64,000 bases of DNA from an uncultured Chloroflexia bacterium (GTDB lineage Bacteria > Chloroflexota > Limnocylindria > Limnocylindrales > CSP1-4). The first letter of the stretch is position 1. Every line of letters begins with the position of its first letter. A program made the position numbers and the translations under genes. This document shows positions 1-64,000 of the stretch, one piece after another. Under the pieces are notes generated by a model. It was not told the DNA's origin. It did no database searches and saw only the letters and a list, made by a program, of their open reading frames with translations. The DNA lies in NCBI GenBank assembly GCA_963796715.1, contig CAWCMN010000009.1, positions 966,172-1,030,171 of the forward strand. Direction: 5' to 3'.

Positions 1-9
1 CAGACGGCG

Positions 10-3000
10 ATGACGCTGACCCTGACGCCGCCTAGCCCGACCCGCCCGCCGCTCACGCCGGAGCAGGAGCGCATCGTCGAGTTCGGCGATGGGCCGCTCG
101 TCGTGATCGCCGGCGCCGGGACCGGCAAGACGCGGGTCATCGTCGAGCGCTGCCGCTGGCTGCTCGAGACGAAGGGCGCCGGCAGCCGCGACGCCGACGG
201 CCGACTGCTCCCCGCGGAACCCCAACCCCAGCCAAATCCGGACCACCCGTTCAGCGGCCCGCTGCTGCCCGAGCAGCTCCTGGTCCTGACCTACAACGTC
301 AAGGCGGCCAGGGAGCTGGAGACGCGGCTGGACGAGGCGGTCGGCCCGGCGACGCGGGCCCGGATGACCGTCAGCAACTTCCACAGCTTCTGCCACCGCA
401 TCCTGTCGGACTCGGCGGGGGAGGCGGGCATGCCGCCGAACCCCGACGTCCTCGACGGCGTCGGCCAGTTGCTGCTCCTGCGCGATCTGCAGCCGGCGCT
501 CGCCCTCGTCTACCACAGCGAGTGGCAGCTCCAGGAGATCGTCTCGTTCATCAACCGGGCCAAGGACGAGCTGGTCACGCCCGGCCGGCTTCGACGTGTT
601 CGTGGCGGAGGAGCGGCGCGTCTTCGAGGCGCAGTACGGCGACTACGACGCGGTGGCCGCACAGCTCCTGACCGGGGGCCGGCTGGACGGGCCCGCGCAA
701 GGTGCGCGCTGACTACGCGCGCATCCGCGTCCAGGAGCGGGCGGAAGCCCTCGGAAAGACCCGCCGGGGCCATCGACCCCGAGGCCATGGAGAAGACGGC
801 CGACCGCGAGGCCCGACGCTATCTCGACGGCCACGGGCACGCCACCCCACGAAGCCACTTCCCCCCCGAGGTTCAGGCCCAGATCGACGAGCTGGCCGCC
901 ACCTACGTCCGCGACGGGGCGGCGCTGGAGGTCATGCGGCTCCAGGAGCTCGCCGCCGTCTATCGCGCCTACCAGGTCGCGCTGGTGGCCAGGGGCGCCC
1001 TCGACTTCGGCGAGCAGATCGCCGCCGCGACGCAGCTCTTCAAGACGCGCCCGAACATCCTGCGCCGCTGGCAGCGGCAGTTCCGCTACATCCTGGTGGA
1101 CGAGTTCCAGGACGCCAACATCGCCCAGATCGAGCTGATCGAGCTGCTGGGCCGCACGCCGGACCGGCCCGACAACGTGATGGTCGTGGGCGACGACGAC
1201 CAGTCCATCTACCGCTTCCGCGGCGCCAGCTTCGCCGCCTTCACCGAGTTCGACCGGCGCTTCTCCCGACCGCCCATCCACGACCCGGACGGCCGAGCGC
1301 CCGGGCCGCCGCCGCGCCTGCGCATCGAGCAGAACTTCCGCTCGATCGAGAACGTGCTGACGGCCGCCAACCGCCTGATCGGGCGCAACGCGATCCGCTT
1401 CGAGCCGGACAAGCGCCTGCGCACGGAGCGCGAGGTCGGTCCGTCGGTGGAGCTGATCGTCTGCGCCGGGCCGGAGGACGAGGCGGTGGCCATCGTCGAT
1501 GCCATCCGCGCGCGCCTTGGCGAGCACCCGCGCTGGTCGGACGTGGCCATCCTCTACCGCAAGCACAAGCATCGCGAGGCGCTGGTCGCCCGCCTGCGCG
1601 ACGAGGACATCCCGTACACGGTGGTCGGCGGGCTGTCGCTGTTCGCGACGCCGGAGATCCGCGACCTGGAGCAGGGGCTCCGCGCCATCGCGGACCCGGA
1701 GGACGACGTCGCGCTGACCCGGATGATGACCGCCGGCCCGTGGCGGCTGGATGCGCTGGAGATCCTGCGGGTCGCGCGGACGGCGCGGTTCGACCGCCGT
1801 CACCTCCTGCAGGTGGTGCGGGAGATCGTGGGCTCGGGCCGGATCGCGGAGGACCGCGCAGACGAAGCCGACGAGCCGGCCCCGACCCAGGCGCCGGCGG
1901 TCGTCGCCGTCGCCCCGGCCACGCAGGCCAAGCTGCGCCGGCTGCTGGGCGTCCTCGACGAGCTGCAGGAGCGCGCCTGGCGCGACGGCCCGCTGACGAT
2001 CCTGGACCGCTACCTGGAGCTGGGCGGCCAGGTGCTGGACATGATGGCCGTCGACACGACCGATGCCCATCGCATCGTCGCCAACATCGCCAGCTTCATG
2101 CGCTTCGCCGCCGACTGGCAGTCCGTGCATCCCACGGGCACGCTGGCCGAGTTCGTCGACTACCTGGGTGCCTACCAGGACGCGGGCGGCGAGCTGCCGA
2201 CCAGCGTGGAGCTGACGGAGGACGTCGAGGGCGTCCGCCTCATGACCGTCTACCAGGCCAAGGGCCTGGAGTTCCGCCACGTCTTCGTGCCCTGCCTCCT
2301 GGAAGGGGAGTGGCCCACGCGCGAGGGCTGGCGCGGCTACTTCCCGACCGAGCTGCTGCGCGAAGCCGTCCCGGAGGGCGACATCCACACGGAAGAGGAG
2401 CGGCGGCTCCTGTACGTGGCCATGACCCGCGCCCAGGAGACCCTGACGCTGACGACCCAGGTCGCGCAGGCGCCGGGCAAGACCAAGAGCCAGTCGCTGT
2501 TCATCGCCGAGCTGCTGGAAGGCGCGGGGCCGGAGCTGCTGCGCATCGACCGGACGGGCACCGCCCGGTGCCGGTCCCGACGCCGGGCGATGGGCTCGAC
2601 GAGGCCGAAGAGGCTGAAGAGGAGACCCCGCTCGATCGCTCACGGGCGCTCATGCGCCGGGTCATGCCGCTGCCGTCGAAGCGCGAGCGGCGGCTGGCGC
2701 TGCGGCTCCGCGCGACCGAGCTGGTCGGGCTCATGGAAGGGACCAGGGCCGCCGACCCCGAGACGCCGGAGGCGCGCGTGGGGTTGGAGGAGCAGCTCGC
2801 CGCGGTCGGGCGGTCGGCGGCGATGGGCGCCGACGAGGCGCGGGCGGCCGGCCTGGACCCGCTGACGTTCCACGAGATCGGCCTGGACACCGCCGCCGGC
2901 GCGAACCTGCTGCAGGTCGCGCCGCTGCCCGGCCAGGTTCAGCTACTCGCAGTTCGATCAGTACGACTCCTGCCCGCTGCGCTATGCCTTCGGCCACGTC

Positions 3001-3693
3001 TACCGCATGCCCCAGCCGGAGCGGCCGGGAGGGGCGCGGGCCTTCGGGTCCACCGCGCACGCGGCCTTCGAGGCGTTCACGAAGGAGCGCCGCGAGCGGC
3101 TGGCCCGCGGCGAGCCGTCGCCGACCCGCGCGACCTGGAGCGGCTCTTCCGCGAGCACTGGGTGCCGACCGACTTCGGCGACAAGACGACGGAGGAGCGC
3201 TACCAGCGGCACGTGGACACGCTGCTGGACAACTTCTGGGACGGCGAGCTCAGCAGCCTGGGCGAGGCGATCCACGAGGAGCTGCCCTTCGAGCTCGTCC
3301 TTGACGCCGGTGGGGATGCTCGACCGGTGGTGGTCTACGGGATCCATCGACCGGATCGACCGGCTGCCGTCCGGCGGCATCGAGGTCATCGACTACAAGA
3401 CCGGCAAGGTCGAGTCGCAGAAGAACGTCACCGAGAGCCTGCAGCTCTCCATCTACGCGCTCGCCTGCCGCGACGCCCTGGGCCTGGGCACGCCCGAGCG
3501 GGTGACCCTCTACTTCACCGAGTCGGCCACCCGCATGAGCACGACCCGGACGGACGAGCAGCTGGACCTGGCGCGGGCGGCGATCCTGGAGCGGGTGGCG
3601 CGGATGCGGACGGGCGACTTCGCGGCGACGCCGTCGGCCAAGGCGTGCGGTTGGTGCGACTACGCGCGGATGTGCCCGGAGCGGGTGGGCTAG
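10..3693 (+). CDS. UvrD/REP-family helicase fused to C-terminal PD-(D/E)XK nuclease (AdnA/B/AddA-like), several apparent frameshifts
   Basis: AGAGTGKT, ILVDEFQD, VGDDDQSIYRFRGA, MTVYQAKGLEF and EERRLLYVAMTRA in ORF 10..2865. The nuclease part IDRIDR..VIDYKTG and Cys motif CGWCDYARMC are in 3007..3693. Confidence 0.88.
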
Positions 3694-3843
3694 CCGATGG
3701 GAGTGCTTGTGAACGTTCCCGTCAATCGAACTCATTGGCTTAGCCACCATCGCCAGGCCGCACAGGTCCGTCCCGGTCGGTGCGGCGCCTGATGGTGATG
3801 GCGGCCCGAGCCGTTCTACCTTGCCGGCCTAGAAGGGATTCCC

Positions 3844-5550
3844 ATGGACTACGCCGCTGTTCGAGTTAGTGACATCATTCATGATATCAACCGCGACCTA
3901 TATTTGCCTGCGATCCAGCGGGAATTCGTGTGGAAGCCCGACCGGATTGCGCGGCTGTTCGACTCCATCATGGCCGATTATCCAATCGGCTCGTTCCTTT
4001 ACTGGCGTCTCGATCAGAAGAACAAAGATGAATGGCCCGTCTACAACTTCGTTCAGCATTTCGATGAGGATGCCCCGCATAACGACCCTGCGGACATGCG
4101 AGGAATCACCAAGGACGTAACCCTGATTCTCGATGGCCAGCAACGGATTACGTCACTCTTCGTCGGCTTGCGGGGTTCCTACCGCTACTTCTATTACAAC
4201 TGGCGAACCACGTACCTCTATCTGAACCTCCTTAAGCCCCCCGTGGCGAATGAGGACAATCCCGAGGAGCTGACCTACGGCTTTGCCTTCAGGGAAGGGC
4301 CGGAGCCAAGCGGCAGCGAGCCGCAGCTCTGGTACCTGGTTGGGAGAATCCTGGACGATCCAGATGACCCCGAGGACGCTAAGGCGGCGGTAAGGGCAGA
4401 ACTCGAGGGTCTGCCAGATGAGCAGCGAGAAAACGCCAACCGGCTGATTGGTCGACTGCACACACGAATCCACACGACGTTGGTCGGCAACTACTACCTG
4501 GAGAAGTCCCAGGACTACGACAAGGTCCTACAGGAGTTCGTGCGCGCCAATTCAGCCGGCGTGACGCTGGAGTACTCAGACTTGCTGCTCGCGACCGCGA
4601 CGGCAAAGTGGAAGAGCGTCGATGCTAGAAGCGCGATTCACGACCAGACCGATGCGCTCAACGGTATCGGCACGGGCTACAGCTTCGGCAAGGATTTCGT
4701 CCTCAAGGCATGCCTATATCTCACGGTGCCGTTACCGATCCAGTACAGGGTCAAGAACTTCACGCTGACGAACCTTCAGGCAGTCGAGGGCAATTGGGAG
4801 ACAATCAAGGAGTCGTTGTCGACGACGGTGCGGCTCATCGCGCGGTTCGGCTTCACGTCCAAGAACGTTGTGGCTCCGCTGGCCCTGCTCCCGATCGCGT
4901 TCTACATAATGCGGAGACGAAACCCAAGCTTCGATGTTTCGTCTTCGGCTGAAGACGCAGAGAGCCAAGTTGCAATTCGGCGGTGGTTCATCTTCGCCAC
5001 TCTGAAGAATGCTTTTGGCGCCTCGTCGGATACGACCCTAACTCGACTGCGAGACATCTTGGTTGAAGCCGACGCACGAACTCCGTTCCCTGCGGCGGCC
5101 CTGTATCAATCTCTTGGAATCGAGCCCAGCCTTAACGAGGCCGAGGTCAATCGCCTTGTGGGGCAGCAGTATCAGGGTCGATACACCAACCTCGTGCTTT
5201 CACTGCTCTATCCAGGTCGCGACTGGAGGGACGCCATCTTTCACGAAGACCATATCTTCCCGCAGGCGGAGTTCCGAATCGGGGCATTGCGCACGCGTGG
5301 CTACGACGACGCCAGGATTCAATCCTTCCTGGCAAAGTTCAACTGTCTTCCTAATCTTGAGCTCTTGACCGACAGCGAGAACCTGTCGAAGAATGCCACC
5401 CCCTTCGACGATTGGATTCAAACGCGAGAGCTTGCGTTCCGTCAGCGACACCTCATCCCAACCGACCTACCAGGCTACGAATTCGACTCGTTTGATCAGT
5501 TCTTTACTGCGCGTTCTTCTCTGATTCGGACTGCGTTGCAAGGCCTGTAA
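3844..5550 (+). CDS. GmrSD-family protein (DUF262 + DUF1524/HNH), putative type IV restriction enzyme
   Basis: LPAIQREFVW and LDGQQRITSL (DUF262); C-terminal EDHIFP...NLELL..SEN HNH-type motif. Intact ORF. Confidence 0.85.
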   Translation: MDYAAVRVSDIIHDINRDLYLPAIQREFVWKPDRIARLFDSIMADYPIGSFLYWRLDQKNKDEWPVYNFVQHFDEDAPHNDPADMRGITKDVTLILDGQQRITSLFVGLRGSYRYFYYNWRTTYLYLNLLKPPVANEDNPEELTYGFAFREGPEPSGSEPQLWYLVGRILDDPDDPEDAKAAVRAELEGLPDEQRENANRLIGRLHTRIHTTLVGNYYLEKSQDYDKVLQEFVRANSAGVTLEYSDLLLATATAKWKSVDARSAIHDQTDALNGIGTGYSFGKDFVLKACLYLTVPLPIQYRVKNFTLTNLQAVEGNWETIKESLSTTVRLIARFGFTSKNVVAPLALLPIAFYIMRRRNPSFDVSSSAEDAESQVAIRRWFIFATLKNAFGASSDTTLTRLRDILVEADARTPFPAAALYQSLGIEPSLNEAEVNRLVGQQYQGRYTNLVLSLLYPGRDWRDAIFHEDHIFPQAEFRIGALRTRGYDDARIQSFLAKFNCLPNLELLTDSENLSKNATPFDDWIQTRELAFRQRHLIPTDLPGYEFDSFDQFFTARSSLIRTALQGL

Positions 5551-5581
5551 TGCATCGAGCGGTGCGGGACGGCCCATTCCC

Positions 5582-7923
5582 TTGCGCGCGCTGCGACGTC
5601 ATGTGCATCGGTATCCGGACGGTGAAGGCGTGACTGGAGCCACGGCTTCAGCAGCCGACGCGGGCAACATGATGGCAACCTTGGCCTCGAACCTCCCGCT
5701 GATAGGCCACCTCGGACCGGGAGTTGGTGACGAGGTCTGTCGCCAGGTCGGGCTCAGCGGTCCGCTCGAGGCCGTCAGTCGCGGAGCGCTGTCTGTCAAG
5801 GAATGCGATGCCCTGGCGAATTGGATCGGCTTCCTCGCGTTCGACGAGCTTGAGGCGGTGCCGTTCGTCGAGATTGCCCCGACCGTGTTCGCCAATTCTG
5901 ATGCCTCAATTCCTGACGATTTCGTCCCCGTTCGCGTGCTTGGAGGAATGCGGCGGAACCACGTCAAGCGATGGGGCGAATTCGGTGTTCTCAGTTGCGC
6001 CGATGTCCTCAAGTGGTGGTCCGTCGGGAGGGGGTCGGCCCGTGACCTGCTCCAAACCTTGATTAGAGCCGAACTGGCGACGCCGGACGACATCGAAAGG
6101 CGACCGTGCCGAGCATCCACGGAGCCCGCCAAGACCTCAGCAACATCACTTCGGTTCCTGGGACGACTGAGGTGAATGCGGTCGACGTTGAGGGGCAACT
6201 CAGTGTCGTGGCGGCGTGGGCAGCTGGCGAAACCGATGCGGTCTCGCTGACCGAGGCGCTCCACCGAGCTGCCATCGCTGATGCGCTGCCTGCAGACGTG
6301 GGTGTGGCTTGGCGGTCGCTAGAAGCAGTGGATCTCCGGATGCTCGGCGGTCCGCACCTCGGTCGATATGACCCAATCGCCGCGGTCGAACGTGTGCTGC
6401 ACGGCATCGATGATCGTCATAGGACGGTCCTTGAGCAGCGCGCCCTGGCGCTCTCCCGTCGCAGGACGCTCGCCGAGATAGGTGATGGGCTGGGCGTCAC
6501 CCGTGAACGCGTGCGTCAGATCGAACGGAAGGCGACACGCGGTCTGTCCAAAGTGCTCAGACGTCCCGAGAATGACGCCCTGCGGCGAAGCGCTGCGAGG
6601 ATTCGTGACGAGATTGGAGCTGCAGCGCCCCTTCGGGCAGTCTTGGACTCCGAGGAGTTAGGCCGGGTCAGGCCGGGCTGGAGCATCGACGAACCAGCCG
6701 CGAAGTTGCTGCTCTGGGTCGCAGGGCCGTACATCGAGCGAAGAGGCTGGGTCGTTCTCGCGGATGCGGACCCAGACTGAGCTCACGCGCCGCCCTTGAT
6801 GAGGTGACGCGCGAAGGGCCGGTCCAGGAGGCCGAGGCCGAACGTTCCGTGGAGATGGTAGGGATACACCGTGACTTCGCCCGTGAGTGGATTGTGAGTC
6901 TCGGTGGCTTTCGCCTCATGGACGGCTATGTCATTCGTTGGCGAGGCGGCCTCGCAGACAAGGCCGAAGCGATCCTGCAGATGAGCATGGAACCGCTGAC
7001 TCGCGAGGACCTCCTCGAGCGGATTGCGGAACCGCGGAGCGCGGCTTCACTCGCGAACGCGCTTCTGGCCGATCCAAGGTTCAAGCGGACCGGTGTCCAC
7101 CACTTCGGGCTCGCGGGCTGGGACCACGACGAGTACACGACGATCTCTGATGAGGTCGCGCAGGAGATCGCCAGGCAGGGAGGCGAGGCGACTGTCGAGC
7201 ATCTCGTCGAGTACGTCTCGACGACATACGGTGCCGCGCCAGTCTCGGTGCGTGCGTTCGCGCATTCGCACCGGTTCGTCCCGACCGCCCATGGAACGAT
7301 CAGAGAACGCATCGAAGGGGAGACGACCGTCGCGACCACTTCCAGACCAATCGCGTTCACGAGGTCCATCTTTCGCGGGTCCACAGGATGGGTTCTGCGC
7401 CTGCGCGTTACAGATCAGACCCTGCGCGGCTCGGGCACTCCTATCCCGCCCGCACTCGCGCGCAAGATCCAGGTCCTTCCAGGCGAGAGGCGGGTATTCA
7501 CGTCAGAATACGGTGAGGTTGTGGTGGCCTGGCCGTCGATAGTTCCGACGGTGAGCACGGTCCGCGGAGCCGTGGAGGGGCTCGATGCACGCCCCGGTGA
7601 CTACCTGTTTGTCGAGTTCGGCAATAACGACACGGTCCTGTTCCAAGTCGCGCACCAATCAGACCTCGAGGCGCTGGGCGGCGAGGCCCGACTCGCACGT
7701 GAGGTGGGTTTGAGGCTTGGGGTCGAGGGCCCGCTTACCGTCCTGATTGCTGAAATCCTTGGGCATGAGCGGAGACCCCCCTCCTTCCCGAAATGAGATT
7801 CTCCAGCGCCTGCGCGCTCGGGGGGAGGAGGACCTGGCCGCTCTTGTCGAGACAACCGTCGGCCCGGGCTCGGATGACGATCTGATGGACACCCTCCTCC
7901 GAACCTTCGGAGGCAGAAGTTGA
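5582..7923 (+). CDS. Large protein with RNAP alphaCTD-like HhH, sigma70 region-4 HTH, winged-helix segments and an uncharacterised C-terminal domain (split over 4 frames)
   Basis: WGEFGVLSCADVLKWWSVGRGSARDLL (alphaCTD-like) and TLAEIGDGLGVTRERVRQIE (sigma4). It continues in 6804..7796 and in a final frame NEILQRLRARGEEDLAAL...LLRTFGGRS, ending TGA at 7921-7923. Confidence 0.7.
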
Positions 7924-8031
7924 GCGCGATGGGTGACAATTCCAGTCCGCGAGCGGGCGGCGTTGGTGGCTCCGAATCGCTTGTGCAAGACGGGCCGGAT
8001 CAGCGGGCGACATTCGTAGTGGACGCCTAAC

Positions 8032-8574
8032 GTGCGGGTGCAGGAGTGGCCATTCGCCCGGGCGATCGAGATCTTCCGCGAACAAGGGTCAGAGGCCGAG
8101 TGCTACGGCCAGGTGGTGGCCTTCCTGCGCGAGGCTGACCCGCCGCGCCACCACAAGGTGAAACATGACGCTCGGTTCGTTTTCGACCAGACGAAGCTCG
8201 CCGACGACATGCGGATCTGTCTTAAGAGCGTCGGATGGCAACACGGCGATGTAGTCAGCGGACAGCTGGCGATTGACGGCGTGCGCCTACCCGCCGTTCG
8301 CGCTGACATGATCAAGCAATGCACCCACGTGGTGTTCGAATTCGGGAATGTGGCGTCGTTCGCTCACAACTTGCTCACGCGGGTGACGTTGGCGACGGCG
8401 AAGCGAGGCATCCGCCTCACCGCCCTCATCACGCCGACGTCCGTATTCGCGCGGCAGATTGACTCCAACCTGGCGGCCTTCGAGAGGGTTGCTGGCGAGA
8501 TGAATCGTCTGGCTGACGCCCATCCCGAAGCGATTCCCGGTCCATTGATGGTGGTCGGCGTTGAACCTGAGTGA
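8032..8574 (+). CDS. BglII/BstYI-like restriction-endonuclease-fold protein
   Basis: ADMIK..HVVFEFGNVASFAHNL resembles the D..K..VEVQFG motif; also AAFERV and C-terminal PLMVVGVEP. Size 180 aa and defence context fit. Confidence 0.55.
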   Translation: MRVQEWPFARAIEIFREQGSEAECYGQVVAFLREADPPRHHKVKHDARFVFDQTKLADDMRICLKSVGWQHGDVVSGQLAIDGVRLPAVRADMIKQCTHVVFEFGNVASFAHNLLTRVTLATAKRGIRLTALITPTSVFARQIDSNLAAFERVAGEMNRLADAHPEAIPGPLMVVGVEPE

Positions 8575-10628
8575 CCCGCCTTCCGACCCGGGGCCCGCGG
8601 GATGCTTCCAGCGGCTGTCACTGCGCGAGGAGTACCGGACGGACACGGCCGACATGATCAAGGACTTCTACGAGCCATGCCTGGCCGTCGCGGCTTCATA
8701 CGACCGTGCCGTCGGCTACTTCACAAGCCACGGGCTGGCACTGGCAGCGCGCGGCCTCGAGGCGTTTGCTTCCGGGGGGCATCGAATGCGTCTGGTGGCT
8801 AGTCCGGTGCTATCCGAAGAGGATCTCGATGCCATCGATCGGGGCCTCTTGGCCCGCGAACGCATCGTCGAGCGGCGCCTTCTCGAGGCCCTCCGCGACG
8901 GCGGCGATTCTTCTCATACGGTCGCCCTGGCGTGGCTCGTCGCTGAGTCCCGTCTCGAAATCCAGATTGCAGTCCCGCGCGCTGGACCAGGTATCTACCA
9001 CGAGAAGGCCGGCCTCTTCCACGATGCTGACGGCTGTGTCGTCGCGTTCCAGGTCGGCCAACGAGACGGTGGGTGGCCTGGTCAGTAACTTCGAGGCGAT
9101 TGACGTCTTCTTCTCGTGGGACGGCACGCGCGGTCGTGTGGCTCGGAAGGCCGCGAACTTCGAACGACTCTGGACTAACGACACGCCGGAACTCGATGTA
9201 ATGCCGCTACCGGCAGCAGTAGAACGCGAACTCATCATGCTCGCCGAGCAAAGTCCTCGTGGAATAGCCCCCATGCGCCCGCGCGACCCTCTCCCGGCAG
9301 CCAGGCCGGGTAGGTTTGCAGCCCCTGCCAACGTCGAGCCGCGTCCATACCAATCTGCTGCCATCGAGGCGTGGTTCGCGGCCGGCGCTCGCGGAATGCT
9401 TTCGATGGCGACCGGCACTGGGAAGACGAAAACCGCGCTATTCGCGGCCACCGAGTTGTTCGGTCAGCAAGGGAAACCACCGTGCCTCGTCATCGTCACC
9501 CCCTATATCCATCTCGTTGACCAGTGGGCGCGGGAAATCGAGGCATGGGGCCTGCGACCGACGCGATGTTATGAGGCGGGGGGCATCGTGGGAAGTCCGA
9601 GCCTGGGAGGCAGTCGACAGCCGGCGAGCTGGCGCGTCAAACCCGATATGCCTCATCGCGACCATCGCAACTGCCACAGGGCCGCGCTTTCTCCGGCTGG
9701 CGGACCGCCTCCCGGCGGACGTTATGTTCATCGCCGATGAGGTCCACCACCTCGGTGCCGATCAGGGGTCGTCAATTCTGCGTGACGCGTTTCCGTTTCG
9801 ACTCGGCTTGTCGGCCACACCAGAACGATGGGGGGATGAGGTCGGGAACCGTGCCCTCGAGACATACTTCGGCAAGGTGGTGTTCGAATTCGGGATCGGG
9901 GCTGCCATCGCAGCTAGGTGCCTTAGCCCGTATGAATACCTTCCCGTCCTCGTCGACCTCGAGGAAGACGAACTTGAGGCTTACCGCGACGTGATGGCCG
10001 ACATCGACGGTGCGCTCGCGGCCAAGGGCGAGGGGTTCGACGCCAAGGTCAGGTCACTCTTGAACCGGCGCTCGGACATCCTCAATACGGCGCGGGGAAA
10101 GCTGGATGCCGTTCGTCGCCGGGTGACTGAACATCCACCGGATCGTACGCTGCTCTACTGCGCGTCCAGGGAGCAGATGGGCGCGGTCTCAGATCTGCTC
10201 CGCGACAGGGGGATTGTTCCTGCGCCTTTCACGGCGGAAGAGGACCGGACGACGCGACAGAACGTGCTCGAGCGTTTCGCCGCCGGCGCTATCCCGGCCC
10301 TTGTGGCGATGCGCGCCCTCGACGAAGGTGTCGACGTGCCGGCGACTCGGGAAGCGCAGCTGCTGGCGAGCAGCGGCAACCCGAGGGAGTTCATCCAGCG
10401 GCGCGGGCGAGTGCTCAGGCCGAGCCCAGGCAAGACTCATGCGACCATCGTGGACTACGTGGTCGTCCCGGAGATTGACGCCCGCCTCTCGCAAGAGATC
10501 GCGGCCAAGGAGGTGCGTCGTGTCTTGGAATTCGCAGGTTCCGCGATGAATGCCGATGCGGCCCGGCAGCGAATTTGGGGCCTTCTCGACCGCTCCAGTT
10601 GCTGCACCACATAGGGGAGCACATGTAA
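8561..10628 (+). CDS. HKD(PLD)-domain SF2 DEAD/DEAH helicase (Dnd-associated restriction-helicase type), frameshifted
   Basis: DFYEPCL..YDRAVGYFTS, IYHEKAGLFHD, SANET, MATGTGKT, ADEVHH, LGLSATPER, LDEGVDVP and FIQRRGRVLR across ORFs 8561, 8706 and 9316. Likely stop TAA at 10626-10628. Confidence 0.85.
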
Positions 10629-10811
10629 TGGGTGTGATGGAGATTCTGCTGAGTATGTACACGAGCTCGACGCCAAGGTGAAGTCGGTCCTCATCGATGT
10701 GATCATGGCTGAACAGGCGATGTTCGATCTCGACAAGCCGCGGATCAAGGGCGAATCAAGGATGCGATCGACGCGGCGGTCCGACGAGGAGCGGCATCGG
10801 ATTCTCACTAG
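10628..10811 (+). CDS. Small (~60 aa) helical protein between helicase and ATPase (frameshifted; absent from the ORF track)
   Basis: GGGGAG RBS and TAATG overlap with the helicase stop. Reconstructed as MGVMEILLSMY-ELDAKVKSVLIDVIMAEQAMFDLDKPRIKGE-IKDAIDAAVRRG. Confidence 0.5.
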
Positions 10812-12710
10812 ACTCAAGCTGAAGGACTTCCGTCAGTACCGAGGCGAGCATCAACTGACGTTCGCCCACGACGAATCGCACAACGTAACGGTCATCACGG
10901 GGATGAACGGAACCGGGAAAACTGGGCTCTTCTACGCCCTCAACTGGTGCTTGTACGGGGACGCACAGGCACTGCCCGGTTCACTCATCAACAAGGCGGC
11001 CCTCCAAGAAGAGGCGTTTCCAACCGCAGTCGTCGAGTTGCACTTCCTCCATGAAGGCGCCCGTTACGTGTGCCGTCGAGAGCAAGTTCGCACACCGAAC
11101 GGGTCAGAACGCGAAGGAAGCTTCACTTTGCAGCAGCTCGAAGCGGGGGGTCGCGTAGTCGACCTTAAGAACGCGCCAGAGCGCGTGAACGTCATTCTCC
11201 CGCGGGACGCCCGCCGCTATTTCTTCTTTGACGGCGAGCGCATCGACGAGTTGGCGCGTCCGGGTCACGAGGCCGAGGTCAAAGAAGCGGTTCGCAGCGT
11301 CCTGAAGCTGAAGGTGCTGAGCGTGCGGCCCAGCATCTTGACGAGACCGCTAAGGACTACGCCAAGACCTTGCGCAGCGAGGGCGAACTGACCAGCGAGC
11401 AGGAGCAGCTCCTCGTCGATAGTGAGCGCCTGAGCGAGGAGACCCTGAAGCTACAGGGCGTCATTGAGACCGGCGGCGTACAAGTCGGCGACCTCACCTT
11501 CCAGCTATCTAGCGTCCGAAACAAGCTGGAGCAGTTGGCCGACCTTAAGGCGATCCAGGTCGAGGAGAAGTCGGCCAACGAGACCCTGGAGCGCCTCCAG
11601 GCCGAATTCACCGAGATCGACCGCGATTTGCGTGAGGCGGTCGATCGCACGGGCCCGGTGGTCGCCGGCTCACGTCCAGCTGGCCAAGCAGATCCTCGAT
11701 GAGAAGCGCGCCAAGGGCGAGATACCCACCGGCATTCGGCAGCAGCTCGTCGAGGACCTGATCGTCAGGGGACCTGTATCTGCGGTCGCCCACTCGATGG
11801 GGATGCCCGGGCGGCCCTCGCGGCACGCCACAGGGACTGTTTCCACCGAGGTCACCGAGGCTGTGCTCGAGGCGGCGGCGGAAATCCGGGTTATCGAGGC
11901 GAAGGGCGAGGACGCGCTTGCAAGGGTTCGGCGGTCAGTCGGTCGGAGATCGGAACTCCGCGATGAACTCACTGATGCGGAACGTCAGCTGCAGGAGATC
12001 AGGCGTCGTCTCCTCTTCGAATTCAACGAGGACGTCGCTGAGTTAGAGCGCACACGGTCGGCGCTCAAGGATCGGCTTCTCGACGCAAGGGTGGAACTCC
12101 AGCGGCACGAACGAGAATTGGAAGCGGCTAGGACGGACCTCGCCAAGACCCGCAGTCGACTGGAGGCGTTCGCCTCCAAGTCAAGCGAAGGGTTCCGAAC
12201 GAAACGACGCTACGAGATTGCCGCGAGCAGTGCTGACGCGGCCCGAACGCTGCTCCACCATTTCAGCACCGAGATGAGGGCCCGAATTGAGGAGGCGACC
12301 AACGACATATTCCTCCGCTTCGTCTGGAAGGAGAAGCACTTCCAGGCCGTGCGCGACACAAGGACTACCGGCTCGAGGTTGTAGACCGCTACGACGACCG
12401 ATCTCTACCGGGCCTCTCGGCCGGGGAGCGCCAGGTCCTGAGCCTCGCATTCATCGCCGGCATGTCGAAAGTCACTGGAGAAGAGGCACCACTCGTGATT
12501 GACACACCGTTCGGGCGCCTTTCCGAGTTGCCGGTATCAAGCATCGTGACCGAACTTCCTCAGCTCACCAAACAGCTCGTCCTGCTCGTAACGGACCAAG
12601 AGATCAACAACGAGGCGCGAGCCCTCCTTGCGCCCAGAATTGGGCGCGAATACGACCTTAGCTTTGATGATGAGACCGGCACGACGAGCATCGTCGAGGT
12701 AGCGCCATGA
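10795..12710 (+). CDS. Rad50/SbcC/DndD-like coiled-coil ABC ATPase with CxC hook, frameshifted
   Basis: LKDFRQY, Walker A GMNGTGKT, YFFFDGERI, coiled coil, TCICGRPL at ~11773 (alternative frame), signature LSAGERQVLSLAF and Walker B PLVIDTPFGRL. Confidence 0.85.
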
Positions 12711-13141
12711 CGGAGAACGACCGGGAGCGAAGTCGAGTCGATCGAGACCGATATTACGTTCAGGGCGACAAACATCACGTCTTCCAGGCGTGGGGCAAGG
12801 ATGACGAGACGTCGGCATTCCCCCACCCTGAAAGACGCCTTCGTGTTCGCCGCAGCCGTTGGGTGGGCCCATCGACGCCGGGTCGCCTTCCGTGGCCATC
12901 GTCAACATGTCGGCTTTTGGAGATCGTTCTCGCCGCAAGAGGACGTTTGGCTTCTCCAAGCCGCCATCGCAGAGACAGGGGACCCGGCCGCCGCAGCCGA
13001 TACGGGGAGAATCTCAGTATCGTCGAAGAGTATGCGAATGGCGGAATCGACCTCGTGAACGACTACGAGCGCGGTGACCGTGCGGCAACGGTTCTCGCCC
13101 TGGCGTCGCTCGTGACTGATACCGTCGCCTCCAGAGGCTGA
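12707..13141 (+). CDS. Dnd system-associated protein 4-like (DndE-like small protein), frameshifted
   Basis: FPTLKDAFVFAAAVG ... LLQAAIAETGD ... IVEEYANGGI; ATGA overlap with the ATPase stop. Confidence 0.7.
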   Translation: MTENDRERSRVDRDRYYVQGDKHHVFQAWGKDDETSAFPHPERRLRVRRSRWVGPSTPGRLPWPSSTCRLLEIVLAARGRLASPSRHRRDRGPGRRSRYGENLSIVEEYANGGIDLVNDYERGDRAATVLALASLVTDTVASRG

Positions 13142-13186
13142 TTTCGGTATCTCAGAGTTTCGTCGCGGAGTCTCTTGACGTGCCAA

Positions 13187-14098
13187 TCAAGGGTGGTGCG
13201 TCGCCTGGGCTGACCTATCGTCCTTGCGGCCGAAGGTCGACAGAAGCGCGTCCATCAGTTCATCCTCGGTCTCATCGCCGCTCGATAGGTTATTCAGGCC
13301 GGCTAATTCGTCTTCTCCGCGAGCGGTGAGCCGCCGTTTGATGGCATTCCAGCTCGGCGGCTGCGCACCAGTCAGCCCGAGTGCGCGACCTACCAGTTCG
13401 GCACTCGGCGCCTGCGGCTCGGACCCGAGGCCGATCTTGAGCGAGGCGGGTCTCCCCCTCCAGAGCCGCCAGAACACTCGCGCGCGCGACGCTGAACTTC
13501 AGGGCCTGCACGCCGAACTCAACGAACAAGTAATCACCAACCATCGCGCGCAGATCGTCTGCCTGCCGGCGGACGAAATCGAGGTTTGGACCAAGCTGTG
13601 GCCATCGGAGCTGCAAAGTGCCGGAGGCCGAGTCGAAGGCCTTCTCAACGCCGGGGTGCAGGCCGACCTCTCGGGCAAGGGCGATGGGGACGGGTACTGA
13701 GTACCCGTCGAGGGCCCCTGCGTCGACGAGGAGGCGCAGACTCCACCCCGCACACCGCGAAAGACTGATTTCGTGAAGGCGACGGAGCGTGCCTCGGACG
13801 CCGTTTGGCTCGCGGGTACCCATCGGGGGACCTCAGCGCCATCGTTTACGAAAGGGCCTAGCCCGCCGTGCAGACATCCGTTCACTAGCTTCCGATCGGC
13901 CTGCGGCCAACCCGATGAGCGTAGCGCCCGCGCGATTTCGCGCGCGGTTAGGTATGGCTGCACGATGAGGACCTCCATAATGGCATCGCGCAGCACCTGC
14001 GCGCGCTCCCTGCTCATTCGGTCGGCGCCGTGCGACCCGCGATCGGTTGATGGATCAGCTCGAGCGGGCTCGACCACGACCGGAGTGGCCCTCTTCAT
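13187..14098 (-). CDS. wHTH protein with a C-terminal domain paralogous to that of the 5582-7923 protein, frameshifted
   Basis: N-terminal LRDAIMEVL..LTAREIARAL..VNGCL..PRW wHTH. C-terminal GWSLRLLV..PIALAR..GDYLFVEFG..RRLTARGEDELA..LMDALLSTFG from ORFs 13499, 13290 and 13187. Confidence 0.65.
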
Positions 14099-14230
14099 GC
14101 CGATAGGGTGCGACTCCGAATTGGCGGGGTGCAAGCGGCTGGAGGTCCTAGGGAGCCGCGACTGGTGCCCTGTGAGCGCCGCTCCGAGCCAAGGGGAGTG
14201 AGCGAGTGCGTCGATCGGCTAAAATCGGGT

Positions 14231-15581
14231 ATGACCCCCGCCGCACACCCGCCGGAGGAGCATGTCGTGCACGTTCTCAAGGCGCCACCGCGGGTCGAGG
14301 CGTCCGATGGGCACAGTCCGAGCCGGCGGGTCGTCGAACTCTTCGCCGGCGTTGGCGGATTTCACCTCGGCCTTGAACCCTCTGGCTGGAGCGTGGTCTG
14401 GGCGAACCAGTGGGAGCCTTCGACCCGAAGCCAGGCGGCGGCGGACTGCTACCGGGCCCACTTCCCCAAGGTCGAGTTGGTCTGCGAGGACATCGCCACG
14501 GTCCTGGATCGAGCAGAGCTGGACCCATCGGTCTCCTGGATACGACGAGCTGCTGGTTGGCGGCTTCCCATGCCAGGACTACTCGGTGGCCAAGACGCTC
14601 AACCAGGCTCACGGTCTGATTGGCCGGAAGGGTGTGCTGTGGTGGGAGATCCACCGGCTTCTGAAGATGAAACGCTCGCCTCTGATTTTCCTCGAGAATG
14701 TCGACCGCCTGTTGAAATCGCCCGCCGCGCGCCGAGGTCGGGACTTCGCGATCATGCTCGCCTCCCTGGCCGACCTTGGTTACAGCGTCGAGTGGCGGGT
14801 GATTAACGCCGCGGACTACGGCTTCCCCCAGAAACGACGACGCGTGTATATCCTCGGCCGCCTCGACACACTCGAGCCGAGTGACCCATACGAGTTGCTG
14901 CTGCGCGACGGCGTGCTGGCTCGGGCGTTTCGGGTCGTTCAGAAAGGGGTGCCGGTCGGGTGGACATCGACGTTTGAACTTGGTCGCGGCGACCTAGCTG
15001 AGATCACCGACGCGTATGCAGCGCCGAACGATACGTCACCTTTCCACAGCGCCGGCTAGATGCGCGATCGCGCCGTCTGGAGCCTCGACGTGGCGCCCCA
15101 GTACGAGGATCACTTCGCGACGTTGAGGGAGATTGTCCAACCGGACCACGAGGTGCCGGCACGATTCGTCGTTCCACAAGCTCAGCTCGAGGCTTGGCAG
15201 CACTTGAAGGGCGCGAAGCGCGAGCATCGTGTTCACAAGGCAAGCGGCTCCGCGTACTACTACACGGAGGGACCGATACCGTATCCCGACTCGCTTGATG
15301 GTCCGGCACGCACGATCTTGACAGGCGAGGGTGGTGCGACCGCGTCGCGGTTCAAGCACATCATCCGGACCGACAGCGGGGCGTATCGGCGTCTGACCCC
15401 ATGGGAACTCGAGAAGCTCAACGGGTTCAGCGGAGTCTGGACCGATACCGGCATGAGCGATAGCCGCCGCGCATTCTGTATGGGCAACGCCCTGATCGTC
15501 GGAGTGATTGAGCGTATCGGGGCGCAACTTGCCAAGGATTCGGCATTGTTAGGTGCCGAGCGCGCGACGATCCCCGCCTGA
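14231..15581 (+). CDS. dcm: DNA (cytosine-5) methyltransferase, M.Sau3AI-like (one frameshift, in-frame TAG at 15057-15059)
   Basis: ELFAGVGGF, WANQWEPS, GGFPCQDYSVA, LENVDRLLKSP..RGRDFA, VINAADYGFPQKRRR, RTILTGEGG and MGNAL. Confidence 0.9.
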
Positions 15582-15593
15582 GGAGCAGCGGCT

Positions 15594-16037
15594 GTGCCGG
15601 GCCTGCAACTCCCCAAACCCTCCGCCATCGACTCCAGCTGTGCGCTCGGTCATGCAGGCCAATCGAGCGAGGCGCACCGGGCCCGAGAGGACCCTATGCA
15701 CCGCCCTGCGGACCGCCGGCCTGGTTGGGTACCGGTTGAATTCGCAAAGGCGCCGGGTCGCCCTGACATCCCATACCCAGGCAGGCGCCTCGCGATCTTC
15801 GTCCACGGCTGCTTCTGGCACCACTGCCCCGTGTGCTACCCGAACCTACCAAGGTCGCACGTCGAGTTCTGGGCCCGCAAGTTCGAACTCAACCGCGAGC
15901 GCGACGCTCGCAAACGTTCAGCTCTGGAGGGCGATGGTTGGCGTGTCGTCGAGGTACGGGAGTGTGACGTGCGCGAGCGTCTTGGCCAGGTGGTCGAGAT
16001 GGTGGGCGTCGTCTACAGGGACGCCTCCGTCCTCTAA
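15594..16037 (+). CDS. vsr: Very short patch repair endonuclease (internal frameshift pair)
   Basis: PGRPDI..LAIFVHGCFWHHCP..FWARKFELNRERD..GWRVVEV; directly after the C5 MTase. Confidence 0.9.
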   Translation: MPGLQLPKPSAIDSSCALGHAGQSSEAHRAREDPMHRPADRRPGWVPVEFAKAPGRPDIPYPGRRLAIFVHGCFWHHCPVCYPNLPRSHVEFWARKFELNRERDARKRSALEGDGWRVVEVRECDVRERLGQVVEMVGVVYRDASVL

Positions 16038-16122
16038 GGCGCCCGCCCGAATAGTCCTTCTTCTTGCGTCGCGCACCCTACAGGAACAGCACAATTGGGG
16101 TGTTGGCCAGCAGCCCGGACGG

Positions 16123-17452
16123 TCAGTCGTCGACGAGGATCTCCTCAGGACTTCGCAGGCGGAGCCGGTCGGCATATCCGGCATCGACGTGACCGAGCCA
16201 GGCCTCCACCTGGGAAACCCCTCCGCGAGCGCGAGGCGCTCCACGATTTCGGCGACCTGCAGCCCATGAATGAGGACGAGGGGATAGGCGTCCTCCGCAA
16301 CCTCACGTTGCGTAGCCGCGGAGAAGTAGGACGTGGTGACATAGACGCCAAGCCACCCTCGCCTCAGGCGCGCCACCGTCCTGGCTAAGTCTTGGGCGCT
16401 CGTGGCAACCGTTGTCTGCTCGCACTTAGCCTGACCGAGGACAACCAGCTTTGCCGTCGCGAAGCCGGAACCGACATCGAGGCGCCCCACAAAGTCGATT
16501 CCGAAGTCGCCAGACTTGCGGGTAATCCATCCGCGTCGGTAGCGTCCCGATTCGACGAGGACCTCCTCAGCGATCCGCTCAGCAACGGCCTCGAAGCCGT
16601 GCTCTCCCGATCCCACCGAGCCCTTTCTTGTAGTGCTGATACACCGTCCGCAGCACCAGCGCCTCATGGGAGCCTGAGGGTGGAAGCTGGTCGGATTTGG
16701 CAACAACCGACTGGCCGTACACCCTTCGCCTCACGTGATCCAGCGCGGGTAATCCCTCCGCAACCCAGCGTCGCCAGCTGGCCGGCGCGAGGGCCAACGT
16801 CTCTTCGATGTGGCCGCCGGGCCGGCGACGTGCGTCAATCCAAGCCCATGGGACGGTGTCGCCCTTCGGCCGACAAATCGAGGACGAGGAAATCAAAACG
16901 GTAATTTGGGAATGTGGTCTGGGAGCTAGGATCGGCCTGTGTGATGAGTTCCGCGCGTTCGACCAGGGCAATCCCGTCGAACTCCACCTGCCCCTTCACC
17001 GGTCCCCCTGTGGACACCCGGCGGAATAGCAACACCGGCGCTGCGGCCAATCGGCTATGTCGGTCGCCGCTGTGATGCAACGTGTATTGCTCCAGTAGGC
17101 CAGCGTTTCCCTCTGTTGATCCGGCAGATAACCTGGAGTCCGCACGGCTGTCGCCGAAGTACCGGACATGACCGTGATCGATGTCGAAATAGTCACTCCA
17201 TGGGGTCCCGGCCGACCCAGCCTTGTGTGGGCTACTTCCAATGAGGATCGCTGGTCGAACCGTGTCGGACGCACGTCGGACAAGCCGAAGCCGGTTGATG
17301 CCTCTTTCCAGCCGGACTGGCGCTAGTTCGGGCGACCTGGTCGCCGAGTAGAAGTTCGGTAGGCCGTCAATAGTCGGCTCCGAAACTCGTTGCCCCTTTG
17401 GGTATCGGTAGACCTCCCGAACTCGCAGAGTCCCATCGGGTAGGTCCGTCAT
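16123..17452 (-). CDS. AspBHI/LpnPI/MspJI-family 5mC-dependent restriction endonuclease (SRA-like N-terminus + Mrr catalytic domain), frameshifted
   Basis: SSPHKAGSAGTPWSD..VRYFGD, KGQVEFDG, FPNYRFDF, GDFGIDFVGRLD, VLGQAKC, ARLRRGWLGVYVTTSYFS and terminal RSPEEIL. Confidence 0.85.
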
Positions 17453-17610
17453 CCTGCAAAGGGTAGGCGACGCTGCCGCGGCTGGATAGGTGGAGCTGGG
17501 GAGGCCACCCCACCGACCCCCCGTCCGACGTCTCATAGGGGCTGGCGTAGAATCACTTCCCGAAGCGGGCAGGCCGCGGCGGGACGGCACTGACGAAGGG
17601 GGCGACTGGC

Positions 17611-20024
17611 GTGCAGGGCGCCGAGCGGTCGCGCGGCGAGACCTTCCGACCGGACCTTGAGGGGCTGCGCGGGCTGGCCATCCTCCTGGTCCTGGCGTTC
17701 CATGCGAGCGTGCCCGGGATCACCGGCGGCTACATCGGGGTGGACGTCTTCTTCGTCCTCTCCGGCTTCCTGATCACCGGCCTGCTGCTGCGCGAGCGCG
17801 AGCGCACCGGGCGCATCGACCTCCCCGCCTTCTACGCCCGACGGGCCCGCCGCATCCTGCCGGCGGCCGCGGTCGTCATCCTGGTCACCCTCCCGTTCGC
17901 CTGGGTGGTCATGGCGCCGCTGGACCTGCCGCGCGTGGCCGGCGACGCGATGGCGGCCGCCCTCAGTGCCGCCAACATGCGCTTCGCGGCGACCTCCATG
18001 GACTACTTCGCCCAGGGCGTCAGCCCCTCGCCGTTCCTGCACTACTGGTCGCTGGGCGTCGAGGAGCAGTTCTACCTGGTCTGGCCGGCCCTGCTGATCG
18101 TGGCCACGCGCCTGGGCAAGCCGCGCCTCAGCGCGGGCGTGGTCCTGACCATCGTGACGATCGTCTCGTTCGCGGGCGCGGTCTGGCTCACCGACTGGGC
18201 GGCCCCGTGGGCCTTCTACAGCCTGCCGACCCGCGCCTGGCAGCTGGGCCTGGGCGGCCTGCTGGCGGTCGGCACCGGGTCGGGCGCTCGCGCCGCCACC
18301 TGGCTCACCGCCCAGCGCGGTCGGCGCCTCCGGATCGCCAGGTGGAAGGCTCGCCGGATGGGGCTGCCGGGCCTGGGTCGGTCGATCGCCCACGCCAGCC
18401 TGGTCGTCATCGGCTGGGCGGGCCTGGCCGGCCATCGTGGCCTCCGCCTTCCTGTTCGACGCCGACACGCCGTACCCGGGGCTGGCGGCCCTCCTGCCGA
18501 CGCTCGGCAGCGCGGCGCTCATCCTCTCGGGCACGCGCCGCTTCTCACCGGGCCACCTGCTGGTGCTGGCGCCGATGCGCTGGCTGGGCCAGATCTCCTT
18601 CTCGCTCTACCTGGTCCACTGGCCGATCCTGGTCCTGCCGGCCATGCTCCTGCCGCCCGGCGAGACCCTCACGCTGGCCTCGTCGCTGGCGCTGGCCGGC
18701 GTCTCGATCGCCGTCGCGGCGGGCCTCCACTACGCGATCGAGGAGCCGTTCCACCGCGGCGCCCGCTTCCAGCTCCCGACGGGCCGCATCCTGGAGGCGG
18801 CCGGCGTCTCGATCGCCTCGCTGGTGCTGCTGACCGCCGGCCTGGGGACCGCGGCGTCCGGGTTGCTCGACGCGGGCAGCTCGTCGCCCATCAGCGCGTC
18901 CGTCGGCGGCGGCCCGGACGCCACCGCCACGACCTCGCCGGATGATTCGTTCATCGCCTCGATCCCGGGCGTCACCGGCGAAGGGCCGGTCGATACGACC
19001 GACCCGACCGCCACCAGCGCCCCGCCGACCGGCGGCCCGACACCCTCCACCACGCCGACCACCGGCCCCACGGCGACGCCCACGCCCAAGCCCGCGCCCG
19101 CCCTGAAGGCGCCCAAGGGCCCGGTGCCGCTGCCGGCCAACGTGCGGCCCAGCCTGGCCAACGCCTCCAACGACTGGGAGCGCCTCCTCGCGCGACGGCT
19201 GCCTCATCCAGGAGCTGCAGGTCGTGCCGCCGAACTGCGTCTACGGCGACCCCAACGGCAAGGTCACCGTCGCGCTGGTCGGTGACTCGCACGCCTCGCA
19301 GTGGTTCCCGGCCCTGGAGCGCATCGCCCTGGCCAAGCACTGGCGGCTCGTGCCGTTCGTCAAGCTGTCCTGCCGCTTCCTGGACCTGCCCATCTACTCG
19401 CGGGTCCTGAAGCGCGAGTACACCGAGTGCGAGGCGTGGCGCCCGCTGGTCATCAAGCGCCTCCAGGCCCTCAAGCCGGACCTGACGATCGTGGCCGCGG
19501 CGGAGGGCATGGAGCCGATGACCCCGGCCGACAACTCGCCGGCCGTCCAGGGCACGGCCATGGCCGTCCTGCTGCGCCAGATCCCCGGCCCGAAGGCGAT
19601 CATCGTGGACACGCCGGCGCCCGACGTGGTCGTGCCGGAGTGCCTGTCCGCCCACACCAGTGACGTGACCAAGTGCGCCACGCCGCGCGCCGTGGCCTAC
19701 TCCTGGCGCCACCGGACGCTGGAGGTGACCGCGACCAAGGCCACGCCGCACACCACGCTGGTCGACCTGTCGGCCGCGATCTGCCCGTATGACCCGTGCC
19801 CGGCCGTCTACAACGGCATGATCGTGTACCGCGATAACTTCCACCTTACGGCCACGTTCTCCGCGTATCTCGCGCCGCAGCTGGCCGCCGCGCTGCCGGC
19901 CATCGGTCCGGTGGCACCCCCGGCGCCGACTCCCACGCCGACTCCGACCGCCACTCCGACGGCCACGCCGGGTGACTCGGACGGCGGCGGGTTCGGCCCG
20001 ATCGACCGCTTCCGTCCGATCTGA
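17611..20024 (+). CDS. OafA-like acyltransferase 3 + Pro/Thr linker + SGNH domain, frameshifted
   Basis: FRPDLEGLRGLA, GVDVFFVLSGFLIT, HYWSLGVEEQFY; SGNH GDSHA and DNFH. Confidence 0.9.
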
Positions 20025-20026
20025 GC

Positions 20027-21017
20027 GTGCCGCCCCGTCGGTCCAACCTGGCCGCCGCCATCCTGGCAGTGGTCGCGCTCGTCGCTATCGCGTTCCTACT
20101 GGTGCCCCGATCCGGTCCACCCGCCCCGTCGGCCACGGCGACCGGTGAGGCAAGTGCGCGGACCCCGGCGGTCGCAACGACCCCGCCGCGGCAGCCTCCG
20201 CCCGTGCAGTCGGGTCTACCTTCCGCCCCCGCGCGGTCGGTCGAGCACGTCTGGTGGATCGTCATGGAGAACCACGAGTACGGCAGCATCATCGGCAGTG
20301 CCTCGGCGCCGTACATCAACAGCCTCGCCGCGAAGTACGCGCTGCTCACGAACTACTACGCGACGACCCACCCGTCCGAGCCCAACTACATCGCGATGGT
20401 CGCCGGCTCGACGCTGGGCGTGAACAGCGATGGCACCTACGACCTCTCCGCCGACAGCCTCTTCAGCCAGGTGGACGAGTGGCGGGCCTACGAGCAGGGC
20501 ATCCCGCCCGGCTGCTTCACCGGCGGCAGCGCCAATGGCGGGGCGGATGGGCCGGGGGCCGACGGGCGCCTACGCGCGCAAGCACGACCCGGCGATCAGC
20601 TTCACGTACGTCTCCGGCGACGCCGCCAGATGCGCCGACATCCAGCCGCTGCGGGACTTCGACCCGGTCAAAGGCGCCTTCGAGTTCATCACGCCCAACC
20701 TGATCAACGACATGCACGACGGGTCGATCGCCCAGGGCGACGCCTTCCTGCGCGACTTCGTGCCGCTCATCACGGGCAGCCCGGCGTTCGGGAACGGGGT
20801 GCTGTTCATCACGTTCGACGAGGGCGACACCGAGCGCGGGCTCGCACGGCGACGCCGGCGGCCACATCCCGACCCTCATCGTCGCGCCCGGCCTCAAGGC
20901 CGGCGAGCGCATCACGACTCGTACGCCGATCACTACAGCCTGCTGCGCACGACCCAGGCCTTGCTCGGCCTGCCGTGCCTGGCCAAGTCCTGCGAGCGCC
21001 TGCCCATCACCTATTAG
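20027..21017 (+). CDS. Secreted phosphoesterase (acid phosphatase / alkaline phosphatase superfamily), frameshifted
   Basis: VMENH, HPSEPNY, RKHDP, NDMHDG, ITFDEG and HYSLLRT. Confidence 0.85.
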
Positions 21018-21045
21018 GGCGACACCTCGCGGCCGTCCGGGCCGA

Positions 21046-21927
21046 TCAGATGAAGTAGTGGCCCTGTTCGATGTCCTCGATGAGGCCGGGGTGGGTGGGC
21101 CTCCAGCCCATGAGCTCCTGGGTGATGGCGCTGGAGGCGGGCATGTCCGTGCTGAGCAGGTGCACGAGCATGCCCTCGTACTCCGCGGCGGGCAGGGACT
21201 TGACCGGCAGGTCCAGGTGGCGGCCGATGGCCTCGGCGATCTCGCGGACCGGCACGCCCTCGTCGCCGACAGCGTTGAGGACCGCACCGGCAGGGGCCCG
21301 CTCGACAGCGAGCCGGAAGAGACTCGCGGCGTCCTTCACGTGGACGGCCGGCCAGCGGCTGGTCCCGTCGCCGATGTAGCCGGACACGCCCTTGGTCCGG
21401 GCCACGGCGATGAGCTGGGGGATGAAGCCGTGGCGTTCCCCCTCGCCATGCACCGAGCGGGGCAGCATGACCAGGCAGGAGCGAACGCCCCGGTCTGCGG
21501 CAGCCAGCGCGGCCTGCATGTTCGTGATGCGCGCCGCGATGGGTCCGGCGGCGATGAGCTCGTCGCGTTCGGTCGCGACTCGTCCGGGCGTGACGAGCGT
21601 TCCGCCAGAGATCACCAGGGGCTTGCCGGAGCCGGCGAGGCTGGAGGCGAACGTCTCGATGGCCGTGGCGTCGGTCCGCGTCGCGGCCTCGCTCACGCTC
21701 GGCACGACGAAGGCCAGGTGGATGACGCCGTCGCTGTCGAGGGCACCGGCGCGCAGCACGTCGATGTCGCTCAGGTCGCCGCGCAGCACCTCGGCGCCCA
21801 TGTCGGCGACGGCCTTGGCGGAGGCGTCCGAACGGGCCAGCCCCAGGACGCGGTGGCCGGCGCTGATGAGCTCGGGGACGACGGCCGAGCCGATCCAGCC
21901 GGACGCGCCGGTGACGAAGATGCGCAT
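21046..21927 (-). CDS. NAD-dependent epimerase/SDR family oxidoreductase
   Basis: MRIFVTGASGWIGSAVV Rossmann motif; RWPAVHVKDAA. Confidence 0.9.
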   Translation of the reverse strand: MRIFVTGASGWIGSAVVPELISAGHRVLGLARSDASAKAVADMGAEVLRGDLSDIDVLRAGALDSDGVIHLAFVVPSVSEAATRTDATAIETFASSLAGSGKPLVISGGTLVTPGRVATERDELIAAGPIAARITNMQAALAAADRGVRSCLVMLPRSVHGEGERHGFIPQLIAVARTKGVSGYIGDGTSRWPAVHVKDAASLFRLAVERAPAGAVLNAVGDEGVPVREIAEAIGRHLDLPVKSLPAAEYEGMLVHLLSTDMPASSAITQELMGWRPTHPGLIEDIEQGHYFI

Positions 21928-22041
21928 GAGGTGTCTCCCTTGGTCGTACGCTGCGGCCGGGAACGTCGATGCGATCCGGTCGCACGAACCTTACCGGGGG
22001 CGGCCTGGAGGCGACTCCGCTGAGAGGCGGACAATGCGCGG

Positions 22042-23002
22042 ATGAAAGCCGTCGTCCAGGACGAGTGGGGACCGCCGGAGGTCCTGCGGATCGAGGAGGT
22101 CGAGCGTCCGACGCCCAAGGCCGGTGAGGTCCTCATCCGGATCCGCGCGTCGACCGTCAGCCAGTCCGATACCCACGCCCGGGCGGCCCATGAGGTCATC
22201 TATCGCCTGATCGGCGGGTTCCGACGGCCTCGCTGGCGAACGCTCGGGGTCGAGCTGTCGGGCGACGTGGCGGCGGTGGGGTCGGGCGTGAGCCGGTTCC
22301 ATGTCGGCGATGCCGTCTTCGGGATGCCCCCGGGTTTCGGGGCCCACGCCGAGTACATCTGCCTGAAGGAGGGCGGCGCGCTGGCGCTCAAGCCGGCCAA
22401 CATCAGCTTCGAGGAAGCGGCCGCGGTCTGCGATGGCGCCGGCCAGGCCCTCTCGGCACTGCGCCAGGCCGGTACGCAAAAGGGCCAGCGTCTCGTCATC
22501 TACGGCGCGTCCGGGTCGCTCGGAACGGCGGCCGTCCAGCTGGCGCATGAGATGGGCGCCCACGTCATCGGCGTCTGCAGCACCAGCCATGTCGACCTCG
22601 TGCGTTCCCTGGGCGCCGACGAGGTCGTGGACTACACGCAGGACGACTTCCGGAAGCTCGGGCCGTTCGACGCGATCATCGACGCGGTCGGCAAGTACTC
22701 CTTCCGCAAGGGCCGGGTGGCGCTCAAGCCGGGCGGCATCTACGTCGGCACGGACCTTGGGCCAGGACGGGCTGGCCACGCTCGTCATGGCGGTCACGAC
22801 CAGGTTCGTCGGCGACAAGCGGCTGAAGTTCGCCATCGGCCGGCGCAGCCGGCAGGACGTGGAGCACATGAGGGACCTGATCGAGGCCCGCAAGTTCCAT
22901 CCTGTGGTGGATCGGACCTATCCGATGGAGCACGTGGTCGAGGCCCACCGATACGTCGAGGGCTGGCACAAGACCGGCAACGTCGTCCTGACGATCGACT
23001 AG
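22042..23002 (+). CDS. NAD(P)-dependent alcohol dehydrogenase/quinone reductase (MDR), frameshifted
   Basis: GPPEVL, YGASGSLGTAAVQLA, C-terminal AHRYVEGWHKTGNVV. Confidence 0.88.
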
Positions 23003-23050
23003 GGCCGCCGGAGCCCGAGCCCCAGCGCGATCAACACGACCCCGCACAGC

Positions 23051-23219
23051 TGATGCTGTCGCGCGAATCAAACCAACCCTCGCCCAGCTGATGCTGCCGA
23101 AGTCATCACGGACGGCCCGGGGTCGTCAACGGAGAGGGATTCGTTCTGTCCACTTCGATCCGATGACTTCGAGCGCATCAGCACGGAGGGTTCGTCAGAA
23201 ATCGGGTCAGGGAGCATCA
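23051..23219. repeat. Repeat copy A: outer inverted-repeat arms only
   Basis: TGATGCT...CCCTC..CTGATGCTGCCGAAGTCATCA, mirrored by GATGACTTCGAGCGCATCAGC.CGGAGGG...AGCATCA. Confidence 0.75.
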
Positions 23220-23264
23220 CCGGGAAGGGGCCGGCGCGGGCCAGATCCGGCCCTCCTAGACGTA

Positions 23265-23292
23265 TTGACAGATGTACGTTAGAACGTACACT
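23265..23292 (+). promoter_or_regulatory. Promoter and palindromic operator of the phd-relE TA module (leaderless)
   Basis: TTGACA-16bp-TACACT, 7 nt before the ATG. Palindrome TGTACGTT-AG-AACGTACA at 23273-23290. Confidence 0.75.
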
Positions 23293-23299
23293 GCAACGC

Positions 23300-23575
23300 A
23301 TGAAAAGCATCCCCATCAGCGACCTCCGCCAGCGGGCGGCGGACGTCATCGACGATGTCCAGGCCAGCGACGAACCCATGGTCGTGCTCCAGCGCTCCCG
23401 ACCGGCCGCGTACATCGTCAGCCCCGAGCGGTACGAGCGCGATCAGGCCGAGCTCAGCACCCTACGCCGGGCAGTCTTCCTGCGTGAGGTCCGCGAGGCC
23501 GAGGCCGAGTACCTGGCCGGGGACGCTCGCACCTTCGACGACGTGGAGCAGCTGCTCGACGAGCTTCGGCCCTGA
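23300..23575 (+). CDS. Phd/YefM family antitoxin
   Basis: IPISDLRQRAADVIDDV..EPMVVLQRSRPAAYIV. Confidence 0.9.
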   Translation: MKSIPISDLRQRAADVIDDVQASDEPMVVLQRSRPAAYIVSPERYERDQAELSTLRRAVFLREVREAEAEYLAGDARTFDDVEQLLDELRP

Positions 23576-23576
23576 C

Positions 23577-23831
23577 TTGCGGTTCACGGCCTCGAGTCGG
23601 TTCCTGCGAAGGGCGAAGAAGCTCCGCGAACCGCAGGCCACGATGCTCCGCGCAGCACTCCGCCGTTTCGCGGCTGACCCCAAGGATCCGCTCCTCCGCA
23701 CGCACAAGCTGAGCGGGGACCTAGACGGCTACTGGGCCTTCAGCGTGGATGACGACCTGCGGGTCCTCTTCCGCTGGGACGGCGATCTGGCGTTCCTCGT
23801 CCAGCTGGGCTCGCACGACCAGGTCTACTGA
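23577..23831 (+). CDS. RelE/YafQ-family mRNA interferase toxin
   Basis: LRTHKLSGDLDGYWAFSVDDDLRVLF..LGSHDQVY; TTG start just after the antitoxin stop. Confidence 0.88.
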   Translation: MRFTASSRFLRRAKKLREPQATMLRAALRRFAADPKDPLLRTHKLSGDLDGYWAFSVDDDLRVLFRWDGDLAFLVQLGSHDQVY

Positions 23832-23990
23832 GGGACCGCCGGCCCCCGCGGCGAGGAACGGTCAGAACGGCCCTCGGATTTCGGGGCCAAGGGCACTCCT
23901 CCGACCACAAACGAGGCCCGGAAACTCACCGCGTAGAGCGGCTGGACGAGCTCCGGCGCTAAGGCCCGATCGCGTCGAGGGAGTGAGGCC

Positions 23991-24680
23991 ATGACCACCT
24001 TGCAATCCGACGCCGCACCTGCTGCGCGCGGGCCGGCAAGAACGATCGCTCTGTTCCTGGATGCCTCGACCGCGATCCCCTGGTTCGTGACCGCGCCGCT
24101 GGTCCGCCCGTGGCATCTCCGGTGGGGCGCCACCGCGGACGAGGTACACGGACCCATGCCCGGTGACGACGTCGTGCCGAAGGCGCAGTTCAACGCGACT
24201 CGGGCCGTCACGATCAACGCGTCGCCCGAGCGCGTGTGGCCTTGGATCGTGCAGCTGGGCTATCGCCGGGCCGGGTTCTACACGTACGACCTGATCGACA
24301 ACGCGGGTCAACGGAGCGCCGAGCGCATCCTCCATGCGTATCAGCACCCCGCCGCCGGCGACTTGATGCCGATGTTCAAGGAACTCCAGGGCCTGGCGAT
24401 CGCCTACACGGTGACCGCCTTCGAGACGAACGAGTGGATGGTCTGGGTCCATCGGCCGAGCGCCACGGAAGCACCGGACAGCACGTGGACCTGGCGCCTC
24501 ACCCCATTGCCGGGTGGCGGCACCCGGCTCGTGACGCGCATGAAGCAGGACTACCGGTGGGACACGCCGCGCCTGGCGTTCTTCAACTTCGTGCTGATGG
24601 AGCTGGGCGACTTCGCCATGGAACGCCGCATGCTGAAGGGCATCAAGCGGCGGGCTGAGTCGGCCGAGCCGTCCCACTGA
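23991..24680 (+). CDS. SRPBCC family protein
   Basis: WGAT..E..MPGD, RAVTINASPERVWPWIVQLG..RAGFY, MERRMLKGIK. Confidence 0.8.
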   Translation: MTTLQSDAAPAARGPARTIALFLDASTAIPWFVTAPLVRPWHLRWGATADEVHGPMPGDDVVPKAQFNATRAVTINASPERVWPWIVQLGYRRAGFYTYDLIDNAGQRSAERILHAYQHPAAGDLMPMFKELQGLAIAYTVTAFETNEWMVWVHRPSATEAPDSTWTWRLTPLPGGGTRLVTRMKQDYRWDTPRLAFFNFVLMELGDFAMERRMLKGIKRRAESAEPSH

Positions 24681-24698
24681 CTCGGCGGCCGGCTTCCG

Positions 24699-26053
24699 TC
24701 AGCCCGCGGCGCCCTCCAGCGGTTCCACCAGCACGACCAACCCGTCCTGGCGGATGACCCGCACGGGGGTTCCGCGGGCGAGGGGCCGTTCGTCGACCGT
24801 CCGGGCGGACCATTCCTCGCCGCCGACGTAGACCGAGCCCTCGGGGTCGATGGGGCGGCGGACCTCGCCCTGCGATGCCCGGCGCCAGGCCCTGGCCGAC
24901 CGTCCCGGGTGAGCCGCGCATGCGGCGGGTGCGGGTCGCGGCCGTGATCACGACGAGCAGGTAGAGCCCAGCGCCGATCACCACCGCCACCAGGACCGGC
25001 ACCGCGACGCTGACATCCGGCCCGGTCGGCGAGCCGGGCGCGGCGTAGAGCGTGCCGCCGCCGATCACGAGGCACACCAGTCCGCCGGCGGCCAGCAGGG
25101 CGTGGCTGGGCACGAACGCCTCGGCCACGAAGAGCGCGATGGCCAGCGCGATGAGGATCAGCCCGGCCACGTTGAGGGGCAGGCTGCCGAAGCCGATGAA
25201 CGCCAGCACGAGCGCGATCGCGCCGACCGTGCCGGTGAAGAAGTTGGGATGGAACAGCTCGCCGACCAGGCCCAGCCCACCGATGATGAACAGGACGAAG
25301 GCGATGTTGGGGTCGTTGAGCAGGTGCAGGAGCACCTGGATCGGCCCCATGTCGATCTCGGTCGTGGTCGCCCCGTCCAGGTTCAGCGTGACTCGACGTC
25401 GAGCCCACCGTGACGGTCTTGCCGTTGGCGAAGGCGAGGACGTCCGGCAGGGTGGCGGCGATGCCATCGACCGCATGCAGCGAGACGGCCTGGGTGGCAC
25501 TCGCGCTGACGGCCTGGAGGACGGTCGAGCGGGCCCAGTCCACGTTGCGGCCGCGGGTCTCGGCGATCGACTGGATCTTGGCCGCGGCGTCGTTGGTGAC
25601 CTTCTGGCCCTCGGTGCCCGTGATGTCGCCGCCGCTGCTGTCGACCGGCGACGCCGCGCCGATGCTCGTGCCGGGCGCCATCACGGCGATGTTGCTGGCC
25701 AGCGTGATGAACGTGCCGGCGCTCGCCGCGAAGCCGCCGGCGGGCGCGACCCAGACGATGACCGGGATCGTGGCCTGCAGCTCCGAACCCACGATGTCGT
25801 TCGTGGAGAAGAGGTCGCCGCCGGGCGTGTCCAGCTCGATGATCACCGCGGCGTCGCCGTCCGCCTCTGCACGGGAGATGCCATCGGCGATGTAGCCGGC
25901 CATGACCTGGTCGACGACGCCGGTGGTCGGCAGGACCAGCACGTTCGGTGCAGGGGAGGCGGCCCGTACGGAGCCGACCAGCAGGAGCGCACCGGTCGCC
26001 GCGAGGAGCATGGCGCGGCCCGTCCGTCCGATCCTGCCGCGGGCCGTGATCAT
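24699..26053 (-). CDS. nfeD: NfeD membrane-bound ClpP-class serine protease, frameshifted
   Basis: LDTPGG, AASAGTFI, MAPGTSIGAASP, transmembrane segments and C-terminal OB-like domain. Confidence 0.88.
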
Positions 26054-26136
26054 CGTGCGAGGCTCCTTCTGCCACTGATGGTACGCGCGCGGTCCACGAG
26101 CGGGTCTATGCCGCGCTCCGCGCTGCGCCGGGGGCC

Positions 26137-26286
26137 CTGACCTGGGAGGTTCGTAACGGACGAGGAAACGGCCCTGGCACGTCCTTTTGGCCGTTCTTTG
26201 ACCCCGCAGGTCAGGCCGGCGCACGAACCGGCCCTCCCGGAGCCTTGGGGACGGGTTTCTCGACCGTTACGAACCCCGGGGGTTAG
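26137..26286. repeat. Repeat copy E: inner inverted-repeat unit only
   Basis: CTGACCTGGGAGGTTCGTAACGGAC ... TGACCCCGCAGGTCAG ... GACCGTTACGAACCCCGGGGGTTAG. Confidence 0.7.
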
Positions 26287-26296
26287 GCCGCCACTG

Positions 26297-26351
26297 CAAG
26301 AGTGACTCTGGCGTAACGATAGATTGACTCTTACGACAAGCGGCGTACACT
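26297..26351 (+). promoter_or_regulatory. Leaderless promoter with inverted repeat
   Basis: TTGACT-16bp-TACACT, 6 nt before ATG 26358; AAGAGT...ACTCTT inverted repeat. Confidence 0.55.
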
Positions 26352-26357
26352 GCCGGC

Positions 26358-26666
26358 ATGCAGTCGATCGGTCGAACGCAGCTGGAATCGGCGCTTCAGG
26401 CGCTTGGGGAACTCCTCGAGTCGCGTGGACTGCCCTGGCTCGCCGACCGCTTCGACATGATCTGCTTCAAGCTCTACGCGGCGGTCGACCAGGGGCCGCG
26501 GACCCGGCATCTGCAGGATCTGATCGAGCTCCGCCCCGACCCCGACGAACTGCTGTCAGCGGCCCGATGGACCTTGACGCACGACCCGTCGCCAGGCTAC
26601 CGATCGCTGCTCGCGGACGCACTACGCCGACTCGGCGGCGAGGATCCAGATGGATCCCTCGACTAG
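26358..26666 (+). pseudogene. DUF6036/AbiEii-like nucleotidyltransferase lacking its catalytic core
   Basis: The N-terminal LESALQALGELL joins directly to the C-terminal RFDMICFKLYAAVD..RHLQDL..AARW; no GG..DxD segment; only 102 aa. Confidence 0.55.
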
Positions 26667-27543
26667 GTCGCTTCAGAGCGCCCTGCTCGACCGGGCGTGG
26701 ATCCAGTGGATCGCGCTCGGGGTTGACGCTGTCGGCGAGCCCGATGACGCGGTGGTCGACCCAGAAGCCCTGATCGCGCTCACGGCGGAGCTCGCTGATG
26801 CGGACGCACGCCTGCGCGATGTCAGTACCGACTGGTGCGTCGCCTACGGCAGGTACGTCAACGGGTCCCGCTTGAAGCAGGTCGCGCGCGAACTCGGGAC
26901 GCCACCTGCGGCGATCGGCGAGTACGTGGCGACGATCGCAGCCGCCGGCGGTCCGACCTGGCCGATGGCCACCAACCCGAGGCTCGACTACGTCTCCCGG
27001 GGCAAGGCCCGGCTCGACTCCGCTCGATCTCGGTCGCGCCTCCGGATCCGGCTGCGAGCCGCATTCGGCGTGAACGCCCGAGCCGATGTGCTCGCCGCCT
27101 TGCTGGTCGGTGCGGAGAATCGCCTGAGCGTCGCCGACCTCGCTCGCAAGACGCGTTTCACCAAGCCAAACACGGCATTCGCCGTGGACGCGCTGGTCTT
27201 GGCCGGTCTGCTGGAGGCGCAGACGGTCGGCAACGAGCGCCGCCTAGTCTTGAGTAAACCCGGCGAGATCCTCCCGGGCGTGCGGCCTCCGATCAGGCAG
27301 CCGGATTGGGTCGCCAAATTCGGCGTGACCCTCGATGTGCTCCGCTTCGAAAGGCAGGACGGGTCTTCCGCCTCTGTGCGGGCGATCGAAGCCCGGCGCT
27401 TCGTCGAGGGGCTGCTCCCCCGTATCAGGGGCGAGGGGTTGCCCGAGCCGGACCTCACCGCGCTCGGTGAGCCATTCTCGGGTGCCTACGATCGATGGCT
27501 TGTTGAGCTGGCGGATAACCTCCGGAGCTCTGCGCGACCGTAG
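26650..27543 (+). CDS. Winged-helix protein, probable type IV TA antitoxin/partner
   Basis: AWIQWIALGV..VVDPEALI; LRLRAAFGVNARADVL + HTH; overlaps the upstream gene. Confidence 0.6.
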   Translation: MDPSTRSLQSALLDRAWIQWIALGVDAVGEPDDAVVDPEALIALTAELADADARLRDVSTDWCVAYGRYVNGSRLKQVARELGTPPAAIGEYVATIAAAGGPTWPMATNPRLDYVSRGKARLDSARSRSRLRIRLRAAFGVNARADVLAALLVGAENRLSVADLARKTRFTKPNTAFAVDALVLAGLLEAQTVGNERRLVLSKPGEILPGVRPPIRQPDWVAKFGVTLDVLRFERQDGSSASVRAIEARRFVEGLLPRIRGEGLPEPDLTALGEPFSGAYDRWLVELADNLRSSARP

Positions 27544-27578
27544 CCGTCGGGCGATCCTCTGGCGCGTAGCATCGGGCC

Positions 27579-28151
27579 GTGCACGTCCACCTGGAGACCG
27601 AGCGCCTGATCCTGCGACGGTTCACGGCCGACGACGTCGACCTCGCGACGGCCCTCGATGCCGACCCGGCCGTCATGCGCTACATCAACGGCGGCCGGCC
27701 CACGCCCCGCGAGGAGATCCGCGACGACTACTTGCCCGCCTGGATGGCCTACTACCAACGGGGCGATCGGTATGGCTTCTGGGCGGCCATGGAGAAACGC
27801 ACCGGTGAGTTCCTGGGTTGGTTCCACCTCCGCCCGCACGAGGGCGAGCCCGATGACGAGCCGGAGCTTGGCTACCGGCTGATGGCCTCGGCCTGGGGGC
27901 GTGGCTACGCGACCGAAGGGAGCCGCGCACTGATTCGAAAGGCTTTCACGGATCTTGGCGCCCGCCGCGTGTACGCCACGACGATGATGGTCAACGTGGC
28001 TTCACGGCGCGTCATGGAGAAGGCCGGACTTCGCTTCGTCCGTGTGTTCCATGAGCCATGGCCGGACCGGATCGAGGGCGAGGAGCACGGCGACGTCGAG
28101 TACGCCCTGACTCGTGAGCAGTGGGAGGCCGAAGATGCCGCCCGAACCTGA
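27579..28151 (+). CDS. GNAT acetyltransferase, RimJ/RimL family
   Basis: LETERLILR, ELGYRL..AWGRGYATE, NVASRRVMEKAG. Confidence 0.9.
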   Translation: MHVHLETERLILRRFTADDVDLATALDADPAVMRYINGGRPTPREEIRDDYLPAWMAYYQRGDRYGFWAAMEKRTGEFLGWFHLRPHEGEPDDEPELGYRLMASAWGRGYATEGSRALIRKAFTDLGARRVYATTMMVNVASRRVMEKAGLRFVRVFHEPWPDRIEGEEHGDVEYALTREQWEAEDAART

Positions 28152-28179
28152 CAGTCCGCCCGCGCCTCCTGATCGGCCG

Positions 28180-29122
28180 ATGCGGCCCTTCCGGTTCATG
28201 GCAGCAGCCCCGTCCATCGTGTCGGCCGCTGAGCTTGCGGCGACGGCCAGGCGCGCCGAGACCATGGGCTACAGCGCGCTCCTGATCACCGACCACCTGA
28301 TCGAGCAGCTCGCCCCGATGCCGGCCATGACCGCCATGGCCGCGGCCACCACGACGCTCAGGGTGGGCACGTTCGTGCTGGACAACGAGTTCCGCCACCC
28401 GGCGGTTCTGGCGCAGGACCTGGCCACGGTCGACCTGCTCAGTGGCGGGCGGCTGGAGGTGGGCATCGGAGCCGGCTGGAACAAGCCCGAGTTCGACCAC
28501 ATCGGCCTGGCGTTCGAGCCGGTCCCGGCGCGGGTGGCTCGCCTGGAGGAGGCGGTCGCCGTCCTCAAGGGCTGCTTCGCGGACGGCGCCATTCACGTTC
28601 ACCGGCGAGCACTACCGGATCACCGACTACGACGCCCAGCCGAAACCCACCCAGAAGCCGCATCCGCCCTTCCTGATCGGCGGTGGCGGGCGGCGCACCC
28701 TGGAGCTGGCCGGCCGCGAGGCCGACATCGTGGGGCTGGCGCCGCGCACGCTCGTCGGTGAGCGGACCGATCCGCGCAGCATCACGTTCGCCGCCGCGGT
28801 CGAGAAGATCGCGTGGGTGCGTGCCGCGGCCGGCGACCGCTTCGACAGCCTGGAGTTCAACATCTACCCGTCCAGCTCGCCGGTGCTCATCACCGACCAC
28901 GCCCGGGCGGAGGCGGCCAAGATCCACGACCGCCTCCTGCAGCGCACGGGCTATGAGTTGAGCGAGGACGAGATCCTGGAGTCGCCGCACGTCTTCATCG
29001 GCTCGGTCGACGGGCTCGTGGCGAAGTTCCGCGACCTCCGCGAGCGGCTCGGCATCAGCTCGTTCATGACCGGCGAGATCGACGACCTCGCGCCCGTCGT
29101 TGAGCGGCTGGTCGGCTCCTAG
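28180..29122 (+). CDS. LLM-class F420-dependent oxidoreductase, frameshifted
   Basis: RPFRF, TDH, FRHPAVLAQDLATVDLLSGGRLEVGIGAGW, PFLIGGGG. Confidence 0.88.
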
Positions 29123-29145
29123 GCACGCATCAAGAGGAGGCCGGA

Positions 29146-30202
29146 ATGGCTGAGGTGATCGACACGACGGCCGGGCCATATGTCGCTGCCCCGGATCGCT
29201 ACGAGGCGATGCCGTACAGGCGGGTGGGCACCAGCGGGCTGCGGCTGCCGGCCATCTCCCTCGGCCTGTGGCAGAACTTCGGTGACGACCGGGCGCTCGC
29301 CACCCAGCGGGCGATCATCCGCCGCGCCTTCGACCGCGGCGTCACGCACTTCGACCTGGCCAACAACTACGGCCCGCCCTACGGCTCGGCGGAGGTCAAC
29401 TTCGGGCGCATCCTGGCCTCCGACCTGCGCCCGTACCGCGACGAGCTGATCATCTCGACCAAGGCCGGCTACGACATGTGGCCAGGGCCGTACGGCATCG
29501 GCGGATCGCGCAAGTACCTCCTGGCCAGCCTGGACCAGAGCCTCAGGCGGATGGGCCTCGAGTACGTCGACCTCTTCTACTCCCATCGCGTCGACCCGGA
29601 CACGCCCTTGGAGGAGACGATGGGGGCGCTCGACGCGGCCGTCCGGCAGGGCAAGGCGCTGTACGTCGGCATCTCCTCCTACTCCGCGCGGCGGACGCGG
29701 GACGCGGTGGCCATCCTGCGCGCCCTCGGCACGCCGCCGGTCATCCACCAGCCGTCGTACTCGATGCTCAATCGATGGATCGAGCCCGAGCTGCTCGACG
29801 TCCTGGCGGAGGAGGGGATGGGCGCGATCGCCTTCTCGCCGCTGGCCCAGGGCCTGCTTGACCGACCGCTACCTGGACGGCGTGCCTGCCAATTCCCGGG
29901 CCGCGCGGGAGGGCTCCTTCTTCAGTCGGGACCTGCTGACGCCTGCGAACCTGGCCAACGCACGAGCGCTCCGCGAGATCGCCCGCCGCCGCGGACAGAC
30001 GCTCGCCCAGCTGGCCATCGCCTGGACGCTGCGCGATCCGCGCGTCACCTCCGCGCTCATCGGGGCGAGCTCGGTGGCGCAGCTCGACGACAACCTGGCG
30101 GCCGCCCAGGGTCTGGCGTTCACCGCGGACGAACTCGCCGAGATCGACAGGTTCGCGGTCGAGGGCGGCGTCAACATCTGGGCGCGCTCCAGCACCGCGT
30201 AG
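29146..30202 (+). CDS. mgrA: L-glyceraldehyde-3-phosphate reductase (aldo/keto reductase, YghZ/Gpr type), frameshifted
   Basis: SGLRLPAISLGLWQNFG, HFDLANNYGPPYGSAE, STKAGYDMWPGPYG. Confidence 0.9.
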
Positions 30203-30273
30203 GGAGCGTCCAAGGGCGCGATCCTGCCGGACGGGTTCCCCACGCGAGCGCGTTGGGATAGGCTCACCGCTCG

Positions 30274-33200
30274 ATGATCTGCTCGAACTGCGGGACGGAG
30301 AATCCGGCGGGCGCCAAGTTCTGCACGGAGTGTGCGTCGCGCCTCGCGATGGTGTGCCCCAACTGCGGCACGGCGAACGTGCCGACGGCTAAGTTCTGCG
30401 CCGAGTGTGCGAGCCCGCTTGGAGCCGCGACACCAGTCGCGGCGTCGGCGGGTTCGACGCCGATCGCGCCGGCCGTCGTCGCCGAGCGGCGCGTCGTGTC
30501 GGTCCTCTTCGCCGATCTCGTGGGCTTTACCACGCTCGCGGAGGGGCGTGACGCAGAAGACACGCGCGAACTGCTGAGCCACTACTTCGACCTCGCGCGC
30601 GATGTGATCGGCCGATACGGCGGCACGGTCGAGAAGTTCATCGGCGACGCGGTCATGGCCGTCTGGGGAGCGCCCACCGCTCACGAGGACGATGCGGAGC
30701 GGGCCGTGCGGGCCGGCCTGGAACTGGTCGACGCGGTTCGCACGCTTGGCCCGACCGTCCAGGCGCGTGCCGGTGTCCTTACCGGCGAGGCCGCCGTCAC
30801 CCTTGGCGCCACCAACCAGGGCATGGTCGCGGGCGACCTGGTGAATACGGCCAGCCGCCTCCAGTCGGCCGCAGCCCCGGGCACGGTCCTCGTCGGCGAA
30901 GCCACCCGCCGAGCCGCCAGCAAGGCGATCGCGTTCGAGGAAGCCGGCGAACAGACCCTCAAGGGCAAGGCCGCCCCCGTGCCGGCCTGGCTGGCCCTGC
31001 GCGTGGTCGCCCAGGTGGGCGGCCGCAACCGTGCCGACGCGCTGGAGGCACCGTTCGTAGGCCGGGATGACGAGCTCCGGCTCCTGAAGGACCTCTTCCA
31101 CGCCACCACCCGCGAACGGCGCGCCCGCCTCGTGTCGGTCATCGGGCCGGCGGGCATCGGCAAGACGCGCCTGGCGTGGGAATTCCTCAAGTATGTCGAT
31201 GGCCTGGTGGACACCGTCTGGTGGCACGACGGCCGCAGCCCGGCGTATGGGGAGGGCATCAGCTTCTGGGCCCTCGGCGAGATGGTCCGCGGCAGGACCG
31301 GCCTGCTGGAGACCGACGACGAGGCGACGACGCGGGCGAAGATCGCTGCCACGCTGCTGGAGCACGTGCCGGACCCGGACGAACGCCGTTGGATCGAGCC
31401 CGCCCTCCTGGCCCTGCTCGGCGTCGAGACCGGGATCGGATCGGAGCAGCTCTTCGGTGCCTGGCGGACGTTCTTCGAGCGCCTGGCCGCGACCGCCCCG
31501 GTCGTCCTGGTCTTCGAGGACTTCCACTTCGCCGATTCCGGGCTGATCGACTTCGTGGACCACCTGGTCGAGTGGTCCAAGGGCTTCCCGATCTACGTCG
31601 TGACGCTGGCCCGTCCGGAACTCCTGGAGCGGCGGTCCGAATGGGGTGCCGGCAAGCGCAGCTTCACCTCCCTGTACCTGGAGCCGCTGCCCGAGGCGGC
31701 CATGCGCGAGCTGCTGACGGGCCTCGTGCCTGGTCTGCCCGCCGCGGCCGTCAAGGCCATCATCGCCCGCGCCGACGGCATCCCCCTGTACGCCGTCGAG
31801 ACGGTGCGCATGCTCGTGGCCGAGGGACGCCTTGCTATCGCGGAGGGAACCTATCGGCCGGTGGGTGACCTGACCAGCCTCGCGGTCCCGGAGACCCTGA
31901 CCGCCCTGATCGCCTCCCGGCTCGACACCCTGGAGCCGACCGACAGGTCCCTTCTGCACGATGCGGCGGTGATCGGCCAAAGCTTCACGCCGGCCGCGCT
32001 TGCCTCGGTCTCGGGAGTCGCCGAGGCGGACCTGGAGCCCCGGCTGCGGGTGCTGGTCAAGCGCGAGCTGCTGACCCCCGCCACGACCGACCCGCGTAGC
32101 CCGGAGCGTGGCCAGTACGCGTTCGTCCAGGCGCTCATCCGCGAGGTGGCCTACGGCACGCTGGCCAAGGCCGACCGCAAGGCCAAGCACCTCGCGGCGG
32201 CCCGCTTCTTCGAGGGCCTGGGGTCAGACGAACTCGCCGGCGCGTTGGCCAGCCACTACCTCGCGGCATATCAGAACGCACCTGCGGGGCCTGAGGCGGA
32301 GGCGCTCGCCAGCCAGGCACGGCTGGCCCTTCGCGGCGCGGCGGAGCGTGCGGCGGCCCTGGGGGCGAATGACCAGGCTTTGCGCTTCCTGGACCAGGCG
32401 ATCTCCGTCACCACGGACCCCGAGCAGCAGGCCGAGCTGCTTGAGCGGGCCGGCGACGCCGCTGAGCTGGCGACCCGGTACGGCGACGCGGAGGCCTACC
32501 TGCGCCGGGCCATCAGGATCCACCGCGACGTCGGCGACCGCACGGCTGCCACCCGTGCCACCGCCCTCCTTGGCAAGATCCTTCTCGGTGGACGGCGCGT
32601 CGACCAGGCGCGCGACATCCTGGCGCAGGCGGCCGCGGAATTCGCCGACTTGGCCGGCGACCCGGCGTTCATCACGCTCGAGGGTCAGCTTGCCAGGACC
32701 TACTTCTTCCTCAACGAGGACCGTCGCGCGATCGAGGTCGCCGATCATGTCCTGGAGGAGGCCGAACGCGCGGACCTCGTCGCCATCCTGGCCGACACTC
32801 TCATCACAAGGGGCTCGGCGCTTGCCAACCTCGGACGGTGGCGCGAAGGGCTCGGTGTCATCGAGATCGGCGAGCGGCTGGCCCGCGACAACGGCTTCAC
32901 CCATACGCTGCTCCGTGCGCTCAACAACCGCTCGATCAACGGCTACTTGGACGACCCCGCGCGTGCCATGGCGGCGGCTGCCGAGGGCCTCGTCTTGGCC
33001 CGACGGGTGGGTGACATGGGCCTCGCCGTGGGGTACAGCGTCGGCCTGGCCTGGGACCGTCTCTACAGCGCGGAGTGGGATGACGCGCTGGCCCTGGTCG
33101 GGGCGTTCGCTCAGGACGATCAGGATCCGCTGACTCTCGCGACACTGATGTCCGTGCCGTTCTGCATTCGGGCCTTCCGGGGCGAGGACCTTGGTCCAGA

Positions 33201-33828
33201 CCTGGCGTTGCTCGACCAGGTCCTGCCCGGCATGAGCGACCGTGATCGGCGCGTCGCGACCTTCGAAATCGCGGCTACGCGCGCTTGGGGCGAGGGGCGA
33301 CTCGCCGAGGCACGGGCGGCCTGGCGGAGTGAGACGGATGTGGACCCCACCGAGGCGAAGTGGGGGCTGCCGCAGGCCGCGCGCGCCGCGTTGCTGCTCC
33401 GCGATCCAGCCGCGACGAGTGCCGACCTCGAGGCGCTGGACGCGACGGGCCTGCACGGCGCGCTCATCGAGCTCCATCGCCGCACCATCCGGGCAGGGCT
33501 CGCGGCCCTGGACGGCCGGGAAGACGAGGCCCTCGCGATGTACCGCGCCGTGCTCAAGGAGTGGCGCGAACTGGGCTTGCTGTGGCAGGTGGCCCTCGTC
33601 GGTCTCGACATGGCGACGCTGCTGGATCCGGCGGATCCGGACGTACAGGCCGCGATCGCGTCGTCGCGCGAGATCATGACGCGGGTCGGCGCGCGGCCGT
33701 TCCTGGAGCGCCTGGAGGCGGCCGCTGCGCGATCCCTACGCGCGCAGCTCCCAGGTCGAGCCGGCGTCTCCGTCGTGGACCGCCACGCCGGCGTCGGTCA
33801 GTCGCTCCCGGATCAGGTCGGCGGCTGA
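30274..33828 (+). CDS. Double zinc ribbon + class III adenylate/guanylate cyclase + STAND ATPase + TPR protein
   Basis: CSNCG..FCTEC, FADLVGFT, KFIGDAVM, GDLVNTASRLQ, GPAGIGKT; helical repeats. Confidence 0.9.
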   Translation: MICSNCGTENPAGAKFCTECASRLAMVCPNCGTANVPTAKFCAECASPLGAATPVAASAGSTPIAPAVVAERRVVSVLFADLVGFTTLAEGRDAEDTRELLSHYFDLARDVIGRYGGTVEKFIGDAVMAVWGAPTAHEDDAERAVRAGLELVDAVRTLGPTVQARAGVLTGEAAVTLGATNQGMVAGDLVNTASRLQSAAAPGTVLVGEATRRAASKAIAFEEAGEQTLKGKAAPVPAWLALRVVAQVGGRNRADALEAPFVGRDDELRLLKDLFHATTRERRARLVSVIGPAGIGKTRLAWEFLKYVDGLVDTVWWHDGRSPAYGEGISFWALGEMVRGRTGLLETDDEATTRAKIAATLLEHVPDPDERRWIEPALLALLGVETGIGSEQLFGAWRTFFERLAATAPVVLVFEDFHFADSGLIDFVDHLVEWSKGFPIYVVTLARPELLERRSEWGAGKRSFTSLYLEPLPEAAMRELLTGLVPGLPAAAVKAIIARADGIPLYAVETVRMLVAEGRLAIAEGTYRPVGDLTSLAVPETLTALIASRLDTLEPTDRSLLHDAAVIGQSFTPAALASVSGVAEADLEPRLRVLVKRELLTPATTDPRSPERGQYAFVQALIREVAYGTLAKADRKAKHLAAARFFEGLGSDELAGALASHYLAAYQNAPAGPEAEALASQARLALRGAAERAAALGANDQALRFLDQAISVTTDPEQQAELLERAGDAAELATRYGDAEAYLRRAIRIHRDVGDRTAATRATALLGKILLGGRRVDQARDILAQAAAEFADLAGDPAFITLEGQLARTYFFLNEDRRAIEVADHVLEEAERADLVAILADTLITRGSALANLGRWREGLGVIEIGERLARDNGFTHTLLRALNNRSINGYLDDPARAMAAAAEGLVLARRVGDMGLAVGYSVGLAWDRLYSAEWDDALALVGAFAQDDQDPLTLATLMSVPFCIRAFRGEDLGPDLALLDQVLPGMSDRDRRVATFEIAATRAWGEGRLAEARAAWRSETDVDPTEAKWGLPQAARAALLLRDPAATSADLEALDATGLHGALIELHRRTIRAGLAALDGREDEALAMYRAVLKEWRELGLLWQVALVGLDMATLLDPADPDVQAAIASSREIMTRVGARPFLERLEAAAARSLRAQLPGRAGVSVVDRHAGVGQSLPDQVGG

Positions 33829-35010
33829 CCAGTCCTGGGCCGCCCGGGCCCGGGCGCGCAGCTCGAGCAGTGCCTCGACGAACGGATCCACGGCCTCGCG
33901 GGGGTCGCGCACGCCCACTTCCGCGGCGCCCGCGAGGCGCACGAGCAGGGCCCGGAACGTGGCCCGGGCGCTGTCCAGGTCGGGGCTGTCCTCGCCGGCG
34001 CGCAGGTGGCCCTCGATGTCCGAGTCCAGTTCCAGGAGCGCAGCCGCCGCGGCGCGTGCGTCGTGCGCCTCCAGGGCATGGACGAAGGCGCCCTCGCGTT
34101 GCGCGACCGTGTCCGGCAACGAGCCTCTCGCTGCCGGCGTCGTGCCCGCGGCGAAGACGGTCGCGGGCTGCGCGCCCGGCAGCCAGCCGGTCGACCGCCC
34201 GATCGTGCGTGCCGACTCCGCCAGCGCGTCGATCGTGGTCTCCGTGCCGCTGGGGAAGACGACGCTGCGGCCCCGGGCGCGCACGGTGACGCCGCCCAGG
34301 CCGGCCACGCTCGCCGAGTTCCGCTGTTCCAGGTCCAGCACGAGGGCCGTGTGGCCGTCAACGCCGAGCACGAATGCGCCGGCCGGGAGCGCCGCCTCGA
34401 GCACGCGCAGGCGCCGCTCGCCCAGGTAGCAGAAGCGCGTGTCGTGCGTGCCGCCCTCGGCGTTGTCGTAGTGCGGCACGACGGCCGCCTTCAGGCCGGT
34501 CGACTGCCCGAGCAGGTCCAGCCCATCGAGCCAGTGCGGGTCCTCGCCGACCTTGTAGATCTCGTAGACCGGGACGGTGACCAGGCCGACGGTGAGGGCC
34601 GCCGCGCTGGCGACCGTCACGATCCCGCCGCTGGCGAGCTTGTCGGCCAGGGCGCCGGGGATCGGGCCGTCGACCCAGTGGCGGAGCGCGTAGCTCGGGC
34701 TGCCCGGGCCCGGCCAGCACGTAGCGAGCCTCGCGGATCAGGGCCAGCGCGGTCGACGCGGCGAGGGCGTCGACGTCGCGCGAGCGGAACGTGGCCACGG
34801 TCAGGCCGTGCCCGACGCTCTCGGCGAAGTAGGCCACGATGCGAGCCGACAGCTCGTCGGCGTTCTCCTGGAAGCCGTACGGCGTGTCGATCAAGGTGGC
34901 CGGCGCCGCCGGGTCGCCGAGCCGTTCGAGCAGCGGCGCGATGCACCTTGGCCATGGCCGGCGCCGTCTCGCCCGAGCCCATGATCGCGAGGATCCGCGG
35001 GGCCGCTCAT
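33736..35010 (-). CDS. Peptidase S51/cyanophycinase-like GATase1 protein with CysS-like C-terminal helical domain, frameshifted
   Basis: IMGSGET, DTPYGFQEN, ASAAA, PVYEIYKVG, PHYDNAEGGTHDTRFCYLGERRL; C-terminal RARARAAQDWSAADLIRERL..V.D. Confidence 0.75.
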
Positions 35011-35867
35011 GTCGCCAGCTCATGCAGCAGCTGGGCCACCTCGTGCGGGTGCTGGGCGTGGAGGTCGTGATCGCCCGTCATCCAGTGCGTGCGGGCGTGC
35101 GGGATCGCCGCCTGGGCCGCCTCCACCGCGGGCCGCTTGCGGTCGGACCAGCCGGACGTGCCGTCGTCGGCGGGGATCAGCAGGGCGGGGACCTTCAGCC
35201 CGGCGTAGAGCGCCGCCGGGTGGTGCTCCCACAGGCCTCGCAGCACGACCAGGTGGCGGTCGAACGTGAGCCACGGCGCGATCGTGCCGTCCGGCCGGAC
35301 CTCGAAGTTGCCGAGCGTGCCCTGGATGCCCGTCTCGGGCCAATCGGCATGGGCCGAGCGGATGTAGCCCTCGACCTCCTTGAGCGGCCGGCCCGCCAGG
35401 CGGGGTGGGGCGAGCGCCGCGAGGCAGTCGGCCAGCTTGGGGAAGCCCTGCGACAGCTCGATCCAGCCGCCATCGACCAGGGCGATCGCCCGCACCGCCG
35501 TGGGGTGCCGCGCCGCCAGCTCGAGCACGACGTTGCCGCCCCACGACTGCCCGGCGGCGATCGGCCGGTCCAGGCCCATGCGCTCGATCAGCGCCGCGAG
35601 GTCGTCGGCGACCGTGGGCACGTCGTACCCGTCGTCGGGCTTGGAGGATCGGCCATGCCCCCGCAGGTCGACCGTCACGACCGGGTGGCCCATGGCCGTG
35701 AGCGCCTGAGCCACGCCGTCCCACATGCGGGCGTTCGAGGCCAGGCCGTGCACCAGCAGGAAGGTGGCCGCAGGCTCTTCCGCGGCCGGCTGTGCTGGCC
35801 CGGCCGGGTCCCAGCGGTCCGCCGCCAGCTCGACCCCCGGCGCCACCTCGATCCACTCGGTCTTCAT
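35007..35867 (-). CDS. Alpha/beta hydrolase
   Basis: LVHGLAS, DLRGHGRS, GQSWGG, GDHD. Confidence 0.9.
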   Translation of the reverse strand: MKTEWIEVAPGVELAADRWDPAGPAQPAAEEPAATFLLVHGLASNARMWDGVAQALTAMGHPVVTVDLRGHGRSSKPDDGYDVPTVADDLAALIERMGLDRPIAAGQSWGGNVVLELAARHPTAVRAIALVDGGWIELSQGFPKLADCLAALAPPRLAGRPLKEVEGYIRSAHADWPETGIQGTLGNFEVRPDGTIAPWLTFDRHLVVLRGLWEHHPAALYAGLKVPALLIPADDGTSGWSDRKRPAVEAAQAAIPHARTHWMTGDHDLHAQHPHEVAQLLHELAT

Positions 35868-35889
35868 CGGGTCATGGTAGGTTGCATCC

Positions 35890-36321
35890 ATGGCAGACGG
35901 TCGGGAGCTGGGCTGGAACCAGGCGATCATCCGCGACTTCCACGGCCATGCCGGTCAGATCACCCTGGGGCGGCTGGCCGGCAGCCGGTTGCTCCTGATG
36001 ACGACGATCGGGGCGCACACGGGCGAGAAGCACACGGTGCCGCTCGGCTACGACCCCGACGGCGCCGACTACATCGTGGTGGGGTCCAACAGCGGCTTCG
36101 ACGAACAGCCCGCCTGGCTGGCCAACATCGCGGCGAATCCGGTCGTCACCGTGGAGGTGGGCACCGAGTCATTCCAGGCCCGGGCGGTGCCGACGGCGGG
36201 CGCCGAACGACGCCGCCTGCTGGACGCGCGGATCGCCCTGGTGCCGATCTTCGGCGACTACGAGCGCAAGGCCGCACCCCGGGAGCTCGCGGTCGTGCGC
36301 ATCACGAGGATCGACGGCTAG
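35890..36321 (+). CDS. Deazaflavin (F420)-dependent nitroreductase family
   Basis: LLLMTTIGAHTG, VGSNSG..PAWLANIAANP.V.VEVG. Confidence 0.88.
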   Translation: MADGRELGWNQAIIRDFHGHAGQITLGRLAGSRLLLMTTIGAHTGEKHTVPLGYDPDGADYIVVGSNSGFDEQPAWLANIAANPVVTVEVGTESFQARAVPTAGAERRRLLDARIALVPIFGDYERKAAPRELAVVRITRIDG

Positions 36322-36361
36322 GGCCTGCGGCCGCGGTGACGCCGCGCTGCGTGGATCGAGC

Positions 36362-36401
36362 TTGACGTCATGCGTGATGGCAGTGCATGCTGTCACGCAT
36401 G
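36362..36401 (+). promoter_or_regulatory. vapBC promoter/operator
   Basis: TTGACG...CATGCT; inverted repeat CATGCGTGA (36369-77) / TCACGCATG (36393-401) that includes the ATG. Confidence 0.65.
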
Positions 36402-36611
36402 ACACGCACGCACACGACTCTCGACCTGGATCAGGACCTGCTCCATGATGCCGCCGAGGTGCTCGGGACGACCCGCACGACCGAGACGGTCCACGCGGCG
36501 CTTCGGGATGTCGTAGCGCGGCGTCGTCGCGAATGGCTGGCTCGGCGCGACTTTTCCGAGCTCGAAGAGGCCCTGGACGGGCTTCGAACGCCCCGCCGCG
36601 GCGCGCTCTAG
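36399..36611 (+). CDS. vapB: VapB antitoxin
   Basis: TTLDLDQDLL..AAEVLGT..TTETVHAALR. Confidence 0.85.
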   Translation: MTRTHTTLDLDQDLLHDAAEVLGTTRTTETVHAALRDVVARRRREWLARRDFSELEEALDGLRTPRRGAL

Positions 36612-37028
36612 GTGGCCCTGCCCGAGCTCGCTGATACCTCGGTCTGGGCGCGGAGCGGGAAGCCCGGGCTCGAGTGGTTCGGCGATGCGGTCGCCGACGG
36701 TGGCGTCGCGGTCTGTGACCAGGTCGCGATGGAGCTCCTCTGGAGCGCCCGGGATGTGGCGGACTTCCGTTCGACGGAGGCGGCGCTCCTGGCGTGCCCG
36801 TGGTATCCGGTCGAGGCGCGCGACTGGGGCGAGGCCCGGCGTGTCTTCCGGGAGCTCGCTGGTCGCGGTCCACTTCACCACCGCCAGGTCAAGATCCCCG
36901 ACCTGCTGATCGCTGCCGTGGCCGCCCGTAACGAGCTCACGGTGGTCCATTACGACGCCGACTTCGACGTCATCGCGTCCGTCACCGGCCAGCCGACCCG
37001 TTGGGCCGCCCCACGAGGGTCGCTCTAG
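36612..37028 (+). CDS. vapC: VapC PIN-domain toxin
   Basis: ADTSVW, E, IPDLLIAAVA, VHYDADFD. Confidence 0.9.
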   Translation: MALPELADTSVWARSGKPGLEWFGDAVADGGVAVCDQVAMELLWSARDVADFRSTEAALLACPWYPVEARDWGEARRVFRELAGRGPLHHRQVKIPDLLIAAVAARNELTVVHYDADFDVIASVTGQPTRWAAPRGSL

Positions 37029-37059
37029 TGCGAGGCCGCGGCGCGGGCGCGCGGGCGCG

Positions 37060-37327
37060 CTGACCTGGGAGGGTAGTAACGGACAGGGACACGGGCGGCG
37101 GAGCCCCGAATGCGTCGGATCTCGCCGATCCCTGTCCTGGCAGGTCAGGTTCTGACGGATCCGGGCTCCAGGCACCCCGATCGCGTTCGATACGAACCTG
37201 CCAGGTCAGAACCGGCTGACCTCCCAAGTCAAAACGGCACCCTGAGCCGGCCCTGATGCCTTCAAGCGCATCCGCCAGGAGGGCTCGGGATCTTGGCGGG
37301 CCGATGTCCTGGCGGGCGGGAGCATCA
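37060..37327. repeat. Repeat copy D: inner IR unit + right outer arm
   Basis: CTGACCTGGGAGGGTAGTAACGGAC..GTTCGATACGAACCTGCCAGGTCAG..CTGACCTCCCAAGTCA..CCTGATGCCTTCAAGCGCATC..GGAGGG..AGCATCA. Confidence 0.8.
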
Positions 37328-37547
37328 GCCCAAGTGGGACGCCCCGCGGATAGCGATGCAATCGCAATGTCCGCGACCCGCTATCTGCATGCGTCGGCAA
37401 TGGCGCGACCGCGAAGGTGAGGGCCACGGGTGGGGTCGGGTTCGGGCCTCGCGGCCTTCCGGCCTCGCGGCCTTCCGGCCCACCCGGCCAATGACCAGAT
37501 GGGCCCAGCCCCGATCGGGCCCCCGCCCAATGAGGAGGTTCTAGATC

Positions 37548-37811
37548 ATGGGCATCATCGCCTGGATCGTGCTCGGTGCGATCGCTGGCTTCATCGCCTC
37601 GTGGCTGATGGGCACGCGCGAGGGCATCATCGGCACCGTCGTGCTCGGGATCATCGGCGCGGTGGTCGGCGGCTTCATCGCCGGCGACATCTTCCATGCC
37701 GCCGACGTGACCGGCCTGAACGTCGAAAGCATCGTCGTGGCCATCCTCGGCGCGGTCGTCGTGCTGTTCGTGTGGCACGCCCTCACCGGCCGTCGGACCA
37801 GCACGGTCTGA
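37548..37811 (+). CDS. GlsB/YeaQ/YmgE stress membrane protein
   Basis: MGIIAWIVLGAIAGFIAS..LGIIGAVVGG. Confidence 0.9.
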   Translation: MGIIAWIVLGAIAGFIASWLMGTREGIIGTVVLGIIGAVVGGFIAGDIFHAADVTGLNVESIVVAILGAVVVLFVWHALTGRRTSTV

Positions 37812-37838
37812 CCCCAGCCACCGCGTGGGACCGCCGCG

Positions 37839-38324
37839 ATGACCGACCCAGCCCTGGCCCTCCGGGCCACGTCTGACGCTTTGCTCGCCGATATCAGTCG
37901 CCTGGCCGATCTCGAGCGGGCAAAGCGCCGTCTCACCCCCGGCGACGACCGACTCGTCGAGGTCTCGACCGAGATCGAGCTGATCGCCGACCGGGTCCTC
38001 CAGCGCTCCGCCGAAGAGCGCGCCCTCACCGAGGACGCCCACGCCATGGTGGAGCTGGGGGTCGAACGGGCGCCCGAGCGATCGATCGAGGCGACCGACT
38101 CGTCGCGGCCACCGGTCCCGACCCCCGAGGCCCCACCCGTCGTCAAGCCCAGGGCCATGCAGGAGATCCTGGACGAGTGGCGCGACGCCGAGCGCCGGGC
38201 GGGGGAGGCGCTCCCCGGCTCACCGGAGGCGGAACTGGCCAAGGCCCAGGCCGAACGCTGCAAGGCCGAATACCACCGCGCCTATGAGGCCGCCCACGAC
38301 GACCACGCGGGCCGTCAGGCCTGA
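37839..38324 (+). CDS. Hypothetical helical protein
   Basis: Plausible ATG and host codon usage; sits between co-oriented genes. Confidence 0.6.
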   Translation: MTDPALALRATSDALLADISRLADLERAKRRLTPGDDRLVEVSTEIELIADRVLQRSAEERALTEDAHAMVELGVERAPERSIEATDSSRPPVPTPEAPPVVKPRAMQEILDEWRDAERRAGEALPGSPEAELAKAQAERCKAEYHRAYEAAHDDHAGRQA

Positions 38325-38352
38325 CGACCCGATCGTACGAAGGAGACCCTCC

Positions 38353-38787
38353 ATGCTCGACCTCATCCGACACCTCGCTCCCCGCCGCGTCGTCCATGCC
38401 CACTGCGACCTGCCATGTGGCATCTACGACCCGGAGCAGGCCCGCATCGAGGCCGAGAGTTGCCTGAAGATCATCCAGAAGATGGCCGACAAGCCGGATG
38501 ACGTGACCTTCCGCACACGGGCCCTGGCGATCAAGGAGGAGCGGGCGGAGCTGGTCAAGCACCACCTCGACGTCCTGTGGCACGACTACTTCAAGCCCGA
38601 TCACCTGGCCAAGGTCCCGCAGCTGCACGAGCTGTTCTGGAAGACGGCCAAGCAGGTGTCCAAGGTCAAGGCCTCGACCGATCCGGCCGACGCCAAGGAA
38701 CTGCTCGGCATGATCGACCAGATCGACGAGGCCTGGCACCTGACCGGCGGACCGGCCACGACCCGCGTGGCCGGCCGGCCCAGCTGA
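38353..38787 (+). CDS. sodN: Nickel superoxide dismutase
   Basis: Ni-hook HCDLPCGIYDP after a short propeptide; LWHDYFK; AGGAG RBS. Confidence 0.95.
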   Translation: MLDLIRHLAPRRVVHAHCDLPCGIYDPEQARIEAESCLKIIQKMADKPDDVTFRTRALAIKEERAELVKHHLDVLWHDYFKPDHLAKVPQLHELFWKTAKQVSKVKASTDPADAKELLGMIDQIDEAWHLTGGPATTRVAGRPS

Positions 38788-38799
38788 AGGAGACATCTC

Positions 38800-39129
38800 A
38801 TGACGAAGTCAGACGTGACCTCGGTCGCCGATCAGGCGAGGAGCACGCTCAGTGACGGAACCGACGCGCTTCGCGACGGCGCCGACGAGATCGCCAGCCA
38901 GCTTCCGGCGGCGTTCGAGGCGCTCCAGACCGGCGCCAGGGCGACGACCAATTCGATGCGCCGGATGCCCGAAGAGAACCTGCGGCTGATGCTCGCCATG
39001 TCGGCCGGGCTGGGCGTGGGGCTGTATATGTCCGGGTCGCCTCGACTGGTGACGCTCGCCGCGCTCGCTCCTGCGCTCCTGATCGCGGGGGTCTGGATGA
39101 CTCGACCGATGGGTGGGCGTGCCCGTTGA
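38800..39129 (+). CDS. Hypothetical protein with C-terminal membrane segments
   Basis: AAGGAG RBS; amphipathic N-terminus, hydrophobic C-terminus. Confidence 0.6.
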   Translation: MTKSDVTSVADQARSTLSDGTDALRDGADEIASQLPAAFEALQTGARATTNSMRRMPEENLRLMLAMSAGLGVGLYMSGSPRLVTLAALAPALLIAGVWMTRPMGGRAR

Positions 39130-39896
39130 ACGAGTCGAATGGCATGATGGGGCGCATGAAGAGCCAGCCCCTCGTCCTGGTCGCCGACGACGAACCGCGC
39201 ATCACGAAGCTCGTCGCCGTCACCCTGGGTGACGAGGGCTTCCGCGTGGTGACCGCCGATGGCGGCGAGGAGGCGCTGCGGAAGGCCGAGGAGATCCGGC
39301 CCGACATCGTCCTGCTGGACATCGTCATGCCGGACCTTGACGGCATCGAGGTCATGCGCCAGCTGCGGGAGTTCCGCTCGGTGCCGGTGATCCTGCTGAC
39401 CGCCAAAGGTTCCACCGCCGACAAGGCGAAGGGCCTGGACCTTGGCGCCGACGATTACATCGCCAAGCCCTTCCATCCCGACGAGCTGGCCGCCCGTGTG
39501 CGAGCCGTCCTGCGGCGCGCCGCCGGGGTGACCACCGGCCGCGGCATCGTCCACATCGGCGACGTGGAGATCGACCTCGAGCGCCGCATGATGACCAAGG
39601 CCGGCGAGCCGGTCCAGCTCAGCCGCACCGAGTGGCTGCTGCTCCAGCATCTCGCCACCAACGCCAACAAGGTCGTGCTCCACAGCGAGCTGCTGACCAA
39701 GGTGTGGGGTCCCGAGTACCGCGACGACCTGCAGTACCTGCGCGTGTGGGTCAGCCGGGTCCGCCGCAAGCTGGGTGCCGCCCCCGGCGAGCCAGGCCCG
39801 ATCACGACCTACCAGGGCATCGGGTACGTGCTCAACGTCGACGAGGCGCCGACCCTGGAGGCCGCGCCGGCCGACGTGCCATCCACGGTCGCCTGA
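39126..39896 (+). CDS. OmpR/KdpE-family response regulator
   Basis: VADDE, LLDIVMP, GADDYIAKPF, VWGPEY..YLRV..RRKL, GIGY. Confidence 0.92.
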   Translation: MNESNGMMGRMKSQPLVLVADDEPRITKLVAVTLGDEGFRVVTADGGEEALRKAEEIRPDIVLLDIVMPDLDGIEVMRQLREFRSVPVILLTAKGSTADKAKGLDLGADDYIAKPFHPDELAARVRAVLRRAAGVTTGRGIVHIGDVEIDLERRMMTKAGEPVQLSRTEWLLLQHLATNANKVVLHSELLTKVWGPEYRDDLQYLRVWVSRVRRKLGAAPGEPGPITTYQGIGYVLNVDEAPTLEAAPADVPSTVA

Positions 39897-39912
39897 CGCC
39901 GGATCCCCGCGC

Positions 39913-40429
39913 CATGGACGGTGAGGCCATCCTCGTGACGCTCTCGGCGCTCGTCATGGCCGGCCCGGATGCGCCGGTCGCGGCGCCGGACGCCGCGGAT
40001 GCGCTCGAGCGCCTGGCCGCGCTTGGCCGCACCGTCGTGCTGGTCGGTGACGCCGTGGCAGGCCGGCGCCTGCCCGACGATCGCGAGGCCCGCGAGCGAT
40101 GGGTGCGCGCGGTCATCGGGCCGTCCGTCCCGATCATGGTCGCGCCCTTCGCGGCCCCCGTGTGGGATCTCCATGACGCGGCCGGTGAGGCGCGCGCCCA
40201 GGCCGTGTGGACGGACCTGCGTTCGGAACACGGCGCCGCGTGGCTGATCACCGACGGCCATGACGACGTCCGTCCGGCCCGGCGGGCAGGCCTGCGCATC
40301 GTGCGGGTGGGTCCGCGACCGGCCGCCGGCCCGCTCGCCGCCCAGGCCGACATCTCGGCGCGCGATCTCGCTGATGCCGCCCGCCTCCTGCTCGCCCAGC
40401 AGCTCTTCGGCCAGATCCCCGCCGCATAG
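39913..40429 (+). CDS. Degenerate HAD-like hypothetical protein
   Basis: WLITD..DVRPARRAGLR.V..ADISARDLADAA resembles a HAD C-terminus. Confidence 0.5.
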
Positions 40430-40451
40430 GGACGTCACGGAGGTACGAACC

Positions 40452-40619
40452 ATGCCAGCAGGCGCGAGTCCCAAGCGTGAACGCCAGTACGAGCACATCA
40501 AGGAGTCGTACGAGGAGCGAGGGGTCAGCCAGGGCGAGGCCGAGGAGCGCGCCGCGCGGACGGTGAACAAGCAGCGCGCGGAACACGGCGAGACCAGAAA
40601 GCGCACGAACCGCCGCTAG
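40452..40619 (+). CDS. Small conserved basic protein (KRERQYEHIK family)
   Basis: MPAGASPKRERQYEHIKESY..AARTVNK; GGAGG RBS. Confidence 0.75.
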   Translation: MPAGASPKRERQYEHIKESYEERGVSQGEAEERAARTVNKQRAEHGETRKRTNRR

Positions 40620-40825
40620 TGCCCCGAGTCAGGGCGTCCGCGCGCACCTGTGAGGGGCCCGCAACGCTCACCGAGCCGGGTGTAACCGTCCCGCAGGCTC
40701 GTCGCGCCTACGGTGGACACCGCCCGTCTCCGTGGATCGTCCCATCTGCGGGGACGGGCACATCCGCCTGCTACGTCCGGGATGAAGCTTGACGTGCCAA
40801 CCGGGCGCCGCGTTCAATCACGTCG

Positions 40826-42724
40826 ATGATCACGCCCCGCGACCCGGCGCCGGTATTGGCTTCGGGGGTGGTCCGGCGGACCCGGCATAGCCTGCTGAGC
40901 CGCCTTGCCTCGAGCGTCCGCGCGCGGCGGTGGCTGCGACGCAGCGAAGGCCTGTCCACGCGCGAGGCGTGGGCCCGATACGTGCTGGCGCTGGGCCTGG
41001 GGCTGGGAGGCATCGCCCTCAAGTCGGTCGCCGATGCGAGCCTCGGCGGCAGCACCGGTTTCCTGGCGTACGTGGCGGCCGTCATCATCGCGGCCTGGAT
41101 CGGCGGACTCGGCGGTGGACTGATCACCACGTTCGTCTCCGTCGCCGGGCAGGTCTTCGTCTTCGACATCCCGGAGGCGGTCCCGTTCACGCCGGTCGAC
41201 ATCCTGCGCCTGGCCTGGCTTGCCGCCGACGGCGCGCTCCTGTCGATCGTCGCCTCCGGGCTGCGCCGCGCGTCGGTGGCGCAGCAGGCAGCCCGCGCCC
41301 AGGTGACCGACCTGCTTGGCGCGGTCAGCCGCTTCAAGGCCACCGTGGACGCGTCCCTCGAGGCCGTCTTCATGTTCGATCCACGCACCATGCGGGTGAC
41401 CTACGCCAACCGCGGCGCGGGGGAACTGCTGGGTGCCGAGCGGGACGCCATCGTGGGACGCCAGCTGGCGGACCTCCAGCCGATGCTCAGTGAGGCCGCC
41501 CTGCGCGACGAGATCCAGCCGCTGGCCGACGACACGACCGACGCCGTCCGCTACACGAGCGTCGTCGAACGCGACGATGGCCGCCACGTGCCGTTCGAGG
41601 CCACCATCCAGCACGTCCGCCTGCCCGGTGAGCCGGGGACGATGGTCCTGACCGCGCGCGACATCAGCGAGCGGATCGAGGTCCAGGCGCGTCTTGCGCG
41701 CGTCGCGAGCGACGAGCGGCGGCAGGCGGCCGAGCTGCGGGCGATCATCCAGGCGATGGGCGAGGCCGTGCTGGTCGTCGCCCCGAAGGGCGAGATCCGC
41801 CTGACCAACGACGCGGCCCGGGCGATGCTTGGCTCGGTCCCCAAGGCTCTCTCGGAGCTGCCGGGCCTGCTCGGCGTGGCGGCGGGCGATCTGCCCACCC
41901 TCGGGGCGCCGCACGCGGCGCAGGTCATCGCCGCCCGGGACGGCCGGTGGCTGGAGGTGGCCGCGTACCTCAGCGATGCGATGGGCACCGACGCGGAGGG
42001 CCACTCGACGATCCTCATCCTGCGTGACGTGACCGGCGCCCGGCAGGCCGAGCAGGCGCGCGAAGCGTTCATCGGCGTGCTGTCGCACGAACTGCGCACG
42101 CCGGTCACCACGATCTACGGCTACGCCAAGGTGCTCCGCCGGCCCAACCGCAAGACCCCGCCGGCCGACATGCTGGCCGACATCGAGATCGAGGCCGACC
42201 GCCTGTACCGCATCGTGGAGGACCTGCTGGCCCTCAGCCGGGTCGAAGGCGGCATCACGGTCACCGGCGAGCCGCTGCTGATCCAGCATCTGGCAGAACC
42301 GCTGGTCACGTCCGAGCAGCAGCGCTGGCCGGCCATCCATTTCGAGGCCCAGGTGCCGCGCGACCTGCCGGCCGTGTTCGGCGAGCGCACGTACGTGGAG
42401 CAGGTCCTGCGCAACCTGCTCTCGAACGCGGCCAAGTACAGCCCGTCCGGCTCGACCGTCACCCTGGATGCCACCGCCACCCCGACTGACGTCGTGGTCC
42501 GGGTGCTGGACCGTGGGGCGGGCATCGCCGAGGGCGAGTCCGACCAGCTCTTCCAGCTGTACTACCGATCCCCGCGCACGGCCCGGCAGGCGACCGGCGC
42601 GGGCATCGGCCTCTACGTCAGCCGCGAGCTCATCCAGGCCATGGGCGGCCGCATCTGGGCCGACCCGCGCGAGGGCGGCGGATCCGACTTCGGCTTCAGC
42701 CTCCCTCGCTGCGAGGAAGCCTAG
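40826..42724 (+). CDS. Membrane PAS sensor histidine kinase
   Basis: N-terminal TMs, PAS domains, SHELRTP, NLLSNAAKY, DRGAGI, GIGL. Confidence 0.92.
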   Translation: MITPRDPAPVLASGVVRRTRHSLLSRLASSVRARRWLRRSEGLSTREAWARYVLALGLGLGGIALKSVADASLGGSTGFLAYVAAVIIAAWIGGLGGGLITTFVSVAGQVFVFDIPEAVPFTPVDILRLAWLAADGALLSIVASGLRRASVAQQAARAQVTDLLGAVSRFKATVDASLEAVFMFDPRTMRVTYANRGAGELLGAERDAIVGRQLADLQPMLSEAALRDEIQPLADDTTDAVRYTSVVERDDGRHVPFEATIQHVRLPGEPGTMVLTARDISERIEVQARLARVASDERRQAAELRAIIQAMGEAVLVVAPKGEIRLTNDAARAMLGSVPKALSELPGLLGVAAGDLPTLGAPHAAQVIAARDGRWLEVAAYLSDAMGTDAEGHSTILILRDVTGARQAEQAREAFIGVLSHELRTPVTTIYGYAKVLRRPNRKTPPADMLADIEIEADRLYRIVEDLLALSRVEGGITVTGEPLLIQHLAEPLVTSEQQRWPAIHFEAQVPRDLPAVFGERTYVEQVLRNLLSNAAKYSPSGSTVTLDATATPTDVVVRVLDRGAGIAEGESDQLFQLYYRSPRTARQATGAGIGLYVSRELIQAMGGRIWADPREGGGSDFGFSLPRCEEA

Positions 42725-43305
42725 CCCTCGACGAGCGGCATCTCCACGACGTGCTCCGCGAGGAACCAGACCTGCAGTTCATGGCGCCGCAGTAGGTCAC
42801 TCATGAGCAGGTCGTTGGAGCCCCAGTCCTCGCTCTCCTCCGTGGCCTTGATCGCCGCGCGGACGCGCTTGATGACGATCTCGTGGGCCTCCAGCAGGCG
42901 GTCGATCATCGACGGGACCGCCTCGGCGCCATCGGGCGGACGGGGGATCGCGGTCAGCTCGGCGGCGTGGCGGGGATCGCCCACGGCGATGCCACCGAGC
43001 GACTGGACCCGCTCGGCGATGAGGTCCGTAAGCTCCAGCTGCTCGCCGGCGTGCTTGTCGAACAGCAGGTGCAGCTGATAGAAGGTGGGGCCGGCCACGA
43101 GCCAGTGCTGCTTCTTGTAGAGCGCCGTGAGGATCATCGTGTCGGCCAGGATCTCGTTGAGCAGGCGGCAGCTTTCAGCGCGGGGGCGGGCGCCCAGCCC
43201 GATCGGCAGGTCGCGCAGGGTGCCGAACCGCTGCGCGCCCGGCCCGTGCTGGCCCAGGCGGGGCTCGGGGGAGATGGTCTTCCGTCCGTTGGCCGTGACA
43301 GTCAT
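42721..43305 (-). CDS. dps: Dps DNA starvation/stationary phase protection protein
   Basis: YKKQHWLVAGPTFYQLHLLFD..DLIAERVQSLGG. Confidence 0.92.
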   Translation of the reverse strand: MTVTANGRKTISPEPRLGQHGPGAQRFGTLRDLPIGLGARPRAESCRLLNEILADTMILTALYKKQHWLVAGPTFYQLHLLFDKHAGEQLELTDLIAERVQSLGGIAVGDPRHAAELTAIPRPPDGAEAVPSMIDRLLEAHEIVIKRVRAAIKATEESEDWGSNDLLMSDLLRRHELQVWFLAEHVVEMPLVEG

Positions 43306-43490
43306 GTCGTGTACCTCATCAAGTGGGTCAGTCGTGCCCACCGTAGGCGGTGGCACCGATTGCCCCCGTTGGCGGGCGGCCCGATGCCCTTGCAAGGTGC
43401 TTGCAAGAGAGCGGACCACGGCGGCGAGGCCGACCGCGACGTACCGCCCGATACCGTCGAGCCTCGCAAGACCTCGCTGAAGGAGTACCC

Positions 43491-43664
43491 ATGAAGATCA
43501 TCCGTGCGATCAAGCTTGTCGGCGTGGCGGTGGCGCTCGCCGCGGTCGTCGGCGCGTGCAGTAACGCCTCGCCAACGCCGACCGTCGCCCCGACCGTGGC
43601 CCCGACGGTGGTCGTGCCCGGCACGTCCGCGCCGGCCTCGACCGCCATGCCGTCGTCGTCCTAG
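43491..43664 (+). CDS. Small Pro/Thr-rich lipoprotein
   Basis: AAGGAG RBS; lipobox VGAC. Confidence 0.6.
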   Translation: MKIIRAIKLVGVAVALAAVVGACSNASPTPTVAPTVAPTVVVPGTSAPASTAMPSSS

Positions 43665-43900
43665 CCTTCGGTTTCCCGGTACTCGCGTGGCCGCTCGCCA
43701 TCCGGCGAGCGGCCTGTTCGCGTCTCTGACCCTGACGGATCCGTCAGGGGCGTTTCCCCGCGGATGGCCCGCATCAGGGCCTCCACCTCGTCTTCGGCTG
43801 CGCGCCGCTCGTCGGATCCGAACGGGGCGCGCGATCGCCGCGCGTCGGCCTCTCGCAGGCGGCTGAGCAGGGTACTGAGGCGAGGCGGCACAACCTCCAC
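43661..43900 (-). CDS. Small hypothetical protein
   Basis: LLSRLREADARR..PFGSDERRAAEDEVE helical hairpin, similar to the C-terminus of the 37839 ORF. Confidence 0.4.
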   Translation of the reverse strand: MEVVPPRLSTLLSRLREADARRSRAPFGSDERRAAEDEVEALMRAIRGETPLTDPSGSETRTGRSPDGERPREYRETEG

Positions 43901-44052
43901 TGTCCAGCGCAGCGGGTTGCTGGCCGGCGCGGGCCGCGCATACGCACATTGCATCCGTATCGCAGCGGCGAAGCGGCGAGTACCATGCGCGCCACGACCG
44001 CCAACGCCGTGCACCCAGGCGCGGCCTCGCAAAGACCGGAGTCGCTTGCTCC

Positions 44053-44829
44053 ATGCGCGTCGCCGCACGCGAACTCACGACGGTCCGGCAGGGCACCATG
44101 CTGGCCAGGTATGCCCTGATGGGACCGGTCGCCTTCGCCCAGGTCGAGTTCGGCCCGACCGGCTCGCGCGGCACGGCGGCCGAGGAACCCTGCCAGCAGG
44201 CGCACTGGGGGTTCATGCTCCGAGGACGCGTCAGGTTCGAGGAGGGCGACCAGACCACCGAGTTCGCGGCGGGCACCGCGTTCTACGTGCCGGCGGGGAG
44301 CGCGCCGCACCGCTTCGTCGCCGCCGGCACGTGCACCATCGCCGGCTTCGCGCCGGTCGTGGAGCCGGTCGACGAGTCGGCCGAGGCGATGGCCGCCCGT
44401 GGCGTCGAGATCGTGGTGTCACCCCGGCCGCAACGGGCGCCCCCGCCGATGCTGCACGTGGCCGGCGGGGCGCCCATGAACCGCGCGGACGACGGCATCG
44501 AAGGCGAAAGCGCCGTGATGGGGCCGTGGACGTTCATGCGCACGACCTACGGGGCCCTGAGCGGCTTCGTGTCGGGGCCGTGCGACCTGCCGCACTGGGG
44601 CCTGGTGCTGGCCGGCGAGGTCGTCCACTCGTGGGAGGATGGCCTGGAGCTGCTCACGCCGGGCGACGTGTTCTACTGCCCGCCCGGCCCGCCCGGACAT
44701 CGGTTCGAGGTGGCCGACTCGGCCACGCTCGTCGACTACACCCCCACCTCGGCGCTGGAGGGTCCGGGTCGCCGGCCGGCGTACCGGGACGCCGCGCGCG
44801 TGCGCCGCGAACCTGGGGTGGCCGCCTAG
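44053..44829 (+). CDS. Tandem (bi)cupin protein
   Basis: Two repeats: PC..AHWG...FYVPAG..PH and PC.LPHWG...FYCPPGPPGH. Confidence 0.8.
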   Translation: MRVAARELTTVRQGTMLARYALMGPVAFAQVEFGPTGSRGTAAEEPCQQAHWGFMLRGRVRFEEGDQTTEFAAGTAFYVPAGSAPHRFVAAGTCTIAGFAPVVEPVDESAEAMAARGVEIVVSPRPQRAPPPMLHVAGGAPMNRADDGIEGESAVMGPWTFMRTTYGALSGFVSGPCDLPHWGLVLAGEVVHSWEDGLELLTPGDVFYCPPGPPGHRFEVADSATLVDYTPTSALEGPGRRPAYRDAARVRREPGVAA

Positions 44830-44860
44830 CGCTCGCGCCTGGCGCTCGCGCCTGGCGCGG

Positions 44861-45385
44861 CGGTGCCAGCAGCGCGAGATTTCTACGCACCCTCCGCGGT
44901 GATGCTGTCGAAGTTATCAGGGGTCGGATCGGCAGGCCCGGGCCGTACCCCATCCGTCTGCGGCCCCATCCGTCTGCGGCCCCATCCGTCTGCGGCCCCT
45001 GACCCGGGAGGGTAGTAACGGACGGGGACATCGTTGGTCGGGGGCCGAGATGGGCCGGGTCCGCCCGCATCTCGCACGTTCCTGTCCCGGCAGGTCAAGC
45101 GCTGACGAATCGGGGCTGCGGGCGCCTCGATCGCGGCCTCTGGCGCACCGATCGCGGCCTCTGGCGCACCGATCGCGTCCTCCGGCGCCTCGATCGTGGC
45201 CTCTGGCGCCCCGATCCTGTTCGATACGACCCTGGCAGGTCAGAACTCGCTGACCTCCCAGGTCAGCCGCAGCCGGATGACACCGAAGACGCCCACGGCG
45301 GCGGCGCCGGGACGGGCCCACGCGGCCTGATGCCTTCGAGCGCATCAGCGGGGACGGACGGGCAGAACGGCGAAGGGCAGCATCA
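44861..45385. repeat. Repeat copy B: full nested element with internal tandem repeats
   Basis: Outer arms 44861-44921 and 45326-45385; inner IR 44999-45023 and 45219-45243; 16-bp unit x3 (44948-44995) and ~21-bp unit x4 (45121-45215). Confidence 0.85.
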
Positions 45386-45418
45386 CGGGCCAGCGGTCAG
45401 CCACCGGTCGCGGAGTGG

Positions 45419-47506
45419 TCAGCTCGTGGCACCCGCCTCGAGCGCGGCGAGCCAGGTGCGCAGCTGGTCGTAGACGGCTGGGGCCCCCTCGAGCGGGTCG
45501 GCCGCCGGCTGCCAGGCTGCGGGGCAAAGGATGAACGGCTGCGTCTGCCAGCCACCGAGCCCGCCGTGCGAGCCGATGAGGTCCTCCATGTTGACGACCA
45601 GGCCGCTGGCCGGATCGAGCCGGCCGAGCAGCATCAGGTCGCCGACGTGCTCCAGCTCACCCACGCGCGCCAGGATCTCGCCGGCATCCTCGCCGAAGGC
45701 GGCCAGCGGATCCTCGCCTTGGCACGGCCCATCCTGGGATAGATCACGTTCACCATGCGCCCCGATCGCGACCGTGTGGCCCTCATCGGTGCCGACCAGG
45801 ACGGCCCCGATCCCGGGGTGGGCGGCCAGGGCCGGGATCAGGCCCGGGTACGCGGCCTCGATCGCCGAGCGCGTCATCCGGCCCTTGACCTTGGCGAAAT
45901 AGACGTGGGCGAGGCTGCCGGACGAGCACACCACGGCGTCGGGCGTCACCGTGGCCGTGCCGCCATCCCGCCGAGGCACCCGCACGCGCCGCAGGATCGC
46001 CGGCCCCTGCCGGGCAAGGAACGGCGCGAAGCCGGTGCCGCGACCCAGCTCGGCTGCGATCCGGCCCCCGTTGCCGGCGCTCTCCGCCGTCCCGCTGCTC
46101 CCCACCACCACGGCCTCACCTGGCATCAGCTTGCCCAGCAGGGCCTCCACGGGCTGGCCGTAGACCTGGCGGAAGATGGGACCCATGCTCTGGCCGTGGT
46201 CGGACAGGAGCACCACGTGGTAGCGGCGCGTGGCGTGGACATCCGCCTTGAGGAGGGATCCGATGGCCCGGTCGATGCCCTCCAGGGCATCGATGGACTC
46301 CCGCCGCTCCGGCCCGGAGTGGTGGGCCACGGCGTCGTACGCCGTGTAGTCGACGAAGATGACCGGCGCGCCGCGGTACATCTCCTCGATGACGAGGGCC
46401 GTGGAGATCGTCCGCAGGCCTACGTTCGTGACCGCGCGCTCGATGGCGTAGTGCAGGTCGCGATGCATGCGCGGCGACACGTCGCGCCCCCGCTGGTGTT
46501 CCGCCTGGTACAGCTCCTTGAGTACCTCGCCGACCGTGAGCACGGCGAGCCGTGTGTAGTTGACGGTGCTGACGAAGAAGCCGCGGGCCCGGCGCTCATC
46601 CTCCGGCGGCTGGGCCTCGCGGATGGTGGCCATCGTCAGGTAGCTGCGGGGTGCGTCACCAGTGAAGAGGTTGCCGATGCTCGCCCCGTCGTCGGCCAGC
46701 AGGCCCCGGCCATCGCTGATGCGCTCCAGTACGGCGCTGGCGTCCTCGGGATGGTTGGCCACCATCACGCGACCGGTCTCCTTCTCGTACCAGCGGAAGC
46801 CGGGGATCGCGTCGCCCTGCCCGTGGAGGATGCCGGCCTGGCTGGCCGGTGTCGTCGGCGGCAGCAGGGCCCGCCACGAATGCAGGGCGGCATCGCCCGA
46901 GCGCAGCATCCGGTCGACGTTCGGCATGTGGCCGGCCCGCAGGGCCCCTTCCAGGACCGGCCGTCCCACCCCGTCGAGCTGCACGACAAGGAGGCCCGGG
47001 CCCGCCGATCCTGTCGCGGCACCGCGGCGAGCGATGAGGCGCCGCACGAGGACGCTGTAGTACGAGTCGTCGTCGCTGACGGAGACGACGTCGGCCAGGA
47101 ACCCGTTGAGCAGGGTCAGGAGGAGGGCGCCCTCGAGCGCGGTCGCGAGGTCATCGACGTGGACGCCGGGCACGACGCGGCCGACGATGAGGATCACCAG
47201 GAACTGGACGACCAGGCCGGCCACCTGGATCACGAGGATCGGCAGCCGCACGAAGACCCAGTGGCCGATGAGCCCTGAGGCTGCGTTGGCCGCCGCCAGC
47301 AGGGCGCCCCCGATGACGAGCGGGCCGAGCCCGTCGACCGTCAGACCGGACAGCACCCAGGCCGTGCCCGCGAGCGCCAGGCAGGCCACGACGAACGACA
47401 GGATCGTCCGTCGCACCATGGCGAACCGGGTCGGCCGCCATTCCCACATGAGGCGTGCCTGGAACCGCAGGTCCGCTCCACTCCAGGATCTTGCAGCGCC
47501 GGCCAT
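45419..47506 (-). CDS. Phage-holin-like (4 TMS) membrane domain fused to alkaline phosphatase/phosphodiesterase domain
   Basis: N-terminal TMs, SDDDSYY, VQLDGV, TTPASQAGILHG, YDAVAHHSGP, LSDHGQ, GSHGGLGGWQ. Confidence 0.85.
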   Translation of the reverse strand: MAGAARSWSGADLRFQARLMWEWRPTRFAMVRRTILSFVVACLALAGTAWVLSGLTVDGLGPLVIGGALLAAANAASGLIGHWVFVRLPILVIQVAGLVVQFLVILIVGRVVPGVHVDDLATALEGALLLTLLNGFLADVVSVSDDDSYYSVLVRRLIARRGAATGSAGPGLLVVQLDGVGRPVLEGALRAGHMPNVDRMLRSGDAALHSWRALLPPTTPASQAGILHGQGDAIPGFRWYEKETGRVMVANHPEDASAVLERISDGRGLLADDGASIGNLFTGDAPRSYLTMATIREAQPPEDERRARGFFVSTVNYTRLAVLTVGEVLKELYQAEHQRGRDVSPRMHRDLHYAIERAVTNVGLRTISTALVIEEMYRGAPVIFVDYTAYDAVAHHSGPERRESIDALEGIDRAIGSLLKADVHATRRYHVVLLSDHGQSMGPIFRQVYGQPVEALLGKLMPGEAVVVGSSGTAESAGNGGRIAAELGRGTGFAPFLARQGPAILRRVRVPRRDGGTATVTPDAVVCSSGSLAHVYFAKVKGRMTRSAIEAAYPGLIPALAAHPGIGAVLVGTDEGHTVAIGAHGERDLSQDGPCQGEDPLAAFGEDAGEILARVGELEHVGDLMLLGRLDPASGLVVNMEDLIGSHGGLGGWQTQPFILCPAAWQPAADPLEGAPAVYDQLRTWLAALEAGATS

Positions 47507-47617
47507 CCCGGTCACGGTAGCGCGGTCCGGCCGCTCCGCAAGGGGAGGGCCGCGGGTTGTTTCGGGATTGCAACGACCGCCGCCGTCCGCGCCACGCCGT
47601 GGGCCGGTCCGTCTGCG

Positions 47618-48604
47618 ATGGTCCGAGGCGCCGTGGTCCTCTTCAGTGCCCTGTTCACGACCCTGCAGCGCCTCATGGGCGACGTCGCCACCACGACCGT
47701 GGGATGGGCGACGGTCCTGCTGTTCGGCCGCGTGCCCCAGGCGCAGCAGCGGCTCCTCGCGCTGATCACCCTCGGGTCCCTGATCTGGCTGCTCGCGGTG
47801 GTCTGCGTCCTGGTGCCAGCGGCCGGCGGCTTCGTCATCTCCGTCGTGCCCCGGCCGGGTTTCGTCCTCGTGGCGTGGCTGCAGGCCTTCATCCTGGTCC
47901 TTGCCGTCGGGCTGCCACCTGCCATCGGTTACGCAACGGCGGCGGTCGATAAGAAGTCGCGCGGCGCCGCGGCCTTGGCCAGCCATGTCATGCGCGGCTA
48001 CCCGCTGGCCGCCGTCCTGGCCGCGACCACGATCTTCCTGATCGGGTTGAGCCTGGCGCTCAAGACACGCGCGCTCCAGCGGGGCTGGGAAGCAGCGCAT
48101 CTGCCGATGATCATCAAGCCCGGCTGCTACGACGCCGTGGCTGCGGACCTGCAGACGGCGCTCCGAGTGGCCGGCCTGCAGGTCCGTCGTAAGCGCGCGC
48201 CGTGGGCTCTGACGGTGCCCCCCAAGCTGGTCGTGGCCGCCGGCGGCGGCGTGGCGCGCAGCCTCGTGCCCGACGAGCTGGCGGAGTTCAGCGGGGACGA
48301 CCTCTGGATCCTCCTCTATCCCTCCGATGTCGCACTGGTGGGCAAGAAGGAGCTCGTCGCGCGCGCCCGCGCGGCGGTCGCCGTGCGCCTGACCTTCGCG
48401 GACGTCTACATGACATCGGCCAAGGAGTCCGAGCAGATCGAGGACCGCCTGGCGCGCCTCTCCGGAGCACACCACCTTTCGGCGACCGATCTCCGGCCCG
48501 TTGACGACCTGCTGGCCAGCCTGGCGGTGCCCTACGACGAATGGCAGACGCTCTACCGGCTTCGTCTCCAGGTCGAGCTGCAGCACCGGCAGAGCCCGGC
48601 GTGA
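47618..48604 (+). CDS. Hypothetical membrane protein
   Basis: GWATVLLFGRVP, several TMs; first gene of the downstream operon. Confidence 0.7.
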   Translation: MVRGAVVLFSALFTTLQRLMGDVATTTVGWATVLLFGRVPQAQQRLLALITLGSLIWLLAVVCVLVPAAGGFVISVVPRPGFVLVAWLQAFILVLAVGLPPAIGYATAAVDKKSRGAAALASHVMRGYPLAAVLAATTIFLIGLSLALKTRALQRGWEAAHLPMIIKPGCYDAVAADLQTALRVAGLQVRRKRAPWALTVPPKLVVAAGGGVARSLVPDELAEFSGDDLWILLYPSDVALVGKKELVARARAAVAVRLTFADVYMTSAKESEQIEDRLARLSGAHHLSATDLRPVDDLLASLAVPYDEWQTLYRLRLQVELQHRQSPA

Positions 48605-49500
48605 CGCGGGCCGTCGTCGTGGGTCGGATCCGTCGCGGCCGCCCGATCGAACCGACGGTCGCCGTCGTCAGTGAGTCCCTGCGGGCCGCCGGTTGGAAGG
48701 TCGACGCGAAGGTCGTCCGCCGCAAGCGCGCCATGACGCGTCGGGCGGCCAAGGCGGTGGCGTCCGGCTGCGACGTGGTCGTCGTGGTCGGGGGTGACGG
48801 TGCGGTCCTGCGCGTGGCCGGTGCCCTCGCCGATAGCAAGGCGGCCCTGGGCATCATCCCGGCCGGGACCGGCAACCTCCTGGCCGGCAACCTGGGCATC
48901 CCCAAGCACCGTGGCCGCGCCACGCGCACGATCCTGGGCGGCGTGACGCGCCGCATCGACCTGGGGCGGGTGAGCGTGGAAGGGGCCGCTCGGGACTTCG
49001 CCGTCGCGTGCGGCGTCGGCTTCGATGCCCGCGTGGTGCGCGCCACCGGCACGCGCGAGAAGCTGCGCTGGGGCCGCCTGGCGTACTTCGCGCACGTGCT
49101 CCGGGCGAGCACGACGATCCACAACGTCGAGCACGAGCTCGTCCTTGATGGGGTCGCCAGCACGACCGAGGCGGCCCAGGTGTTCGTGGCCAACTTCGGG
49201 CGGATGCTGCCGTGGGTCGCGCCCCAGCTGCCCGTGGAACCCGACGACGGCAAGCTTGACGTGGTGGTCGTGCGCGCCGACGGCCCCGTTTCGGCGCTCC
49301 TGGCCGGCTGGGAAGCGCTGCGCCAGACCGAGGTCGGCGAGACGGACGCCGGCCACGCCTTCCGGGCGCGGGCTCGAGAGGTCACGATCCGGACCACGCC
49401 GCCTCGCCTGGTGGAGGCGGACGGCAGCGTGGTGGGCACGACCCCCGTCACGGTCACGGTGCTGCCCAAGGCCCTGACCGTCCTGGTGCCCGCCGCATGA
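48601..49500 (+). CDS. Diacylglycerol/lipid kinase family protein
   Basis: GGDG, IPAGTGNLLA, GVGFDA, DDGKLDV, EADG. Confidence 0.9.
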   Translation: MTRAVVVGRIRRGRPIEPTVAVVSESLRAAGWKVDAKVVRRKRAMTRRAAKAVASGCDVVVVVGGDGAVLRVAGALADSKAALGIIPAGTGNLLAGNLGIPKHRGRATRTILGGVTRRIDLGRVSVEGAARDFAVACGVGFDARVVRATGTREKLRWGRLAYFAHVLRASTTIHNVEHELVLDGVASTTEAAQVFVANFGRMLPWVAPQLPVEPDDGKLDVVVVRADGPVSALLAGWEALRQTEVGETDAGHAFRARAREVTIRTTPPRLVEADGSVVGTTPVTVTVLPKALTVLVPAA

Positions 49501-50210
49501 GCACAGATACGCGGACCAGCGCCGCCATGACCACCCCGGCCGATGCGGATGTACGGGCAGCACGCCCAACGAGACCGTGGCCGTTGATCGCCTTCTGGCT
49601 GCTCGTGGCGATCGCGGGGATCGGCGGGTTCGTCGCCCTGACGGCCCTGGTCTGGAGCCGCACCCCGATCCCGTTCGACTTTCCCCTGCTGGAGTTGGCC
49701 CGCGGCTGGAACGCGTGGTCCCCGCTGTGGAACCTGCTCTCGCTCGCGGCATACCTGCCCCTGCTGGCCGTGACCATCGCGTTCGTGCTCTGGCTGTGGT
49801 GGCGGCGCCAGCGTCGCGAGGCCGTGCTGGCGGTGGTCATCCTGGTCATCGTCACGGCCTGCAGCGAGGGGGTGAAGGAGCTGGTGGCCCGCCCGCGACC
49901 GCCCGCGAGCACGACGGTCGTGCCGGGCGTCGTCTACAGCTTCCCCTCCGGCCACGTCCTGGAGGTGACCGCCATCTTCGGGTTCATCGCCGTGCTGATG
50001 TGGCGGGGGCGGCTGCCGGTGTGGCTCAAGCTCATCGTCACGGCCGTGCTGACGAGCCTCGTGGCGTTGGTGGCGATCGCCCGCGTGTCGCTGGACGCCC
50101 ATTACCCCAGCGACGTGCTGGCCGGCTTCGTGGCCGCGGTGGGGGTCGTCGCGGTGTTCACGCTGCTGACGTGGCCAAGGGCCCAGGGATCGCAGGCGGG
50201 CCATGGCTGA
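49497..50210 (+). CDS. PAP2 family phosphatase
   Basis: K..VARPRP, SFPSGH, ARVSLDAHYPSDV. Confidence 0.9.
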   Translation: MSTDTRTSAAMTTPADADVRAARPTRPWPLIAFWLLVAIAGIGGFVALTALVWSRTPIPFDFPLLELARGWNAWSPLWNLLSLAAYLPLLAVTIAFVLWLWWRRQRREAVLAVVILVIVTACSEGVKELVARPRPPASTTVVPGVVYSFPSGHVLEVTAIFGFIAVLMWRGRLPVWLKLIVTAVLTSLVALVAIARVSLDAHYPSDVLAGFVAAVGVVAVFTLLTWPRAQGSQAGHG

Positions 50211-50923
50211 GAGGGCGATCGCCAACAGCCGCCCCGCAGGTCGCCGCGCCGAGCGGCCCGTCCAAGCTGACCATCGTCCTGGGCTTCGCCGCGATCGGCG
50301 GCTGTCTCGTGATCCTTGGTGTCCTGGCCGACACCATCAAAGCCCAGGAGGCCGACGCCCTGGACGCCCTGGCCACCCCACTGGTGCACCAGTACGCCTC
50401 GCCGACGCTGGATGCGTTCATGAACGACGTGACGGCGCTTGGCTCCAACCAGGGCCTGGCGGTCCTCTTCGTCGTGGCGGCCGGCTCGCTCGTGGTCCTG
50501 CGCCGCCGCCGTGATGCCCTGCTGCTGGCGGTCGCGCTTGGCGGGAGCGTCGCGCTCAACGCACTCATGAAGGCGTTCTTCGAGCGCCCGCGCCCGCAGC
50601 TGGCGTGGGCCCATGTCCTGCCCGACTACAGCTTCCCGAGCGGGCATTCGATGGACTCGGTCGTCTTCTACTTCGCCCTGGCCCTCCTGGTCTGGCAGAT
50701 CGCCGGGCGCACGCCGGGCCTCGCGGCGGCCATCGCGGCCCTGGTGCTGGTCCTGCTGATCGGGCTGAGCCGCATCTACCTTGGCTACCACTACTTCACC
50801 GACGTCATCGGTGGCTATGTCGCCGGTGCGCTGTGGCTGGTCGTCGTGGTGACCGCCTTCTCGGGCCCTGAGCGGCTCCGGGCGTGGCGCGACGTCCGTG
50901 CCGCGAGCGGGGCCAGGTCATGA
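50203..50923 (+). CDS. PAP2 family phosphatase (start region probably frameshifted)
   Basis: K.FFERPRP, SFPSGH, SRIYLGYHYFTDV. Confidence 0.88.
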
Positions 50924-52041
50924 GCAGCCGCGCCCAGGCCCTCAGCGGCTTCGCCCGGGGGATCGGGCTGGCCACCGGCGCGCTGCTCGTCGTGGCTATC
51001 GCCCTCGCGCTCGTCGGCGCGGCCAAGGTCCTGCTGCTGGTGTTCTCCGCTCTCCTCCTCGCGTCCGCGCTGCAGCCCCTCGTGGACTGGCTGCGGGGGC
51101 GCCTGCCGGTGCGTCGCGGCGTGGCGATCCTGATGGTCTACATCGTGTTCTTCGCCACGGTCGCCGGGCTCGGCTTCCTGGCCGTGCCCCTCGTGGTGAG
51201 CCAGGCCTCCCAGCTGGTGGCCCAGCTGCCCGAGGTCACCACACGCATCCAGACGTGGAGCCAGGGCCTGCAGCCGCCAGAGCTGGCGAGCAGCGTGGGG
51301 GCGCTCCTCCAGGCTGCGCAGGACGCCGTCACCGCCGCACCGCCGCAGCCGGGGCAGCTGGTCAGCGCGGGCCTCAGCGTCGCCGATGTGGTCGGCTCCG
51401 TCGTGACGGTGCTGGCCCTTGTCTTCTTCTGGATGACCGAGCGCCAGCGGATGCAGCGTTTCACGCTCAGCTTCCTGCCCCTCGAGCGGCGCGCCGGGAC
51501 GCGCGAGGCATGGAACGTCGTGGAGACCCGCCTTGGCGGATGGGTGCGGGGGCAGCTCACCCTCATGGTCGTCCTCGGCATCACGACGGGGGTGGCGTAC
51601 ACCGTGATGGGCCTGCCGTCGGGGCCCATCCTGGGCCTGATCGCCGGCCTGGCGGAGATCCTGCCGTTGGTGGGGCCCGCGCTTGGCGTCGTGCCGGCCA
51701 TCCTGATCGCGGCCGTGCTGCGGCCGGACCTGCTGATCGTGGTGGTCGCGGCCTACGTGGTCATCCACCTCGTCGAGAGCAACGTCCTGGTGCCGTTCGT
51801 GATGCGGAACTCGGTCGGCGTGTCGCCGTTCCTGCTCCTGGTCAGCCTGCTCGTCGGCGCCGCCCTCGATGGCCTCCTCGGGGCGCTGATCGCGGTGCCG
51901 ATCGTGGCCGCGGCGGAGGCCATCCTGGAGCGGCTGCAGGATCGCGCCGTGCCCGTCGCCCAGGACGCGGCGAGCGCCGCCGCGTCGGCCGAGCCGTCGG
52001 AGCCGTCGGAGCCGGAGGGCCTGGTCTCCGAAGCCGCCTGA
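50920..52041 (+). CDS. AI-2E family transporter
   Basis: TM pattern; WVRGQL, ILPLVGP, ESNVLVP, GALIAVP. Confidence 0.9.
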   Translation: MSSRAQALSGFARGIGLATGALLVVAIALALVGAAKVLLLVFSALLLASALQPLVDWLRGRLPVRRGVAILMVYIVFFATVAGLGFLAVPLVVSQASQLVAQLPEVTTRIQTWSQGLQPPELASSVGALLQAAQDAVTAAPPQPGQLVSAGLSVADVVGSVVTVLALVFFWMTERQRMQRFTLSFLPLERRAGTREAWNVVETRLGGWVRGQLTLMVVLGITTGVAYTVMGLPSGPILGLIAGLAEILPLVGPALGVVPAILIAAVLRPDLLIVVVAAYVVIHLVESNVLVPFVMRNSVGVSPFLLLVSLLVGAALDGLLGALIAVPIVAAAEAILERLQDRAVPVAQDAASAAASAEPSEPSEPEGLVSEAA

Positions 52042-52056
52042 CGGGGCGCGCCGACC

Positions 52057-52830
52057 TTAGGCGGGATCCTGCCGGGCCGGCAGGGGCATGGAAGCGCCGG
52101 GTGCCAGGACATGCACCGCGACGTGCGGCGCCACCCGCGCGACCGCCTCGGCGAAGTCGGGCCCGGGCAGGTGGAACCGGGTGCCCATCACGCCGTGCAG
52201 CCCGATCGGCGAGAGCGTGCCCCAGTGGATGGGGACGGCCACCGCCGGCCGGATGATCGCGGCCGCCTGGGCGGCCGATTCGGGGTCCAGGTGGCCACGC
52301 CCCAGCCGCGGGCCCCAGCCGCCGACCGGCAGGAGGGCCACGTCCACGCGCCCGGCCAGCCCTGCCCATGCCGGCAGCACGTCCGTGTCGCCCGCGAAAT
52401 AGACCGTCGATGAACCCACCACGAGGCAGCCCAGGGCCGCGTCCGCCTCGACACGCGGTGAGCGGCGGCGGCCGTGCGCCGCCCGCATGACCTCGATCTC
52501 CAGGGTTCCGACGCGCACCCGATGTCCCTCATCGACCTCGAGCACCGCGCCAAGACCGGCCCGCCCGGCGATGTGGCCCAGGCCGCCCGGCACGATGACC
52601 GTGGGGGCGCCGGGTAATGCCCGCAGCGACTTGAGGTCGAGGTGGTCGAAATGGCCGTGGCTGATGAAGACTGCGTCCACGTCGTCGAGGTGGTGGGCGG
52701 CGACGGCCGGGGCCCGCCGCCGGATCGACCACAGGACATGGCCAAGGACGGGATCGGTCAGCAGGCGCGTGCCGTCCATCTCGATCAGCACGGTCGAGTG
52801 GCCCAGGAAGGTCAGCCGATCGTCGGGCAT
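52057..52830 (-). CDS. MBL-fold metallo-hydrolase (UlaG/NAPE-PLD-like)
   Basis: LGHST, LTDP, SHGHFDHLD, YFAGDT, PIHWGT. Confidence 0.9.
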   Translation of the reverse strand: MPDDRLTFLGHSTVLIEMDGTRLLTDPVLGHVLWSIRRRAPAVAAHHLDDVDAVFISHGHFDHLDLKSLRALPGAPTVIVPGGLGHIAGRAGLGAVLEVDEGHRVRVGTLEIEVMRAAHGRRRSPRVEADAALGCLVVGSSTVYFAGDTDVLPAWAGLAGRVDVALLPVGGWGPRLGRGHLDPESAAQAAAIIRPAVAVPIHWGTLSPIGLHGVMGTRFHLPGPDFAEAVARVAPHVAVHVLAPGASMPLPARQDPA

Positions 52831-52950
52831 GGGTCGAGGATACGGCGCCCCTCTGAAGCGGGATTGCAAGGCCCATGGGCCGATCGGACAGGCGTCCCGG
52901 CACCTTCGCCCCCCGACCATCGGGACCTCACCGCTCTGGAGGTGTCACTC

Positions 52951-53343
52951 ATGGTCGAACAGCGCCGCGTGACCGCCGTCTCGGACGATCCGGGCATGGC
53001 GCCACGCTCCACCGTGGTCCAGGAGACGACCCGCAGCCGACCCAGTGGGGCCGAGCTCCTGCGTCGGATCATCGTCTTCATCTTCGCCGTGATCCAGGGC
53101 CTGCTGGTCCTGCGGATCGTGCTGTTGCTCGTGGACGCGAGTCGCGGCAACGACCTCGTGCGGTTCATCTATGACGCGAGTGGCGTCTTCGTGGCGCCGT
53201 TCGAGGGAGTCCTGCACACGAATGCCGTGAACGCGGGCGCGTCCGTCCTCGACGTCGCGGCGCTCGTCGCGATCGTGGGCTGGACGATCCTGGAGGTGCT
53301 GCTCGTCGCCGCGGTCGGGATCGGCCGCCGCGAGACCGCCTAG
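52951..53343 (+). CDS. YggT-like membrane protein
   Basis: GGAGG RBS; LRIVL..FIYDAS..FVAPFEG..DVAALVA. Confidence 0.75.
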   Translation: MVEQRRVTAVSDDPGMAPRSTVVQETTRSRPSGAELLRRIIVFIFAVIQGLLVLRIVLLLVDASRGNDLVRFIYDASGVFVAPFEGVLHTNAVNAGASVLDVAALVAIVGWTILEVLLVAAVGIGRRETA

Positions 53344-53399
53344 CCACCTCGCGCGGTGGGCTCCGACGAGGCCGCCGCGTCACCGCACCCGGTCGCCGC

Positions 53400-53772
53400 T
53401 GAACCACGGTGGCCGGGTGCACGCCGCGATCCTCGTGGTCGTGATCCTCGGGACGGCAGACCGCTATCGAGTCGTGGGCGCCGACGCCGCGCTCGCGGTG
53501 GGCGCGACGATCGCCCTGTGCGCCTCATCGGGCTACCGATCGAGGGTGCCTCCATGAACCCGGCGCGCTCGCTGGGGCCGGCCCTGGCGATGGGGCAGGT
53601 CGGGGACGTCTGGATCTATCTCGTCGGGCCGGCCCTGGGGGCGCTCATCGCCGTGCTCGTGACCGGCTACCTCCATGGCGCCGCGTCCGACCAGGGCGAG
53701 GTTGAGGCGGCGGAAGAGTCGGCGAGTCAAGGGGAACAGCCCCGGGCCCGAACCCGGCGGCGAGGAGGCTAG
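53400..53772 (+). pseudogene. Aquaporin/MIP C-terminal fragment
   Basis: [21 protein letters not shown]; the first NPA half is absent. Confidence 0.7.
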
Positions 53773-53996
53773 GCCCCGTGGAGCGCCCAGCCGTCGCGGT
53801 AGACGTACCAGACGGTCTCGTACTCGTCGCTGATGTCGCGACGGCGGACGATCGCGGCCGGGTAGTGGCGGCGGAGCGTGGCCTCGAAGGTCCGGGAGCT
53901 GCCACGCGCGACGTCCATGGCCTCGGCCGCCGTGCGAGCGAACGTGACGTCGGCGGAGGGGATGGTGACGATCCGCAGGGGTGGGGCGACCTTCAT
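53769..53996 (-). CDS. Small hypothetical protein (YP.A.VR.R..WYVYRDG)
   Basis: Compact 75 aa ORF with host codon usage. Confidence 0.55.
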
Positions 53997-54262
53997 CGTG
54001 GCTGGAGTGTGGGCGTCGGGCCTCGCCCGCAGCGTTCCGTGGCGGCCCCGAAGGCTTGCAGGAGCCTCGCGTTTGAGCCGCAATCTCGCTGCAATATCCG
54101 CGGCCGTCGCAGCCGTCCCAGCTGCAACGAATCGCAGTCCACTATCTGGACACCCTCCATCCTCCCGGCGTCGGTGACCCGGACCGAGCCGACGCCAGCT
54201 CCGGTCGAAGCGCCCGGCCCTGGGCACCCAGGGTCGGGCGTTTCGCATGGGGTCCCAGCACC

Positions 54263-55249
54263 ATGACGGACTTGGAGCGTGGCATCACCCGCGAGCGCGG
54301 CATCACACGCCGACGGGCGGGGCGCGGTTTCACGTACCGCGATCCAGGTGGCGCGACCATCACGGACCAGCGGGCCCTGGACCGCATCCGCCACCTCGCC
54401 GTTCCGCCGGCGTGGCGCGACGTGTTGATCTCCCCCGACCCGGACGCGCCGCTCCAGGCGGTCGGCATCGACAGCCGTGGGCGCAAGCAGTACCGCTACC
54501 ACGAGCGCTTCCGCGCTGCACGCGAGGCGCTGAAGTTCGGGCGCCTTGCGCGGTTCGGGCAGGCCCTGCCGCGCCTGCGCCGGCGGGTCGCCCGGGACCT
54601 GCGCGCCAAGCGCGCCAAGGGCAGGAGCGGCCTGCCGCGCGATCTCGTGCTGGCGGCGATGGTGCGGATCCTGGACGTGACGGCGCTGCGGATCGGTGGC
54701 GAGAGCTACGCCCGGGCGAACCGTTCCTACGGGCTCACCACGTTGCGACGCCGGCACGTCGAGGTCCACGGCACGACGGTCGAGCTCACCTTTCGCGGCA
54801 AGGGCAAGACGCACGTCCACGTGCTCGTCGATGACCCCGCGGTGGCTGCCGTCGTGCGGCGCTGCCGCAGGGCAGGGGAGCGGCATGTCTTCGTCTGGCG
54901 CCGACCCGATGGCTCCATGCAGCCCGTGCGCGACGCGCACGTGAACCGTTACATCCGCAGGGTCGCCGGTGCACACCACTCGGCGAAGGACTTCCGCACG
55001 TGGGCCGCGACCGTCGCGGCCGCGCGCGCCCTCCGGGATGGCGGCACGCTCAAGGACTCGATCGCCGTGGCGGCTCAGGAGATCGGCGACACCACGGCCG
55101 TGACCAGACGGTCGTACGTCCATCCGCGCGTCCTCGACGCCTTCACGGCCGGGCAGCCACCGCGGGTGCGCCCCCGAACACGGCCGGGCCAGCGCGACGG
55201 GGAGGCCCTCACCATCGCCGTGTTGCGCCGGCGCCGTCCCGGCGCCTGA
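54263..55249 (+). CDS. Bacterial DNA topoisomerase IB
   Basis: LAVPPAWRDV, GRKQYRYH, LRIG, SYGLTTL, FRGK, AKDFRTW, RRSYVHP (catalytic Tyr). Confidence 0.92.
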   Translation: MTDLERGITRERGITRRRAGRGFTYRDPGGATITDQRALDRIRHLAVPPAWRDVLISPDPDAPLQAVGIDSRGRKQYRYHERFRAAREALKFGRLARFGQALPRLRRRVARDLRAKRAKGRSGLPRDLVLAAMVRILDVTALRIGGESYARANRSYGLTTLRRRHVEVHGTTVELTFRGKGKTHVHVLVDDPAVAAVVRRCRRAGERHVFVWRRPDGSMQPVRDAHVNRYIRRVAGAHHSAKDFRTWAATVAAARALRDGGTLKDSIAVAAQEIGDTTAVTRRSYVHPRVLDAFTAGQPPRVRPRTRPGQRDGEALTIAVLRRRRPGA

Positions 55250-55366
55250 CACGCGACCGCAACACGTCCGGGGCCGCGGCTGACGTGGCCCGCAAGGCGG
55301 CCTCGCGCATCGTCGCGGCCAGCGCGTCGGCACCCAGCGGACGCCCAAGCTGACAGGAGCCCGACG

Positions 55367-55594
55367 ATGGACGAAGTCAAGCGCACCTATCGCGACGCGG
55401 AGACCGAGACCAAGAAGGACCTCCGTGGCATCGACGGCACGGACGTCAAGGACGCGATCGGCAACGCCGGTGACGAGGCCCGCAAGGACCTCGGCAACAT
55501 GGGCGACGACCTCCGCCACGGTTCCCTCGACCGCGACGAGGACAAGGAGACCCAGACGACCGTCAAGCAGACCGAGACCACCTGGCCTCGCTGA
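55367..55594 (+). CDS. Small hydrophilic stress-type protein
   Basis: AGGAG RBS; repeated GNAGD/GNMGD motifs. Confidence 0.6.
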   Translation: MDEVKRTYRDAETETKKDLRGIDGTDVKDAIGNAGDEARKDLGNMGDDLRHGSLDRDEDKETQTTVKQTETTWPR

Positions 55595-55703
55595 TCCTGA
55601 TGCGTGCTGGGGCCGCGACGCGAGTCGCGGCCCCTCTTCGTTCGTCCGGCTCCGGGACGGCTGGCAAGCTGCTGAGCGACCCCCGGGCTCGTCTGGGCCG
55701 TCT

Positions 55704-56251
55704 TGATGCTCCTGGCATCCGATTTCCCCACGCCCTCCGCGGGGTTGCTGTCGAGGTCATCAGGGTCGGCTCGGGCGCGCCCGATACCTCAGGCCCATCG
55801 GCGTGCGCCCCGTCCCATCTGGCGGGCCTATCCGCGTGGGGCCCCATCTGGCGGGCCGATCCGCGTGGGGCCCCATCTGGCTGCGCCGCTGACCTGGGAG
55901 GGTAGTAACGGACCAGGACATGAGCAGTCGGGGCCGGAATGGGCCGGATCGCGCCGGATCCTGTCCTGGCAGGTCAACGGCTGACGAGTCGGGGCCCGCG
56001 GGCGCCTCGTTCGCGTCCGATACGAACCTGGCGGGTCAGAACTCGCTGACCTCGCAGGTCAACGGCACACGAGCAGGTCAACGGCACCCGGATGGCATGG
56101 AAGCCGGCCTTGAGGATGGGCCGACGGAGGGTTCCACGCGGGCCGACTGGGGCTGCACGCGGACGGACGCGTGACTGGCGGTCACTGGGGGCCTGATGAC
56201 CTCGACCGCATCAGCGCGGAGGGCTGATGGAAACTCGGCGCGCGAGCATCA
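55704..56251. repeat. Repeat copy C: full nested element, ~60-bp imperfect terminal IRs
   Basis: Left arm TGATGCTC..CCGATTTCC..GCCCTCCGCG..GTCGAGGTCATCAGG matches the reverse complement of 56192-56251. Inner IR 55889-55913 / 56015-56039; ~29-bp tandem duplication near 55813-55880. Confidence 0.85.
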
Positions 56252-56342
56252 GACCTTCGGTGGGCCTCATCTTGGGCGTTGCACCTCCGGCCCGCCTTTC
56301 GCGGGACCACTGCCAAGCTCCGCTCGTGGCACCATCTGCCGG

Positions 56343-56696
56343 ATGACCGACCGGGCCCGACGCCGAGAGCTTTCTGCTGCTTACGCTGAGACGCCGCGTC
56401 GGGCAGGCGTCTTCCTCATCCGGAACACGACCTCTGGGCGGACGTGGGTGGCGCCGAGCCTGGACCTGGACAGCGAGCAGCACAAGTTCGACTTCGCGAT
56501 GACGACCGGTTCGACCGGTGTCTTCCACCGGACCCTTGTGCCGGACGTCGAGCGGCTGGGCTGGGGCGCGTTCGAACTCGAGGTCGTGGAGGAGCTGCCG
56601 CCAAGCCGCGAGCGGAGCGCCGCGGAGACCCGCGACGACCTCGCGACGCTCGTGGCGCTGTGGCGCGAGAAGGTCGGCCCCGACCTCCTGTACTGA
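56343..56696 (+). CDS. GIY-YIG family protein (LuxR-associated type)
   Basis: RRELSAAY..AGVFLIRN..GRTWV..D...G..AFELEVVEEL. Confidence 0.75.
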   Translation: MTDRARRRELSAAYAETPRRAGVFLIRNTTSGRTWVAPSLDLDSEQHKFDFAMTTGSTGVFHRTLVPDVERLGWGAFELEVVEELPPSRERSAAETRDDLATLVALWREKVGPDLLY

Positions 56697-56724
56697 AGCC
56701 TGGTACCAGCTGGCGCAGAGCGCC

Positions 56725-57907
56725 TCAGCCTGGTCTGGCGCCGACGCTCACGGTCACCTTATTGGCCGAGCCGCGTACGTCGATGTCATAGCGATCGGGT
56801 GTCGTGGCGGTCGCACCTGCGGAGGCCAGCGCGAGCTTGCCCCCGGAGCCGGCGATGATCTGACCGTCCACCTGGACCCTGGTAGTGGCGCCCGACACAC
56901 GCAGTCGCACGGGCATGCCTGCCGGGCGGCGGATGGCGACCTCGTTCAGCGATCCAGTCAGGCGGATGGGGATGACCCCCTCTGCCTGGGCCAGCTCGAG
57001 GTCGATGCGGCTTGCGCCCCCGGCCAGCTCGAAGCTCCGCAGCTCGATCCGGCGCAGGTCCGCCTGCACGCGAGACCCGCCGCCGCGCAGCTCGATCGCC
57101 CAGGGGACCGCCGGGTTGAGCACGAACTCGCCGCGATCGCTGCGCCAGTGGACCGACGTGTCGATCATCTGGTCCCCGATGCGGGCCCGCCAGTCGAACC
57201 ACGCGAACCGCGCATAACGCACCGTCACGGCGCCGTCGCGGACGCGGACGCGTGGGATCGGGCCCTTGAAGCTCGCCCGGTACAGGTCCTGGACGCCTGG
57301 ATCGCCGCTGATCGTCATCGACGGCACCGCCGACAGGAAGATGAGGCGGCCGACGGTGACGCCGCCCAACGGGGCGGCGAAGGCCGATCCCTCGACCGCC
57401 TGGCCGACCGTGTGCTCGCGCAGTTGCACCCTCTCCGCCTCGACCACCTGGACCACGCTGGCCCAGGTACGCGGCGACGTCGCGTAGCTGCTCATCCGAG
57501 TACCCGCCGCCGGCGGCCTCCATGGCGCCGGCCAGGGAGGCGAAATGCTCGGCCACAGTGGCCACCCGCTCCATGACCGGGGTGACGCGGACGAGACGTC
57601 GGTCGGTGGGATCGGCCGTCCGGTGGACGTAGCCCGCCTGCTCCAGGCGATCGACCATCCGTGTGGTCGCCCCGGCCGACAACCCCGTCAGCTCGGCGAG
57701 GCGGCCCGACGGGGCTGCCCCGGCCTCTGCCAGGAACACCAGGCACTGCACGTCCGCCGGCGCGAGACCGGATCGTTCGGCGACGCCCTGCGTGAACGCC
57801 GCGGCCGCATCTCCCAGGCGGCGGGTCTCACGTGCCAGGTCGTCCACGAGGCCCGCCCGCTCGGGCGGCGGCGCCCCTGCTGCGGGTCGATCGGTACTTC
57901 TTGACAC
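56725..57907 (-). CDS. MarR regulator fused to a beta-rich C-terminal domain, frameshifted
   Basis: GRLAELTGLSAGATTRMVDRLEQAGYV.R..DPTDRR; the C-terminal part is in ORF 56725..57495. Confidence 0.75.
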
Positions 57908-57927
57908 GCTCTTTCTCCTAGCGTATG

Positions 57928-57958
57928 GTTGCGCTGCGCAAAGACATTATAGCGCAAC
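57928..57958. promoter_or_regulatory. Candidate MarR operator between divergent genes
   Basis: TTGCGC-T-GCGCAA palindrome and GTTGCGCT...AGCGCAAC inverted repeat. Confidence 0.5.
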
Positions 57959-58040
57959 GAGACAGGAGAACAAGCACCATGCGGACACGATCGTACGCCA
58001 GCGCGGTGGGCGGATCCGCTCCAAGGGGGAGGGGACGGCC

Positions 58041-59024
58041 ATGACAGCCGACCGGTCCTCGCGCAACTGGGCCATCGAGGCGGTCGATCTCGTCAAGACG
58101 TACAAGGGCGACGTGCGCGCCCTCGACGGCGTCAGCCTGGCCGTGGAGTCGGGCACCATCTTCGGGCTCCTGGGCCCCAACGGGGCCGGCAAGTCCACCA
58201 CGGTCAAGATCCTGACCACGCTCTCGCGGGCCGATTCCGGCACCGCGCACGTGCTGGGGGTTGACGTGGCCCGCCAGCCCGACCGCGTGCGCCGCCTCAT
58301 CGGCGTGGTCGGCCAGCACGGGGCCGTGGATCCGGCGGCGACCGGCCGCGAGAACATGCTGCTCCAGGGGCACCTCTACGGCATGGGCGGGGCCGAGCTG
58401 CGGCGGCGGGCGGACGAGCTCCTCGCCCGTTTCGGCCTCGCCGAGGCCGCCGACCGCATCGTGACGACCTGGTCCGGGGGCATGCAGCGGAAGCTCGACG
58501 TGGCCTGCGGTCTCATCCACCAGCCACGGGTGCTGTTCCTGGACGAGCCCACCACCGGCCTCGATCCCGAGGCGCGGGCCGACTTGTGGACGGAGGTCCA
58601 ACGCCTCGCCGACGAGGGCCTGACGATCCTCCTCACGACCCACTACCTCGAGGAAGCCGACCGACTCGCCGGCCAGGTCGCCATCATCGACCGGGGCCGG
58701 ATCGTCGCCCGCGGGACACCGGAGGACCTCAAAGCCGAGCTCCACGGCGACGCCATCGTCGTCGAGCTGCAGGAGGCCGATCGGGGCGACGCGGTCCGGG
58801 TGCTCCAGGGCATCGCCGGCCTCCGTGGGCCCGTGGTCGACGGGCGCACCCTGCGGGCGCGCGCCGATGACGGCGCACGAGCCATCCCGGTCGTCCTGGG
58901 GGCCCTGGAGTCCGGCGGTGTCCCGGTGGCCTCGGTCACCGTCGCCCGGCCGTCACTCGATGACGTCTATCTCCGCCACACCGGTCGGGCGTATCGCCCG
59001 GACTCCTCGGAGGCAACCCGATGA
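58041..59024 (+). CDS. DrrA-type ABC exporter ATP-binding protein
   Basis: GPNGAGKST, SGGM, LFLDEPTTGLD, TTHY. Confidence 0.92.
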   Translation: MTADRSSRNWAIEAVDLVKTYKGDVRALDGVSLAVESGTIFGLLGPNGAGKSTTVKILTTLSRADSGTAHVLGVDVARQPDRVRRLIGVVGQHGAVDPAATGRENMLLQGHLYGMGGAELRRRADELLARFGLAEAADRIVTTWSGGMQRKLDVACGLIHQPRVLFLDEPTTGLDPEARADLWTEVQRLADEGLTILLTTHYLEEADRLAGQVAIIDRGRIVARGTPEDLKAELHGDAIVVELQEADRGDAVRVLQGIAGLRGPVVDGRTLRARADDGARAIPVVLGALESGGVPVASVTVARPSLDDVYLRHTGRAYRPDSSEATR

Positions 59025-59797
59025 CCGTCGTAGCTCAGACCGCCCACGTCACCGGCCGCCACCTGCGGGCCTTCTTCCGCCAGCCCTGGTTCGTGGCCAT
59101 GGGCCTCGTCCAGCCGGTGATCTGGCTGCTCCTGTTCGGTGCCCTCTTCAAGAGCGTCATCGATATCCCGGGCTTCACCGCGTCGGCCAGCTACCTGGAC
59201 TACCTCGTGCCCGGCGTCCTGATCATGACCGCCCTCTTCTCCTGCGGGTGGAGCGGCATGTCGATCATCGAGGACCTGGATCGCTCGATCATGGACCGCC
59301 TGCTCGCGACCCCCATCCACCGCAGCGCGATCATCATCGGGTTGAACGCCTACGAGCTGGTCTCGCTGGGCATCCAGGCGCTCATCATGGGCGGCCTGGC
59401 ACTCCTCCTGGGGGCGCGGTTCGAAGGCGGGATCCTGGGCTTCGCCGTCCTGGTGCTGTGCGCCATGCTCATCGGCGCGATCGCGGCCTCGTTCTCCGAC
59501 GCCATGGCCCTGCTGCTGCGCCAGCGCGAATCGGTCATCGGCATCAACACCCTCATGACCCTGCCGCTGACCTTCCTCTCAGCGGCGTTCATGCCGCTCA
59601 AACTGGTGCCCGACTGGGTCGCCACGGTGGCCATGTTCAACCCCGTGAACTGGGCCGTGGAAGCGGGTCGCGAAGCCCTCACGGCGAACCCCGACTGGTC
59701 GCTCATCCTGCCGCGGCTCCTGCTGCTGGCCTGCCTGACGATCCTCTCCACGGCCTTCGCGACCCGCACGTTCCGCTCCTACCAGCGTTCGATCTAG
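59021..59797 (+). CDS. ABC-2 type permease
   Basis: QPVIWLLLFG, YLVPG, FLS.AFMP..P.W..NP. Confidence 0.92.
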   Translation: MTVVAQTAHVTGRHLRAFFRQPWFVAMGLVQPVIWLLLFGALFKSVIDIPGFTASASYLDYLVPGVLIMTALFSCGWSGMSIIEDLDRSIMDRLLATPIHRSAIIIGLNAYELVSLGIQALIMGGLALLLGARFEGGILGFAVLVLCAMLIGAIAASFSDAMALLLRQRESVIGINTLMTLPLTFLSAAFMPLKLVPDWVATVAMFNPVNWAVEAGREALTANPDWSLILPRLLLLACLTILSTAFATRTFRSYQRSI

Positions 59798-59835
59798 GCT
59801 GGGTCTCTGGGGGGTTCGGCTCGCGGCTGACCCGA

Positions 59836-60267
59836 TCAGGCCTCCAGAACGCGCTTGACGTTGTCGAGGTTCTTCACTTCGGCATTCATGGTCGACTGCA
59901 CCATGCCGCCCAAGAAGAGCTTGGACAGGCCGCTCAGCTCGGCATCCAGCGAGAACGCGAGGCGCGTGCCCCCGTCCACCACCGCGAAGTCGTAGCGGCC
60001 GTGTGGGCGCGCCGGCCCCGTCAGTGTCTGGAACTCGAGGCGCTGGTTCGGCTCGAACACGGTGACCTCGTAGTCGGCCGCGATGCGCCGGCCCATGGGG
60101 CCCTTGACGCCCTGGGCATACCTGGTGCTCACGCCGCCGTCGCCCGCCACGCGCTTGATGTCGAGCACGCCGGGCCGCCACTGTGGGCACTTCTCGCCAT
60201 CGGCGACGTAGGCAAAGACCGCCTCGACCGGGCGGTTGATCGAGACCGCGTACGTGGCCTGGGGCAT
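59836..60267 (-). CDS. SRPBCC family protein
   Basis: INRPVEAVFAYVAD..PQW; C-terminal helix. Confidence 0.85.
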   Translation of the reverse strand: MPQATYAVSINRPVEAVFAYVADGEKCPQWRPGVLDIKRVAGDGGVSTRYAQGVKGPMGRRIAADYEVTVFEPNQRLEFQTLTGPARPHGRYDFAVVDGGTRLAFSLDAELSGLSKLFLGGMVQSTMNAEVKNLDNVKRVLEA

Positions 60268-60343
60268 TCGACCCTCCTGCTACTCGATGGGCGGCGTCGC
60301 TCGACGGGCACCCCGCAAAGGCTAGCCTAGGCGCACCTGCGGA

Positions 60344-60368
60344 GAACGGTTCGGATCCGCCGTTCGTC
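60344..60368 (+). promoter_or_regulatory. Possible ECF autoregulatory promoter
   Basis: GAAC-N17-CGTC upstream of the ECF sigma gene. Confidence 0.4.
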
Positions 60369-60403
60369 TGGATAGGCGACAACCCATCCGCGCGGGTCTT
60401 GCG

Positions 60404-60948
60404 ATGAAGGGGAACCCACGAGCCACGCAGGCATCGATACCGCGGATCGCTTCCGCCACCTGGCGGCGGGAGAGTTGGACCGCGCCTATCGCCTGGCCGG
60501 CCTGCTTCTGGGCGACCAGCCCGAGGCCGAGGATGCGACCCAGGAGGCCCTCCTTCGCGCCTGGCGCGCGGCCGGGACCCTGCGCGACCCGGAAGGTTTC
60601 CAGGCGTGGTTCGATCGCATCCTGGTCAACATCTGCCGCGACCGCCTCCGACGTCGCGGGCGCGTGCACTTCATCCCGCTCGACGGGGTGGCCGAGCCGG
60701 TCGCGGAAGCCGACCCGTTCCGCAGCGTCCTGGAGCGGGACGAGGCGGTTCGAGCGATGGCGCTCCTTGATCCCGACGAGCGGGTCGTCGTCGTGCTGCA
60801 CTACTTCGCGGACCTGACGTTGGCTGACGTGGCGCATCGCACCGGTTGGCCGGAGGGCACGGTCAAGTCGCGGCTGCACCACGCGCTACGCACGATGCAG
60901 GCGGGACTCGTCGGGTCGGCGGCCGCCGCAGCCGAGGACCGGTCATGA
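60404..60948 (+). CDS. ECF RNA polymerase sigma factor (N-terminal frameshift)
   Basis: AEDATQEALLRAW, AWFDRILVN, GTVKSRLH. Confidence 0.9.
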
Positions 60949-63614
60949 CCGACGACCTCGATCGCCGGCTCCGAACGAACCTCTCAGGGGCCACCCTGCC
61001 GTCCGCTCCGGACTCGCTGCATGCGGCCCTGGATCGCCTGCCCGATGAGGCCGGCCCGATCGGGACCGGTGGCCGGGGCCTGAGCCTCGCCTGGGCGATG
61101 CCCGTACTGGTCGTCGTCGTGCTGGCGCTCATCGCCGCCTGGTTGCCCGGCGGCTTCCTTGGTCCTGCCGGGCGAACGGCGTCACCGCGGGGCTCGGGGT
61201 CCCCCGTGCCGTCCAGCAGCCCGACCACGGCGGCCTTGCCCTCGCCGGTCGATCTGGCCGGCACCTTCCCGGGCGGTGGACTGTGGGCTGTCGATGCATC
61301 GACGCTGCTGATCTCCACCGACGCTGGCTCGAGCTGGAGCCGAACCACGATCCCCACATCGACCGGTGTCAGCCCGACCGTCTTCGTCCTGGACTCAGAG
61401 CACGTTTGGTCCGTGACGATCGGCCCGGGGTCGACGGACAACACCGGTTCGTCGACGGACATCACCAATCTCGTCGTGCACCGCAGCGTCGATGGCGGGC
61501 AGACTTGGCAGGCAAGCACGCTACCGGTCAACTTCGCCGACACGAGCCTTGAGCTGGTGTTCGGCGATGCGCTGCACGGCTACCTCGTCGGCTCCGCACA
61601 GCGCCAGAGCGATGGCACCAGCACCGTTGTCAGCACGGTCGACGGCGGGGCGACGTGGTCGGTGGTCGCCACCCGTCCGTGGCTCGGCGCGATGATCACG
61701 GTCAGCGATGCCTCCACGATCTGGGCGGGTGGGCAGCAGGAAGCCGGCGGACAGTTCCTGCAACCGATCCTCGACGTCAGCCGCGATGGCGGGCACACGT
61801 GGCAGGACGCCCGTCTGCCCGGGCTGGCCGGCCAGGACGAAAGCCAATGCGGCTGCTACCTCGCGGGCCCGCCGCTGTTCGTTGACCCCGCGACCGGCTA
61901 CGTGACGGTCATCTCGAACGTGGCCGAAGGGGCATCAGTCACCACCATCGATCGCACGACCGACGGGGGCCGGTCGTGGACGATCGAAGCCACCCAACCG
62001 CTGGCGACCGATTCGGGCGTGGCGGTGCTGGACCCCTTGCACTGGCTGCTGCTGGTCGGCTACCCGACTGCCGTCTTCGGCACGGCAGATGGCGGCGCCA
62101 GCTGGCAGACCGTGGCGCCCGCTGGCTCACCGAGCGACCAGTTCACGTGGGTCGCGGGGTTGGACGCCCACCGTGCCGGTGCACTTCGCGCGGTCACGGG
62201 CGCGAGCACCTCCTTCTCGGCGCTGTACCTCTCCGCCGACGGCGGTGCCACCTGGCACCCGGCCAATCTCGGTAGCTCGGCGACCTCTACCCAGCAGCCC
62301 CCCAACCCAAGCCCGTCAGTGACCCCCTCGACGAGCGACACCGCGACGGCTCTCGCCTTCTTCGACGCCGAGACGGGGCTGTTGGTGGGATCGACTGCGA
62401 CGGGCAGCGGCGCGGTGTGGCGCACGAGCGACGGTGGGCGAACCTGGTCCGCCCCGATCACGCTGCCGTCGGCCCCACCGACCTCCGTGGCGGTGTGGGG
62501 GACCCAGGACGCCTGGGTCGGCACCGATTGCGGCGGCACGGCCACGTCCACGTGTGAGCCGGGCGTCCTGGCGAGCTCGGATGGCGGCCGCACCTGGCTG
62601 CGCACGAGTTCCACGGCCGTGACCTCGCTCAGCTTCGGCGATGCGACCCATGGTTGGGCGACCATGCCCGGTGGGCCGGCAGTGGGTGGCGCGGCGGGTG
62701 GCCTACTGGCGAGCGATGACGGCGGACGGACCTGGTCGAGCCACGGCAACCCCTGTCCGGCTGATGGTTGGCCGGCTGCGGTGAGCTTCCCCAGCGCGCA
62801 GGACGGGTCGATCGGCTGCACGGGGATGAGCGGCGGGGGGACAGCGGCCAAGTGGGTCCTGGGCACGACCGACGGAGGCGCGACGTGGACCGTCCGCGCC
62901 GGCGTGCCCGAGCCCGGCTCCGGGCCGTCCGTCGGCTCCATCGACTTCGGCGACACGCTCGCGGGGCTGGCGATCCGGCTAGACGGCGCAGGCATGTGGT
63001 GGGGCCCACGCGGGGAGACGGAACGGACTGTCGACGGTGGTCGATCCTGGGCGGCCGGTCCGCCGGGCGAGTCCGCCGTCGACATCCCGGCATCGATCTC
63101 GGTCCCGACGGACGCCGACTGGTTCGCGCTGTTGTGGGATGGGAATATCGGTGAGCAGGTCGTCCAGGCGAGCTATGACGGTGGGCGAACCTGGACCACC
63201 GTCTCGCCGTCCCCGACCGTTCCGACCGCGGCCGAGGTGACCTTGCCGCTCGGATCCGGCCACTCGATGGTTCTCACGATCGACGACGAATTGGGGCAGC
63301 TCCAAGCCGTGCGTGCGGCGACCACCGCGGAGCTCGACAACCCGTTGCATCCGCTTGACGACGTCGTCCTCTACAACCGCGGTGATACGACCGGCGTTCA
63401 GGTCGTGCTCCAGTGGGACGGCGTCATCTGTGACACGACCGCCACGTTGATCATCGGGCCGGACGAGCATGCGTGGACGCTCGAGGACGGCCCGACACCG
63501 CCGTGCGATGCCTCGAACGCCGCACGGGCCGTGGTTCTGACGTTCGCCCTCCCGATCGATGCTGGTTCGATCGTCGTCACGCGTGAGTCACCCGCCTCCA
63601 GTCCGTCCAGCTAG
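60945..63614 (+). CDS. Membrane-anchored anti-sigma candidate with BNR/Asp-box beta-propellers
   Basis: ATGA overlap with the sigma gene; short cytoplasmic N-terminus, one TM, many S.DGG.TW repeats. Confidence 0.8.
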   Translation: MTDDLDRRLRTNLSGATLPSAPDSLHAALDRLPDEAGPIGTGGRGLSLAWAMPVLVVVVLALIAAWLPGGFLGPAGRTASPRGSGSPVPSSSPTTAALPSPVDLAGTFPGGGLWAVDASTLLISTDAGSSWSRTTIPTSTGVSPTVFVLDSEHVWSVTIGPGSTDNTGSSTDITNLVVHRSVDGGQTWQASTLPVNFADTSLELVFGDALHGYLVGSAQRQSDGTSTVVSTVDGGATWSVVATRPWLGAMITVSDASTIWAGGQQEAGGQFLQPILDVSRDGGHTWQDARLPGLAGQDESQCGCYLAGPPLFVDPATGYVTVISNVAEGASVTTIDRTTDGGRSWTIEATQPLATDSGVAVLDPLHWLLLVGYPTAVFGTADGGASWQTVAPAGSPSDQFTWVAGLDAHRAGALRAVTGASTSFSALYLSADGGATWHPANLGSSATSTQQPPNPSPSVTPSTSDTATALAFFDAETGLLVGSTATGSGAVWRTSDGGRTWSAPITLPSAPPTSVAVWGTQDAWVGTDCGGTATSTCEPGVLASSDGGRTWLRTSSTAVTSLSFGDATHGWATMPGGPAVGGAAGGLLASDDGGRTWSSHGNPCPADGWPAAVSFPSAQDGSIGCTGMSGGGTAAKWVLGTTDGGATWTVRAGVPEPGSGPSVGSIDFGDTLAGLAIRLDGAGMWWGPRGETERTVDGGRSWAAGPPGESAVDIPASISVPTDADWFALLWDGNIGEQVVQASYDGGRTWTTVSPSPTVPTAAEVTLPLGSGHSMVLTIDDELGQLQAVRAATTAELDNPLHPLDDVVLYNRGDTTGVQVVLQWDGVICDTTATLIIGPDEHAWTLEDGPTPPCDASNAARAVVLTFALPIDAGSIVVTRESPASSPSS

Positions 63615-63648
63615 GTGCGCCGGACCCGTACGATACTCCCTATGGGTA

Positions 63649-63725
63649 TTGACAAGGTCTTGACAAGCCCGTGGTTTGGGAGCAGAATGTAGCCACGGGA
63701 AGCCGTGTCAAGACTTGACACGGCT
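63649..63725 (+). promoter_or_regulatory. dnaG promoter with TTGACA repeats and a perfect palindrome
   Basis: TTGACA(63660)-17bp-CAGAAT; AGCCGTGTCAAG-A-CTTGACACGGCT at 63701-63725. Confidence 0.6.
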
Positions 63726-63751
63726 CTGAGTGTGTTCGGCACCTGACGCGG

Positions 63752-64000
63752 GTGAGGGCCGACACGAGCAACACCAAGGGGTACACCGGCACGACCGCAG
63801 GCATCGCTGCAACCGTCAAGGACAAGGTCGATCTCGTCGAGGTCATCGGCGAGACCGTCCAGCTCAAGAAGGCGGGCGCTTCCTTCAAGGGGCTCTGCCC
63901 CTTCCATGGGGAGAAGACGCCCTCCTTCGTGGTCACGCCTGCCCGCGAGACCTGGAAGTGCTTCGGCTGCGGCAAGGGCGGCGACGTCTTCAGCTTCGTC
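63752..64000 (+). CDS. dnaG: DNA primase, N-terminal CHC2 zinc finger (truncated by the window end)
   Basis: [49 protein letters not shown]. Confidence 0.93.

Follow-up and report, generated by a model that had tools for sequence, protein, structure and literature searches.

The anti-virus system PbeABCD was tested in haloarchaea by Xiong 2019 (Nat Commun, PMC6459918) and, according to the main text of that paper, depends on phosphorothioation (PT) by DndCDEA. In the same work, 320 of 553 PbeAC were found to be solitary and a pairing with methylation was proposed. The computational study of Krishnan 2024 (NAR, PMC10853773, Fig. 4A iv) described CxC ABC-ATPase–DndE systems accompanied by cytosine methylases, in which a gene with an 'MTaX1' domain is frequent, though not universal. 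Judging by the main texts, Pbe working with methylation instead of PT had thus already been put forward by both Xiong 2019 (PMC6459918) and Krishnan 2024 (PMC10853773).

The locus analysed here lies in a stretch of 64,000 nucleotides, the window, from an uncultured Chloroflexia bacterium. Like the PbeABCD of Xiong 2019 (PMC6459918), as presented in its main text, the window encodes the PLD/HKD-helicase PbeA, PbeB, the DndD-like PbeC and PbeD in the same order. The system of Xiong 2019 is linked to DndCDEA, whereas the window has dcm and vsr with no dndC found, and an additional gene for a BglII-fold protein leads its operon. With the systems of Krishnan 2024 (PMC10853773) it shares the CxC zinc-hook ATPase, the DndE cognate, the HKD-SF2 protein, a small protein (disordered in the wording of Krishnan 2024) and the C5 methylase, PT genes being missing from both. 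A cytosine methylase near a Pbe operon without PT genes, the combination by which the Krishnan 2024 systems are recognized, was found here, and the methylase-linked description in the main text of Krishnan 2024 (PMC10853773) is the best fit to the locus. The MTaX1 gene is named in those systems and a BglII-fold gene is present in the window, a difference set by main-text wording only; the main text of Krishnan 2024 (PMC10853773) uses the term MTaX1 once, leaving it undefined, and makes no mention of BglII, BamHI or Vsr. Taken as a whole, the locus is quite probably a methylation-coupled member of the PbeABCD/CxC-ABC-ATPase–DndE family of restriction-like defence systems.

The sigma4, nuclease, pbeABCD, dcm and vsr genes are all located on the + strand in one low-GC island, with a GC content of 0.57–0.665 at about 3500–17500 in comparison with 0.70–0.74 in the flanks. 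The co-oriented run of genes described in the earlier note was recovered as ORFs at the same positions, most of them with family matches (Pfam, PADLOC), and all three junctions that it listed were read as claimed. The TTG start at 8561 and the TGA stop at 8572–8574 form the overlap between the nuclease gene and pbeA, the ATG of pbeB overlaps the pbeA stop in the TAATG at 10626–10630, and pbeC and pbeD overlap in the ATGA at 12707–12710, so that pbeA, pbeB, pbeC and pbeD follow in canonical order with overlapping junctions. The dcm–vsr pair said to come after the operon is present, but not directly behind it: dcm begins about 1.1 kb from pbeD and a minus-strand gene intervenes. The operon is neighboured by an intact HEC-05 gene (1.7 kb; PADLOC), and a split gene for an AspBHI-like enzyme is also located in the island.

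Table 1. Features of the island, with coordinates in the window.
Feature	Coordinates	Strand	Remarks
Sigma70-region-4 protein	5582..7900	+	PF04545, E 1.8e-12; ORF pieces at 5582–7796; at least 3 reading frames; upstream of the system
BglII/BamHI-fold protein	8032..8574	+	180 aa, intact; first operon gene; overlaps pbeA start by 14 nt
pbeA, HKD (PLD) nuclease + SF2 helicase	8561..10628	+	three ORF pieces; ~3 frameshifts near 9054, 9580, 10590
pbeB, small protein of ~60 aa	10628..10808	+	~2 frameshifts near 10654, 10749
pbeC, CxC-hook ABC (DndD-like) ATPase	~10798..12710	+	~5 frameshifts near 11319, 11674, 11763, 11836, 12360
pbeD, DndE-like (dnd_assoc_4) protein	12707..13141	+	2 clear frameshifts near 12822, 12998
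minus-strand gene	~13190..14134	-	2–3 frames; between pbeD and dcm; no Pfam match
dcm, C5 cytosine methyltransferase	14267..15581	+	Pfam PF00145, three pieces; 1 frameshift near 14523, in-frame TAG 15057
vsr, T:G mismatch endonuclease	15592..16037	+	Pfam Vsr PF03852, E 2.7e-10; 1 frameshift near 15741

The core genes were compared with those of the two closest loci having enough context, G022 and L011 (the latter located in genome G041). The pieces of PbeA matched the PADLOC PbeA model with E values of 4.5e-46, 1.8e-49 and 6.5e-107 and TIGR04095 (NCBIfam) with 1.2e-91. The identity to the G022 PbeA was 55.4% over 675 aligned residues, and the G022 protein matched the PADLOC model at residues 2–669 of 672 (E = 8.5e-208). 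The H-x-K...D motif, invariant in 19 sequences, was retained in the window. PbeC matched its PADLOC model in two parts (E = 2.4e-44 and 1.1e-26) and was 54.0% identical to the G022 PbeC over 633 residues, with the Walker A, signature and D-loop motifs retained, and the G022 protein matched the model over its full length (E = 9.6e-126). The hook peptide reads QGTCICGRP, with CICG encoded at 11775–11786, and its CxC cysteines, C327 and C329, were invariant in 45 PbeC homologues.

PbeB was 41% identical to a 62-aa G022 ORF situated between pbeA and pbeC, which matched no family model (PADLOC, NCBIfam) and was assigned by position and size only. The window PbeD was 55.2% identical to the G022 PbeD, which, like the G022 PbeB, gave no PADLOC match. 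The Dnd-assoc-4 label of the earlier note is carried by this intact orthologue, which matched TIGR04062 with E = 1.8e-13, its 50.9 bits falling short of the curated cut-off (74.25), and not by the broken window piece, which matched no dnd family (PADLOC, NCBIfam). A model of the G022 PbeD aligned with the DndE structures 5wtu, 4lrv and 7x4e (Z = 9.7, 9.4 and 8.8), ahead of TraY at Z = 7.0–7.6; Foldseek by itself gave no significant match (E = 0.75).

The HKD and SF2 helicase protein, the protein of about 60 aa, the CxC ATPase and the DndE-like protein recognized in the earlier note are therefore PbeA, PbeB, PbeC and PbeD, and the core is PbeABCD, for which CxC-ABC-ATPase/DndE system is another name. 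It is related to DndABCDE–DndFGH through PbeC, a sister of DndD (TIGR03185, E = 1e-51 for G022), and through the DndE fold of PbeD, and differs from it in that no DndC was found, PbeC has a CxC hook and the effector recognized is an HKD-helicase and not DndFGH. Because the intact G022 PbeA and PbeC match the PbeABCD models of PADLOC over their full length and the pairing with a cytosine methylase is already in print, the locus could not be upheld as an undescribed system. A match to a described system had been set beforehand as the refutation of novelty, and such a match was found.

The small protein encoded upstream of pbeA has a BglII-like fold, as had been proposed. It matched Pfam Endonuc-BglII with E = 0.0027, below the cut-off, and its AF2 model (pLDDT 95.9) retrieved 16 PDB chains at E ≤ 0.001 in Foldseek; all matches listed were BglII, BstYI, BamHI or OkrAI (E from 1.9e-8 to 3.5e-6, TMq 0.57–0.81). 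An HMM of the protein searched against PDB gave BstYI at 5.1e-21 and BglII at 9.1e-12. The fold and the region of the D...E-x-(Q/E)-F/T-G motif are common to the 180-aa protein and these type II enzymes; the complete D...E-x-(Q/E) motif was not found in the window protein, in which D92 and E103 are present and the position of the first Glu is occupied by V101. We take the motif positions to be catalytic in BglII and BamHI, and the missing Glu presumably corresponds to E93 of BglII and E111 of BamHI. In contrast to BglII and BamHI, the protein has a gene that runs into pbeA and forms no pair with the methylase. Most likely, the protein is no free type II enzyme but assists PbeA, either reading sites for it or nicking weakly. 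A BglII/BamHI-fold gene overlapping pbeA, belonging to a clade devoid of one catalytic Glu, goes beyond the main texts of Xiong 2019 and Krishnan 2024.

The island dcm is the sole PF00145 gene detected in a scan of the whole host genome (94.74% complete). The identity to the G022 counterparts was 58.5% for dcm and 72.3% for vsr. The nuclease gene, pbeABCD and dcm–vsr occurred together in all three loci of the subclade (window, G022 and L011), each of which is arranged differently; in G022 and L011, dcm–vsr was at most 3 kb from the operon. C5 methylases were also carried by two Pbe loci further removed, L031 and L135, at about 9–12 kb and directly upstream. As to the survey of neighbourhoods for dcm versus dndC suggested in the earlier note, the G022 and L011 loci carry dcm–vsr and their genomes gave no match to dndC, in contrast to most of the other PbeC-bearing genomes tested. 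Its guess of a 5mC mark in place of sulfur fits these data, with no DndC found, the only PF00145 gene in the island and dcm–vsr in 3/3 loci, but is not new. GATC as the target of Dcm is unconfirmed, its sole basis being the fold family of the nuclease.

The observations could be accounted for in other ways. A canonical PT-dependent Pbe, with dnd or ssp modification genes elsewhere in the genome, would agree with the PT linkage of most relatives, since, of the PbeC-bearing genomes that stand closest, 50 were tested and 44 had DndC above the cut-off, and at 94.74% completeness a gene could be missing. It is nevertheless highly improbable: TIGR03183 (dndC) gave no match at E ≤ 0.001 in the host genome, for which the earlier note had likewise seen neither DndA/IscS nor DndC at the locus, or in the G022, G016 and G041 genomes, and in PT-linked relatives dndC adjoins pbe, being found within the fetched locus of at least 35 of 80 pbe loci, many of which are incomplete stretches. 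Two independent neighbours might also share the island, namely a type II restriction–modification system (BglII-like endonuclease, Dcm and Vsr) beside a solitary PbeABCD that is modification-free (abortive or DNA-end sensing) or inert without PT. The small protein indeed folds like true type II enzymes, the nuclease gene of G022 is adjacent and divergent to dcm as in an ordinary type II pair, and the island is crowded with other defence genes, HEC-05 and the AspBHI-like enzyme. Moreover, dcm–vsr can stand alone, as it is present without pbe in G016, and solitary PbeAC is possibly inactive according to the main text of Xiong 2019 (PMC6459918). Against this arrangement, which we consider unlikely, the nuclease gene was directly upstream of pbeA in 3/3 loci and overlapped it at both junctions read (an ATGA overlap in G022), whereas in the window some 5.7 kb lie between it and dcm, and in L011 a GNAT gene. 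The first Glu is replaced by V, I or M in 11/11 members of the Pbe-linked clade and retained in 18 of 19 distant relatives, and outside the Pbe context the nuclease was found in no plasmid records, and a search of 400 further genomes from the phylum gave just two weak matches.

The condition of the genes raises the question of whether the whole array, from sigma4 through the AspBHI-like gene, consists of decaying pseudogenes without present function. When the genes were aligned, with frameshifts allowed, to their uninterrupted counterparts in G022, 14 frameshifts and one in-frame stop were located in about 7 kb of pbeA–D, dcm and vsr (3 in PbeA, 2 in PbeB, 5 in PbeC, 2 in PbeD, 1 in dcm and 1 in vsr), and among the operon, dcm and vsr genes only the nuclease ORF was uninterrupted. 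At about 2 per kb, the frameshifts are approximately 22 times as dense as in 140 conserved genes of the assembly, where 18 frame changes were counted over about 211 kb of orthologous coding sequence (0.085 per kb); hence the locus is either decayed or badly assembled. This frameshift load of the window copy also goes beyond the main texts of Xiong 2019 and Krishnan 2024. Decay is favoured by the sigma4, minus-strand and AspBHI-like genes being likewise split, and by the island not being found in six same-genus genomes searched, except for one 45-base match. The indels also show no link to homopolymers (9 of 53 indel zones held a run of at least 4, versus 15% of background windows), which makes them unlike polished long-read errors, and the intact HEC-05 and nuclease genes argue against a uniformly bad stretch. 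On the other hand, all catalytic motifs were intact in the window/G022 alignments and the identity to G022 was even along the genes. Roughly ten or more substitutions occur per indel, so several nonsense codons would be expected in a decaying locus and a single one was found beside 14 indels. The L011 copy, from an independent MAG and 57–78% identical, had the same imbalance in a more pronounced form, with 39 indels to 1 stop, and in the host assembly even the essential dnaE1 carries an indel. The indels are thus rather likely to stem, for the most part, from errors made in assembling an island that is poorly covered and variable between strains; real decay is less probable, though still a substantial chance, and a dead locus is to be given the same lesser but appreciable weight.

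If the locus is indeed a methylation-coupled PbeABCD, Dcm would place 5mC on a short target wherever it occurs in the host DNA and Vsr would repair the T:G mismatches left by 5mC deamination. PbeC would dimerise via its CxC zinc hook and, together with the double ribbon-helix-helix PbeD, scan or clamp DNA. Unmethylated foreign DNA would then engage PbeA, the HKD nuclease–SF2 helicase, which may translocate and cut or block replication, with PbeB as a putative small regulator. The BglII-fold protein, in whose active site the Asp and the final acidic residue persist and the first Glu is lost, could serve PbeA as a site reader or weak nickase. It may tentatively be supposed that in this rare subclade the sulfur mark was replaced by 5mC and that the BglII/BamHI-fold protein was recruited as a methylation-sensitive site reader licensing PbeA and the CxC/DndE clamp, a version of events that we hold to be possible but on balance doubtful. 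If true, type II recognition would here be joined with a type I/III-like translocating nuclease and an SMC-like motor in one hybrid system.

The sigma4 protein had been counted as a component in the earlier note, which described it as a sigma4/alphaCTD protein. The sigma4 domain was confirmed (PF04545) and alphaCTD was not, the piece at 5582–6175 having no Pfam match at E ≤ 0.01. As no match to the protein was found in the G022, G016 and L011 loci, it was left out of the system. The nearest ESM Atlas clusters were of Actinomycetota and auto-named hypothetical or sigma-70 (scores 0.92–0.94). The C-terminal domain encoded by the minus-strand gene is a paralogue of the sigma4 C-terminus, with 43.5% identity over 108 aa (7380–7703 versus 13434–13754).

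The low-GC cassette of the window is a rare, newly found copy of a known defence system, PbeABCD, and it is broken in this assembly. The GC content of the source genome was ~72% and fell to 0.57-0.665 at window positions ~3500-17500. A DNA search of six same-genus genomes gave no substantive match to this stretch, with a single 45-base match in one of them. Neither a tRNA gene nor flanking repeats of note were found at the island borders. All ORFs of the pbe-dcm-vsr region were short and the reading frame switched repeatedly; the pieces are listed with their family matches in the table below. Among 40 related genomes searched at the DNA level, G022 (same family, other genus) had a homologous locus with all genes whole, and the window was aligned to the G022 proteins with a frameshift-aware dynamic program, which placed the breaks with an accuracy of a few codons.

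Genes of the island in the window and their intact counterparts in the related genome G022
Feature	Window coordinates	Strand	Match	State in window	Identity to G022	G022 counterpart
Sigma70_r4	6106-6780	+	family scan of ORF pieces			
BglII-fold nuclease gene (nuc)	8032-8574	+	weak BglII match, Pfam E 0.0027, below cut-off	intact	43.5%	185 aa; stop overlaps pbeA start as ATGA
PbeA, three consecutive parts	8561-9088, 8706-9740, 9316-10614	+	PADLOC E 4.5e-46, 1.8e-49, 6.5e-107; also TIGR04095	3 frameshifts	55.4% over 675 aa	whole, within nuc-pbeABCD cassette
PbeB				2 frameshifts	41%	62 aa, intact
PbeC, two parts	10678-11391, 11464-12384	+	PADLOC E 2.4e-44, 1.1e-26; ranks ahead of DndD	5 frameshifts	54.0% over 633 aa	637 aa, CICG hook
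PbeD				2 clear frameshifts	55.2%	164 aa, intact
C5 methylase (dcm), three pieces	14108-15581	+	family scan	1 frameshift and TAG at 15057	58.5%	474 aa; dcm and vsr divergently transcribed
Vsr	15594-16037	+	family scan	1 frameshift	72.3%	143 aa
RE_AspBHI_N	16835-17590	-	E 3.3e-20; PADLOC mREase_II 2.4e-61			
Mrr_cat	15918-16706	-	second ORF of AspBHI-like enzyme			

The PbeA and PbeC proteins of G022 gave end-to-end PADLOC matches (E 8.5e-208 and 9.6e-126). G022 PbeD matched TIGR04062 (dnd_assoc_4) with an E value of 1.8e-13, below the cut-off, and its AlphaFold model (pLDDT 83.2) aligned best with three DndE crystal structures (Z 9.7, 9.4 and 8.8), followed by TraY-type double ribbon-helix-helix proteins (Z 7.0-7.6); Foldseek alone gave no significant match with this model. 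Both hook cysteines were invariant in 45 PbeC homologues. Taken together, these data identify the locus as PbeABCD. The available part of Krishnan 2024 (PMC10853773) re-describes this system under the name CxC-ABC-ATPase/DndE, its further components being an HKD-SF2 nuclease and a disordered protein of small size. The earlier note had proposed here a candidate undescribed system with a sulfur-free Dnd-like motor; its observation was largely right, the gene junctions that it quoted being present in the window sequence, and its idea was reasonable, yet already in print as a prediction.

In the available part of Xiong 2019 (PMC6459918), the protection conferred by DndCDEA-PbeABCD is phosphorothioation (PT)-dependent. 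The same source counts 320 of 553 PbeAC pairs without dndCD within 10 kb, with candidate base-modifying genes near 155 of those, and suggests a pairing with methylation. Many CxC-centred systems in which cytosine methylases replace the PT genes, often together with an MTaX1-domain gene, are described in the available part of Krishnan 2024 (PMC10853773), from whose main text the words BglII, BamHI and Vsr are absent. The supplements of both papers may list this very architecture. The antiviral mode of PbeABCD is disputed, as DNA cleavage was not observed according to the available part of Xiong 2019 (PMC6459918), whereas HKD-domain cleavage is argued for in that of Krishnan 2024 (PMC10853773). 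The literature searched was found to contain no experiment on a Pbe system coupled to a methylase; the PbeABCD tests found there were of the PT type only. The present locus is a compact seven-gene version with an ordinary C5 methylase, Vsr and the recognisable fold of a putative site reader. What the CxC-ATPase/DndE pair senses would be easier to study in such a version than in the sulfur pathway. The experimental model of choice is the intact G022-type operon, not the broken window copy.

No match to DndC (TIGR03183) was detected in the source genome (94.74% complete), in G022, in the related genome G016 or in G041, the genome holding the MAG copy L011. Of 80 PbeC loci from species-representative genomes, the 50 closest had their whole genomes scanned for DndC, which exceeded the cut-off in 44 of the 50. 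Inside the fetched loci, a single DndC query matched in 35 of 80. C5 methylases were checked in four of the six DndC-less genomes. The sole C5 methylase of G041 was the one beside the pbe operon, two such genes were located ~9-12 kb from pbeC in G061 (Oceanobacillus locus L031), G054 had C5 methylases at three places whose positions relative to the pbe locus were not fixed, and no C5 methylase was found in the G076 genome. The island dcm was the only PF00145 gene of the source genome. In the distant metagenomic locus L135 (1028-6492), a dcm-like gene was located directly upstream of pbeA. The PbeC proteins of L031 and L135 were about 26% identical to that of G022, and the methylase coupling of Pbe seems to have more than one origin.

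Among the loci compared, the G022-type combination of nuclease, dcm and vsr occurred only in the window, G022 and L011. The PbeC proteins of these three were mutually closest, with 54-60% identity, and no other full-length locus exceeded 44%; PbeC identity was 56-73% in a handful of short metagenome fragments, which had too little context to judge. A metagenome scan with the PbeC alignment gave 29 loci, mostly short, among which no nuclease and no vsr were found and a dcm-like gene was present in L135 only. Because the same gene set is arranged differently in the window, G022 and L011, its recurrence points to a functional link rather than to inherited synteny. In G016 (L010, G016:C10 7100-10050), which lacks pbe at this locus, a NOV_C/PDC-S36-like gene directly abuts dcm-vsr, whereas in G022 (L009, G022:C2 850-9200) the homologous NOV_C gene and dcm are separated by the nuc-pbeABCD cassette. 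It therefore looks as if a resident methylase module either gained the cassette by insertion next to it or lost it. The L011 locus also encodes, between dcm and the nuclease-fold gene (L011:5601-6851, + strand), a GNAT acetyltransferase with an SCP2 domain, a domain order that we take to be an Eis-like architecture; neither the window nor G022 had a counterpart of it.

The nuclease-fold protein is rare. Among 1.84 billion representative proteins searched by profile, only 45 relatives were found at E <= 0.001 and nine at E <= 1e-30, and a word-index search found three proteins including the window's own. No match was found in the plasmid collection (tblastn) or in a metagenome scan with the nuclease alignment, and 400 other genomes of the phylum gave two weak matches. 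The structural model (pLDDT 95.9, pTM 0.91) matched BglII, BstYI, BamHI and OkrAI with E values from 1.9e-8 to 3.5e-6 and TMq up to 0.81. The sequence profile found the same enzymes (BstYI 5.1e-21, BglII 9.1e-12, BamHI 4e-9). D92 aligned to the catalytic Asp of BglII, BstYI and BamHI, and the block preceding an invariant F-G-N aligned to E-V-Q (BglII, BstYI) or E-F-E (BamHI); we take these positions to be the catalytic residues of BglII and BamHI. The first motif position was E in 18 of 19 distant relatives versus V, I or M in each of the 11 proteins of the window's clade, and an E or D was kept throughout this clade at the last position. Because the clade has lost the first motif Glu, we think, judging from the sequence, that the 180-aa protein does not act as a free restriction enzyme but as a partner of PbeA that reads sites or has weak activity. 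All four solved relatives matched here are known to cut sites with a GATC core, and this likeness is the sole, weak basis of the GATC target proposed earlier. The observed/expected ratios in the source genome (GATC 0.93, AGATCT 0.70, GGATCC 0.99) are too weak to infer a target.

Once the frames were corrected by alignment to G022, all catalytic motifs were found to be kept in the window: H-x-K...D and the helicase motifs in PbeA, Walker A, CxC, LSAGERQ and the D-loop in PbeC, FAGVGG, PCQ and ENV in the methylase, and FVHGCFWH in Vsr. The background was estimated from 157 long ORFs in stretches of two same-genus genomes, 140 of which had orthologue-like matches (70,313 aa, ~211 kb). Within these matches the source genome showed 18 frame changes at 17 distinct places, that is ~0.085 per kb, against ~2 frameshifts per kb in the Pbe-dcm-vsr genes (roughly 22x background; 14 seen versus ~0.6 expected in 7 kb). 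Frame breaks elsewhere in the source genome are to be weighed against this background; rpoC was whole, and the essential dnaE1 was broken by a frameshift (C8:~132650). The unrelated MAG copy L011 (3600-12500) had about 39 frameshifts and one stop in ~7 kb, its proteins being 57-78% identical to those of G022, and the flanks of its contig, judged for intactness by ORF length only, carried ORFs of 437-847 aa.

The window frameshifts are probably for the most part assembly errors, since no motif is damaged, hardly any nonsense codons accompany the many indels and a second long contig shows the same picture. Low coverage of an island that varies between strains would explain the pattern of breaks. 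A locus that has really decayed is a serious alternative, and the indels carried no evident sequence signature: homopolymers occurred at nine of 53 frameshift zones versus a 15% background, with no excess, and no convincing motif was found around these zones. CGTGA occurred 11 times versus 2.9 expected (uncorrected for ~500 words) and GATC 12 times versus 7.0. Both metagenome-derived assemblies degrade at the island, candidate causes being a variable island covered too thinly, the collapse of variants, and real decay. As a practical warning, island frame breaks far outnumber those of other genes in these two unrelated assemblies (measured for the window, judged by ORF length for L011).

Two further genes were noted on either side of the system. 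An intact 568-aa GmrSD_N (DUF262) protein is encoded at the left edge (3844-5550, + strand), in a lower-GC segment of 0.57-0.61. It matched the PADLOC candidate system HEC-05 over its full length (E 5.9e-174), and its SspE-like N-terminal matches were weak. On the other side, an AspBHI-like methyl-directed restriction enzyme (15918-17590, - strand), broken into two ORFs, is convergent with vsr and overlaps its end. For such a 5mC-dependent nuclease to sit next to the sole C5 methylase of the genome, the specificities of the two would have to be without overlap.

The sigma4 protein, which extends from 5582 to ~7900 in at least three frames, had been counted as a part of the system. Neither this protein nor the minus-strand gene at ~13190-14134 had a counterpart in the G022, G016 and L011 loci; both are outside the conserved system and may be regulators of the island. 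The alphaCTD label given to 5582-6175 found no Pfam match. A MzaA-like assignment of a sigma4 piece (E 4.1e-8 NCBIfam, 2.5e-5 PADLOC) was rejected, only the helix-turn-helix of sigma region 4 being covered. By eye, the N-terminus of the minus-strand product was winged-helix-like, with no family match. The C-terminal piece of the sigma4 protein (6804-7796) fell into Actinomycetota clusters of the ESM Atlas auto-named hypothetical protein or sigma-70. The two proteins have in common a 108-aa C-terminal domain (43.5% identity) with motifs like FTRSIFRG...GDYLFVEFG and no Pfam match, and its copies at 7380-7703 (+) and 13434-13754 (-) together bracket the pbe operon.
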